From Novakomyces olei (lineage: Eukaryota): a stretch of DNA of 64,000 nt. The stretch covers positions 1,612,001-1,676,000 of the forward strand of contig JADEYG010000007.1 of NCBI GenBank assembly GCA_016906335.1, written 5' to 3'. The position numbers and the translations under genes were made by a program. A model generated the notes under the pieces. It saw nothing but the letters and a program-made list of their open reading frames with translations. It was not told where the DNA came from and searched no databases. This document shows, one piece after another, positions 1 to 64,000 of this stretch (position 1 is the first letter of the stretch; every line of letters begins with the position of its first letter).

Positions 1-226
1 AACCTTCTTGACTTTCATTTTTTTTAACTTTTATTTCCGACGGCATACCTCTGTCTTGAGCTGTTGCACTATGATTCGCAATATTTGTCTTGCACGGCAG
101 CAACAGTTCGAGTAGCAATAGATCTGGATGAGCATCCTATAGGCGCTCGCCATGAGTTGGTAAGCATTAGCTATCTGCTCTAAGGATTAGAACACTCGAT
201 TGTTGGAAAGGCGACTTTGTCACGAA

Positions 227-1920
227 ATGGCAAAGGGGCCATTCGGAAAGAACGGCTTTAGGCAGTATTTTACTATACAGCTGGCCGGCGCTGTTTCGCT
301 GATCGCTCTTTCTACACTCAATTATGGATTTGATAATCAAGGTATTGCGACTAGCCAAGCAATGGAGGCTTATCGCGAGCAATTTGGAGAGTTCAATCCA
401 CATACTCACAAATGGGCAATACCGACTTTCTGGACTTCTTTACTAAACAGTTTGAACTTTATCGGGTTTGCTGTAGGTAATAATAAACAAGACTTTAAAT
501 TAAAAACAAATAATTAAAGGTAATTTGAATTTTTTTTTCTAATCCAAAGGTTTATACGCTGGAAGTTTGGTGAGTGCTCGATTTGGCCGTCGCACTAGCA
601 TGTTTTGCATGTCAATTTGGGCTATGATGTCAGCGTCTGTTCTTGTTTCATCGGAAACGATCGGCCAGGTACTAGCTGGACGTATCCTTAATTATGCATA
701 TATCGGTATGGAACTTTCGACGTGTCCTGTTTTTCAGGCAGAGATAGTGCCTGCTCCTGTCCGTGGGTTTGCTGTGGGCACGTACCAAGTCAGTTTACTT
801 GTTGGCGGTATTATCATAAATAGTATTTGCAGGGGAACGAGCACTATGAGCTCAAATGCTGCTTGGAGAATACCACAAGGTCTTTTTTTTATTGTGCCTA
901 GTATTGTGGCCTTCTTTGTATGGTTCCTTCCAGAATCACCTCGCTGGCTACTAGTACAAGGCCGTGATGAGGATGCATTAAACGCTTTGAAAAGATTTCG
1001 CAAATGCGATACTTATTCAGATTATGATGCGAATTTGGAACTTGAAGAAATCAAAAAGTCTTTGGGTGAGGAGCAAAGTAAGGGTACGTATATTGAATTA
1101 TTTAAAGGAACAAATCTGAAGCGGACTTTAATTGCCATGGGAATGAATTTTTTCATTCAGGGAACGGGATCACCTTTTACTGCTGCTTATGGAACACTTT
1201 TTGTACAAAGTTTAAATTCCGTTAATCCCTTCAACTATTCGATTATGAGTTCTTGTGTCAATACTATCACGTGTTTATGCTCGATTTTGGTTGTAGATAG
1301 ATTTGGGAGGAGGCCTATTTTGATGTTTGGTGCTCTTCTGCAAGCTTCCTGGTTGTTTATTATGGGAGCCATTGGTACTGTGCATTCTCCCACTGCGGCT
1401 CAGACCCAGGCTATTGTTGCCGCAACTGCTTTGTCTTCTGCAACAATGTGTTTTGGTTGGGACCCGCTGACTTATATCGTCACTACTGAGGTTCCGGCTT
1501 TGAGGCTACGCGACAAAACTCAGCGTGTGGCTTCGATTGTGAATATTGCTACAAAGTAAAGTCTTTTCATTTATTTCTATTTGTGTTATCGTTAATTGGC
1601 AAAGGACTTGAGCTAACCCGCTTTTTGCTTTTAGTTTTGTATTCTCCTTTTTCACTCCATATCTACTTAATGATCCATATGCCCATCTTGAATCAAAAGT
1701 GGGTTTCATTTTTGGGAGCATTGCAGTATTAGGGCTCGGCTTTGCTTTTTTCTGCGTACCAGAGACTAAAGGGTTATCGTTGGAAGACATTCAAGTTCTG
1801 TTTCAGAACAGAATTCCCCTCAAGCATTTTCAAAGTGAAAAAGGTAGAAAGTGTCTGGAGGAGCATAACGAAACGCATGCGCTTCAGTCAGATTCCGTGT
1901 CTTTTCCGACTAAATTGTGA
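227..1920 (+). CDS. MFS sugar porter (maltose/hexose permease-like), 3 exons (approx. 227-476, 550-1555, 1634-1920)
   Basis: Motifs NYGFD, ARFGRR, AEIVPAPVRG, PESPRWL, VDRFGRR, EVPALRLR and VPETKG. GT-AG introns join ORFs 200-517, 567-1559 and 1699-1920 in frame. Confidence 0.93.
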
Positions 1921-3037
1921 AGCACAAAAGCTTCTATAGAGTATGATTTATCAAATTATGTATTATTCGAGCATTACTCATTATTTTATAATTTTGTTTT
2001 CAATGAGTATGAATTGAAGTCTAAGATAGATAAATAAAAAGTCTAGTATTTTAATTTGTTAAATACTACAGACAATTTCGTATTCTGCGGTCGCTTTGTT
2101 CGGCATTCGTAGTTTTAGTTTTATAGGCCTTGCAAATCGATAGGCCGGCCCAATGCCTAGGAAGAATTCGAAAAAGTATCAATTCAGAGATTGCTTTTGA
2201 CCTCCAATTTAAGAAAAGAAATTGGGCCTACTATAGAGTCGAGGCTAGTTACAGCTTTATTATCAAGCTGTGCCTTCATACTTTGAAAAATGCTTTAAAG
2301 TGATAAATGTCTACGGTATCCGCTAAGTGTGGCAGATCATTTCTGTTTAATGTGCAATTTTTATTATTTAGACTCGGAAGCAATGGAGCAGGTATAAAAT
2401 GAAAATTTTTTGCTGTTGTTGTTGTTGCTATTGTTGCTCTCGAATGACGCAGCGTATTTAGCCGTATGTCAAAAGCAGCAAAACTGTCTTTAAGCAGATG
2501 AAATTTTTCTCAGCTCTCTGCATCTTGCGTCCATATTACGTCCATGTTGTGTAAACTTCCTATTTCTCTCAACTATTTGGTGATAGCGTGTCTCATCTAT
2601 AGCCACGAAAGTTGTGAACTCCGCCAAAAGAATTAGCTCCTAACAAACTCGCTGTTCAGCAAAGCCCACTCTGCTGTTAATTCATGCCAAAAAATCATTA
2701 ATCTAAAGAACAGCCTGTATTTTGTTGACAACCTTGCATGATCGCTTTTGACCAGAAATGGGTGACAAACCTAGAATGTACCGCCGGCAATTCGTGGTGC
2801 TGAATGAGCGGATTTGCCTTCCACGAATCAATAGCACGATAATTTATGGTTTTTTTTATGTCATATTGAGTAATTCAATCCCCATTATTTAGCGATTCGT
2901 GATGTCGCTTTGAATACACTCATCCCACGTTTGAAGGAGATATGCATTTCTGTTTACGGTAGTCATGATTCATGTAGTAGGTGCAAGGTTATAAATGTGG
3001 TTCAAGTACTGAGCCAATTCCGCTCTGGATATTGGTA

Positions 3038-4177
3038 ATGCCGTCTTCTATCGCCAATGATGTACCATTACCTGTGTATTATATTGGTCATGCAGGTGTA
3101 AGTTTACTTTTTGGAGCATTAAAGTCAACGGCCGATGTTCGTAAAGGCTTGAGAGAAATCGGCAAAGAAATCCAGCAACTTTTACCTAAGCCAAAAGCTA
3201 TTTTAACTTTTAGCGGCCATTTCGAAGCTGGCAAAATACACGGCCCTGGTGTTATTGAAGGTACTTGATACAATAAGCTTTCTGGCAAGATCTCTAATAT
3301 CTTTCTAGTCAACGTCAAGCGTAATACATATATTCAGGTAAAATCTTCCCTTACCTGGCTATAAGCGAAAGATCAATAGGATCTAGACTGATTTGAACAG
3401 CACGATTTCGTCAATGATTTTCATGATACACAACCTTCGGTTTATGACTACAAATGGCCACATCACGATTCTCCTGTTTTAGCTTATGATGTCTGGAAGC
3501 ATCTTGTGCGAGCCAATATTAAAGCAAAACGTGTCGAAAGGGGCGTAGATCATGGTATTTGGGTTCCATTCAAAGTCATGTTTCCTGAAGACGATGCACT
3601 TGATATACCGATTGTCCAAGTATCGACGTTCCATGGATATGACCTCGGGGACCAGATCCGTCTTGGCAAGGCGATCCAATCTTTGCGGTAAGATATGATA
3701 AATCTTTTGTCTTTTTTATATTCATTGCTGACAAAACACAAGTCGAGAAGGATATCTCATTATTGCCTCTGGAATGGCTGTGCATTCTTTTGCTTCTATC
3801 AATAAAATTAGGAAGGCATCCGAAAAGGATAAAGAGGCAGTTCAAAAAACTGTTCTCCAAGAGTCTATCGCATTTGATTCTGCAATCCGTGACGCTCTGA
3901 AAGCCACGGACGCGAAATCTCGATGGCAATCTTTTTTAGACTTGGAATCATTGCCTGAATTCCGGAAGTCTCATCCAACAATTGAGGTATGAAGCCTTTC
4001 AATGCGAGCAATTCGATCAATTTTGTTTATAGAAATGATTTTGTCTAACATGTTTGGTCATAGCATTTTACGCCCCTTCTAGTTGCGGCTGGAGCTGCCG
4101 GCAGTGGGACAGCAACTCCTCTCGGGAAAAATATCGTAGAGCCAGGCATGTCGTACCTAAATGTTAGATTTAATTAG
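3038..4177 (+). CDS. LigB/DODA-type extradiol ring-cleavage dioxygenase (5 exons, including a 29-nt micro-exon at 3309-3337)
   Basis: Metal and catalytic His motifs YIGHAG, SGHFE, RGVDHGIWVP, IPIVQVS, SGMAVH and SHPTIE|HFTPLLVAAGAA, reconstructed across introns. Confidence 0.9.
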
Positions 4178-4792
4178 TTAATATCATATATGCTCTTTCA
4201 AAATTAAATTAAAAAATAGTGCTCAACTGCACTCAATTATATCCAGATTTTTTTGTTTCTCTTTTTGTTTCATCATACTCGGTATTGTCATTACGGATGA
4301 CTTTCTTTTTTGTCTTCTATTCATTCAATAATCATTATCTTTACGTTTAGTCCATATCGTCAACGCGAATGTACTTGTGTAAATCACTGCAAATGACGAT
4401 CTCTGCACCCAATCAGGGCACATGTAGATTAATCGCATTTTTAATTCATACGCAATTCTACGAATCGCGTGGGATTGCCAAAATAGTAATAAACTAAGTC
4501 GATGTCGCGTCTTTCACAAGCGAAAGCCAATCAATGCATTGCAGACTCGTAAACCGGATAAGATAGATGCAATTTGTCGGCAATTAGTAAAGTGGTCTGC
4601 CATGCTTAACCCTTTTCCTAAAGTTAGGATAACTCAGACGCGGATATATCGTAGAAAGTGGGCGTGTGTGGCGTGCTTCTGAACAACAGATGCTTCTTGT
4701 CAGCTGAATATAAATTAGAGTTTGAAAGACAGATGAGCATTGAACAAAATAGGTTTAATTGTGATATTGAATTTCAATTCATTTCCTCGATA

Positions 4793-6978
4793 ATGAGTTC
4801 AACAAGCTCAGCTGATGTTGCTGCTGCTGCTGCTGCTAAAAATATTCAACAAGTGCAAGTACTGAGGTACGAGAAAAGTGACCAGCCGGCGCAGTCTTCA
4901 GTCGTATCAGACGAAACAAGTTACTCGACCGATGGTACTTTTCAGCAGTTTATTGAAAAAAATGGCAAGAATATTCTTGTAACATGGACAAAAAATGAAG
5001 AAGCGCGAGCTGTGCGCAAAGCCGACTTTTTGCTTCTACCATTATTTGTCGTACGTCTATAGCTTCGTAACGTTTAATTCGTTTTGTGCCGTTTAAAAGC
5101 GTTGTTTGGAAATTTTTTGTCTCTTATCACAAGATGCGCAATATTCGCTACAGCATACTTTAAAGCAAAAAGTCCTAAACTAACCACATCTAGCTCATGT
5201 TTACATGGATGGCCATAGACCGTACAAACGTCTCGGGTGTGCTGACGTCCTCATTTCTTGAAGACACAAAAATGACTCGTGATCAAGCAAATACGGGTGT
5301 TTCCCTGTTGTGGCTCGGAATTGTTTTGCTTGAAATACCTTCAAATGCAAGTCATTGACATTGGCTTTTATTAATTGTGCATAGATTGTTTTGCATCGCG
5401 TTGGTGCTAGTTCTTGGATACCCTTTCAAGTGATGGTGTGGGGAGTTATCGAAGTCTTGCAAATATTTATTAAAAGCTCCAGTGGCTGGTACGCTGCTCG
5501 AATCTTTCTAGGTAAAATAATTTATTTTGTCAATCATCACGTTCCTTGCTTCCTCTTCTTCTCTTCCCCACACCTTTCATGAATTATTTTTCTCTTCATC
5601 CCTTCACCGCCGTTATAATCAATTACTAACATTGTCAGGCATCGCTGAATCAGGGTTTATTCCCGGAGGACTCTACATGTTATCTCAATGGTATACTCAG
5701 GATGAAATAGGTGATTAGACGCCATTAATGAGTAAAGTTTCACTGACCTTCGTTAAGCAAGACGAACAACAATCTTCTTCTTTGGCACAAGTATTTCGGG
5801 TGCCTTTGGATCATTGATCTCTGTGGGCGCGTTAAGTATTCATTCAGACGTTTTTAAGGGCTGGCAATGGTATCAAATAAATAGTCCATTTATCAGTGTT
5901 AATAGTGAATTAGGATATTTCTCATCTGTGGCGTGTCGACTATTGGTAAGGATCGTCATACAGGACCAAGTTTGCTAACATCACTTTAGCCACAGGATTC
6001 ATTGCCTTTATCTTACTGCCCAAATCACCACACGAGACTGACAGATGGTTTGGCGGATTCGTGCGTGGTCCACGATTTTTAAGCGAACGCGAGGCCGACG
6101 TGTTTTTAGCCCGACTTATTCGACGTGACACTCACAAGGGAAATGCTGGAACTCTCCGCATCACGTTTAAAGATATGTGAGTTGCGAACATATTGTAATT
6201 ATTATTTATGTAGATTGTTTATTGATAAAATAAAATCATTTATGGTAATAATTTACATTTTTAATTATAATTAAAAGATAAGGGGTACAGAGGGCTAACA
6301 AATACAGTTGGAGCGTGTCGATGGTATACATGGCTCTATCTTATCGCTTGTTTGAGCGGTCTTCAGTCAGTCAATGGCTTGTCCACTTGGGGCGCAGTTA
6401 TTATTCAATCTTTAGGATTTGACAGAATTCGCGCCAATCTTTTAAACGCGCCAGCTCCGATTCTTAGCTCACTGTTAGGTCTTGCACTTTCAGCTGTCGT
6501 GGACAAGACAAAACGTTTTGGTTATTGTATTATGTTTTCGGCCGTTTGGGCAATGGCCGGACTGATTGCTTTGTATCATTTGCCAGTTACGAATGAGGCA
6601 TCTTGGTCGTTTTACGCAGCTTATCTAGTAACTGTAGCATCACCAGGCTGGCAGCCAATCAATGTTACCTGGCTATCCCTAAACTTTCAGACGCCACAGG
6701 AAAGAGCTATTGCTTATGCTGTTTATATTGGCTGCTCTAACCTTGGGGGCACGTATGGAAATCAGGTGTTTAGGGGCAATGATGCTCCCCTTTATCGCCG
6801 AGCCTGGGCAGCCTGTCTTTCCTTGGGGGCCGTCTGGCTTTTTACTATTCTTGTTCAGACGTTTCTACTAAAACTAGCCAATAGGAAATATCAGAAAAGG
6901 GTGAGGGATAATCCAGAATTGGAAGAAAAACAATTATATGAGGATAAAAAGGGCAGAAAGTACAGGTTTTATTGGTAG
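4793..6978 (+). CDS. MFS transporter, Dal5/allantoate-nicotinate permease (ACS) family, 8 exons
   Basis: EEARAVRKADFLLLP, IDRTNVS, EIPSNIVLHRVG, GIAESGFIPG, GWQWIFL and DAPLYRRA motifs. Seven introns read in frame (5051-5193, 5347-5384, 5512-5638, 5711-5757, 5870-5913, 5946-5988, 6177-6307). Confidence 0.9.
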
Positions 6979-7455
6979 TTGCGGCGAGGATAGCTCTTGA
7001 CGTGGGATTAAACAAGTGTACAGAACAGTTGGAAAATAGCAGAAGAAAATAGACCAAATTAACGAAAACAACATTGAAGTGCTATTGGTATGTTTCCGCT
7101 GTCATTCTCCTTATTTGGCGGTTTCTAATTTGTAAATCAAATTCATCACGTTAGTTAATATCCAGATATTAGGCTTCCACAATCACCTCCATTTGTAAAA
7201 TGTATTCGTAGCAAAACTAAACCAAACCAAGGCGGTGTGACACAGTATCAGTTGCTAGGTACAGCATATTTTCAAAGCAAACGCACTTAAAAAGCTGTAT
7301 TAACTGGAAAGCGGATCTGCAGCAAAATTGTAAAAGGAGCATACTGTGAGCGTATCGTCTGTGCTCTTATAGTATTGACTGTAAGAATATTGCTTGTAGA
7401 GCCTAACAACTTGCTACTTATGACAGCGACCTATTTCGCTTCGCCAATTTTGTTG

Positions 7456-7860
7456 TCAGTCCATTGGCTCTTTGTCCCAACGCTCGACTCCCTCTGGTAT
7501 ATCTACTACAGCTTCACTGCACCAGATATGTATTGCCCCCGACATGAATTCCTTGGACAAATCGTTCAGACAGCCCGCCCTTACATACATCGTATCGCTG
7601 CCCTCGTATTTGTGAACAAGTCTTGATCCACAAGCCCGACAAAACGGGCCTCGAAGCAGTCTGCCGCTCCGTGTTGTCCTCTCGTAGACTCCAATATCAT
7701 CAGGAGACGCATCTATATCAAAGCTCGGGAACAATACAGAACTGCCAAATAACGACGAAGACTGATGCCGGCATTCTGTGCAGTGGCAGATATAAACCTT
7801 TATAGGCTGTTGTGAAGGCGTTTTAAATTTGATCTTTCCACATTGGCATTGTGCGTCCAT
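7456..7860 (-). CDS. GFA/CENP-V (glutathione-dependent formaldehyde-activating) family protein
   Basis: CQCG..., CHCTECR and FCRACGS zinc ligands; HIW motif. Confidence 0.9.
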   Translation of the reverse strand: MDAQCQCGKIKFKTPSQQPIKVYICHCTECRHQSSSLFGSSVLFPSFDIDASPDDIGVYERTTRSGRLLRGPFCRACGSRLVHKYEGSDTMYVRAGCLNDLSKEFMSGAIHIWCSEAVVDIPEGVERWDKEPMD

Positions 7861-8172
7861 ATCGAAGATTAGGCGCGGATGCTTTATCCAATCTTCCTGC
7901 TCTACAGCGCTTATCTATAATAATAAATGAATAATATTCTGAGCTCTGTGGTCTAGGTTGCCGTATATTAAAACCCCTCAGTCCTGAGGGCGCCTAACAA
8001 AGTCGACGGGCCCCGTCCGCCTAATTCAGTCCTTGCCGGTGTCAATACAATTGACGGACGGTAGTGTACCGCATACGCTATAGATCTAAATCTAACTTTT
8101 ACGCCGTTGAGTATAGTCGTCAGTGAGGCCTGTTTGTGGGTATCATTGCAATAATAGGCTTTTAAACCCAAA

Positions 8173-8493
8173 CTACCGCTCTGTGTTCGGTTCAACCAGG
8201 CTCGCGTTTAACAAGTACTCGATTTTTCCGTCCGGTAAAAATTCCCCCTTGATATAGTATCCAAGCGGTCCACGGTCGCAATCGGCACAGGTCAAAAAGC
8301 ATACGTTTTCTGCAGTGGCTCGAGAAAAGCCGACGTTGTCAAATTCAAAAGGATCACGAAATACATAGTAAAGTGCCGTTTCGCTGCCCGAAGTAGTACG
8401 GTTCACGCGTTCAACCGGTGGCCCGTTGTCCACATACGCCAGCCGGCATTCGCAATTTTCAAAAGGACAAAATACAGGTTTTTTTGCGTCCAT
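8173..8493 (-). CDS. DSS4: Mss4/Dss4 (RABIF) Rab chaperone/guanine nucleotide release factor
   Basis: CPFENC ... DPFEFDNVGFSR ... LTCADCDRGPLG, the Mss4 family signature. Confidence 0.88.
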   Translation of the reverse strand: MDAKKPVFCPFENCECRLAYVDNGPPVERVNRTTSGSETALYYVFRDPFEFDNVGFSRATAENVCFLTCADCDRGPLGYYIKGEFLPDGKIEYLLNASLVEPNTER

Positions 8494-8923
8494 TTTACGG
8501 TGTGTTGCTTTACTGATGCGCTTTACAGCATTGCCGTCTATTGGCTAATTGCGTCATGTGACATGTGACAAGGCAGCGAACAAAATAAATTTATTTACTT
8601 TATTTCCAGGTAATCACAAGACGTATCTATTACTCAGGCGCATTATACGTTCAAAGTTAAGTCGCTCCAATTCCGAGTTGTACTGCCAAACCATTATTCA
8701 TTCACATACCTCTCTCGCATGAAGCTTTTCAATATTTAATGCTTGTTACACACACAGCGCTTGCTCGTCTACTCGCATTATTGTATTACTTGTATATCCT
8801 CTTGTCGCTTTTCGTCTACCATTACTTTAATGTTATACACATCATTCCAGCGGTGCAACAAGCATTTCGTCATCTTTTGTACTGTGAAAAAGATATTACT
8901 TCTATTTTTGAGTATATAGATTA

Positions 8924-9013
8924 ACGCGTAAGATCACGTGCACGCGAGATATTTCCATGCGCGTAGAACGCGCGGTCCGGAAAGGGAAGTGGTAAAAAAC
9001 GCGTTTGACGCGC
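8924..9013. promoter_or_regulatory. Cluster of MCB-like (ACGCGT/ACGCG) elements upstream of the forkhead gene
   Basis: ACGCGT at 8924 and 8999, ACGCGA at 8942, and further CGCG cores, all within about 90 bp. Confidence 0.55.
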
Positions 9014-9459
9014 AAGGATCGAGGCGATCGAGTCTGCGGAATAAAACTCACACAGAACGGCAGTTCCTTTTGCAAGCGCCTATTCTCTCTTTTACCCGTG
9101 TTCACCTATTGGTTCATACATCTACCTTGATCCTTTCCGCCTTTGGCCGCTGCCTCGGCCACGCACGGGGCATCTCAGAAAATTTGCTCCGCCCCTCCTT
9201 TGCTTTCCTTTTCATTAGACTCTAGTTTGAAAAGGATCTAAACTAAGATCAAGACCGAAACAAGACCTGCTCTTGCCCTCCATTTCGGTACTCTCAAAAC
9301 ACGGTCGTTGGCATTCGCGTGCCTCCGCCCTCGACCGTGTACTGTGTACCATCTTGCTGCTCTTGAATGAGGCTTATTCTCTTCACTAATTGACGTTACA
9401 CTTGTTGACGCTTAACCTTCAGAGCCCATTTCCTCGACAAAGATCTGATTATCCACATA

Positions 9460-11931
9460 ATGTCTACACAGCTACGGAAATCGCTTCTGTCTGATCAGGT
9501 CTACGGCGGGCCCGGAGCCATTTCACGCTCTGGTGTTTCTCTGCCTCCTCCCAATTCTGTCTCTACGCCCTCACCTATCAAAGGCCCGTATGATATCAAG
9601 TCTGGTCCGCAGGAACGTAAAGGAAGACTTGATCATCCTGCTTACTCTTTCTCCTCGCCGTTGGCCAAATCAGAGGCACACACTTTGCAACATCAACGCT
9701 CTTCGCTTTCAAATGTTCAAAGGGCAGCTGGTGGTATTGCCATTACTGGCTCGTCAGCCTCGGTATCCCTTCGGCCGCGTTCGGCTCCGCCGGCTCGACA
9801 GTTTTCTCCGCTCAAAGGACTTGCTATGGAAAATCCAGATGGCAGTCATCTTCCTCTGGACGACGACCAGCTGCTAGCACAAAAGCGCCAAGATCTGTCT
9901 TCAACTCATGCTCGCCGATTAGATCGGCAAAACTTTACTGGCGGCAGCAATAGCAATAAGAACAGCAACAATAGCGGATTTGGCAGAAACCTATCAAACC
10001 CTTATCCAACAAAACCAGACGTATCAAATATCAAACTAATCACTACGCCAAACAGCAAACAATTTGTGTGTTTGGAGAAGGAGAACCATTTGCCCCCAAC
10101 GCCGTTGACTAGCAATAATAACGTGTACAGCAATCCTGCTGACCATAATGGCATGTCTCTTATTTATTACGATTCAGCTCCAGATGGCAGTGAATATTAC
10201 GCGTCTCAGTCTTCACCGCCACTGCATCTTCATTCCCCGCTGGTTCATACATCGATTGATCCAGCGGGCATTTATCCGGAGCCCAGAGTGAGATCAGATT
10301 TCGAAGAAGATGATTCAAGTTTCCCGGATTACCTGCCAGAGCCGGAGGATATGCCGGAAATAATTGACGATGGTGGTAAACCGCATTATAGTTATGCGAC
10401 TCTGATTGGGATGTCTATTCTTCGAGCACCTCAGCGAAGGTTAACGTTGTCTGCAATTTACCAGTGGATTTCTGATACGTTCCTGTTCTATCGGAACAGC
10501 GATTCCGGTTGGCAAAATTCGATTCGTCACAATCTCAGTCTCAACAAGGCCTTTGTTAAACAAGAAAGGCCTAAAGACCAGCCAGGAAAAGGCAATTACT
10601 GGATGATTTCGGCGGGACAGGAAATGCAGTTTGTTCGTGTAAGGCAGCGCAAAATTGCTGCTGGTTCCGGGTCGTCTCCTGCTCTCAATACTGTAAGAGG
10701 CTTTGATAGTCATCATTCGCCTTTGCCACACAACGTTGCTTATGCCTCGTCTATGAATGCAGCCGCAAATATTCGTACTAGGTTTGCCTATGATTCAGGA
10801 CCGAATCCTGTGTTACATCGAAGCCATTCAGCCGGAGATGATGAGATTATACAAACTGCTGCCGGCAGCAATAAACGCTCACACTCTCGTTCGTCTGTCG
10901 CTTCTTATGGAAACAATAGACCCGCTAAAACGCCTAAAACATGTTTGCCGGTAATTTCAAGGGAAACAACGCCTCCGCCCTCACAGATCCGATTTGCTGG
11001 TACACCAGAACGTGAAGAGTATGATGTTGGTGGCAATAAAATTCAAAGACAGCCTTATGTTTCGACTCCTTCATCAGCAACAAGAGCTTATCCCGGACAA
11101 GATGCAGATGGTCCCAGTCTTTTAAATGGAGAACAGCAACAAAATACCTTTTTCGCAAACGATCCCGTCTCGCCCCCTCCGTCGTCAAGTCCTTATCATG
11201 GCTCTTCTGGTTTTGAGGTTGCTATTGATAATAAAGCAGCCACTGCCCGATCAAAGGCAAGTGCTGCAAAGGCCCTGCAAAGGTTTCCAGAAACACCGAA
11301 ACCGAAACCGATACTTTCAAGGTCAATTTCCATGATTGAGCCGGGAACATCTACGTCAAAGAGCCCAGGGACTGCTTTGCGAGAGCACAGAAACAGAGTT
11401 CTAAGGTTCCTCAGTGCTCCCGATGACGAAGAGGCCCAATCTGCCTTTGAAGATGATCCGTGGGAAGTTTTCACCGCAAGATCTGCGACTGGTGCTAGTG
11501 GAAATGCTGCTACTGATGACTCGTTAACAAACTGTCAAGAGCAGAATTCTGCCTGGGAGGAAGAAGTGATTGCTCGCGCCTGCTTTGGAAGCCCCGACAA
11601 ACGAGCTGTTCGTCGTTTAGAACAAAGGAGGAGTCTTGTTAGTGGATCCCACGCTGCTGAATTGTACGAGCTGGGAACAAATGGAGGTGTAACAAATGTT
11701 TTTGGTGTGGATATTTACGGCGTCGTTGCCAGGGAAGTTCAACGTATTCGGTCTCAAAGGAATCGCACTACAGATGATATTGCTGTCGGCAGTACAGGGT
11801 CAGAGGAATTATTAAACTCAGGAAATTCTGGGTCTTCATCTTCATTCATAGCCTCATCACTATCGCCTGTTAGAAAACGAAAGGATTCGCTTGCCATTGA
11901 TTTGGAACGGAGTATTAGCAGTATTTTTTAG
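9460..11931 (+). CDS. Forkhead transcription factor, Sep1/Hcm1 type
   Basis: KPHYSYATLIGMSILRAPQRRLTLSAIYQWI...GWQNSIRHNLSLNKAFVKQERPKDQPGKGNYW; no FHA domain; many S/T-P sites and a KEN box. Confidence 0.92.
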   Translation: MSTQLRKSLLSDQVYGGPGAISRSGVSLPPPNSVSTPSPIKGPYDIKSGPQERKGRLDHPAYSFSSPLAKSEAHTLQHQRSSLSNVQRAAGGIAITGSSASVSLRPRSAPPARQFSPLKGLAMENPDGSHLPLDDDQLLAQKRQDLSSTHARRLDRQNFTGGSNSNKNSNNSGFGRNLSNPYPTKPDVSNIKLITTPNSKQFVCLEKENHLPPTPLTSNNNVYSNPADHNGMSLIYYDSAPDGSEYYASQSSPPLHLHSPLVHTSIDPAGIYPEPRVRSDFEEDDSSFPDYLPEPEDMPEIIDDGGKPHYSYATLIGMSILRAPQRRLTLSAIYQWISDTFLFYRNSDSGWQNSIRHNLSLNKAFVKQERPKDQPGKGNYWMISAGQEMQFVRVRQRKIAAGSGSSPALNTVRGFDSHHSPLPHNVAYASSMNAAANIRTRFAYDSGPNPVLHRSHSAGDDEIIQTAAGSNKRSHSRSSVASYGNNRPAKTPKTCLPVISRETTPPPSQIRFAGTPEREEYDVGGNKIQRQPYVSTPSSATRAYPGQDADGPSLLNGEQQQNTFFANDPVSPPPSSSPYHGSSGFEVAIDNKAATARSKASAAKALQRFPETPKPKPILSRSISMIEPGTSTSKSPGTALREHRNRVLRFLSAPDDEEAQSAFEDDPWEVFTARSATGASGNAATDDSLTNCQEQNSAWEEEVIARACFGSPDKRAVRRLEQRRSLVSGSHAAELYELGTNGGVTNVFGVDIYGVVAREVQRIRSQRNRTTDDIAVGSTGSEELLNSGNSGSSSSFIASSLSPVRKRKDSLAIDLERSISSIF

Positions 11932-12546
11932 ATTAGTGATTGGAGGCAAACATTTGTTTAATATGTCCTCTTCATACATGCTTTTCTATTGTCCTTCTTC
12001 TCTTTATTATTATTGGTTTTTCTCGGTTCCTTTTTATTGGCATAAGCATATTTTGTTTTCTAGCAAACGAACGGATTGCGATGTGATATGATAGTTATGA
12101 ATTGTGATTGATGACAGCTGTCGTAAGGAGTTTACGACAAGAAGGGTTGGGATACGTGTTATAAGGGTTATGAGGATGCAGGTTTGTATATACGGCAATT
12201 AATAGTTGGAGGGTCGTCTAATTTTGTTTAAGGTGTACAATAGGAGTTGTCTAAACGTTGTCTGGCTGATAGGAACAACGAGGCAACTGGGCTGCTTTAA
12301 TAATTATTTAATGCTAGTTTTGCTTTAATTGAGAATACTTTCAACGTCAGTCAAAATTTCATGTAGAAAATTGTAAAACCTTGGTTTCAACCCCATTTGC
12401 TTATTTAATAAATTATTTATTTGTTTATATTCAACAGTAAACCTTACTCATAGCCATAAACAAAAAAAACGAAAATAAATTGCTGCGATAGAGACGGAAT
12501 AGTTTAGCAATCAAGCGATAGCAGAAAATAGAATGCAAGTGCAAGA

Positions 12547-14019
12547 TCAGTATTCAATATTGCTATTGAAAAGATCATCAAGCTCTGCATCAAATTTGCC
12601 ATCAGGTTTTGTGGGCGGACGCAGCAGACTGCTGAGAGCGTATATAACTCCATCAATAGAAGGAATTGCCCCCCGCTCCAGCACATCTTGACCGTTCAGG
12701 CGCGTAAAAGAAGGATGCGATATAAATCCTCTCTTGGGCGCGACAACGTCGGCAATAATATGAGCATCGGCTAGCCAAGTATCGAGCTCGAAACGCGCAA
12801 AGTGCTGATGAGACTTTGTATTATCCGCGTAAAACACATAATTGGGAACAATATGGTACTCTAGTACCTTTCGTAGAATGTGCCTTCCGTGGCGCGAAAA
12901 TAGAAAAGCATTAGCGCGTTCCCCAAGACGAGCAAACGCGTAATTATCAGGCGCAAAAACGGTGTTTACGCCCGCGTGCTGTGCCTGCTTTAATTCATCC
13001 CAAAGCCCAGTCACGTGCAAGGCCTGAACAAAAGTACTGAAGCGTGTCTGCAAGTGTTCCAGCACGACGCTTGTATTTGGCGGTGGAATCAGGATTCCGT
13101 CAATAACATGGACTACGCCATTGCTTCCGAAAAACGCATTGGGAACGACGACATTAGCCTCAAACTCGTTCAAACGGATTCCGCGAGTAATGCCCTTTGT
13201 CACTCCGATCCGCTGAGCCTGGCGAGTCTCGTTGTTGTAGAGAGCCGAGACGATAGAGTCTGAGCTGAGGACACGAGTGGCCGCGTACAGCTGTGGAGAA
13301 ATATGGTAAAGCAGTGTTCTACGGACAATCTCCGCGTGGTCCAGGGCGGTCTCGTCTTGGTCTACATAAGCCTCGTCAGTTTGTGCGAGAGACGATGCGT
13401 TTATATGCTCGAGTACGCGATCCGATGGGGCAAACAGCGTAACTTTATTGGCGTGGCCGTCCTCGCCTTTAGTGGTGTTTAGCAGTTTGACTGCCTCCTC
13501 GTGAGCGGCAACGACAGAGTACAGTCGGGAGAAATGATGAGAGCGACGGAGCCATTCATAGATGGTCGGGGGTTCTCCTTTATGGTGCTCCGCTTTTACT
13601 ACGTCATCGTCATTGGCCGAATAAAATTCGTCAGTTCTGGCAGACGGCCAATTATCCTCGTCATGAGCCTTTGGCTCTCCCTTTTCTTCTGACTGTTCCT
13701 TTTCTTCTGGCTGTTCCTTTTCACTTAAAAACAAAGGCTTAGGCAGTGTTCGGCTACAGCGAGGACGGTCGGACAGCTTTGCCGGCTGAACGCGCTGAAC
13801 GAGTGCGTCCAGCCACGAATGCAATCTGCTCTCCGCATCGCGATGCCCAAACCTTCCGGTCGGTCCGTTTGTGTGGGGGAGCACACTCCTATCAAAATCC
13901 GCACTATTTTCAAACAAGAGCGATTTTTGATCGTTGCTGGAACGCTCCGGCACGTACTCGCCGACGGCCGATACCGCCGTCAGTGAGTACACAATGGCAA
14001 AGTATACAAAGTGTAGCAT
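12547..14019 (-). CDS. Secreted protein with two fasciclin (FAS1) domains
   Basis: Signal peptide MLHFVYFAIVYSLTAVSA; TLFAPSD...LLYHI...NGVVHVIDGILIPP and TVFAPDNYAF...LEYHIVP...DGVIYALSSLL. Confidence 0.9.
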   Translation of the reverse strand: MLHFVYFAIVYSLTAVSAVGEYVPERSSNDQKSLLFENSADFDRSVLPHTNGPTGRFGHRDAESRLHSWLDALVQRVQPAKLSDRPRCSRTLPKPLFLSEKEQPEEKEQSEEKGEPKAHDEDNWPSARTDEFYSANDDDVVKAEHHKGEPPTIYEWLRRSHHFSRLYSVVAAHEEAVKLLNTTKGEDGHANKVTLFAPSDRVLEHINASSLAQTDEAYVDQDETALDHAEIVRRTLLYHISPQLYAATRVLSSDSIVSALYNNETRQAQRIGVTKGITRGIRLNEFEANVVVPNAFFGSNGVVHVIDGILIPPPNTSVVLEHLQTRFSTFVQALHVTGLWDELKQAQHAGVNTVFAPDNYAFARLGERANAFLFSRHGRHILRKVLEYHIVPNYVFYADNTKSHQHFARFELDTWLADAHIIADVVAPKRGFISHPSFTRLNGQDVLERGAIPSIDGVIYALSSLLRPPTKPDGKFDAELDDLFNSNIEY

Positions 14020-14510
14020 CGCCGTGTCCTCTATGTGCACAGCGTCCGTCTTTCTATATATACTCGCGACATTTATGACATACTGTCCGGAGCATTTCCG
14101 TATCGGGCAAAACGGTCATATACCGTCATGGTTATTTATATACCGTCATGTGGGGTCGCCGTTCGTATCGTGTTACTATTGCGTACTATTGCTTATTAAT
14201 AAAAGGATTTGGCGCGTATTTTGCAGGTTACGTTTTACCAGACATAACGTAGTCAAAGTGCCATGTAGATTACGAGCGTAGTCGGCCTTCATACTATGGA
14301 GATGGCTACATTACAATACTGCTCGGCAGGCTCGTTTGGTCTGTTGTCACGTGAAGCTGTATTCTTTCAAGTCGGCATGCTTAAAAGACTCTGCTGGCCA
14401 TTGCTTGTTTGCTTTTGTTTAATACGAATGTAATACAGTATTTCAATTTTTAATACTTGTAATTCATAGCAAATTGTTGTAGGCTTTCAGTTAGGGCTAT
14501 TTATTCATTA

Positions 14511-14560
14511 TTATTATTATTTATTATTATTTATTATTATTTATTATTATTTATTATTAT
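14511..14560. repeat. 10-bp tandem repeat (TTATTATTAT) x5
   Basis: Read directly; lies just upstream of the kinesin ATG. Confidence 0.9.
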
Positions 14561-14599
14561 CTACAGGTATTGTCTCGGATTGTTTACACTACGACACAC

Positions 14600-17025
<2,426 letters not shown>

Positions 17026-17449
17026 CAGGGTTGTTGTCCGAATAGCCTGAATAAGTACTTTTGTTTTAAATTTGTCCTACTGTACAAATCGTATTACTAT
17101 GAACGTGCTAGTGGTCTCGCACAATTTCATTTAGTTTATGTATATCCATCTGTTTAATCCTAGGCGCAAATCGTATTACTAATGTTTTATGCGTCGTAAT
17201 TTGCTCTATTTTTCTATTATTTATTTCACGTAAAAAATTATTGCGACTCTGCCGGTTCATTTGTAAATAGGATACAAACAGCGATAAAATTGAGCTACCA
17301 GCAAAAGGTCTAGCGCGTAAACAATGCCCATTGTATTTCGGAGCAGGAAAAGATAAGACGTAGTAAATACCAAAAAAAAAAAAAAAGAGAGAAGCCATAA
17401 AACGTCCCGTCTTATTGAGTAAATTCTTATATTATACGCAGCACGTAGC

Positions 17450-18238
17450 TCACTGGATTCCGCTTGAGGTAACCTCGCATTCGTTATCCTCGTAGTCGGT
17501 ACTCTCGCTATCCCCACAATCAGGGCAGTCGGTAATATCGCATTCGACACCATCGACTCCGTTATCCTCGCTATCCTCGCTATCCTCGCTACTCAAGCTA
17601 TTCATGCACTCGGTAGCCTCGGAGTCGTAACCATCAGCCTGAGCCCTTGCAGACGCCTCTTCTTCCTGTGTGACATAATTGGCTACTAAACAAACGTTAG
17701 AGAAAGATGATCCACAAAATCAAAGAGGCAATATTATCCAATAAAAAGCAAGTGTATACTTACACACAGTAGGGTCAATAACCTCGACTTGTAGATAAGC
17801 TGGCAAACTTTGCCTCAACAAAACCGCTCTTCTTGAGCTTATTTGAGCTGCAAAGCCTCTAAAATAAATAACGTCAGTACACAGCATACAGTCAAATATC
17901 ACGACTCGTCGACATACCGAAACAAATGACAAAAGTCATGTAGAATTGGTCCATAAAATGATTTAACCGTAAGCCGATTCATCCTATTTGTATAATTAGC
18001 GGTCAGTGTATCGAACAAGACAAAAAGATTACGTTATGGCATTTAATATTTCAGGAGAGTGGTTGCTCGGATCTTGGGCTCGAACCAAGACGTGCTTTAT
18101 AGCTTCTGAATTTGTTTAAGCAACTTGGTCGATCAAGATTTCGGCCTTACCCGGCGTATCAAGAGCCAATGCACACCCTGCCGAGAGAAAAAGCACATTA
18201 ATAAAACCAAATACTCGAATTATAAACTTGTAGTGCAT
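17450..18238 (-). CDS. Secreted peptidase-inhibitor I9-like protein with acidic tail, 5 exons (18238-18151, 18105-18033, 17983-17918, 17858-17764, 17685-17450), 185 aa
   Basis: Four GT-AG introns (45, 49, 59, 78 nt), three with clear branch points, splice into one 558-nt frame. Signal peptide MHYKFIIRVFGFINVLFLSAGCALA; I9-like core ILHDFCHLFRGFAAQIS...LLRQ...VEVIDPTVLAN. Confidence 0.72.
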
Positions 18239-18937
18239 CGCTCCTCTTCGATAAATAGAATTATTAGAATCCTGATGAGGTGGAGGGCTGTGCCGTATTC
18301 ATATTTATATTGGTCAATAAGTTTTGCGGAGGCTAATAAAGTTTTGCGTCTTCTCATGATCATCTTGCTCTGTTTGCGGTCTCCTCACATTGACTGTAGC
18401 CTATATTTCATAGCGTTCATCGGTCGGTAAGGAAACGCGGAAAATGCTTCATATGCCGTCAGCAAGATTAGCCATGCTGCATAAAACTATGCCACAGGAA
18501 TATATCAGACACTGTGATTCTTCCTCCTCTACCAGTTTGTCATCCACTCGTCGAATTCAACAAACCTTCTATTCAGTTGTGCTATTCGTTAGTATCATAA
18601 CCGTGTTTACTTTACATATGACTCGTTATTGTTGCGATGAAAATAATGTGCGGCCCAACGCGGTAAATGACACCTTCAAGTGGGAAAAAGTCGGAGTAAG
18701 ACACGTCATAGCTTATTTTGAATTGATTTTTGTTTTTTTATAGCTTTTTGACAAATGTTTTAACGCCCTTGACCATTAGCACCGAGATTGACAACTGGTC
18801 ATGTAAAATATGGTATTCTGTAAATAAGACAGATGAAAATTATACGTTTCGGCCTGGCAACTTTTCAAATTTTATAGTTTAGGGACAGAATCTTTTTTCC
18901 GGTTTTCTAAACCAACTTGTTGATTAATTAATTATTT

Positions 18938-19092
<155 letters not shown>

Positions 19093-19401
19093 GGCACTTG
19101 TATCAAATAAACATCCCGCGAACAAAAAGTTACTAGAGGCTTTCTTTATCATTGTACACAAATTTAATCGTGCGTGTATCTAAATTGCCTCCAACGTGCA
19201 GTCTCTAGTCAGCAAATCGTGTATTTATTCAGAATAAAATATAAATCACACTCACAACCCCGAGTGAAGCCGCAAGGTAGCAACAATGCAATACTTTAGA
19301 ACGGACGACACTATAGATTGAATATTCATAACATACATGAGTCATAATTACCTTTTTAAAGCAAAACAAATTATTCCAAGTATCTAAACGGTATGCGAAT
19401 G

Positions 19402-20973
19402 CTAAACTTCTCCAGCATTCACTTTCAAAAGGGCCTGTCGTCGTTTTGAATTTTCAATTATATCACGTCGATGAGCCGCCTTTTTAGCGTCATAAGCACT
19501 ACGCGTGGTAATACGCTGCCGACGAGGTGGCCTAGAGCGCAGTTCGTGTTTTTGCTGCTTATTTGGAGCAGGCAAAGCCATCATCCACTCGGGCACATCT
19601 GCCGCAGCTGAAGCACGAAGAACACTAGCAATACTCTTCATGTACGGGGCATCTTGCTTTGTATAAAAAGTAACCGCCCGGCCAGCTCGACCGGCCCGAC
19701 CTGTCCGACCAACGCGGTGAATATAGCTCGCCACTGTTTGAGGCAAATCGTAATTAACAACGACATTAATCCCCTTAAAGTCTATCCCACGGCTTAAAAG
19801 CTCTGTGCAAATAAGTAGCCAAATCTGCCCCTGACGTACACGCCGCACTACCTGCTGTCGATGTGCCGGGTCGCGATCCGAATGTATCACATCCACGCGA
19901 AGCGTGGGATCCCGCCGCAGTTCGTTGTAGAGTTCGTTGGCGCGTTCGATAGATTGCACAAACACAAGTGCCGGTGGCGGCAATGCTCCGCCTGTAATCA
20001 TTTGCCGAAACGCAATCAGTTTGCCCTGCTCGTTCCCGCAGTAAACGAGCCTCTGTTCTACGTCTTGATTGGCTGCTTCTGCCCGGCCAATTACAATGCG
20101 AGCTGCTTTTCCTGCCCAGACCTGCACGTGACTCGGGATGGTAGCACTAAAAAGCATACGCGGTACTGCCTGCGGTGTATGCTGAGCAATCTGCTCCATC
20201 GAAGGCCGCAGGGCAGCATCAAGTAGTTTATCTGCCTCATCTGCCACCAAGACGCAAATGTGAGCATAAGTGTTTGGATGCGTTTGTGCTGTATGCGCAA
20301 CGGCACCAGGCGTTCCAATCTCGATGGCAAACTCGGCACGGGCAGGGCACTTCTTTCCAGTGGACACAACGGCTACACGAGTGCCCTTGGCAAGGATCTT
20401 TGCCTCTGATATTGCTTGGTGAAGCAGTTCTTTCGTAGGGACGACAATGAGCGCATCCACGGATCGAGGAGGAGCAGTACCACGAGATTTAGCTTTCGTA
20501 TCTGCGTTAGGTTTAGAATTAGAATCGAAATTAGAATCGGAACCAGAGTTGTCAGACTCTAAATCAGACTCTGAATCAGACTCTGAATCAGATTTATATG
20601 TCGGTTTGCTCGTAGAATCCTCGTCGCCACTATTATCCCTCAAACTGCCCGATTCTAGCATCGAAATAATCGGCAGTAAATAAGCCAGAGTCTTTCCTGA
20701 CCCCGTTGGTGCAGAGACTATGACACTGCGGCGAGCAAATACGTAAGGCATCACGTGCTTCTGTACTGGCGTTGGTAGCACGTGGGTCACATTGTCCAAG
20801 ACAGTGTCGGGTATACATTCTGCAAACGTTGAAAGAGGCGGCAATTGATCACCGTGTACTTTAACGCGAGCCGGTTCTGCGTGGGAATCGATACGGCGAC
20901 GCTTTGTGCGCAGGCCGGCGTGGGCCGGTAAATTAGTGCCTTGCGATAGTAGCGAAAAGGTGTCTGATGGCAT
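19402..20973 (-). CDS. ROK1: DEAD-box RNA helicase Rok1/DDX52
   Basis: PTPVQ, APTGSGKTLAY, VPTKEL, DEADKL, SAT, QRLVYCGNEQGKL, PPALVFVQSIERA, ICTELLSRGIDFKG and YIHRVGRTGRAGR. Confidence 0.92.
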   Translation of the reverse strand: MPSDTFSLLSQGTNLPAHAGLRTKRRRIDSHAEPARVKVHGDQLPPLSTFAECIPDTVLDNVTHVLPTPVQKHVMPYVFARRSVIVSAPTGSGKTLAYLLPIISMLESGSLRDNSGDEDSTSKPTYKSDSESDSESDLESDNSGSDSNFDSNSKPNADTKAKSRGTAPPRSVDALIVVPTKELLHQAISEAKILAKGTRVAVVSTGKKCPARAEFAIEIGTPGAVAHTAQTHPNTYAHICVLVADEADKLLDAALRPSMEQIAQHTPQAVPRMLFSATIPSHVQVWAGKAARIVIGRAEAANQDVEQRLVYCGNEQGKLIAFRQMITGGALPPPALVFVQSIERANELYNELRRDPTLRVDVIHSDRDPAHRQQVVRRVRQGQIWLLICTELLSRGIDFKGINVVVNYDLPQTVASYIHRVGRTGRAGRAGRAVTFYTKQDAPYMKSIASVLRASAAADVPEWMMALPAPNKQQKHELRSRPPRRQRITTRSAYDAKKAAHRRDIIENSKRRQALLKVNAGEV

Positions 20974-22473
20974 CTGTCTCCTCAAACAAACTCAAACTTG
21001 TATGCCTAAAGAAATTGCATGTTGTCAAAGCCGGATTTTTTTCCTGAATAATTCTTTTTCTCATTTATTTAATGTGTTTTTATTTGTGTATTTATTTTTA
21101 TTTTATTTTATTTTATATATATTTATAAAGCCTTCTGTTGAAATATGAATCTATTATCCCCTTATTAAATAAATTATCATCATCATAATTTGATGAATAT
21201 GACATATCTAAATTATTATTATTATTTTCCTCTTTTTTTTTACCATTTGTATTAAAATTATTTGATATTTGACATATAGTCTGCAGAGCCAGAAATGCCA
21301 GAAATGCCAGCAGAATGGGCCTCGAGACTAAACGCAGACTGAACCCGTTCCAGCCAGACAAGATAAACTTAATAATATACACTCGCCGACCCACTGACCG
21401 GCTAAGACAATTCTACCAAGAGCGTCAGTTGGTTGACTTTTAGCTTTACTGAAACCTCACTCAAAAATACATAGCTACATACATATAGCTCAAGCGAACC
21501 CTCATACCCTCGAGGGATTCAGCTAAAGCAATCTAGAGTTCCTAATTCATTTAATCTACCATAAGAGCAAATTCCAACCTGATATATTTATTGGTTCTTT
21601 GCTTACATAATCGTACCTGCATGTACAATGCGTATTATACTTTAAAGTAAACACCGTTTTATAATGTAAACTTTCTTCGAGTTGAACGAGCTTCTTCTTT
21701 GAGGATAGGCGTTGTCTTATTCGGTAGCAGCCACGTGGATAATTACTAGTTGCACGTTCTAGGACATACAGTACCATTAAAATAACCAGATTAGACAAAG
21801 CAGGAACGTCAAATCGATGGCTTCATGCCCTGAAACTGATTTGCTGACTCATATCTTGAAGCTCCTGTTTGCACGTTTAGAGCACTCTTCCATTTCAAAG
21901 TCCGATGGTCGGAGCACTGCTCACGCTTATAACACTCTCTACAAGGAAGTTGCGAGATCTTAATTTTAACTGTAATCAGGGTATTCGCTTATTCTTATCT
22001 AATATTTTTTTGTCCACCTTTTGATAAATTTGCTTTAAAAAGACAAAAGAATAATTGGGCACTACTAAGCAAGCCTGCCTGCCATCCTTTGCAAGGTGCG
22101 TAGGTGGAGCTGAAGGGCGGGCTTTTAAATCCCATAGGCTCCTCGCCTAAATTTGCATCTTTGCCAGCTCGTATATCACCAGCTGACTCCTCGCTGCATC
22201 GTGCAGACATCGAGCAAGGCCTTTATTTTTTTCGAGTCAGGATTCGTTTAGCCAATTTTCAGTTGGCTTGGCTCGAGCTTTTTTGGCCAGCCTCGCTTGG
22301 TTGGAACGAAACTCGTTGCAGATATTCATTTGGGTAGTCATTCAGCAGAGGAGGAAACGAATAGATACGAGTCAGAGAAGGGCAGAGCAGAGAGAGAGTT
22401 AGGTTCTATTGTGCTTTTCATAAAAGAAATTCATTCTTTTATTTCGGCACTCGCCTGACAATAATTTTTTGCC

Positions 22474-23217
22474 ATGGAAGCTCTATCAGCGCGACGGCGG
22501 CAGCGGCCCGAGCCGCTGTCGCTTACTCAAAGCGCTTACAAATCGCTAATTGAGCCACTAAGCCCACCGCTTTCTGGCCGTAGTACAGGGTTTGCTATAC
22601 TAAATGACAACAAAAACCAGGTGGTAAATGAAATGCCTACCCCACAAACCGATAATTTTGATTCTGAATCAAAAGCAGCACTTGCCTCGCCCGCAGCGAT
22701 ACCTGCCACCAGGTATTCTGCTGATACTGTGTACAGCGAACTTCGACACGTTCCTTTGCCTTTTATTCACGATGCACTGACTGCTCTGGCACCGTCATAT
22801 TTCCGCGACCGGAGAAGTTCCAACGTCTGTCTTGTTCTCAGTCACCAATCATCAGCAGCTGCTAGCGTGCGGTGTGTTGCTGCGGAAAACAACCTGCCTT
22901 TTATACGTCTGCACCTCGAATACTTAATGCTGCGATTACCCCGTATTTTCCGGCAATTGCTGGGATTGGAATTGGGTAATGGCGCTTTCATTGAGCTATG
23001 TAGCTCTACAGTACCGCACCGCAAGGCGAGCCGACGGCGATTGATAGAAGCTCTACGAGTGTGGATTTACTTTGGAGAGTTTTGCCGAAAAGATACTGAA
23101 GCTAGCGATAGCAATGATGATTCCGAGGACGAAGATGACGAGGACGAAGATGATCTCGATATAAAGGTTGCTCTTACGGATTTGCTTGCAGCTTGTGGGG
23201 CGCCAAGGAGAGCATAA
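22474..23217 (+). CDS. Hypothetical protein, possibly with a divergent BTB/POZ-like domain
   Basis: Clean 247-aa ORF with GCCATGG context; pattern SNVCLVL...RLHLEYL...IFRQLL...IEALRVWIYFG resembles a BTB topology; acidic tail. Confidence 0.6.
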   Translation: MEALSARRRQRPEPLSLTQSAYKSLIEPLSPPLSGRSTGFAILNDNKNQVVNEMPTPQTDNFDSESKAALASPAAIPATRYSADTVYSELRHVPLPFIHDALTALAPSYFRDRRSSNVCLVLSHQSSAAASVRCVAAENNLPFIRLHLEYLMLRLPRIFRQLLGLELGNGAFIELCSSTVPHRKASRRRLIEALRVWIYFGEFCRKDTEASDSNDDSEDEDDEDEDDLDIKVALTDLLAACGAPRRA

Positions 23218-23677
23218 TTCATGTAATGTTCTGCGCAGACATACATATTATGATCATAATTCGTCAAAGAATATATTGAAGCCCTGACGAGAGACTCTTC
23301 CTGGACTGTGGTGATTATAATTGAATTCGCTACTTTGGTGCAGTGCCTAAGGCAACAGCTCCGTAAGGTAGCACTTGGTTTTTTACCCCAAGCCGGGAAC
23401 TGCTAAAAACCTAGATTAATACTCTTAATTATTTATTTGCCTTTATGGTTATGACGACACAATTTTGAGCCAACAGCCATTCATTCAGTAGTATTTAGCT
23501 TCAAGTGCGTATTCATTATACAAATTATGCTTTTAACTGTGGGACAAAGCCCACAACTGTAACTGACTTTACGAGTCAATAAGTCAGAATTCGCAAAGAT
23601 TTTAAATAAAATGCAATGCACTTGGCAAACAACTCAACTAGTTGTCTAGAGAGCTACGCCTCTTCCCGGCAAGGCTA

Positions 23678-24522
23678 TTAACAAAAAAGCCAGCGGGCAA
23701 TGAAGTTTTTGTTACTGACGGCAGTTATGCGCGACACTACGGCATCAAAGTCGCCTTCTTGACTACCGAAAAAGCTGCGAGCCATAATGCTCCAGCGCAT
23801 AATATGTGATGGATCAAGACGACGACCATCGTGGACAGGCCGACCACGATATGACGGTGAAAATGCAGTCCAGGGGAGGAAAATTCGTTGTTGTCGTTCT
23901 TTACTATTATGTCCTTTTACCGTGGCAGCGTATTCAACAGTTGAAGCATCTCGACCGTCTGGACGTCGCGCTGGAAGTTCTGTTTTGAGGTTGATTGTGT
24001 ATTCGAATGCTGCTTTATTAGAGCCGATTATTTACAAACATCAATGGGAATTCGAAATGATCAAACGAAAAATAAATAAATAAAAATAAATAAATAAATG
24101 AAAATAAAATAACCAGAAATGTGAACTATTTAGACCAAAACTTGAAATCGTCGACCAATTGAAAATGTATTCAGCTTCTAGTCATACCGTCGGCCCTATT
24201 AAAAACAATCTCAATACCGTCAAACCGGGCAAGATTCCATATTTGGCCTTCCGCAGTAGTCCGTTGTGAAGCAAATCCAGCTCCGCCTAATGTCCTTGTG
24301 TCCAAATGACCCCAAAATCGAGCCGTATTATCCTCGTTAATATCTAAATGCGACTTTCGAGAGTAAGAAAAGTGTAAAGGATTTGAGACATACAATAGAC
24401 GAACCGCCACGAACACGGTCGTCACTGGCGCAAAAGTCTTTGCTGTTCCATTTCTCGGAGCCACCCTATATTGATCAGCGCAGTTAAAAGGTTCCTCGTA
24501 CAAATATATCTTGCGACGCCAT
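23678..24522 (-). CDS. CIA30 (NDUFAF1-like) domain protein, 4 exons
   Basis: Spliced reading MASQDIF|GGSEKW...DDRVRGGSSI|SHL...LDTRTLGGAGFASQR...|...LPWTAFSPSYRGR...IMARSFFGSQEGDF. The last exon is missing from the ORF track. Confidence 0.87.
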
Positions 24523-24787
24523 TATCATCGCACGTCAAAGTTATGACGGAGACATAAATAATCGAGTGCTAATAAATAATTATTTGAACAAGGAATAATC
24601 AAACAAATTAAAATTCAGGATTATTTAATTAATTAGCCAGCGAATAGCGCATTAATAAATTATACAAATAATAAAAGCATTACGAGAGAAGCTCGATTGC
24701 AAAGTGCCAATTAGCCAAGTGCCAATTAGCCAATAAATAACATTGGAGGCCTGCAAGAGACCGGCGGAATGTCCATAATCTGCCATC

Positions 24788-26054
24788 ATGTCAAGGTACA
24801 AGGTCGAAATTCAGCAAATGATGTTTGTGCTCGGCGGTAAGTGCTCTTTAAGCTCTTTACAATATGTGGTTGTGAGATAGACATCGCTAATATTACAGAG
24901 CTGCAAGAGCCACTCGCAGAAACGACGCGGCTAGTTGAGGATATTGTACGCAATCAGACGGTTGAAATTGTAAGTCCATTGCTCAGTTCCAATGATGTAT
25001 CATTGAGACGCTGAGAAATAAAGATATTTAAATATCGAGGAACAGAATGAATTCTAAAAAGATAAAAACGACAAAGATTGAGTCTAATTGACTTGACTCA
25101 ATTCAGCATATCCAAGTTACCCGTTTTTTCTACTTAAATTCAGTTCTCTATCAATTCAACACAGTCTTTTTAGTCAACCGAAATGCTGACACGTCTCTGT
25201 AGATTACGCAAGCGACGTATATGGCAAGTCAACGGGGATCGCGATCAATTTCTACAGACGATCTATTTTTTCTTATTCGACACGATCAGGCCAAAGTGAA
25301 CAGGTTACGTACATACTTGTCATGGAAAGATGTACGCAAGAACGCTAAAGATCAAGAAGGCGGTGGGGCTCCGGAAGCAGAGCTTTTAGAGGACGAGGCA
25401 GCTGGTTCCGGTGCAGCAGGAGCAGCAGCAGGAGGAGGGGGTGCCGACGTGGATACGCGAAATCGGTACCGGCGGCAGCCAGTGCCCCCACTGCCGTGGG
25501 ATGTGAGGCGAATGTTTCCTGAGCCAGTGCCGGAAGGCACAGAAGAGGAGGATGAAATCGAGGCGGCGCGTGACTATGATGCAACCTTGCAAAGGCTAAA
25601 ACGGGCGGACGAAAGAACGCGTAACATGACGCGTGAGGAATACGTTCACTGGAGCGAATGCCGACAAGCTTCTTTCACGTATCGAAAGGGTAAACGGTTC
25701 CGTGAATTTTGCTGCATGTCAACGCTTACAGATTCGCGGCCAAACGACGATATTGTGGATATATTGGGATTCCTGGCCTTTGAAGTCGTGGCAAAATTGA
25801 CGGAGGAGGCTTTACGTGTAAAATCAAGACTAGATCGACAGCATCAGGGGGCTGATACAACGGCGGCACATGATGATAAGGGAGGAGAATTTCATGAACG
25901 GCACCTGTTTAGTGGGCCACGTGAAGAGAGGACTCCGCTAGAGCCTCGTGATATTTTTGAAGCTTACCGTATCTTGCAAACAAGCAGTTCAAAGAATCTG
26001 GCACTGCGTAATTTTACAGGAGGCTCGGTGCGTTCTCGTGCCTCTTTGATTTAG
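24788..26054 (+). CDS. SPT3: SAGA subunit Spt3, 3 exons
   Basis: MSRYKVEIQQMMFV; DLFFLIRHDQAKVNRLRTYLSWKDVRKN; MTREEYVHWSECRQASFTYRKGKRFRE; DIVDILGFL. Confidence 0.96.
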
Positions 26055-28288
26055 GGTTATGGCTCATTGATTTAGGGTTATGGTTGCATACTATAAATAA
26101 TAATTAATGATAAATAAATTGATTTGAATAACAAATATACTAAAAAAGTAGTTTAATTTATTGGAAGGTGTGAAGACCCATTACTTGTGAAAGTGGGCAA
26201 AGAAGTGAAATTTGCTTTAACGAAATGGCCGTCTCATACTGTGGTGCCGTTAACCCAAAATTTCCTACAACAGTAGGCTTAACTTTGAATGAAGTATTGC
26301 AGCATGGTCTAATGCGGTCATTATTTTGTATTCTCACTGGTTTTTTATTTAGCAGAGCTCCATGTATAGTTTAAAGCTCTGGCAAATAATCTGTCGCCAA
26401 AACCACATTCAAGCGCGCCATAATTTACGAAATATTCATATATATCAGTCCCAGACGCAGCGCGTTCCACACAACAGAACCCTTGCCGCCCCACCAAATA
26501 AGCCTTCGGTCGAACATCGATAATCGGTCCCAATACGGTAATCACCAAGATCTGTCAACTTGGTTTTTCATGAGACATTGATTGGATCTAATTTAGTGGA
26601 GAATGTGTGCGGCACAAGATAATTACAATAATAGTGCCGGAAGATTAGCCAAGCGAAATTGTGCCGATAATCGAGCTCGCAGCATTAAAATATTAATTTC
26701 AGACAGCACAGGTGGATAAGATATTCTTGTCTCTAATTTCCGGTATCCATACACTGGATTACCGTTGCAAGTGCAATATGTATGTATGCATATTGTATTA
26801 TATTATACATTTATATATGAAAGAGCATTTAAACACCTAAATTCATGGACCTAGAATCAAGACCTAGAATCCAAGACCTAGACGCAGATCGGCATGTGCA
26901 CTATTCGTAGTATTCCATATTCGCTAGCTAGAGTCGGTGAGGTCTGTATATCGCAAAACGTGGTGAAAATTACAAGCAATCGATAGCCCACAGGGCACGC
27001 CTGCACATACCCAGATTGGCTCGAAATTACAGTGTGAAGTGAAAAACGCGCCATCTCTTGTACTCCAAACCTTATCGCCACGCGTCTCCGAACAAAGGCC
27101 GAGGCGGTTTCGGTATATCTAATACTCCACCCTACTATAATACACGCCTCCCTACCAAATTACTTGCTATACACACGCACACGCACGCTCTCTCAAGTCA
27201 TAACGGATTTATTCGTGGTTTATAATATAATTCCATTTTCTCTTCCCTTTCCCAATTCGGGTGTATCTCAAATGCCCCTGCCGAGCCGTTCGTTGATCAC
27301 TCGTCTCGATTAGGGCGAGGCTCCCGTTTTTCCTTGCCGTATTTCTATGTATGATATTCTGCCACTATCCCTTTGGAAAAGACACACGTTCTCCGCCAAA
27401 ACCACAGAGTGGTACCAGCAATGAAACCTGAGAGCTGTGAGGATTAATACCCGCCTTTTTACCTAAGCTGCTTTGTTCTTTACGAGTACAATCTCTCTGC
27501 AGGCTTTGGCTCTGGTTTGCTTTTTATGCCGCTTATCTCAAGTGCGAGTGGGAGGAGACACGGGTCTTTAATCTTTTTGGTTTCGCTCTTTTAAGCTGTG
27601 CAGTGCACGACCTTTGGGTAGGCTGACACCTAATTTGGTACGTTTACGCCGAGGCTGTGAGAGACAAGCAGCGCGTCAAACGAGGCACAGTCGTGTACCT
27701 GTGCGTGCTCTACAGTCAGAACTGACTGCTTTGAAAAAGACGCGTATTTCTTGTGAAAGCGGGTTAGGATCAAATAAAAAATTAAAAATTAAAAACAAGA
27801 GAACAAGAGAACAAATTGGTATAGGGATATTATTTGTCAGCATTGTTCATTGTCATTTTCCCCTTTGAATAGTGCTGCCGCTGCTTGCGATAGTCAACTT
27901 GGCATTGCACAATTGTCTCGACGGGCTACTTGACTGTATTGCTCCAAGGATAAATTGGCCAAGCCGGATTATCGCCTACCGCCTAATATCTGCAATTAGA
28001 TTAGACAGTCTGGGTTGCAGTGTACCTGTTTACTTTGTACTTTATCAAATCGCGCTGGAGACTCTGTGTACTGATTCTACTGCCTTTTGCTCAGTCCGCC
28101 AGCGTTAGACGGCAAACCTATTCGCTGGAGCGGTTGAGATTCTGTCTGACAAGCAAAGAAATCGGGACAGAAGTCGGGACAGAAATCGGGACAGATACTA
28201 TTAATCACTGGTCTTTACGCTAAATAAAAAAGACGTTTCAATAAAAAAGACGTTTCAATAAGAAAGACGTGAGGCTGTGCTCGATTGC

Positions 28289-30034
28289 ATGGCGGATAAG
28301 CGGGCAGGTCGCGGCCATCCTCAGTATGCCGCCGGCTCTCTGCTTCCGTCTCCACTATACTCTCCACACCACCATCCCTCGAGATCGGAGCCGATCAATG
28401 CGCCTATAGACTGCTCAATTGCCTCAGGGAATCGAACTGTGTCTGAGCCGATCAGGCCGGCAGCGTGTTTGCTTACTCCGCCTTACGTACCTGAGCAACC
28501 ACAGTTCCCGACAGTTTTGCCCACACGGCCTACGCTCGTCATCCCGCAAACGAGTACGGCTACAATATGCCCTACCGATCCGCATTCTGTCGGAATCGGC
28601 TCGTATTTCGACGAGGGAATAGGGAAAACCCGGTCTGGTGAAGAAGAAGGCGACGAGCAAGGCAGCCAAGTGCAAAGTGCAGTGGATCACGATTACGGGA
28701 CTGAAACTGGGCATCAAGCTAGCAATGGCAATAAGGAAATGAGTAAAAGTGAGACTGAAACTGACAATAAAAGTGACAAAAATAAAAGTGACAAAAATAA
28801 AAGTGACAAAAATAAAAGTGAAGCTGGACGATTTAACGCAGCAGATTCAGGCAAAGGCACTTTGGCCCTCAAAAATAATAAAGACACCATTGACAGTGAC
28901 GAAGAGTCTGGCAAAGATGAATGGGAAGTGACAGCGGCTACCTGTGCCCGTTTCGTTTCGCTACTGCAGTTTGAGCCTCCGGCAGACGAGGCTTTCCGGA
29001 TTGCTACGGTCAGCAGCGAGAATTTTGAAGGCCCTCAATTTGCAAACGATCTAGTGGCCGCTCTGAGGGAACATTATATGGCAAAGTCAAGGTCTCTACC
29101 CTTTGTACATTTGACAAGGCATTTACAGAGCCGAAGGCAGCTGTTCCGGCTGCTCCAAAGCGAGATTGGAGTCGACAGCGCGTCTCAATTTTCCCAGAGT
29201 GGGTCTTTGCTCTTCCATCCTCATCATTCACCTCAATTTTCGCAGCCAAAACATGGGACAGCTGACGGAGCAACGGGTACAAAGCAAGACTCGCAACAAG
29301 ACTACTTTACGCCCTTCCAATTGATCCATGCTGTCTCCTTTGCTGACTTGCTCAGTCAGCATATTGTGATACCCGACTCTTTGCATCTTGTAACAGCTAC
29401 AAGCGCTTACGCGTTTACTCGAGACCCACCAGAACTGCAATTACAGCGGCATTTACAGTGTCTTTGTTTGCGTGCACAAGAACTCGTGCCTGGTGGCCTT
29501 GTGATAATGGTAGTTCCCACACGTCCAGCAAAAGAGAGCAATACCGAAAACGATAATAGTCAACTAAACAAACTAAAAGGCCCTTTGTTTTATCAGCCTT
29601 TAGGGCAAGCAATGCACACGGCTCTTCTCAGTATGCTGGCCCGTGGCCGAATCTCTACACCGACAGCTTTAGCTATTGATCGAGCTCCTGAGCCTGAAGT
29701 AGAGCACAGTGCCATTCTAGAGGCAATCATGGAAATGGCTCCTCGTGCTGGAATTGAGTTGCTGCGATCTGCTACAGACTGGATCGAGCATCCACTGAGT
29801 TTGTCTTTTCGTAACGGCCACCTTTCCCATTCTGTATATGCCCGGCATCTGAGTCGCTGGTGGAGAGAAAGGGACACACTTTGCCTGCAGTCCAACGGCC
29901 AAAGCACTTTGGGAACTTTTAAATCGGAAGCGGAACCGTTGTTGCATGAATTATGGAATACTATCGAGACGTGTGGTAGATTTGAGGAGCCTGTGCGCTC
30001 GCACGTGAGCCTGTTTTGTCTCCGGAGAACCTGA
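28289..30034 (+). CDS. Hypothetical protein with Pro/Ser-rich N-terminus and a degenerate SABATH/Methyltransf_7-like C-terminal domain
   Basis: Long intact ORF; IVIPDSLHLVTATSA and LQCLCLRAQELVPGGLVIMVV resemble SABATH carboxyl-methyltransferase motifs; NKSDK x4 repeat. Confidence 0.65.
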   Translation: MADKRAGRGHPQYAAGSLLPSPLYSPHHHPSRSEPINAPIDCSIASGNRTVSEPIRPAACLLTPPYVPEQPQFPTVLPTRPTLVIPQTSTATICPTDPHSVGIGSYFDEGIGKTRSGEEEGDEQGSQVQSAVDHDYGTETGHQASNGNKEMSKSETETDNKSDKNKSDKNKSDKNKSEAGRFNAADSGKGTLALKNNKDTIDSDEESGKDEWEVTAATCARFVSLLQFEPPADEAFRIATVSSENFEGPQFANDLVAALREHYMAKSRSLPFVHLTRHLQSRRQLFRLLQSEIGVDSASQFSQSGSLLFHPHHSPQFSQPKHGTADGATGTKQDSQQDYFTPFQLIHAVSFADLLSQHIVIPDSLHLVTATSAYAFTRDPPELQLQRHLQCLCLRAQELVPGGLVIMVVPTRPAKESNTENDNSQLNKLKGPLFYQPLGQAMHTALLSMLARGRISTPTALAIDRAPEPEVEHSAILEAIMEMAPRAGIELLRSATDWIEHPLSLSFRNGHLSHSVYARHLSRWWRERDTLCLQSNGQSTLGTFKSEAEPLLHELWNTIETCGRFEEPVRSHVSLFCLRRT

Positions 30035-30493
30035 TTATTCTATTTTATTTGTTTTATTTATTTTCTTTTTGCTTTTAATTTTTTTTACATCTATACACGA
30101 GCCATTATTTATCGTTGTTTCTTTTGCTATAACCATTTCTCTGCTTTTAGCATTACCGCTGGACGGTCGGTTTTTATGTATATATTACAACATTTTATGT
30201 ATATTAGCTAATTCATCAATACAATTCGTACAAATCGCGTAGGATCCAGTCGAATCTTGCGATTTTTATTTAGACAGTTTATTAGTTAAGGTAAAAAGTA
30301 AATCAAATAATTGTGTAATAATTGTGTAATAATTGTCACCAAAGCCCAAGGGTTAGGGTCAAGGGCTACAACAACTTCTATCATATACGTATTTATTCAA
30401 ATAAAATCATGCTATAATTATGATATCATGACGTCCAAATCAAAATAATATACAAGCTGATTCACAGACGCGATTAACCAAATCCCGGTGAGA

Positions 30494-31603
30494 ATGTCTG
30501 CAAAAACGGCGTTTTCACCCACGGCGCGACACCTGCTGCAGCGTGCGCGGACAATTGTCCCACCGCTGGCAGAAAATTTGCATAAAGGTCGCAAACCCCA
30601 AAAGTTTTCGAGCTACTAACGTCATAGGCCAGGCCGGTCGGGTTGCAGTCATTGGAGGCAGCAAGGACTATACAGGTGCACCCTACTTTTCCTGCATGTC
30701 TTGTATGGTGAGTGGCCATTGTGTTTAAAGCAGTCATAAAAAAAATAAGAGGGATAAAATAAAGCTTAACCCAGAAAACATTTGTTCCAATGGCAGTGCT
30801 AATACAGAAAGCTGTTTGGAGCGGATATGGGCCATGTAGTGTGTGAGGAGCATGCTGCCAATGTGATTAAAACCTACTCGCCCGATCTTATCGTGCACCC
30901 ATTGCTACGCGAATCCGAGTTTGCTACTGGGCGGGACGCGTCCCCGGACCACGTGTTTTCTACAGTAGAGCCCCTGCTGTCAAGGCTGCACGCTGTCGTT
31001 CTCGGCCCTGGTCTGGGCCGAGACTCGCTCATGTTGGACACCGCTGCGCTTATCATACAGGCCGTAAGGAAACGTGGGCTGCCCCTCGTAGTAGACGCGG
31101 ATGGATTATGGCTCGTTACACAGAGGCCCGATTTGGTACGTGGGTATGCAAATGCGGTTCTCACGCCCAACGTGGTGGAATTTGGCCGGCTCGCGGAAAA
31201 GCTGGAATTAAACGGGAGCGGTACACAGTTGGTACGAGATATGGCCCACGCTCTGGGTGGGGTGCATATCGTGCAGAAAGGGAGACATGACGTAATCTCG
31301 GATGGCGAAAGGGTACTGGAATGTGATGTACCGGGCAGCCTGAAACGGTGCGGGGGTCAGGGAGATGTTTTATCGGGCACTATGGGCACAATGATGGCTT
31401 GGAAGGAGGTTTACAAGACGAATCACGACGACATTAAAGAGCCTGAATTGACGAGCCTTGCGTGCTATGCTGCTGCCGCGGCTACACGCACCGCTTCACA
31501 CATTGCTTTCAAAGCTCATCGCCGAGCTACTTCGGCAGTTGATCTGGTTGCTAATGTGGGCGAAGCGTACGAGACACTTTTTGGTGACGATGCAAAGCTG
31601 TAG
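30494..31603 (+). CDS. NNR2: ATP-dependent (S)-NAD(P)H-hydrate dehydratase (NAXD/CARKD), 3 exons
   Basis: [56 protein letters not shown] and KRCGGQGDVLSG. Confidence 0.95.
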
Positions 31604-32366
31604 AACGAGATTAGAGCGCGGTAGTATTTAGTGCAAATATTCAATTTTAAAGTGGACCGGGATTGAAAAGAGGAGCAAAGATTGGTTTCGATTCTCCAGT
31701 TTAGCTTAATTGAACTAAACAAAGAAAACTAGTTAATTTGATCATATTTCTATCCATATTATTACTTTAATAGTACTAGAGGCTGTCTTCCATTACAATC
31801 ACAGAAACATGAGAGTTACAAGAACAAGAGCGTTACAAGACTAAGAGCAAACTTCACGACTAGTATCTTCATACCAAATTTCTCTATTAAATTGTCTATC
31901 TCTATTATCCCTCAAGCAAAGACGCGTGTCATACACGCGTCTATTCACATACATATACATGTGCATGTATATGTCAAATCATGAAAATATAAAAACCTAA
32001 TAGTTAAAAACGACAAAAGCACGAGAAAAAAACCAAACTATTGCTTGAAGCAACAGTCCCACCGCTCAGGAAAAGCGACAATTGTTCAATATGAACAGCC
32101 TGCTCAAAAAACTATGAACTACATCAATGAGTAAAATCAAAGAAACTTGTCAAAAAAGAAAATGAGATAAATTACCATAAAAGTTGGATGAATAAAGGCC
32201 AGTAAAATACAACAATTGCAATAAATATTAAACAGGTAAACATGAATTGTTTTATTTTTGAAAATTAAAAAAAAAAAGGGTCGGTTTCAGACAACAAGTG
32301 TAGGAACTAGTTGAATTGCGTTCTTGTTCGATTAAAACCCAAAACACGACGCCGCTTTACCATCGA

Positions 32367-34130
32367 TCAATCCGAAGGTTCAGGTGCAAGCCACCATTCG
32401 TAATGGTACAAGAGCTGAAGAGACATCTCGTCTTTAGCCCGAATTTCTTCCAGTAATTCGAGGAGATCAGCATCGCCGAGGAAATCGACTTTGCGAATGA
32501 AAAACTGATGGGCGTTTTCCCGGATAACATCAGCGTCACTAAAAGTCCAGGTTTTTGGGTGCGGAGACGTCTGTGGCCAGGAGATGAGGCGTTTCGGATC
32601 GGGCATGGCAAAAGCATTAAACTTGGAATTGATGAGGGAAGTGGCAAAGTACATTTCGTCCGGGCAGAAAGAAAACTCCATAAAAAGCAAGAGCAGTAGC
32701 GGCTTTGGGGCAGTGCGCAGGTAGTCGACAAACGAAGAGTGCAAAATCATCCACTGGCTCGTCTTGAGCCGTTCCGGGTACAAATCATCGAGGAAAGCAC
32801 GATGCCCCATGATTGACTTTGATCCAAACCGGCAATCTTGGCTCGCTTGGAAATCCTTGCCTGCTTCTTCCTCGGCAGTTTGATTGTAGCCGTTGCTGGC
32901 GTCACTGAAATCCGTAGTGAGCAGCCCTTCATCGCTCTGCTTGGCAGCTGATCCTTGCTCGTCAGAGTCAGATTCACGAGCTTGCAGGCTTCGTTTCGTC
33001 TCCTCCACCAGCGGATTCTCGCACATGTAAACGTTTTCGTTGCGGAACGTGTTTGTAAAAGCGTGAGTCCAATAGATCCAGTTGTTGCCCGCCTTACGCT
33101 CGAGCGACTTGTGAATCGTGGCGGTAGATTTGAGCGGGAAATCTTTACCAGAAAGATTGATGACGTAGTCATAGTCGACCATTGCTTGGGCGGTAAACAT
33201 GAGCCGCAGTTGGACCCAAACGAGGGAGATATTGCCCCAAAGGACGTTGAACTGCTCTTCCATTACTCGCACATTTACATCCTCAACGGCAAACCGCAAA
33301 TCTTCCCGGAACTTGAGGCCGGCTTTACGGTCTACGTGGATATAGATAAAGGCCTCCTCAGACTTGAGAGCGCTGATAAGAAACTTGGCCGACTCGAGGT
33401 TGTCGTGTATCAGCAGGATGTACGCGACCTTGTACCGCGGCTTCTTGTGGCCGTGTGCGGCATGAACAGAGGCCACTTCTTCCTCCGGCACTTGCAAAAA
33501 AGGCGAAGCCGCATTACTGTCCAGAGTCCGGATCAGCCGAGAGCCGTGGACGGGAGAGATCATACGGGCAAAGTCTTGCTGATCTCCGAGCGCCACGTGG
33601 AAACACGCCATTCGCTCAATCATGTTTAGCCGCGTATACTGCGACCACTGCGTTGTCTGCTGCAGCGTGGGATGCTCCTCCAGCATATTGCGGATTAGCC
33701 GCTCAGACTCTGCGTCTATATGCCGAACGAGCTCAGCCGCACGTGACGGATTACGTGCGAGTGGCGCCAGCGTATCGTGGCCCACATCGATCGGCAGATC
33801 GGCAAAGACGGTAGAGTTTTCCAGGATCGAGCACGTCTTGAAGCCGTGGAGCGATATGAACGGACGCGTCCGGTTCGGGTACGAATCTGTATCTTTCAAG
33901 CCGGCGAGAAGCGCCGGCGTGACTGTCTCTGGCTGAGAGAAAAGCGTCTGCCGTCGGCTCTGGAACTCGCGATCTTGCTCTTCCGTCCACGCATGGATTC
34001 GGCGACGAGCAGCCGAAATGGCTGCGTGGCCGGCCGAGGATTGTGTGGCTGTTGCGTACAGCACAATCAGCAGCGTAAGCAGTGTTCCTCCCAACAGCAG
34101 TCTCAGCCGGCTTCGACCTGGAGCAAGCAT
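32367..34130 (-). CDS. GT14 Core-2/I-branching / xylosyltransferase-like type II membrane glycosyltransferase
   Basis: N-terminal TM anchor; KVAYILLIH, IYIHVDRKA, VLWGNISLV, YVINLSGKDFPLKS, SQWMIL, CPDEMYFAT and FFIRK. Confidence 0.88.
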   Translation of the reverse strand: MLAPGRSRLRLLLGGTLLTLLIVLYATATQSSAGHAAISAARRRIHAWTEEQDREFQSRRQTLFSQPETVTPALLAGLKDTDSYPNRTRPFISLHGFKTCSILENSTVFADLPIDVGHDTLAPLARNPSRAAELVRHIDAESERLIRNMLEEHPTLQQTTQWSQYTRLNMIERMACFHVALGDQQDFARMISPVHGSRLIRTLDSNAASPFLQVPEEEVASVHAAHGHKKPRYKVAYILLIHDNLESAKFLISALKSEEAFIYIHVDRKAGLKFREDLRFAVEDVNVRVMEEQFNVLWGNISLVWVQLRLMFTAQAMVDYDYVINLSGKDFPLKSTATIHKSLERKAGNNWIYWTHAFTNTFRNENVYMCENPLVEETKRSLQARESDSDEQGSAAKQSDEGLLTTDFSDASNGYNQTAEEEAGKDFQASQDCRFGSKSIMGHRAFLDDLYPERLKTSQWMILHSSFVDYLRTAPKPLLLLLFMEFSFCPDEMYFATSLINSKFNAFAMPDPKRLISWPQTSPHPKTWTFSDADVIRENAHQFFIRKVDFLGDADLLELLEEIRAKDEMSLQLLYHYEWWLAPEPSD

Positions 34131-36069
34131 GGCTGGATTATGGAGCAGCGTTGAGACAGGGCAGAGAGATGTACACAGTAGCAAATGTCAAATGTACAAA
34201 GTAGCAAATGTACACAGTAGCAATGTACAAAGTAACAACCAAGTCACAGACAGTCGTAGCGTCAAAGAGGACAGTCAAAGGAACCAGTCAAAGGAACCAG
34301 TCAAAGAACCAGTCAAAGGGTCAGGAAAAAGTGGACAGGGCGCCTTCACGTACAGCAACGTGGTAGGAGGAAAAGTGGTGAAAACCAGAAACCAGCAGTA
34401 GATTGACTCTTTAGAAAACCCTTTGTAGTGGGCTTGACGCAGGAGAGCAATTTTCTGGTGGAAAACTGGAAAACTGAGCGTGGCAAACGAATGTTTGGGA
34501 AGCTGGAAAAGGAACGGCAGAGCCAAAATAAAAAAATAAAAAGCAGAGAACGAATGTCAGGTCAAAAAGATCAGCCTCGGCCACGCGACGAGCGACGACG
34601 CGCCTTCTAATAAAACGCAAAAGTCGTGTCCAGTCGCGTCCGTCGCGAACCGGTTTAGCAGGACGTCGCCGTAGAACGGTTGTGGTGTTGGGTTTTGGCT
34701 GTGTACGGCTGTCCCCTTTTTCTCTCTTTTTTTCTCTTGGATTACTATTAAATTCCGTATCCGTCTATGACTTGAATTAGTCTCGAATTAAACACCAAAC
34801 ATTCCAACTGTGCGGGTTTAATTGATGCGCAAAGCACACACGTTATTATGCCTATCGCTTGTTTTATTTATACTATTGTTATTTATACTATTGTTATTTA
34901 TACTCTTACCATTCGCTAAATATCGACGATTTTGGGCAATTATTCCGTGCGACGTACAGCACTTACACTGGACGCCTCGGGCTGCGGTGGATAAGAGAGG
35001 CACAATGCTGTGAAGTCTATATTGATTTATGGGTTAGTAGGCGTAAATCCTATTTTAGGCGCAATTTTGGGCGCAAACGCAGGAAAAAAGTGTCTAGTTG
35101 CTATGTCTCTCCGCTTTTAAGGAGCGCTATGGTCGTCGAACCCGTGCGTCGAACCCGTGCGTCGAACCCGTTCCTTCTCCCTCGACGCATTCCCTATTGT
35201 ATTACATATGTATAGAGTACGGTTCGATCAAGTCTCGTACTAAACCCGAAAAGGGTTCACTAATACTTGCACATTAAACCAATATCACGTGAAACTATAA
35301 TTATATAATATACAGGCTTTATGCGCGTGTGACTTGTTTTGCGTTCTAATCATGTATAACGCACCAGCGTTCTTCACATACTATCAAGGATCCACCAACG
35401 CAGGGGTAACTCATACACTCGCGTCGAGGTTGATTCACCGCCGACGTGGGCGTCCATTGGAGAGTGGGAAAAGGACACGCCACAGGTCAGGTGTATATTT
35501 TAAACTTCAAGCATGCCACTTGTCCGTCTGATAGTATAAATACCCTTAAGTTTCTCATAGTTCCCATCGTTGGCCCTGAACGCTTAACCTGCCCGTATTT
35601 CATTTATTTGGCATTAGTGAAATCCAGCATTTTAAACGCGTCTGCCTTGTAATTTACAAAAGACAGAAAGATAGCTCGCTAAACTGTAGCACGTCTAACT
35701 GATAAAGATAGGGTGCCCACTCCGTTTTAATTTGTGGTGATAGTACACGTAACCGCGTGTCGCCGTGAATTTATTTTGCGTAAACATTCCAGAACGCGAT
35801 CTGAGTGGCGTTCACCGATTGCGGAAGTCGTATGTGCCGTGCAGAGAGTAGTTTATACACATAAATATAATACAATATATAATACGATATATAATACGAC
35901 AGATATTTGGATTCCACAGTATTGACAGTGCTGGGGTTTGCCCTGGCGTCAATTTCAAGTAATTTAAAAGCAATTTTGACTATAAAGGTTCTCAAGTAAC
36001 CCAAGCTGCCAATTACTTTAATCTTTAGTATAGGCAAGTAATCTTTTTCCATTCAAAATCTGCCAAGTT

Positions 36070-36090
36070 AGGGCAGGGTTAGCAGTCACG
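36070..36090 (+). promoter_or_regulatory. HomolE (AGGGCAGGGT) plus HomolD (CAGTCACG) ribosomal-protein gene promoter
   Basis: HomolE at 36070-36079 and HomolD at 36083-36090, about 70 nt upstream of the RPL27 ATG. Confidence 0.8.
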
Positions 36091-36158
36091 CACGCCCGTA
36101 CACAAGGGACACAGACACACACACAATCGACAAGCACCGACTTGAACACTAAATCACA

Positions 36159-36569
36159 ATGGTGAAGTTCATCAAACCCGGCAAGGTGTTCCTAGTGACG
36201 CGCGGCCGTCATGCAGGTCAGAAGGTAGTCTTACTTCAGATCAATGACCAGGGCACAAAGGCGCATCCTTTTGCACACGCCATCGTTGCAGGCGTTGAGC
36301 GCGCACCGCTCAAGGTAACTCGCCGCATGGGAGCCAAGCTTGTCGAGCGTCGCTCCAAGCTTAAGCCTTTCATCAAGACTGTGAACTTGAACCATCTTAT
36401 GCCCACCCGCTACTCGCTCGAACTCGATTCGCTCAAGAACGTGGTTACGGCCGACACTTTCAAGGAGCCATCTCTCCGTGACGACGCCAAGAAGGAAATC
36501 AAAAAGGTGTTTGAGGAACGGTACCTATCGGGGAAGAACCCTTGGTTTTTCCAAAAGCTGCGCTTTTAA
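36159..36569 (+). CDS. RPL27: 60S ribosomal protein eL27
   Basis: [10 protein letters not shown]...GRHAGQKVV...[17 protein letters not shown]...[12 protein letters not shown]. Confidence 0.98.
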
Positions 36570-37155
36570 ATTTCGCACCTCAGATCAAAATCATGTTTAA
36601 ACAAACCTACTGGCATAGCTTTCGAGACGAGTAACCTGACTTTTCTCGTAATAGATTACCCCCTCCCATGAGAACTACGCCCTGCAGGACTGTTTTTCTT
36701 CGGCAATTGAAAATTGCCTCTGTATGTTGTCAATGTATGCACAGATGGAGAAGGAATGAGCTTCTATGGTGTTTATAAATTTGTAATTGTTGCATTGGTA
36801 CTCGATCCACGTAGAGTATGCCTCGTAAGAATCGACGCTGATGTTTACCACAGTGGGATAACGCTGTGCAGTGCAATCATTTAGAAAACGCGCTGCCTCC
36901 CGACGCAGTCGCCACTTGTATTTTCTCTCTAGGGCTCGACAATCTCACCAGACCGACCACATACACTTCCACTCGGTCTCATTTGTACAAAGCTTACCAG
37001 ACTAAACCTAACCCTAAGACCAACTATTTTGCAGTTTGATTTACGTATTTCCCAGGCTGATCATCTAATCTGATAAATGATTAAATTCGTAGTAAACAAT
37101 CCTCGGACGCGAAACTAGTCGCAATTCGTTCGACAAGTGATGCTCTCGAATTAGT

Positions 37156-38856
37156 ATGCCAGAATCTGGGTGCAGAGTGCTACCGCGCAGCTTGTCTGCT
37201 CTAGCAGAAAACTGTTTTGAAGAAGGCTTGTGTAAGCTTATGACTGCAATCCCAATTCTCTTTTAGGCTTGAAATGATTCGTTTTATAATCATTCTTCTT
37301 CTTCCTCTTCTTCGTCTCATATACCTCTCTAATCTATCAACAAGACGGCCGCGGGTTCGATATTCTTATCGCTGCTACAAGTCCGCAAGGCAATTTGCCT
37401 CCAGAGTTCATTCCGTACGCAGACCATCTGGTCTTGGCTGCTACTGTAATGGTACAGTCGGCAGAACACGCCTCAGAATCCTCAACGGCCACTCTAAGGG
37501 CAACCCAACTTTTCCTCAATCAAACTGCCTGTTCTATTGAACTGGCAATGGACCACGATGAAACTCGTGATGCCTGGAAGGAATTGGCAATTACATCGCT
37601 TGCCTTTGAACAGGCCCCGCGTTCGCGTTTACAAAGGCGCCAGCAAACAGCAGCTCTACGCAACACTTTTTACTCTACACAAGAGAGTCCTGCAGACGAG
37701 GCTCTGGAACAAGAGCTGCTGGTAAAATCAAACATTTTTTCGGAATTTCCGGATTTTTGGAGCTTCTGTGGACACGTATTCCAGCTAGGCGACGCTCGTG
37801 ATTACGATCAACCTGTGGTCTTGGCCGATTCTGTAAATCAACAGCCTTTGCCTTTAGCGCTACGCTTTTACAGCCTATTCGAGTCCCTTTTACGGTTCGT
37901 CAAGGCTCTTTCACCCAGTCACCAGACTGTTCTGCCTCGCCATTACCTTGTCGGCCAACGTGATTCTCCAGAATTTTCAAAGATTGCTGAGGTCTTGGTT
38001 TCTTGTTGCACTAGCGGCACCAAAAATATAACGACATTCGATCATCTTTCTCCTGACGTCTCGCTACAACTGCTCGATCAAGCAATCGGCTGTGCAAGCG
38101 CTCGTGCCCAGTTGCTTGATAGCGCTTGGGCAGCATTGCAACAACGTGAACTTTATCCAGTTAACTGGAGTGCTCAATTACTGGCTGCTTTGTCTCGGGC
38201 TTTAAGACGGCAGTCCTTGCCATTATATTGTCATTTGTTGTCTGTATGCTGTCCTTACACTAGGATTTATTTATTTACGTATTCATGTATATATGTTTTT
38301 ATACATTTTTTATTCTTTGATTTGCCATTTCCACTATTTCCTTGCTAATCTTTAGTGTTTTCGAGGCCGCGTTGTTGAGCCGCTTCTTTTAACAATGTTT
38401 GAGTTATTGGCAATTTACGATCGTCGCTCTGATTCAGCGGGACACTTGCTTCTAGATCCGCTAGCGTTAATTCTTCCCGGAAAGCCAACGCTTTCGTCTC
38501 TTGCTAAACTGGCTTTTGCCTGTGAATTATATTTGAATACGATTTTACAGAAAAGAAGTGTAGCGCCTGCACGGTTATGTAAAATTGCTCTAAACGGAAT
38601 CGATGAGAGGGAAAAGGTAATACAGCAAACTTCCCAAAGTCAATCGTCTCTCAATGAATGCGATTCTTTTGCTCTTCGTATCCTCACTCAATCGCATACA
38701 AAAATGCGTCTAGCATTAGCAGACTCGGATCAGGAAAAGAACCGTTTATTGTCCCATGTGAAGCCAAAACTCGTTGTCAAAAGGGCTTCAAAGTACTGTG
38801 ATGCGGATGAAAGTGCACAATTTTCAAAGAGAATGCGTCTCGAGCTTGAGCTTTAG
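37156..38856 (+). CDS. Hypothetical helical protein, possibly Nse5-like; 3 exons (37156-37231, 37345-38243, 38356-38856)
   Basis: Two GT-AG introns with CTAAT branch points join an upstream exon and ORFs 37395 and 38395 in frame. The N-terminus reads CFEEGLYGRGFDIL...FIPYADHLVLAATV. Identity is tentative. Confidence 0.6.
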
Positions 38857-39240
38857 AATTTTTTTTGCACAATGTTTATACCCTTTTGTTTACATATAAG
38901 TTGGAAGAATTCCTGGTTGAGCATGAACGCAATTTATTGGCCCTGTTTTTATTTTTAAAAAAAGGAAAGAATTACCCTTGTACTATATAGCATTGATTGA
39001 CTGCCAATTTATCGTTCATTTTGATATAACTAATGACTGTTTATGAAATAGCTTCTGCTAGCCATAATACTGGTAATTTATTAATACCATATCAAATAAA
39101 AAATATGCATGTTTGTTCTTGAGGTGTTATTTAATCCAAGCACTATATCAATCAATCAATCAATCGATCAACCAAAACCAATCAATAATTGTATTTTAAT
39201 TAATTAATTGTTTATTTATTTCGATCTATTTAATCGTACA

Positions 39241-40470
39241 CTATGACACAAACTTGCCCCAGTTTACACTTGCGAGACCGTGGGGAAGATTGCACGCTCT
39301 CGCAACGTACTCGCCCCATGAAAGAGCCCAAATCCACGAGAGTAAAGCGCGTGTCAAACTAAATTTGCCATACTTGCCACCAAACACAGCAATCTCTAAC
39401 CCACAGCCAAATCCCATGGCCAAGAAAAACGAAAAGACTCGCCAAACAGCTGCCTCTGGAAGCAAAGGCACTAGAGCGTAAGCGTGATAGATGGCCATTA
39501 CCGCAAAAGCACTGCCATTCCCCAATGTATGTGAATGCGTGCATTTAACAATTGCGCGTTTCAAGTCGCGCAACGGAGCGGAAAACGCGTTGTGCCATTC
39601 CCAAGTCCAAAAATGTAAAAGCCCCGGCGCTCTCCATAGCGAACCAAACATGGGCGGAGAATCAACGGACCAGCGCAGGCACATGTGCATAGCTGTCCAT
39701 ATCAAATCAATAGCAAGCAATATTTGCAGCGGAAGCAGAAAAGGCACCCTACTGTCTGCCGCTGCGCCCTGTAAAAAAGCAAACATTATCGCGTTGTTTA
39801 CAAACTCGCGTCTCTCCTCCACCCTACTGTCGATTAGTTTTCGCGACGCGTCCAGTTCGCGTACGCTTTCGTAACGTAATTCCAATGTGAGCAAAACGGG
39901 TAATGGCCACGTGCGTTGGGCATGCGTGGGCAAGCCCCCTTTCCTCGTGAATTTGCCATACATTCTTCTGGCAGCTAGAAAATGTATGCATTTCAACACG
40001 CCCGTTGCCGCACAAAACCGGACAAGGGCGTCTAATTCCGGTAATGTCCGATCGCGGCCGATAAGCTGGGGAACTGCCGCGGCAGAGCCCACGTAAACTA
40101 CACACGCGACTGCTGCTAATATTGCTTGTGCCCACAGTGTGCCTTTGCCCTCTTTGCCTGTGCTAGTGGCAGGAGCAGATTTAATAGACGCGGTTCCCTT
40201 TGCCAAGGCCTGGTCTTGCCCACCGGGCGGGTCGATGCCTCGGATATGGGTATGATTTTCTTTGGAACCGTGTTTGTCTCGACGGCCTCCCTTTAAAATG
40301 GCCTCTTCTGGCTCTGTAGCGCCCACGTTTTTGCCAGTGCTACCGTTCATATCCGCACTCGTGGATTCTGCCATCGGCATTTGGCAGACGGAAGCGTAGC
40401 ATATCAGTGTGGCCGCAGTCTGGCCAAGTAGAGATAATGCCAGCTGCTCTGTTGTCGCGCTCAATGGCAT
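39241..40470 (-). CDS. MBOAT_2 / wax-synthase-like membrane-bound O-acyltransferase
   Basis: Multiple TM segments; PPMFGSLWRAPGLLHFWTWEWHNAF and AFAVMAIYHAY (catalytic His); FFLAMG..GLE. Confidence 0.78.
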   Translation of the reverse strand: MPLSATTEQLALSLLGQTAATLICYASVCQMPMAESTSADMNGSTGKNVGATEPEEAILKGGRRDKHGSKENHTHIRGIDPPGGQDQALAKGTASIKSAPATSTGKEGKGTLWAQAILAAVACVVYVGSAAAVPQLIGRDRTLPELDALVRFCAATGVLKCIHFLAARRMYGKFTRKGGLPTHAQRTWPLPVLLTLELRYESVRELDASRKLIDSRVEERREFVNNAIMFAFLQGAAADSRVPFLLPLQILLAIDLIWTAMHMCLRWSVDSPPMFGSLWRAPGLLHFWTWEWHNAFSAPLRDLKRAIVKCTHSHTLGNGSAFAVMAIYHAYALVPLLPEAAVWRVFSFFLAMGFGCGLEIAVFGGKYGKFSLTRALLSWIWALSWGEYVARACNLPHGLASVNWGKFVS

Positions 40471-42082
40471 TACCTGGCCGCTATCTTCATATCGTCGTCC
40501 TGTCAACGAGATATATAGTCGTTTATGATGTCAATCAGTGTATAGCGGTTGCCAGCACGTATGAATAATTATCCATAATATAATGATGTGCAATGTGGAT
40601 GGTTTACATTATTATGATATTTGTACTCTTTGGAAAATATAAACAATATAATTAAATAAATAAAGCTGGGCAAGTGTACTTTGGTTCGAATAGGCATTTT
40701 TGGTTTCTAAATTGCCATTGCCTACACAATTTTCTGATTAAAGTGACTTTTTTTAATCTTATTTATTTTACAATTTACATCTAATTATTCTGAAATCTGG
40801 TTCAAAAAAGAGCACTTTCTAGGGAAGATTATTTGGTAGCTGAGCAACGTAAATTTTTATCGATAGCAGAAATTTTAGAAATATTCATTTAATTTGCAAC
40901 ACACATTGGCCAGTCGGATTGTGATATATATTGATTGAGCTCCGACTGAGCGTCTGAGTAACCCAAAGTAATCGTTGCCAGCTATCCCACTTGATCATAA
41001 ACATAAACTATATAACTGGTTATCATGCAGACAAGACGCTTCACCATCTGCATGCAGATACAATGATATAGTTCAGAAACATGAAAAGTAAAGCAGCGCA
41101 AGAGCATTTTCAGATACTGCTTTTTCTGTATATCGTAAATTGTCGCTGTTCCATGCGAGTGCAACTTCATCAAATATAACCCGACATATCACCGAATTTC
41201 TTTAAAACCACCGAATGCCTGGATATTTCGTGCTTGGCAGCAACACACGCAAAAGGTCCATTGGACCGGCAACATTTGTTTTGGCTTTCTTTTTCCATTC
41301 GTTTTTAAAATCAAGCTCAGGACGAAAAAACTAAAATACAAACCAAACATAGCCAAAGAAACATAACTTGAAAAAATAAAAAGCAAATACAACCGGTCGA
41401 GCATATGAAACCCATGCACAATGCTAATGTTATACTTTTAACAATTCGTGATTAATGCATACGTGTGCTCTTCGATACAATTATGCGGAGAAAAGACACA
41501 CGTACGCGATCACAAATATAATTCAATCGTATAATCTTCCCGTACGGCATTATATAAAATACAATTGCCAGCAATCCCGAAAGTGTCAACACGTTGCCAA
41601 ACACACCGCGGCTCCAACGAAAATTCGATTTGGAAAAGACATAATTCGATATAGAGACAATGATTTGGGGTCCGAAGCAATACAAAGCTTGTACAAAACC
41701 AATAAAAATCATATAGTAGAATTTGCATTGCACATCATGGAAAGAGAAAAGATGAAATCAAGAACGCATATCAAAATACACTTTCGGAGGAAAATTTAGA
41801 TGAACATATATTCAACGAACATATATTCAAAGCCTCAATTGACTTGAAAATTAACTCCCTGTGCTTTCCTTTTCTCTCTTTGCTTCTCTTATTCATCGAA
41901 ACTCATTGTAATATTATACATTATAATGCCGATATCTCGTTATTTTTTAATTACAACCTTTTCCCGTTTTTTTTTGTTCCTAACCTTTTTGTTCCTCTTG
42001 ACCCTTTTTGTCCCTTGGCCTTTTTTGTCCCTCGACCCTTTTCATTCGTTGACCGTTCCCTTCCAGTATACTTTTACCCACG

Positions 42083-44620
42083 TTAATGATCATACCCGAA
42101 TCCTCTCCGCCAGGGATCAGACGCATTATTACCACTATCGCCATTTGCACCAAAAGGCGCAAAGCTCCGTGGACCGCGAGGCCCTCGTGGCGAAGAAGGA
42201 AGGTCAGGTAGAGCGCGTGTACGGTAATTGTCCTCTGCTAAATTGTTATAGCTGCTATTAAAGCTGCTGTTATTGCTATTGCCCGCCTGCTGTACACCGG
42301 GAGGCAGGTTGAGTGAAGAGGCAGTATTAATCCGGGGCAGGCTTCCATTGCTACTGCTTGCCAGGGAATATTGAGAATCTCTGGCAAAGGGAGCAGAAGG
42401 AGGTAAAGGACTTTCAGCTGCATTTAAAGGCTGATAAGAGGTTGTAGAAACCTGCCGTTCGTGCTGCCTTACACTATTACTGCCACTGCTCGTGCCGTCA
42501 CCGAAAACCAGACCGGAGTCGTCTCGATGAGAAAAGGAAGACTTGCCCTGATGATGAGCAAACGCCTCCGGATCAAAAGGAGCCGCAGGCAGAGGAGCAT
42601 CTCTATCCTTTTTATAGGCTAATCGCGTAACGTCATCGAGACCCTCCTCATCGTCATCGTCATCATTGTCGATATTGCTCCGCATTATCGCCTGCTTGGG
42701 CTCCAGTGGCCCTATATTAGAGGGCATATTCTCCATCTCTGTGGACCCATTGCCCTCAAATTTGGTGGAATTCAAGTATGAAGCCCTATTATCCTTCATC
42801 TTCTTATACCTAACGTCAGGATTCTTCGCAATCAGAGCCACCATAGCAGAGACGATGACGAGGATCAGAAGGATGAGGGATACGATTGCGTTTATCACGA
42901 AAAACACTACGCCCAGTACGCCGGCGGCAATGTAGGGCAGAGTTGAGGCTGGAGAAAAAATGACGATAAAAACAGCAGAGAGCATGTTGATAGTAGCGAT
43001 AAAGATCATGAAGGCATTCGTCCGCCTGTCCATAAAAGGCCGCAGAGCACAGACCAGGATAAAGTACAGTCCATCCACAACCATAAGCGTAATCGCCTGG
43101 GCAGTCGGGTTTGACTGGCTCAGTCCAATAACCATACTCTTCACCAGAATAAAAATAATAGTCAGCAGTACGAACCAGTATTTTTGTGCCTGGTACTGTA
43201 TGTACAGAAACCCCCAGCGATGAACGGTTCTGGGGTCGGAAAAAAGCAAATAAGCAGGATTGTTATGCAGCTTGATACTGCGCTGAGCCGCAAAAACAAC
43301 ACGGATACATGCCCAGGCCAGCAGTATGGTGGAAACAAGGAGCATAATAACGGCAAGCAAGACAGCAGCCGGCGAATCTCGTTGGGTGAGCTCCCACATG
43401 GAAAGCAGAGTTATTTGTGGGTAACAAATGAAAAGGAACCGGTAAAGGACTCCACGCAAAACGTTCTTCCACCCATTACGGAACTCGAGAAACCGGTAAT
43501 TTTGTATAATTCGCCGGCGCACAAGAAACTCTGTTATACCTTTAAACACGAGAACAATAAGCGCCACTGCACACAGCAGAATAATGCACCAAGAGTAGCC
43601 TGTCATATATATATTAGTGCTGTTTATACCCGACCGGAACCCAACGCGTTTTATCCCACGCAGGACCATAACAGAGCGGCTATACTGTGCCCCGGCAGTA
43701 TCGCTTGTACGCTTATAAAGTCCCGGGACGAGGTCGCGCTTCTGCATAACGATACTACGGTCCGCCCGTTCTTCCCACAGGGTTGAGGGCGTACCCCCCG
43801 TGGAGTTTATGTACCACTGGAAAATGTCTTGCATAAACTGCAGTTTAATAATGCCCATAGACCACTGAAAGTTTTGAGTCCACGACCGCACGATCGGAGG
43901 CATCGGCACGGAAGCCATTCCGTAGATTGCCTGTGACTGGAAGAAAGAAAACAGGGCAATTGCGTGGGAGGCAACGTGGGCTGCGGTGTTTGCATTCCCC
44001 TGGGCGGATGAAATTCCAGCCACCAAAAAAGCCAGCAACGAGATGACTGCCGTTACCCAGGCAACAGGGATGGAATGCACAGTCTTGGAGTTTGAGAGTG
44101 TAGCCTGCACACACGCCACCTGCCTGTTATCCGTGTTGTTTACCCGCACAGTGACTACACCGTCGAGGTCGGGAAAAGTGTAGGCGATAGAGGGGATGAT
44201 GTTGTTCACATTAGAGCCGACCGTGAGAAAAGACTGAGCCTGAATCGGCCCAGAGGCAAGATTGCAAAGCTGCGCAATCCCGAAACTGCACGAGTCCCGT
44301 GTTTCTCTCAGAATCTGCCTGCCGTAAGCATAAATAGCCAGCTCCACATGAACCTGGCCGGATATAGTCGACTGCCCTTCAATGTTGAAGACAACCGTTC
44401 GATTGTGGGGAAAATAGTGCACATCAAATGTGGACGCCGTTATTCCAGAATTTGCCATACAAGTGGCCAGTCCTTCCGTGCCAACGCGCCTTTGCGCGTA
44501 TACTGGGGAAGGTGAAAACAAGGCGATCAGAAAAAACGAGAGCAGGAGTTTACGTATACTAAATCGCGGCTCCGTCGCAGAGTCGCTGCCGGTCCAAGCG
44601 GGCATTGCAGCCACCGCCAT
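42083..44620 (-). CDS. FLC/Pkd2 TRP-like channel / flavin carrier (ML-like domain plus TRP domain)
   Basis: LATCMANS, IPSIAYTFPDLDG, ACVQATLSN, FQSQAIYGM, WTQNFQWSMG, WGFLYIQY and RPFMDRRTN. Confidence 0.95.
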   Translation of the reverse strand: MAVAAMPAWTGSDSATEPRFSIRKLLLSFFLIALFSPSPVYAQRRVGTEGLATCMANSGITASTFDVHYFPHNRTVVFNIEGQSTISGQVHVELAIYAYGRQILRETRDSCSFGIAQLCNLASGPIQAQSFLTVGSNVNNIIPSIAYTFPDLDGVVTVRVNNTDNRQVACVQATLSNSKTVHSIPVAWVTAVISLLAFLVAGISSAQGNANTAAHVASHAIALFSFFQSQAIYGMASVPMPPIVRSWTQNFQWSMGIIKLQFMQDIFQWYINSTGGTPSTLWEERADRSIVMQKRDLVPGLYKRTSDTAGAQYSRSVMVLRGIKRVGFRSGINSTNIYMTGYSWCIILLCAVALIVLVFKGITEFLVRRRIIQNYRFLEFRNGWKNVLRGVLYRFLFICYPQITLLSMWELTQRDSPAAVLLAVIMLLVSTILLAWACIRVVFAAQRSIKLHNNPAYLLFSDPRTVHRWGFLYIQYQAQKYWFVLLTIIFILVKSMVIGLSQSNPTAQAITLMVVDGLYFILVCALRPFMDRRTNAFMIFIATINMLSAVFIVIFSPASTLPYIAAGVLGVVFFVINAIVSLILLILVIVSAMVALIAKNPDVRYKKMKDNRASYLNSTKFEGNGSTEMENMPSNIGPLEPKQAIMRSNIDNDDDDDEEGLDDVTRLAYKKDRDAPLPAAPFDPEAFAHHQGKSSFSHRDDSGLVFGDGTSSGSNSVRQHERQVSTTSYQPLNAAESPLPPSAPFARDSQYSLASSSNGSLPRINTASSLNLPPGVQQAGNSNNSSFNSSYNNLAEDNYRTRALPDLPSSPRGPRGPRSFAPFGANGDSGNNASDPWRRGFGYDH

Positions 44621-46383
44621 GCAGGATTACAGCAGTTCCGCAGACTGCCGTTGGGATAAACGAGAGTGATGCGGCTGTGGCAGATCTGTCGTGCCTTTTC
44701 GCGAGTATATCCTGCTATTATTTTGTATTTATTTAGTACAATAATATCGGCATGAGATTAGTACAGGCTACTTGTTTGCTTGCAGATTTACTCGTGTAAA
44801 AAATTCGTAAAACATACACTTGACTCAACGAATATTGTGTTTTAGATAATAATTGCTACTCCACTCTCCATCCAATACAATAAGCCTGCCGCTCACTCTT
44901 GCTCGCTCCTTACATTACTGCGAAATGCATACCTTAAATTGGACAAAGTATGGTCCTTATTGATTTATTAAAGCGTACCCCGGCTGCCTGTCTAATCACA
45001 TAATACAATATGATAGATTAAATATCTCGATTAAAATTCACAACACAATGCAATTGTGTTTCACTAGACGGATGTCTAGCACGTACTTTTGTCCGCATAT
45101 TCTGTTAAACCAACCCGAATGCTCTGCCAACTGTTGCTATTTACTACAGCGAGTCTTTGGACTCTGCTTTTACCTAATCGTTCTCTATAGCTTTCATGTA
45201 TTTATTATTAATTAATGTCGTTTCTTTCACCTCAAATCGTACACCTGCTCTTGGCGAACGCCACTCCGCCACTTTGTATAGTAATGCAAATTTGGCGTCC
45301 ATTTTTTACGTGTCTCACCCAAAATAGAAGCATTGTTGAACGGGTTGATGGCGGTAATATTGCTTAAACATATTTCGTATGATTTTAAATAAATATTCAT
45401 TATAGATCTTTTGCAACGATTCATGCTGTTTATGCAAGCGACGGTTCAACAAGTAATAGTATGTTTGACAAGTAGCTGTTATATTACCTGACAGCTCTTG
45501 CGAGTGCACTATGCAGGTTTCAGTGGTCAATTATGTATGAAGAACAGACGGAGACAGCATAGGGACAACTCGCTATAGTGCAAACACTGATACATAGCTG
45601 TCACTACTAGGTGAGGTCGAGACTTGCTAGTAGTAGTTTGCGGTATACGAATGTTTTGTATAATTTCATTATGGCACGTCGATTGAACAAGAATTCGTAA
45701 ATACTCTCTGCAAGAAAAATAATATCATTTACGCGCATTTTCTTCCAGTCCAGCCAAACAATTAACCAGGAGTATACGGGCGAGCGATTGAAAGAAAGTT
45801 ATGATCGCAAAGCAAGGCGAATAAATCCTAATCCTTGATGTTTTGTATATAAATATACAAGATCAACGGACTAAACTCTTAATACATCGATTAATATCAA
45901 TTATTTTGATCACAATCTCCATTCGTAAATTCACCCGGCACTCTACTTTCCACGTCTACGCCAGCATATCCCCATAGCAAGTTAGTTTATTGTGGAAACT
46001 CGCCACTGTCTGACTCCATAAGAAGCCCCCAATACCTTTGATTTCATCATCGTTGAGCACTTTCCCAAAGAGAACAAAGGTACTTGACAGCTATAGTTGA
46101 CGGAAATTATCCTGCGCGAGTTCTCACAATAATCAACAATGCCCGGCTTCCACTTGCCAATTGCTGTATGCATACTGTAATCAGCCTGCGTCGAAACTTT
46201 TGCGTGCCCAATATGATGCGGCTTTCTTTTTCAGCTCGTAGCACTATTCGCAAGACAAATTTCCATCCAGTTCAGCGGCGAATCGTATTGTTCACGCTGT
46301 CTTTTTCTCTGATTTATAGACTTCAAACAGCTTGAAAGATAAATAAAACTTTCAAAGCCTATCAATACGTATACATCGACTCA

Positions 46384-47832
46384 TCAAGTCACGGGAATCA
46401 TAGCATGATCAATTTGATAAATTGATATTAATTCTTGCCACGTCGACATATCAAGGCTCAAAACTGCCTGTTTTTGCCGAAATCCACGTGTAATATCTGC
46501 TTCTGTAGCTGGCTCCCTTAATTCTGGATGAAAAAAAAATTCAATGTTAGCCATGCTCAGAACCATTAAAGACATAAGTAAGGAAAAAAGAAAGAAAGAA
46601 AGACATTAGTAATTCATTAATGGCCAAGCTTACCAAGATAGGGCCCGCCTTCCGAATCGTCTTCACCTGTAATCCCCACTTTACCGTCTCGCAATAAGAA
46701 ACTGAGGTGAAATAAGTTTTCAACCGTTTTGCCAAACGAGGTTGGATCTACAAAAAACTTAAACATGTTAATACGCTCTGACTCCTGCTGCTGCAACGCT
46801 TCGCGTAGACCACGATAAACGGCCATTACATTACGAGTAGTAGCAGAAGTCCCCGTACTAAGATCGCCCGCATCTTCTACTTGAGACGGCTTTACTGCTC
46901 TTTCTGCATCATCAAAACGTCGCCGTGGACGCTGTGAAGCTGCTCGTTCCTTTCTTTCCAGAGACAGTGGACCAAGCAAGAAATCTATAGTCGGCGCACG
47001 ACGAGAATAACGCCAGCAATGCCGACCCAGTTTGTTCCACTGAAAGCTATTATTGCCCGATCTGTCTTCAATCTCACTGCTCTCATGATCTATCATATAA
47101 GCCGCCACTTTTTCCAGAAATTTGTCCAGGTCTACGCCTTTTTGGCTTCCCAAGTTTAACTTGCGAGTTCCTGTGGAAGCAATATCGACCGTCCTGGTGA
47201 GAAATTTGGAATCCAGCGATGATTCCTGTGTTGTCCGGACTATGCATGAATATTCGAATGCCAAATTAAACTGTATACAGAATAGAAGAAGGAAACCAAA
47301 TAGAAATGAAATGAAACAGACTGAACAGTTGACGAACTTGTTGAGATTGATCAGAGATAAAATAGATTCTAAACAAAGAAAAAAAGAAAGAAAAACCAAG
47401 TCAAGTCAAAGGAGAAAGAGAAAGAAGAATAAAGCTCTAAAACTAGCAAGAATAAAATTAAATATTATCATGTAGCGTACCGTCTGTGAAAAGCGCGTTA
47501 CCGGTACGAATGTGCTGTAATACAGCTTTAGCCTGACGCGGCTGTGTCCATTCAACGCGCCGGTCTGTCAGAATTAGAGCAAATATAAGAAAAATTTATA
47601 TATTACCATCGCCTTCTTTAATTAACTTTCTATACTCCTGCCGCAATCGCCTTCTTTCGTCCCTATCCTGATCTTGTGCATATATTGCTAACGCGTCTCC
47701 GCCAATGCTTTGTACATCATCGGCAGAGCCGTTACGATCAGCTCCATTATCGCCATTTGTATGGCTTTGCGACGATGAATTGTTAGTCTCTGGAGAGCTA
47801 CTGCGATGCCTATGCCGTCTAGCTACGGACAT
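46384..47832 (-). CDS. NSE4: Smc5/6 kleisin subunit Nse4, 4 exons (47832-47607, 47563-47481, 47270-46634, 46523-46384)
   Basis: QDRDERRRLRQEYRKL; VRTTQESSLDSKFL; WNKLG...PTIDFLLGPL; FFVDPTSFGKTVENLFHLSFLLRDG; QAVLSLDMSTWQELI. Confidence 0.93.
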
Positions 47833-47919
47833 TCGTCTCTTCCGTTTGATCGTCGCGACTATCGTTTATCGCATAAATAACAAATTAAATAAAACAAATA
47901 CCTAATTATAGCAAATATT

Positions 47920-48101
47920 ACAGCAAATATTAATTTACAGCAAATATTAATTTACAGCAAATATTAATTTAAAGCAAATATTAATTTAAAGCAAATATTA
48001 ATTTACAGCAAATATTAATTTACAGCAAATATTAATTTACAGCAAATATTAATTTACAGCAAATATTAATTTACAGCAAATATTAATTTACAGCAAATAT
48101 T
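47920..48101. repeat. 17-bp minisatellite (ACAGCAAATATTAATTT) x10 plus a partial copy
   Basis: Read directly; two adjacent units carry the AAAGC variant. Confidence 0.97.
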
Positions 48102-49162
48102 TTCTATGCATTCATATTATGTTTTCATTGGAAAATCGATTATTTCCAATGTTTCCCGGAAAACTTCAATGCAGTTTCTTCAAGTCAACTGGTCGGATAC
48201 CGTCAATTATCTACCAACTGTGACGCAAAATTGCATTTAGCACTGATAAATAGCTTTTAATACAATTTATGTCGTGAATGTATATTTTAATGTTGACATA
48301 GACATCAAGCTGGAAAGCCTCTTCCCGCCCTTACATGGACCTTTTGTAAAAAATCGAGAAAACGTACTAGATGTTTACACTATGCTACCAATCAAATGTC
48401 CACAGCCAGACAGCGTTTATTGAGTACTCATATATCTCCGATCCCATAAGCATGATTTTAACCCATCCGACCGCGTGCTATTAAAAAATTGTTCATAGAT
48501 CAGGAACGAAACGCGGCAGCTGTTATTGATGGCGCTCATCCTGCAGGAACGCTCCTCTGTAAAACTTCTTTACATAGCAAATCAAAACAAAGCAGGGCGA
48601 CATTTTGGCCAGCAGCCGACACATCACCTCGACTCGTAAGTCAGTACATTCATTTATTACATTTCAGCCGAGATTCGAGCGTGTACCTAGCCATTTGGCA
48701 AGGTTTCTTTTTATTAATTTAAACTCTTTTGCGCGATTTATTCGAACAAAATATATTGCCCGCATTTTAGCAGTTCAACGATTGCGCAATCGATGACACC
48801 AGAAGCACACGCAAATTTGAAAGGAATTAAAGCCTGCCTTTTTTTCCTCACTCAGATAAAATTTCAACTGGATTAGTAAGAGCATTAGGACTCTGTGTAT
48901 CCCACAGTTAGGTGGCAAACATCTCAGCTATTGCTGCCGCAGACCAATAATTTATCAAATGTGTATATTTATTTTGTTTACTACTCTAATTTACTGTCGT
49001 TTATTATCGATGATCGGTTCAGTATATCTTCTTTGCTCATGCCAATACTAGTCCTATAGTGTTTCACTAAATCTGGTTTGGAACAAGAAAATGAAGCAAT
49101 ACCGCAGTATGTTTCGTTTCAATCCTCCTTTTCATATTACCTGGCATGTATGTCGTCAAACA

Positions 49163-49921
49163 TCACTCCGCAACAAGACAAGATTTGCGCGTAGTGCTCG
49201 ACGATTGGTTTTGTAAACAATTATTCAATTCATTGGTTTGATCTCTGTCAAGAACTTGATCAGACAGTAGAAACAACGCACGACAGCTATTGCTGCCCGC
49301 AATAGCCCTGCATTGGCGCTCATTCAATGAATGCGTCCAAAAGAAAACACACTCATTATAATTCCTATTATAAATGTTTTTTAATATTTCTGTCACCCGA
49401 GGCACGAATGCCGAAGGCTCCAGTTCAAGTAGTCTGAGGGCTAATTTCTTGGCCTCTTTGACTTTGGCCCGGTGACTTGTCGCAAAATTTCTTTGGCAGC
49501 ACTGAGCTCGCTGCTTGGAATTTGCGGTTTCAGAGCATGCTCGTTGCGATTCGGCATCGAATGGGACAAATCGTGCCTTGTATGTTTTCCGACATGCAAT
49601 AAACTCAATCTTGTCTGCGTATTCCGGCAAATGAGCCTTTGAAGATGCTGCTTGTGCTGCCGCACTTCCAAAGTCTTCGTAAGCTTTCTCGTACCAAGGC
49701 AGTGGCATTGGGCTATTCGGCAAAGGATCCATGAAGCCCATATCGTACACGCTTTGATTTATACCAATCCAACAAAATCTAGCCAGGAACGAAAGCATTT
49801 CAACGTGAAAAATAAGCATGGCGGGACGGGTTTTAACAGGCTTAGATCCTTTACGTCGAAGATATTTCCTCCTTCTTTCCTTGCTCGCTCGCAGTTTAAT
49901 CACTGAAAATTTTGACTGCAC
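49163..49921 (-). CDS. Orphan ORF, 252 codons; true 5' end uncertain
   Basis: Long open frame in AT-rich surroundings, with no recognisable motif. Confidence 0.5.
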   Translation of the reverse strand: MQSKFSVIKLRASKERRRKYLRRKGSKPVKTRPAMLIFHVEMLSFLARFCWIGINQSVYDMGFMDPLPNSPMPLPWYEKAYEDFGSAAAQAASSKAHLPEYADKIEFIACRKTYKARFVPFDAESQRACSETANSKQRAQCCQRNFATSHRAKVKEAKKLALRLLELEPSAFVPRVTEILKNIYNRNYNECVFFWTHSLNERQCRAIAGSNSCRALFLLSDQVLDRDQTNELNNCLQNQSSSTTRKSCLVAE

Positions 49922-50634
49922 GCTGCTTTTCTATCGTCCATCTGACGTACAGATCCTCTGCTCAACTCGATCTTGTATATAGCCACCCAAAATTAAGCCT
50001 ATGTTAGCCTTTACGAGGCCATGCTTCTAGCGTAACATGGCCAGGTGACACACAGAGTTTCGTGATCAAATGCCGTTTTATTACCTTTTGCCGCTAGCAT
50101 TTGTGAGAGCAGGTACGATTGGACAGAGCAAACATGGAATTGCTGTTGGCTTGAATAGTTTCATAGCAAACTATTGTGTCATATTCGAATGAGTCCAAAA
50201 AGCTTTTTGTAAACATAGTGTATTGGTAAAACTGCAGACGCGTTGCATCTTTTGATAGAGATGACGCTCTATTTATATTAATTAATTCATATTAATTAAT
50301 TTATATTCATTTATTCATTTATAATAATTTTATTTATACTGATTTATTTCTATTAATTTTATATTTATTTATTGATTTATTTCTATTCGTTTATTGTACA
50401 TTTTTCACATTGAATTATTCCCATCTTTTTATGACTCAATTTTCTTTTAGCTTTTGCTTACTTTAAATATTTGTTATATGGATAAACAGTGCTAATTGTG
50501 TCTCAGCACACTATAATCCCTTTGCAAATTCATACATAAAATACTGTCACAAAGTAAACGTAATCATACCAAGGCCACGCAATCCTGATCACGATACCTC
50601 TGCATTGCCACGAAGGATAAGTGAGGGGATAAAC

Positions 50635-52118
50635 ATGGGCAGTGTCGGCGATTTGGCTCACGCAGAGCAGCTTTTGGCTGCAGGCCAGACTGCGGAGGCT
50701 GAGCAGGAACTGCTGCAGATTGTCCGATCCGGTGCAGGTAAAGATGCTGGCAACAGCGGCTTTTACAACGACGCGGATGCGCGCAAGTTGGAGAACTCGC
50801 TATACGCACTAGGCCGTCTCTACCGTGATCAAAAGTATGGTTTATTCTTGTTTTCTAATGCTAAAATACCAGGGATGCCGGCAAGTTATCACAAGTGATT
50901 GAGCAGACATGGCCGCTCATGGGCCATTTTGCCAAAGCTAAAACGTCAAAGATTGGTAATTACTATGCCAGAACTTTCTCATAATTCATGTCGCTAATAA
51001 TAGTTCGAACACTCTTGGATTATATGGCAGAAATCCCTGATAGCACTCTGGTGCAGATTGAGATTATCAGACAAAATATCGCATTGTCGAAACAAGAACG
51101 ACGGGCTTATTTGCGGCAAGCACTGGAAACCCGGCTTGTTGCTCTGTATTTGTCAGCGCAGCAGTATAATGACGCTTTACAGTTAATTGGCTCTTTGTTG
51201 AAGCAGTTAAAGCGGCTCGACGATAAGCTTGTGCTCGTGGAAGTGCATCTTTTGGAAAGCCGGGTCTATCATGCGATCCGCAATATTCCCAAGGCTCGAG
51301 GCGCATTGACCTCCGCGCGTACAAACGGCAATGCTATCTACGTTTCTCCAGCTCTACAAGCCGGACTTGATATGCAATCAGGCATTTTACACGCAGAAGA
51401 TAAAGACTTTAAGACTGCTTATTCCTACTTTTACGAGGCTCTGGAAGGCTATTCACAGCAAACTAGCCCACGCGCTATTTTTGCGCTAAAGTATATGCTC
51501 CTTTGCCTAATTATGCTCAATTCTGTGGATGAACTGCGGCAAGTGCTGAGCGGGAAGCTGGCGCTCAAGTATCAGGGACCTCACTTGGAAGCAATGCGGG
51601 CAGTAGCCAAAGCACACGAAGATCGGTCATTGGCTGCCTTTGAAAGAGCATTGCAAGATTACCGGGATGGTACGATATATAAACGATTCATTTACCGCTA
51701 CATTAAGAGAATATTCAAAAAAATAAAAAGAATATTAGTATCATATTTATAGTGTTTAATACTAACCAGCCTAGAATTACAAAGCGACCCTATTATCCGA
51801 TCCCATTTCTCTGCCCTATACGATACAATGCTGGAACAAAATTTGGTAAAGGTGATTGAACCCTTTTCGCGAGTTGAAATCCAACATATTGCGGACGTTG
51901 TGGGCCTGTCTGTCATGCAAGTCGAAGGAAAGCTGAGCCAAATGATTCTTGATCGTGTATTTTTCGGTGTTTTAGACCAAGGAGCCGGTTGCTTGGACGT
52001 GTACACTGAGCCACAGCATGATCGTGCCTACACCGCGGCTTTGGACGCAGTCCGGCACATGACTTCTGTCGTCGATTTGCTGGTTGAAAACAAAGCGGGA
52101 CGTCTGATTGAACAGTAG
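50635..52118 (+). CDS. RPN6: 26S proteasome lid subunit Rpn6, 4 exons
   Basis: FAKAKTSKI|VRTL; LKRLDDKLVLVEVHLLES; LDMQSGILHAEDKDFKTAYSYFYE; PCI domain LEQNLVKVIEPFSRVEI...KLSQMILD. Confidence 0.97.
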
Positions 52119-52984
52119 ATTTGTCTAATGAATTTACTGCAAATAACTAAATAAATAACAAGTAAATAAATAAATAATTTTATTCATCCTACTATATTCG
52201 TTTGCATGCGTTTTGTAACGATAAAAGAACGACTTTTAATTTTGTCCGGCGGCTACTACTGGACACAGGACTAGTACATTTATAAGATATGATGTCTTGC
52301 AATAGAATAATATTAAACATATAGTGTATATATAATGCACAATACATGTCGGCAACATTATGTACGCTTTTCACATATATCGGCAGTATTCTGTTTTCGT
52401 TCTTCATATCTGCGTGCACTCTATATTGTCAAAAATATTGCCTTATCGCACACACAGGCAGCCCACATTAGATTAGAGATAGAGTGGGTGCACACTGCTT
52501 ACGTAGTACCGAGTCTCGCTTAATATCAGTGTGCCAATGTGGACAAGTGTGGACAAATTAGCGTGCGATACCGCGGTTAAGCCTCTTTCCCCACGTACAT
52601 CCAAGATGGGAATGGCCAAGTAATATTAAAGCGCAACTTCTCGGCGCAATTAGAGTACGAGCGACCATAGTTTCGCAAGCAAGGAACGTCTTTTGGATTG
52701 GAAGCAGAGTATAAGAGACTGTGCTTGACAGGATTTTAAAGCACTTTAAAGCACTTTTAAGAGACAGCGTACTACTGCGCAAGTCAATACTAAACAGTGG
52801 ACTGATAGAGTCAATACTAATCAGCCGACTAAAGTCAACTAGTGTCAGCTAAAGTCAACTATTGTCACTATTGTCAAGTGAAGCAGCCCAGTTCCGTCCG
52901 AGATCGCACAAGGAATAAGCGCATTAAACAGAAAGGCACAGATCGCTTGTTTAGACGGGAAAAAGCTTTCTTGACCGGCAGAAA

Positions 52985-54139
52985 ATGTCTTCAAACGCAT
53001 ATACGGCAGGAGCAGTGCCGCCGGAGAACCGTGTAGCCGATGCGCGTGCGGCAGATCCCGATAAGGATGAGGAGGAGGAGGAGGATATGTTTGCCGCAGT
53101 ACGTAATGAACGGTTGGGCCGAGGCGCGAGTGGCGGCTATGGCCGTCAGCCAGTAATGTCGACAAGCAAGAGCAGCAACAGCAATCATCTGGGCGGGTCG
53201 GGGCAAGGTGCGGACGCGTCTATCAGTAACAATAGGCTTATTGCCGTGGAGCCTTACCGCAAGGAAGACTTGCAGCCATCATACACGTACACGATCCCTG
53301 AAGGCCACGGCAGTACTGGCACTTATGCTTCGATGATTACTTGTCTGGGGGGTATTGTAGGAGCAATGGGCTCTGTGCCCTGCTGTGTTTGCTGCCCGAA
53401 TCCTTACAAGGAGGTCGATCAAGGCCAGGTGGGTATTGTTACACACTTTGGCCGATTCTACAGATCAGTTGACCCGGGACTGCACAAGATAAATCCGTTC
53501 AGTGATAAACTTACGCGTGTGGATATCCGCATAATCGTCGTCGAAATCCCACGTCAGATTTGTGTAACCAAGGACAATTGTACGGTTACGGTTACTAGTG
53601 TGCTTTACTACCATATTGTATCACCACACAAGGCAGTCTTCAGTATCAGTGATATCCGTCAAGCACTGACAGAAAGATGTCAGACGACTTTACGTCATGT
53701 CATCGGTGCACGAGTGTTACAGGACGTCATTGAACGACGCGAGGAGATTGCAAACTCTATCCAGGAAATTATCTCTGAGCCTGCAGCCACCTGGGGAGTA
53801 AAAGTGGAATCCATACTCATAAAGGACATTAATGTTAGCCAAGAGTTGCAAGAGTCATTGTCTATGGCCGCGCAGAGCCGTCGTATCGGTGAATCAAAGA
53901 TTATTACTGCTAAAGCTGAAGTTGAGAGCGCTAAACTCATGCGTCAGGCAGCCGATATATTGTCGTCCAAGGCAGCTATGCAAATTCGCTACCTCGAGGC
54001 AATGCAAGCAATGGCGAACTCGTCTAATTCTAAAGTAATCTTCATGCCGGGATCAAATGATATTGAGCGTGCTGCGTCAGGTGATCTGCCACCTGACGTC
54101 ACTAATACTTTGCACTTGACCAACGCAAGTCAGCTTTAG
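52985..54139 (+). CDS. Stomatin/SPFH (Band 7) family protein
   Basis: CCVCCPNPY; VDPGL; Q.CVTKDN; QTTLRHVIG; ERREEIA; WGVKVESILIKD; AMQIRYLEAM. Confidence 0.95.
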   Translation: MSSNAYTAGAVPPENRVADARAADPDKDEEEEEDMFAAVRNERLGRGASGGYGRQPVMSTSKSSNSNHLGGSGQGADASISNNRLIAVEPYRKEDLQPSYTYTIPEGHGSTGTYASMITCLGGIVGAMGSVPCCVCCPNPYKEVDQGQVGIVTHFGRFYRSVDPGLHKINPFSDKLTRVDIRIIVVEIPRQICVTKDNCTVTVTSVLYYHIVSPHKAVFSISDIRQALTERCQTTLRHVIGARVLQDVIERREEIANSIQEIISEPAATWGVKVESILIKDINVSQELQESLSMAAQSRRIGESKIITAKAEVESAKLMRQAADILSSKAAMQIRYLEAMQAMANSSNSKVIFMPGSNDIERAASGDLPPDVTNTLHLTNASQL

Positions 54140-55204
54140 GTTTTGTTCAAGCTTCACGTGTTTGTCAAGTTTAGCTCTTTCATGTTGTGGTATCCGCATG
54201 ACGGATTTGTTTTGGATTTTACCCTATGTTTTGTGTACTGTGTTTTAGTAATGATTAATGAATTATGCTCAATCTACCGTATCGCTATTACTACTCGCAC
54301 AGCGCCGAGCGTAACGCCTGTGAAAAATTCCATTGAACCCATCATTAATTGTGGATATGAGTGCGTTTGGAATAGAGTTTGAACGATATATTTGTTTGCA
54401 TCAAGATACATTATTTGGTGGTCATTATAATCCACATTTTATCGTCAAAATGACGGCTTCGATAGCGTACTTTACTTGTCATAAAATGCCGCATACGAAA
54501 GCTGTCCGGAGCCATATATCATCGCAATTTCGTATATAAAAGTATTACCCCGTATATTTGTATTTTACAATAACAAAGCCGAAAATAGCTAATCATACAA
54601 GAATTCAGTCAAATAAGAATTCAGTCATATTGAATAAGCTTAATGTAAAAATTGGCATGTCTATTAATACCTATAAAATACGACTCGTATAATAATCTCC
54701 CAATAATCGATTTCTTAATAATCTCCCAATAATCTCTTGGTATTAGCAATCTCCTATATTAGCAATCTCTTTTACCAATCTTAATATTCTCTACCCCAAA
54801 ACAAACTTTACCCCGGAAAATGTCATGACATTGCATCTTCACACAGCCAAAGCCTCGTGTTCACACAATAGCGGTCACGTGCAGCCTCAATGTACATAGC
54901 AGATCACGTGTCTTTTATTTGTGGTCATTACTGCGATCGCATAGTCCCGTTAACGGAGGTTTAGAATACAGAGCCGCGCGATCAGATTGTTGAATACGCA
55001 AAGGCAACGGCGACGGCGACGGGATACTTGACGCCATCGTTCACGACCAGCAGCCATTTAAACGCGTCTCTGCCATTCCTAATTCTGGGCAGCGCTTTAG
55101 TTGGAGACAAGAGCCAAACTGATCAAGAACAAAACTGATCTAGAGCAAATCTATAGTACTTGTTGAAACCGATACTAATTAAACTTTTAAAGTGCTGCTA
55201 GCGG

Positions 55205-56509
55205 ATGGAAGTACAATGGCGCCCGTCGACAATCTCGCTACCGCGCTCGCTTCTTGTCCGCTACAAGGCAGTCGTCTTGTCATTGGCTATTTTTCTTACA
55301 ATCTTTCTGCTGAGGTGTAATGGTGTCCCGACTTTAGTGGGCCAGGACGGTCTCGTGTACACTCGGCGCGACGTAGATGCCGCTTGGCGCTATATGTACA
55401 ATCACGCAGTCTCATCCGTGTCCCGGCAAGATCGTGAGAACTGGGAAGCGGCACAGGCACGTGAAAAGGCCGGAAGGAGCGAGAATGTAGTAGTGGAAGG
55501 GGACGATCTTGTGCTACAGGATCCTTCGTTTAGAGATGGGCGGCAAGTGTACATGACCATGCTGACACCAATGGTGCCCTCGGCCAAAGCCAAAAGCCCG
55601 ATTGACTGGTACTTTATGGCAACTCGCGTCCTCGTGTACCGGCTCCTTCGGCATCCACTGTGCCGAGGAAAGCACCCCGTGGTCGTACTGGCTCTGCCTG
55701 GCGTAGACGAGTGGAAGCTTCGTCGACTAGAGCGCGATGGGGCAATTATTAGGCGACTTGACCCTCTTACGTACAACGATATTGCCGGTGCTTGGGCTGT
55801 TAATCTCAACACGGAGCCCCGATGGGTCGACCAGTTTTCTAAACTGAGGATTTTTCAAATGACGGAGTATGATCGAATCGTATACTTGGACGCAGACTTT
55901 CTCGTTCTTGAACCACTAGATGCTCTGTTTGAAATGCCTTTGGCACAGACGGGGTCTGAAGCTCTTGCAAAAGCCGACTACTCTATTCGCTATGACAGTC
56001 CAGACAAGTTTAATGTAACCGAGACTTTTATAGAGCCGCAAAGCGCTCTGCCTCTTCCAGAAAGTTTTCCTTTTCTTTTTGCCGCTGTTCCTGATAACGC
56101 TGGTCCCAATCACACAACGCCGCCTCGGTTCAAGGGTACGGAGGTGGCATTAAACGCTGGCCTGCTTGTCCTTTCTCCATCAGCTGCCCTTTACCAACGG
56201 ATCCTTGAAATCGGACGGCACCCGGCTCTGTATGACCACGGGCGCGGGATGGAACAGGGCTTACTGAGAGCTGTGTTTAGGCGGACAGGTCCAACGCCTT
56301 TTACGCCCCTGCCTTGGACGTACAATGGCATGTGGGCAAACATGAGAGATTTCCCCTATCTCCGGACTGTGCACGGCAAATTTTGGGCTCTTCAGCAGGA
56401 TAAATTTGCTGGTCTGCTGCCAGATCGGATACTCGCCGAGTGGTGGAGAGCTTTAGGCGAAATGGAAGGATATTGGATGGCTCGGGAGGAGACTGTGGAT
56501 GGTGTCTGA
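55205..56509 (+). CDS. GT8 glycosyltransferase (Otg/Gnt1-like, type II membrane)
   Basis: N-terminal TM; YFMATRVL, RWVDQFSKLRIFQMTEYDRIVYLDAD (DxD), LNAGLLVLSPS, MEQGLL and HGKFW. Confidence 0.9.
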   Translation: MEVQWRPSTISLPRSLLVRYKAVVLSLAIFLTIFLLRCNGVPTLVGQDGLVYTRRDVDAAWRYMYNHAVSSVSRQDRENWEAAQAREKAGRSENVVVEGDDLVLQDPSFRDGRQVYMTMLTPMVPSAKAKSPIDWYFMATRVLVYRLLRHPLCRGKHPVVVLALPGVDEWKLRRLERDGAIIRRLDPLTYNDIAGAWAVNLNTEPRWVDQFSKLRIFQMTEYDRIVYLDADFLVLEPLDALFEMPLAQTGSEALAKADYSIRYDSPDKFNVTETFIEPQSALPLPESFPFLFAAVPDNAGPNHTTPPRFKGTEVALNAGLLVLSPSAALYQRILEIGRHPALYDHGRGMEQGLLRAVFRRTGPTPFTPLPWTYNGMWANMRDFPYLRTVHGKFWALQQDKFAGLLPDRILAEWWRALGEMEGYWMAREETVDGV

Positions 56510-56946
56510 TTACAGATATCAGTTTCCTGTGGCTATTAATTTGGGGGGAAAGGAAAGAATTAATGAAGAAAGAATTAATGAAGAAAGAGTTAATGAATGC
56601 ATCTCTGAGTTAATAATAATTAATATAATGAATCAACCTATATTCACGATCCTACAGTCAATAAAGTTTGTTTTACATTTGAATGGCAATGTGCCAATCA
56701 CGATGTATTCACGTGATCGAGGAAAATCAGAATTAGACTTGCAAAGTGTTCAAGGCTGCCCCGTCATTTCAGGGCTGACTGAAATATTGTAAAGTATTAG
56801 ACAGATTTGGTTCTATTATTTATTCTACACCAAAACAAAAACGACATGAAAAGCAAACAAAAAGCAAACAAACAGCACAATGCTCCGGCGTTAGTATATC
56901 CAGACATGACTATTCGCCTGTAAACGCACATCAACTTTTTATATGC

Positions 56947-58539
56947 TCACTGCAGCATTGCCGGTCCACGAAACGGGTTCCCCGTCAGCCGGCGAAAGTA
57001 ATAGTATCCGATGGAAATCAGGAGGAACCCGACAAAAACAACGCTGGCATAGTTCATAGTGCTCGGAGTCGTCGGCATACTCTGTGGCAGAACGAGAATA
57101 ACCGATACGAACGCGACCCACGCTACAGCGTACGCGTTGACAAAAGGCGATACGCGTCCCATATTAATAGGCCCCGGCTTGTAGTCGTTCCGGCCGGCGT
57201 ACACTAGTTTACAGAGCACGGGAACCGCGTACGAGAGGTCGAGCGCGATTGACGTGACCGCAAAAATTGCCTCCATCGCCACATAACTCGCCAAATCCAA
57301 GAGGGCAAGAAGCATTCCAATAAAGCATACCAGCCAGACCGCGTTTAAGGGGGTGTGTACAACACTGTTTACGCGTCTCCACGCGTTTGAAAAGGGTATC
57401 ATATCGTCTCGCGCCATAGCGAACACTGTTCGAGAGGCCGATTGGAGGCAGACCATGCATCCCGCGTTTTGCACGATAATGGTCAGTACCATCATGGCCA
57501 CGGCGCCGGAAACGCCAAAGTTTTCACGGTAAATAAGCATGACGGGAAGGCCCGAAGGCGCTTCCAGCAGAGCCGGAATATCCGTGCCCATACACAGTGT
57601 GACCACGATGAACAGGATCCAGCCGAGGACGGCAGTCAGCACGACTGCCGTTATAATGGCAATGGGGGCTTTAACAGCGGCGTCTGATACCTCCTCGGAA
57701 ACGTGGGCGGCTCCATCGTACTCTGTCATGAGCCATGCAACGGCCAAAAGGCCCAAGCAAAAGCTCAGCCCGTTGTTGTCCCATCCGGAATTGTTTTCAA
57801 AGTGCGTAAATACAAAGGCAGCTGAATTGCGTTGCTTACACGCAATTGGCAGGCCTATAATCACGGCAAGTACGGCGCCTATATTGACAATAGTATAGAA
57901 GGAAGTCATCCTGGCCAGCCAACGTGTGGGCAAAGAGTTTAGCGCCCCGTGCACAAACAGGCAAGCAATCATAACGCCGACAGTTTGGCCATTCGTAGCG
58001 ATCCAGGCTCCGTCTGTGGAGCAGAGCGAAGCCAGGGACATAATCTGTGAAGCCAGAGCGAAATCGGTGGAGGCAAACGACACTATCTGCCCGACCATGT
58101 TGAGCCATCCCACCGTCCAGGAAATCTGGGGCACATGGGCGGGTGGGACAAGGTGCTTTATGGCAAAGGCAATGCCCATACTCGTCGGGTAAGCGGAAAC
58201 GAGTTCGGCTACAGACAAGCCGATGCATATACAGCCACAAGCGCCCCAAAACCAGCTCCATACGACACACGCCGGCCCGCCAGCTGCTAAAGGCGTGTAA
58301 AAAGTGGCCATTATTCCGGCCAGAATAGCGGTAACGCTAAAGGCAAAGCTCATTATAGAGAACCAGCCGAACTCGCGTCTCAGCTGGGGTTCATAGCCGT
58401 TCAAATGTAGCAATTCATCATCGCTTGCTCTGCCGCTCTTGCGCTGTCCCGAATCTTTGGGCGCGAGTTCGGTTGCGAATTCATGTTCCTGGCTGGGAAC
58501 CCATTTGCCCTCCACCGTATTGGCTTTGCTGTTTGCCAT
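56947..58539 (-). CDS. APC-superfamily amino acid/GABA permease (Uga4/Tpo5-like)
   Basis: GYEPQLRREF, GGPACVVWSW, SVAELVSAYPT, YDGAAHVSEE, SRTVFAMARD and MNYASV. Confidence 0.93.
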   Translation of the reverse strand: MANSKANTVEGKWVPSQEHEFATELAPKDSGQRKSGRASDDELLHLNGYEPQLRREFGWFSIMSFAFSVTAILAGIMATFYTPLAAGGPACVVWSWFWGACGCICIGLSVAELVSAYPTSMGIAFAIKHLVPPAHVPQISWTVGWLNMVGQIVSFASTDFALASQIMSLASLCSTDGAWIATNGQTVGVMIACLFVHGALNSLPTRWLARMTSFYTIVNIGAVLAVIIGLPIACKQRNSAAFVFTHFENNSGWDNNGLSFCLGLLAVAWLMTEYDGAAHVSEEVSDAAVKAPIAIITAVVLTAVLGWILFIVVTLCMGTDIPALLEAPSGLPVMLIYRENFGVSGAVAMMVLTIIVQNAGCMVCLQSASRTVFAMARDDMIPFSNAWRRVNSVVHTPLNAVWLVCFIGMLLALLDLASYVAMEAIFAVTSIALDLSYAVPVLCKLVYAGRNDYKPGPINMGRVSPFVNAYAVAWVAFVSVILVLPQSMPTTPSTMNYASVVFVGFLLISIGYYYFRRLTGNPFRGPAMLQ

Positions 58540-60486
58540 TGTTGCATAAATGCACAGCCACTGAGCATGAAATTGAGATGAGTATTAGACAAGAGTTTCC
58601 CCTCGATTCAGACGGGGTCAGTAAGCGAATGTAATGGAATCGAGGAGGTTGGAAAAGGTGCCAATTGGGAAAGTGATGAATATTAAATCGAGGAAAATAG
58701 CAATGGAGAAAAGTAGCAATTCTTCCCCAATTGACAAGAGTAATGAGGATACTGGCAAGCAAACCAAACCCGGTCTTTAGATTAAGAGCGTATAATTTGA
58801 AAACTCGTTTTAATTAACCAATTCAGTGCTGAGCAGTTAATTGGACTAATTGCAGCTATCCCAATCCTGCCTTGACTCCCTGAACAATGACCACTGAGGG
58901 GGCCAAACCGGTCAATCGGCTCTCTGCTTGTTCCCTCTTGCCACCCTGTGTCTACGCGTGCAGTGTTATTATTCTGGTAAAGATTCAGAGACTGTAATCT
59001 CTGCAATTTTCAGGTTCTGGTTTTAAGCACACGCCTTCAGTACAGTGCGTGTAGTCTTACCGTGAACTCTTAATTCCTAAAGCACCAATCCCTCGTTGCA
59101 GCCTCTCCTGTTTACAGAATTAGATGCTCCAAAATTTAGAATAACAATTGCTCAGAATGCGGTTCTCGATACCAACAGCCGTACAGGTTTGACGCTCTCA
59201 GCTTGAATATCGCAGATTCAGTAGTGGAATTAATGTTAATTCATACTCGCCGAGTTTATTAATACACTATTTTTTTATTTTATTTAATTTTAATTTTAAT
59301 TTTTTCCTCGCTATATTTCTTAAATATTTCCTTTATTTCTACCACTCTTTGCCCCACAATTCCGTGTTCTGGGGCCGAACTTGCCGCCACACTATTGGCT
59401 GAACGTGTGCATGGAATTCCCGCTTCTAGACTCTTGCCGATTACAGTTGTATGCTTGAACGCTGAGCCCGGCTCTTGTGTCCACATGCTCGTGTAGAAAG
59501 GCTAAGGCTCGTAGACCCGACAAAAATATATAGAAAATGAGCTTGAGATATGCTAATCAAGGCTAGCCAATAATCGGCCATTTTGTCGCTCGCTAATGTA
59601 TGGGACAATACTCAATAATAAAATGCTCAACAAGAGGCACGAATATAGCTCAATCCCAATTGTTTGGCAAGCAATTGTGGCCGTCTCGTCCGTGGACGAG
59701 CGTGGATGGGTGATATCATTAGACACTGCACGCTCGATTTATCGCTTGTATTTCGACCCTAATTCCGGCCCTATTTCCACGACTATAATAATCGCTTATA
59801 TTAGCCGCGCCGCCCACGTGAGCCGGGGAAAAGGATAGGGAAATTGTGTATGATGTAATAATACAAGCATGGACAAGTGGGAAGCACTTGCTTGGAATTG
59901 TTGCGCACGACTCGGCGGCCGACTTTGTAGAGCTATCTTTGTAAGCGCTCTCCTACATTCTTGCCGGGAGTGTCGGCTGTGGTAAGGTTTACGCTTGAGC
60001 GCTAGTGCCGTTAGGATTAGTAGCTTCATGTGACCCTACTTTAATACGAGGCAAATTTATAAAATAATAATAATTAATACATATTATTTGATTGTACGGC
60101 TTTTTCAATGAACATGCGACGGCTCTGTGCAAGCAGTTTAGGAATATATACAAATATATAATAAATACAGGTTTTGCTGGCTGTTTTACAGAGCGGTCAT
60201 GAAATTTTGGTTAAATCCTGCTCGACTGTTTATTATTAAATGCAGTATCCGAATAAATAAATTTTGAACCAATAAATATACCCAATATAAAATAGCCGAT
60301 GAATATATATAAATATACGTTCAAGTTTAAAAAGCCAATGGAATAATCACAAAATACGGCTCTCTACAAGTAATCTTCCAGGGAGCAGGCAGGCACATGA
60401 CAAAATATACTGCTGCATAACATACAATATACAAAATATATAATAAAAGTGAGTAAATATTGCCACAGCAAAATGTGATCTGCCGT

Positions 60487-61374
60487 ATGGCGGCCGACTA
60501 TGACCGGCTCGAGTATTGGGCGGCGCGGCTCCAGAACGAGCAATCGGCCGGCGGATTTGAGTGGCTGCCGAACGGCACAAATGTACTCCTTAATCGGCTC
60601 TCAGAGGATTTCTCAGCGGACGAGCCTGTCCGACTGCTTTTACACATTGGACCAGGATCGTCACTGCTGACGCACCAAATATTGCAAAAATTGCCCTCCT
60701 CGACACATATGGTAAGCATTGACTTTGCGGGGAAAGCCTACGGGGACTGTGAGCGGGACGAGTTTGTGACAGCAGACTTACTCGACTGGCGCGAGCTACG
60801 TCATATACTTAAAGCCCACGGACCTTTTGATGCCATCGTTGACAAGAGCACGTCCGACGCGGTGGCAACGTTTCCCGACGTCTGCTTTGCCGTCGCCGAT
60901 AATACGGGCAGCGGTCCACGTACGCCTCTTGAAAAGACGGCAATAGACAAAGATAGTACTTCACCAAGCAATGGCAATGGCGACAGCAACGAGTGCAGGA
61001 TCTTTATGCTTTCGCCCAAGGCGCTCAATGACGAAAGCACTATGGAAGACTGTGACGCGGACGCGGCACCGGCCGTGATTGATCTCCTGAAAAAGGCCAA
61101 ACCTGGCGCAAAATTTATTCGCATTTCGGCGCTGGAGCTTCTTACTATACATCTCCATTATCTGGCTGCATCTACTTGCAAATGGTACTGTTTAAGCTAT
61201 TCTGCAGACCGCTGGAGAGGTGTTACCGCGTCACCCTACTGGACAGTAGAGCTGGCGGCCCAGTTTTCTGCAAACAGCGGCGTTTCTAGCAAAGATAACG
61301 GTCGTATAGTCAATGCTCCAACAATTTTTCATCGGCTCTACCTGCTCCACCACCAATTGCCCGCTGGTTTATAG
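60487..61374 (+). CDS. SAM-dependent methyltransferase, EEF1AKMT4/METTL13-N-like
   Basis: DYDRLEYWAARL...FEWL; motif I LLHIGPGSS; SIDFA; ADLLD; FDAIVDKSTSDA; LSYS. Confidence 0.75.
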   Translation: MAADYDRLEYWAARLQNEQSAGGFEWLPNGTNVLLNRLSEDFSADEPVRLLLHIGPGSSLLTHQILQKLPSSTHMVSIDFAGKAYGDCERDEFVTADLLDWRELRHILKAHGPFDAIVDKSTSDAVATFPDVCFAVADNTGSGPRTPLEKTAIDKDSTSPSNGNGDSNECRIFMLSPKALNDESTMEDCDADAAPAVIDLLKKAKPGAKFIRISALELLTIHLHYLAASTCKWYCLSYSADRWRGVTASPYWTVELAAQFSANSGVSSKDNGRIVNAPTIFHRLYLLHHQLPAGL

Positions 61375-62094
61375 CCCAGCGAGTGCAATGGCCTCCTTGT
61401 TTGGTGCTCCATGGATGTTTGAAAGCACCGACTAGAATTGAGTACTTTTGAAGCATTTTTAATTATGCATTGATCGGGGGTTTACTTGCATTAATATGCC
61501 ATTGCACTGTTACTGACCGGATAAAGAGCAATCTTCATACCAGCAATTGATATAATTTATGTTCATAATACCCTCATCATATTGACGTATACAAGTATTA
61601 TAGTTTCCATAATAAATCCCCTTGTTTTCTCACTCCTCCATTGCTTCCTTCTTTGCCGTGAAAGCGGGGATGCGTAATGGCATTGACCCGGATATTTTGG
61701 TTTCGAGCTGTCTGGTTCCATTTTCCTGTGTGAAAGTTATCCCGTATCCTTTCCCATTATCTAACCGCGTAAAGTATAATACAGGCTGTACGATTATCGC
61801 GCGTCTAAAGCCAACAAAGCTTTAAAACAAAAATCAAAAACGAAATTGGCTACATAAACAAAACACAGAGAAATCAATAAAAATCCTGTAAAATTGATTT
61901 TAAAATTAATCTTTGATAAAAAGAATTAATTAGATGAAGCGCCAAACAAGCACACATAATACGGATGTGTGTACAGGGCAGATTCATCAAAAGCTTGTTC
62001 AAGGAAAGGCAAGTTCTTTCCGTCTTGTTCAGCGTCGTTGCAGGCTTTCTTCCGGCTCCTGCGTTTCTTGAAACCACGAATAGGTCGTGTTCAA

Positions 62095-63565
62095 TCAAGT
62101 AGCATTATTCGTTGGCAGCTGGCCAGCAGCATTAAACAAGCTTGCCAATTGTGCATACTCTTCCTTTATCCAGTTCATCCCTCCCGGCTCAGTCCATATC
62201 CCCGGACCTTGCTCTAAGACTTTGGGCACAGGCGCCTATCGTATTAGAAGCCACATTGAAGAACAGAGAATTTTATAATGATATGTTAAATGATAGAAGA
62301 GCCAAATAACTTACATCGGGCTGTTTCATTCGATCACTAGCTAGAACAGCTAAATATTGTAAATTGGCATTCAACCGTTTCTGACATCTATATTCTATAA
62401 GTAGCTGTATCATGTAGGGAGCAAATAATAAGAGAACAGATAAAAAAGAGAAAAAGAAAAAGCACAAGGGAGATGTATTGACCTATCGTGCTATGCATAG
62501 CCTTGTATATGATAGCATTGTAAGAATTGAAAATGAACTTAGAAAGGAAGGAGAAAAGGAGTTTAGCAAGTGCAAAAGATATGTCATAATGATTATTCTT
62601 GAAAAAACTTTAAACCCAATTTAGTTTGAAATTAAAGCCATGTTTAAGTGTGAATCAAGTCAAACCAAATGGATCTATTGTCAAAGATCAAAAATAATAA
62701 ACATAAATAAAACTAATAAGATAAAGAAAATAAAATAAACAATAAGACCATACTCTGCTTTTCGTGCGTCAGCTTGTGCAGGCAAACTTATCGATGCTGG
62801 CTCTGCACTATTGCTTTGCCTCAATATTTCGGCAAACAGCTCGTTGTTTATTTTCAGTAAAAGTGTAACTTTCTCTGCCTCCTTGTACCCTCCACCCCGT
62901 TTCGACTCTAGCGAAGCTGATCGCCGAGCCGCCGGTGCAATAGGACTATGAGCCTGTAGCCCTAACGGCGCACCATTGCTGTATGAGCTTTGTGGCTTCG
63001 CGCTAAATTGCGCAGCAGCGGCCATTGTAGGGCTTTGACTGTAAGTGTAAGAATGAGCGTCCGTCCCATATCCCGAGGATTCTGCGCTCATTTTTTCACT
63101 TGAGGCTAAATTAGCTGCATTCATGGAGGGCGATTGCTGTGAAAAAGGTGGCGAACCGCTGCCTTGAAAGTAGCCTGCAGGGCTATAGTCGTTTGTATAT
63201 TGCTGTGCATTGGGTACATGGTAATTATCAGGCGTATTCTTGAAATAGCCTTGTCCTCCTCCTCCAGATGCTCCTGGAGTCCACGTTGTAGGCGTAACAG
63301 GTATGAAGTTTTGTATTTGTTGCTGCTGCCTTTGTGCTTGCTGCTGCTGCTGCTGTTGTTGGTGATGGTGCTGTTGTTGTTGCTGCCTTCGGAGTTCGGC
63401 ATTAGATGTACGAAGGTTTGCTGAGCCCGGAGAAGAAGGCCGAGTGAAAGATCCGCGGCCGCCTGTAGCTAAAGCCGAATAATTAAAAGGTATAAAACTG
63501 ACGCCTTGTTGCCGAGTCGCGTTATTGCCGCTGTGGTTGTTTGCGCCGGCCGATTGGGACGGCAT
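62095..63565 (-). CDS. Gln-rich protein with a C-terminal SSXT/SS18-like domain (candidate SWI/SNF subunit), 3 exons
   Basis: polyQ N-terminus; EKVTLLLKINNELF...E|YRCQKRLNANLQYLAVLASD|APVPKVL...EEYAQLASLF, spliced across two GT-AG introns. Confidence 0.7.
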
Positions 63566-64000
63566 GCGAGCAGCTAGCGCCGCTAGAAGCAGCAAAATAG
63601 GCGCGGCTCAGACTAGAAATAATATTGAACGGCAATAGTAGGGTGAAAGCTTAAAACAAAGACTGGACGACGAGATTGCGACAAGACAAGGAGAAATGCA
63701 CAGATAATCTCGATAATTGCTGGTGGATAGAGCGCAAGCTGTAATGATCAGTCGACGTACTTTAAAGGTGGCAGTACACTTTTCTAACCGATGAAATGGT
63801 TGACAATGGCCACTAAATCAAACAGATGCGCCCGTAAGTGAATGGCAAAAGTCACTGCAGAGCTCGAACGGGCGTCTGTTTTAATTATCTTATTCTAGCG
63901 CAATGAATTTGTGATACTCTCTTATTTGTGCGATTCCACCATCAATTGGATAATGTATAGGCGGCGTATACATGTATAAATAAATATATATATATATAAT

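Follow-up and report, generated by a model that had tools for sequence, protein, structure and literature searches.

The window, the 64-kb stretch of genomic DNA to which all coordinates below refer, contains on its minus strand (17450-18238) a five-exon gene with a 558-nt coding sequence. The encoded 185-aa protein is probably a secreted, diverged relative of the I9 “safety-cap” subtilisin inhibitors. Judged by sequence, this protein derives from the I9 family and may function in the manner of its inhibitors. Its new part is the tail that continues behind the candidate P1 residue, secreted stand-alone I9 proteins being a kind that is already known.

The minus-strand gene model with its four GT-AG introns holds, and the splicing put forward in the original prediction, where the gene was described as hidden from the open reading frame track, yields exactly the 185-aa protein proposed there. 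Exon 1 (18151-18238) encodes aa 1-29, and exon 2 (18033-18105) encodes aa 30-54, which include the putative first strand and the start of the first helix. Exon 3 (17918-17983), the genomic frame of which differs from that of the other four exons, encodes aa 54-76 with the end of the first helix and the second strand. Exon 4 (17764-17858) encodes aa 76-107, namely the third strand, the second helix and a putative fourth strand with E101, D104 and V107, and exon 5 (17450-17685, stop codon at 17452-17450) encodes aa 108-185, with the candidate P1 residue N110 or Y111 followed by the acidic tail. The introns are GT..AG in all four cases and have phases 1, 2, 2 and 1. Intron 1 (18106-18150, 45 nt) and intron 4 (17686-17763, 78 nt) are both in frame with an internal stop, the former having the weakest branch site of the four. 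Intron 2 (17984-18032, 49 nt) has a donor without G at +5 and two branch-like motifs, and intron 3 (17859-17917, 59 nt; GTATGT..TAG with a branch motif) is supported by homology. Two in-frame acceptors, 17686 and 17683, lie 3 nt apart at the end of intron 4, and use of the latter would result in a protein that is one residue shorter. The introns in the genome's own small I9 gene measure 42 and 48 nt. A TATAAA at 18304-18309 on the same strand, 71 nt upstream of the ATG, is a possible core promoter element by consensus match.

The gene is flanked upstream by a DEAD-box helicase gene on the same strand (19402-20991) and downstream by a convergent kinesin gene ending at 17025, with no sign of a protease or effector cluster in this neighborhood. 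The genome comprises 14.3 Mb in 15 contigs, and its short GT-AG introns, together with a PrB-like prodomain whose identity to its 63 database matches (mostly ascomycete) does not exceed 46%, suggest an ascomycete lineage that has been sampled poorly. Tandem repeats are frequent in the window (74 rows in the TRF output, many of them short duplications of 2-4 copies). The longer arrays include two nearly perfect tetranucleotide microsatellites, one of 42 copies approximately 700 nt upstream of the gene (18924-19092) and one of 36 copies within the kinesin gene region (15056-15199), as well as a 17-nt unit in 10.8 copies with 98% identity (47918-48101). Frames of 250-352 aa without a Pfam match at E ≤ 0.001 are located at 22465-23217, 37290-38345 and 60457-61371 on the plus strand and at 62684-63607 on the minus strand.

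The likeness of aa 56-93 to I9 domains is real at the level of sequence. A profile made from 23 bacterial PF05922 loci (the 7 partial matches among the original 30 were left out) gives the spliced protein 15.4 bits on a scale of its own that is not comparable with the Pfam PF05922 cut-off of 21.2 bits (P = 8.6e-7; reached by 0 of 5000 shuffles, the shuffle maximum being 9.2). On the same profile the reversed sequence scores 0.5 bits, the PrB prodomain of the genome 19.8 and its small I9 protein 33.6. The match (17807-17979, minus strand) spans intron 3 and covers the second strand, hairpin, third strand and second helix. When these parts are scored as ungapped blocks, the third strand with the helix reaches 17.9 (0 of 3000 shuffles) and the second strand 7.8 (60 of 3000 shuffles), and the hairpin region, according to the alignment, appears to retain the hydrophobic residues L74 and F75. 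A comparison to a mixed set with hhalign yields a probability of 85.9 over aa 64-93, and pairwise scores are 64 and 67 against two Corallococcus prodomains (0 of 500 shuffles each) and 48 against the small I9 protein of the genome (0 of 2000). Fungal PrB prodomains resemble the protein only weakly (4.7 bits, a score reached by 3 of 2000 shuffles), all four pairwise tests against such prodomains are not significant, and the median pairwise score is 20 for 64 fungal prodomains versus 41 for 23 bacterial ones. Despite these best pairwise scores, a bacterial origin is not claimed because the fungal secreted proteinase-K prodomains lie outside the comparison set, so that the bacterial best matches are no evidence of transfer. 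None of the exons scored singly has an I9 match in Pfam, and a genome-wide six-frame I9 search lists two other loci and misses the spliced one.

The joining of the exons can be assessed against a null in which every possible single-intron junction peptide is scored with the I9 profile. Among the 9,372 junction peptides of the window, that of intron 3 has the top score (17.1 bits, the next being 6.8), and the intron 3 acceptor combined with another donor reaches 6.5 bits. When 40 ten-kb stretches of the same genome are added to the window (464 kb, 67,681 junction peptides), the intron 3 junction is the sole one at or above 10 bits, the next scoring 9.0. At the control locus, the small I9 gene, the presumed true intron scores 19.2 and a wrong junction 20.3, so where one exon alone matches strongly, the test may miss the exact junction. 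Enumeration produced 1363 splice paths, 867 of which yield at least 150 aa. The 25 best paths by I9 score all contain introns 2 and 3 and the intron 4 donor, and vary at intron 1 and between the two in-frame acceptors of intron 4. The alternatives for intron 1 have similar scores and homology gives no fix on it; accordingly, the joining of the signal peptide to the domain depends on splice signals alone.

According to a codon-position model for which 24 kb of long frames from this genome served as training data, the annotated frame beats the other two sense frames in each of the five exons. The complete coding sequence has log-odds of 0.6, an absolute score near zero, versus -99.9 and -75.7 in the wrong frames, these values being lowered in part by in-frame stops; the control gene gives 4.8 versus -53.3 and -28.8. 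Exons 1-4 score -12.1, which is matched by 48 of 416 background pieces, unmasked exons among them. The repeat spacings in the tail (15, 63, 9 and 9 nt) are all multiples of three. At the N-terminus, aa 1-25 (18238-18164) look like the signal peptide that was predicted originally, with a basic N-region, a hydrophobic core (Kyte-Doolittle hydropathy reaching 2.2 over aa 6-26) and A-x-A at positions 23-25, a judgment made by eye from hydropathy and this motif that depends on intron 1. An N-glycosylation sequon is present at N44, in exon 2.

Outside the core, the domain is degenerate. The first-strand block scores -6.0 (reached by 1233 of 3000 shuffles) and the last-strand block -2.7 (891 of 3000), whereas known members score at least 14.5 and at least 7.8, respectively (all ungapped, with the scores of known members including self). 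The upstream frames contain no better first-strand candidate fitting the gene, and an amphipathic strand pattern is seen at aa 97-103. Thus, the I9 domain of the original prediction stands with respect to the central strand-strand-helix, whereas its first and last strands are at shuffle level. The ‘VE.D’ portion of the proposed pattern likewise fails, given that two residues separate E101 from D104: the helix-capping E-x-D is intact in neither register, E101-x-x-D104 or D104-x-T106, and is only half kept.

The contacts of subtilase propeptides with the enzyme are made by the sheet, by a hairpin that acts as a hydrophobic plug, by the helix cap E-x-D and by the P4-P1 tail at the C-terminus, and in SUB1 the P4 and P1 residues are located three and six residues past the capping Asp (Asp211, Val214, Asp217), as set out in the available text of PMC6993865. 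The spacing of D104, V107 and N110 is the same as this cap/P4/P1 spacing, P1 becoming Tyr if the distal intron 4 acceptor is used. The chain, however, runs 74 residues past Y111, and a free end at P1 would appear only after cleavage. The protein is not assigned to the regular I9 members: tests of the first strand, the E-x-D cap and the free P1 end found the first degenerate, the second broken and the third absent.

The acidic Cys-containing tail is present as described in the original prediction: aa 112-185 include 25 D/E, 16 S/T, 5 Cys, a single K/R and no His among 74 residues. Within its coding sequence there is a tandem duplication (17468-17584, minus strand), the 54-nt copies of which (17531-17584 and 17468-17521) are 63 nt apart and 70% identical, and a 9-nt repeat (17563-17591, minus strand; 3.2 exact copies) encoding Ser-Glu-Asp. 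Each 54-nt copy specifies one E-C-[DE]-[IV]-T word, and the CxxxxCxxC motif (17542-17516), which occurs once, straddles the seam of the duplication. A link between the 21-codon period of the tail and the genome's giant repeat protein was considered and rejected, the two genomic occurrences of E-C-[DE]-[IV]-T both falling in this tail (control, 11). The best Pfam match of exon 5 is CxC7 (13.3 bits, E = 0.088, against a cut-off of 27), and the last 47 aa have no usable Atlas match, a result that the tool itself rates as uninformative either way. Because of the 74 tandem-repeat rows in the window, local duplication can be regarded as an ordinary process here. The tail seems to have grown by such duplication and may be a recently acquired, floppy appendage.

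Homologue searches were blank. Among 97 candidates from a search of longer proteins with exon 5, none reached E ≤ 10; the genomic-frame read-through 17594-18103, a query of low sensitivity that lacks exon 3 and is half intron-derived, matched 0 of 1,835,955,588 representatives at E ≤ 0.001; 0 of 136 pattern matches in metagenomes were confirmed; and exon 4 had 0 matches in the PDB. Within the genome, exon 4, exon 5 and the gene DNA each find only themselves, and the gene is single-copy. These blanks carry little weight given that the last exon of the genome's ordinary small I9 gene, used as the search control, is likewise without matches and that the best identity of the PrB prodomain is 46%.

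The S8 genes found in the genome, a lower bound set by the exon-by-exon search, are three in number and reside on contigs C1, C4 and C12: a PrB-like protease with an I9 prodomain (L001, 1285-2727, plus strand), a kexin-like protease with an S8 pro-domain (L006, 313-3096, minus strand, contig C4) and TPP II (L004). The same search, again as a lower bound, found no secreted proteinase-K-type gene other than PrB. In the kexin-like protease, approximately 55 residues of Ser/Gly/Lys/Phe-rich repeats of 4-5 residues lie between the basic prodomain cleavage site and the catalytic domain. The small I9 gene used as the control is of the Pbi2/POIA1 type and is located on contig C3 (L002, 1495-1809, minus strand), with three exons encoding a signal-less 74-aa protein. 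The gene described here has no S8 domain, being bounded by its stop at 17450 and the end of the convergent kinesin gene. When the profile is extended by approximately 45 residues into mature bacterial subtilases, the match stops at aa 93 as before, without any lengthening. These results, together with the confinement of the S8 matches to the three contigs, agree with the earlier view that no protease follows the I9 part. Use of the distal intron 4 acceptor generates a D-x2-V-x4-T-Q word, defined after the sequence had been seen, which 188 of 20000 shuffles also contain. In 6 of 16 non-redundant bacterial subtilases this word crosses the propeptide/mature junction, and 25 of 29 bacterial junctions, like pro-proteinase K (8rse), have a Gln nine residues past the capping Asp. 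The word may be a faint relic of such a junction.

We tentatively favor, at a probability somewhat short of even, the reading that the gene encodes a secretory-pathway I9-type pro-inhibitor of subtilases, with the tail trimmed near N110/Y111. This reading draws on the score on the I9 profile, the pairwise scores and the unique intron 3 junction, from the fit of D104, V107 and N110 to the SUB1 spacing, and from the secreted stand-alone I9 proteins reported, in the available text of PMC4039746, from 97 ascomycete species. As the genome encodes a separate signal-less small I9 protein, the addition of a secreted one would make a pair of a kind already known. The outer strand blocks at shuffle level and the broken cap speak against it, as do the weak similarity to the prodomains of fungal PrB, the only cognate I9 subtilase found in the genome, and the lack of an orthologue in the homologue searches; moreover, the characterized stand-alone inhibitors, as far as the accessible accounts describe them, end at or near P1.

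All steps of the mechanism beyond the sequence match we infer as follows. The signal peptide (aa 1-25) would be removed and aa 26-111 would fold as a propeptide-like alpha/beta domain that docks on a subtilase by its hairpin and sheet, with V107 at P4 and N110 or Y111 at P1. The target could be the genome's PrB-like protease, in the secretory route or the vacuole, or a foreign secreted subtilase. As the chain continues past P1, the floppy acidic tail would have to be cut off by the target first, and the remainder would resemble a cleavage product and probably inhibit weakly or transiently. The tail itself might serve as an appendage for solubility, charge or tethering, its Cys residues engaged in disulfides rather than in a metal site. 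We regard as unlikely, though worth stating, the scenario in which the protein is a self-unmasking I9 pro-inhibitor that descends from a subtilase gene, having lost the catalytic domain and gained an acidic repeat tail behind the old maturation site, which the target cuts to activate the inhibitor.

Among the alternatives, the one with the best claim, while still rather unlikely, is that the gene is a degenerate relic of a secreted proteinase-K-type subtilase which has lost its catalytic domain, gained a repeat-grown acidic end and is expressed as a non-inhibitory protein; any function would then reside in the acidic, disulfide-linked tail, carried by the domain, for instance in the wall or matrix. 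Such an origin would account for the degeneration of precisely the protease-facing determinants, for the junction word with its Gln spacing, for the failure to find a secreted proteinase-K-type gene besides PrB, and for a tail of the kind that the abundant short duplications of the window can produce. However, the junction word was defined post hoc and requires the distal acceptor, the extended profile adds nothing beyond aa 93, and mature N-termini carry a W-G-L word that is missing here; besides, origin from a truncated protease is compatible with inhibition. It is less probable again, and in our view doubtful, that the gene is non-functional as drawn, whether because it is a decaying or unexpressed copy or because intron 1 is spliced otherwise, leaving the signal peptide unjoined to the domain. 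The near-zero absolute coding score, the many splice paths that give long products, the similar scores of the intron 1 variants, the weak branch site of that intron and the blank homologue searches would all fit. Nevertheless, the frame is open across five exons and scores best in each of them, the repeats keep the frame, intron 3 is supported by homology, a TATAAA lies upstream, and the equally blank small I9 control shows that the failed searches are attributable to insufficient sensitivity or to sparse coverage of the lineage.

The possibility that the protein mainly binds metal in a secreted form, Ca2+ through its carboxylates or Zn/Cu through CxxxxCxxC, appears slight. The 25 acidic residues and 5 Cys within 74 residues are suggestive, but the Cys cluster crosses the duplication seam, which weakens the idea of a metal site, occurs only once and is accompanied by no His, and the CxC7 match attains half of its cut-off. 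Cysteines in the secretory pathway are normally oxidized, and those of the tail are more likely to form disulfides than to make up a metal site. The ‘metal-binding effector’ of the original prediction is therefore without support, and the same is true of ‘effector’ as a label, the data at hand containing no information on the lifestyle of the organism. Slighter still are the prospects of a chaperone that acts in trans on the folding of a subtilase without a propeptide, another of the roles first suggested: propeptides and PoIA1 do show chaperone activity according to the accessible part of 10.64898/2026.05.05.722857, but no client is evident among the at least three S8 genes, the PrB-like and kexin-like proteases carrying prodomains of their own and the third encoding TPP II. 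The most improbable alternative is a fifth intron starting at the donor-like GTGAGC at 17453, which overlaps the stop codon; joined to an acceptor at 17411, it would append a Leu/Phe-rich stretch and thus create a hydrophobic C-terminus, with a membrane or GPI anchor on an acidic stalk. None of the three candidate introns starting at 17453 contains a branch-like motif, the hydrophobicity is a product of a poly-T run, and some 30 residues would still follow the stretch. A minus-strand poly-T run is located at 17372-17387, approximately 65 nt past the stop.

Yeast YHR138C is a signal-bearing relative of Pbi2. The combination of a signal peptide with a stand-alone I9 domain is not as unusual as the original prediction held, since secreted proteins of this kind are described, in the available text of the respective reports, from ascomycetes (PMC4039746) and Plasmodium (PMC6993865). 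The 95-aa SS1G_01593 of Sclerotinia sclerotiorum, a secreted stand-alone I9 protein with 99 secreted homologues in these 97 species, resembles the protein described here in its fungal source, I9 domain and lack of a protease domain, and its signal peptide has a putative counterpart here. As compared by description alone, however, it lacks the 74-aa acidic duplicated tail of the 185-aa protein, and the strands are the conserved part of its family, whereas the outer strands are degenerate here (PMC4039746, from its accessible portion). The cytosolic stand-alone inhibitors, namely yeast Pbi2, Pleurotus POIA1 and Trichoderma TrI9 (10.64898/2026.05.05.722857; PMC10512327, both as excerpted), share with the present protein, as does the genome's 74-aa I9 protein, the central strand-hairpin-strand-helix pattern. 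Similarly to the present protein, TrI9 has an appendage, which is disordered and comprises approximately 80 aa or half of the protein, but there it is N-terminal, and the C-terminal loop enters the cleft and ends at P1 (10.64898/2026.05.05.722857, same excerpt); here, the appendage is located C-terminally, behind P1, and there is a putative signal peptide. The I9 family is characterized in the accessible passages of PMC10512327 as being without disulfides, in contrast to the five Cys of the tail.

Plasmodium SUB1-ProM (153 aa, 27-aa signal peptide) is a secreted stand-alone propeptide mimic, and Toxoplasma MIC5 also stands alone, but SUB1-ProM retains an E-x-D/N cap, has its end inside the cleft and is encoded next to subtilase genes rather than between a DEAD-box helicase and a kinesin; a convergent origin has been proposed for the stand-alone I9 inhibitors (all from the available text of PMC6993865). 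Arabidopsis SPI-1 is a further stand-alone propeptide mimic (PMC11371169, in excerpt); other secreted I9-domain proteins appear in PMC7483729, PMC4890743 and PMC10581046, the accessible text of which does not give their architecture, and PMC12941956, so far as accessible, concerns S8 enzymes with their own propeptide. The proteinase-K-type propeptides (PF05922; 8rse; those of myxobacteria) include the bacterial sequences with the best pairwise scores, and a G-F-A-A strand is common to 8rse and the present protein; these propeptides precede a catalytic domain, in contrast to the gene described here. An I9 domain with an acidic C-terminal extension was not found in the literature covered, most subscription papers lying outside that search.

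Taken by itself, the analysis recovers a small unannotated gene with good statistical support. If the protein is non-inhibitory, it would count as a secreted, acidic orphan and be only modestly interesting. A fungal I9 protein that is secreted naturally is of practical interest given that TrI9, according to the available part of 10.64898/2026.05.05.722857, needed engineering for secretion in order to protect recombinant proteins. If the self-unmasking scenario is true, the gene is an intermediate caught in the act, which would imply a protease-activated form of I9 control and would indicate that truncated protease genes, rather than convergence, can give rise to stand-alone I9 inhibitors. More generally, a tail that proves to be a removable extension on the prime side would represent an added way to switch on I9 inhibitors and provide a test case for the origin of stand-alone I9 genes.
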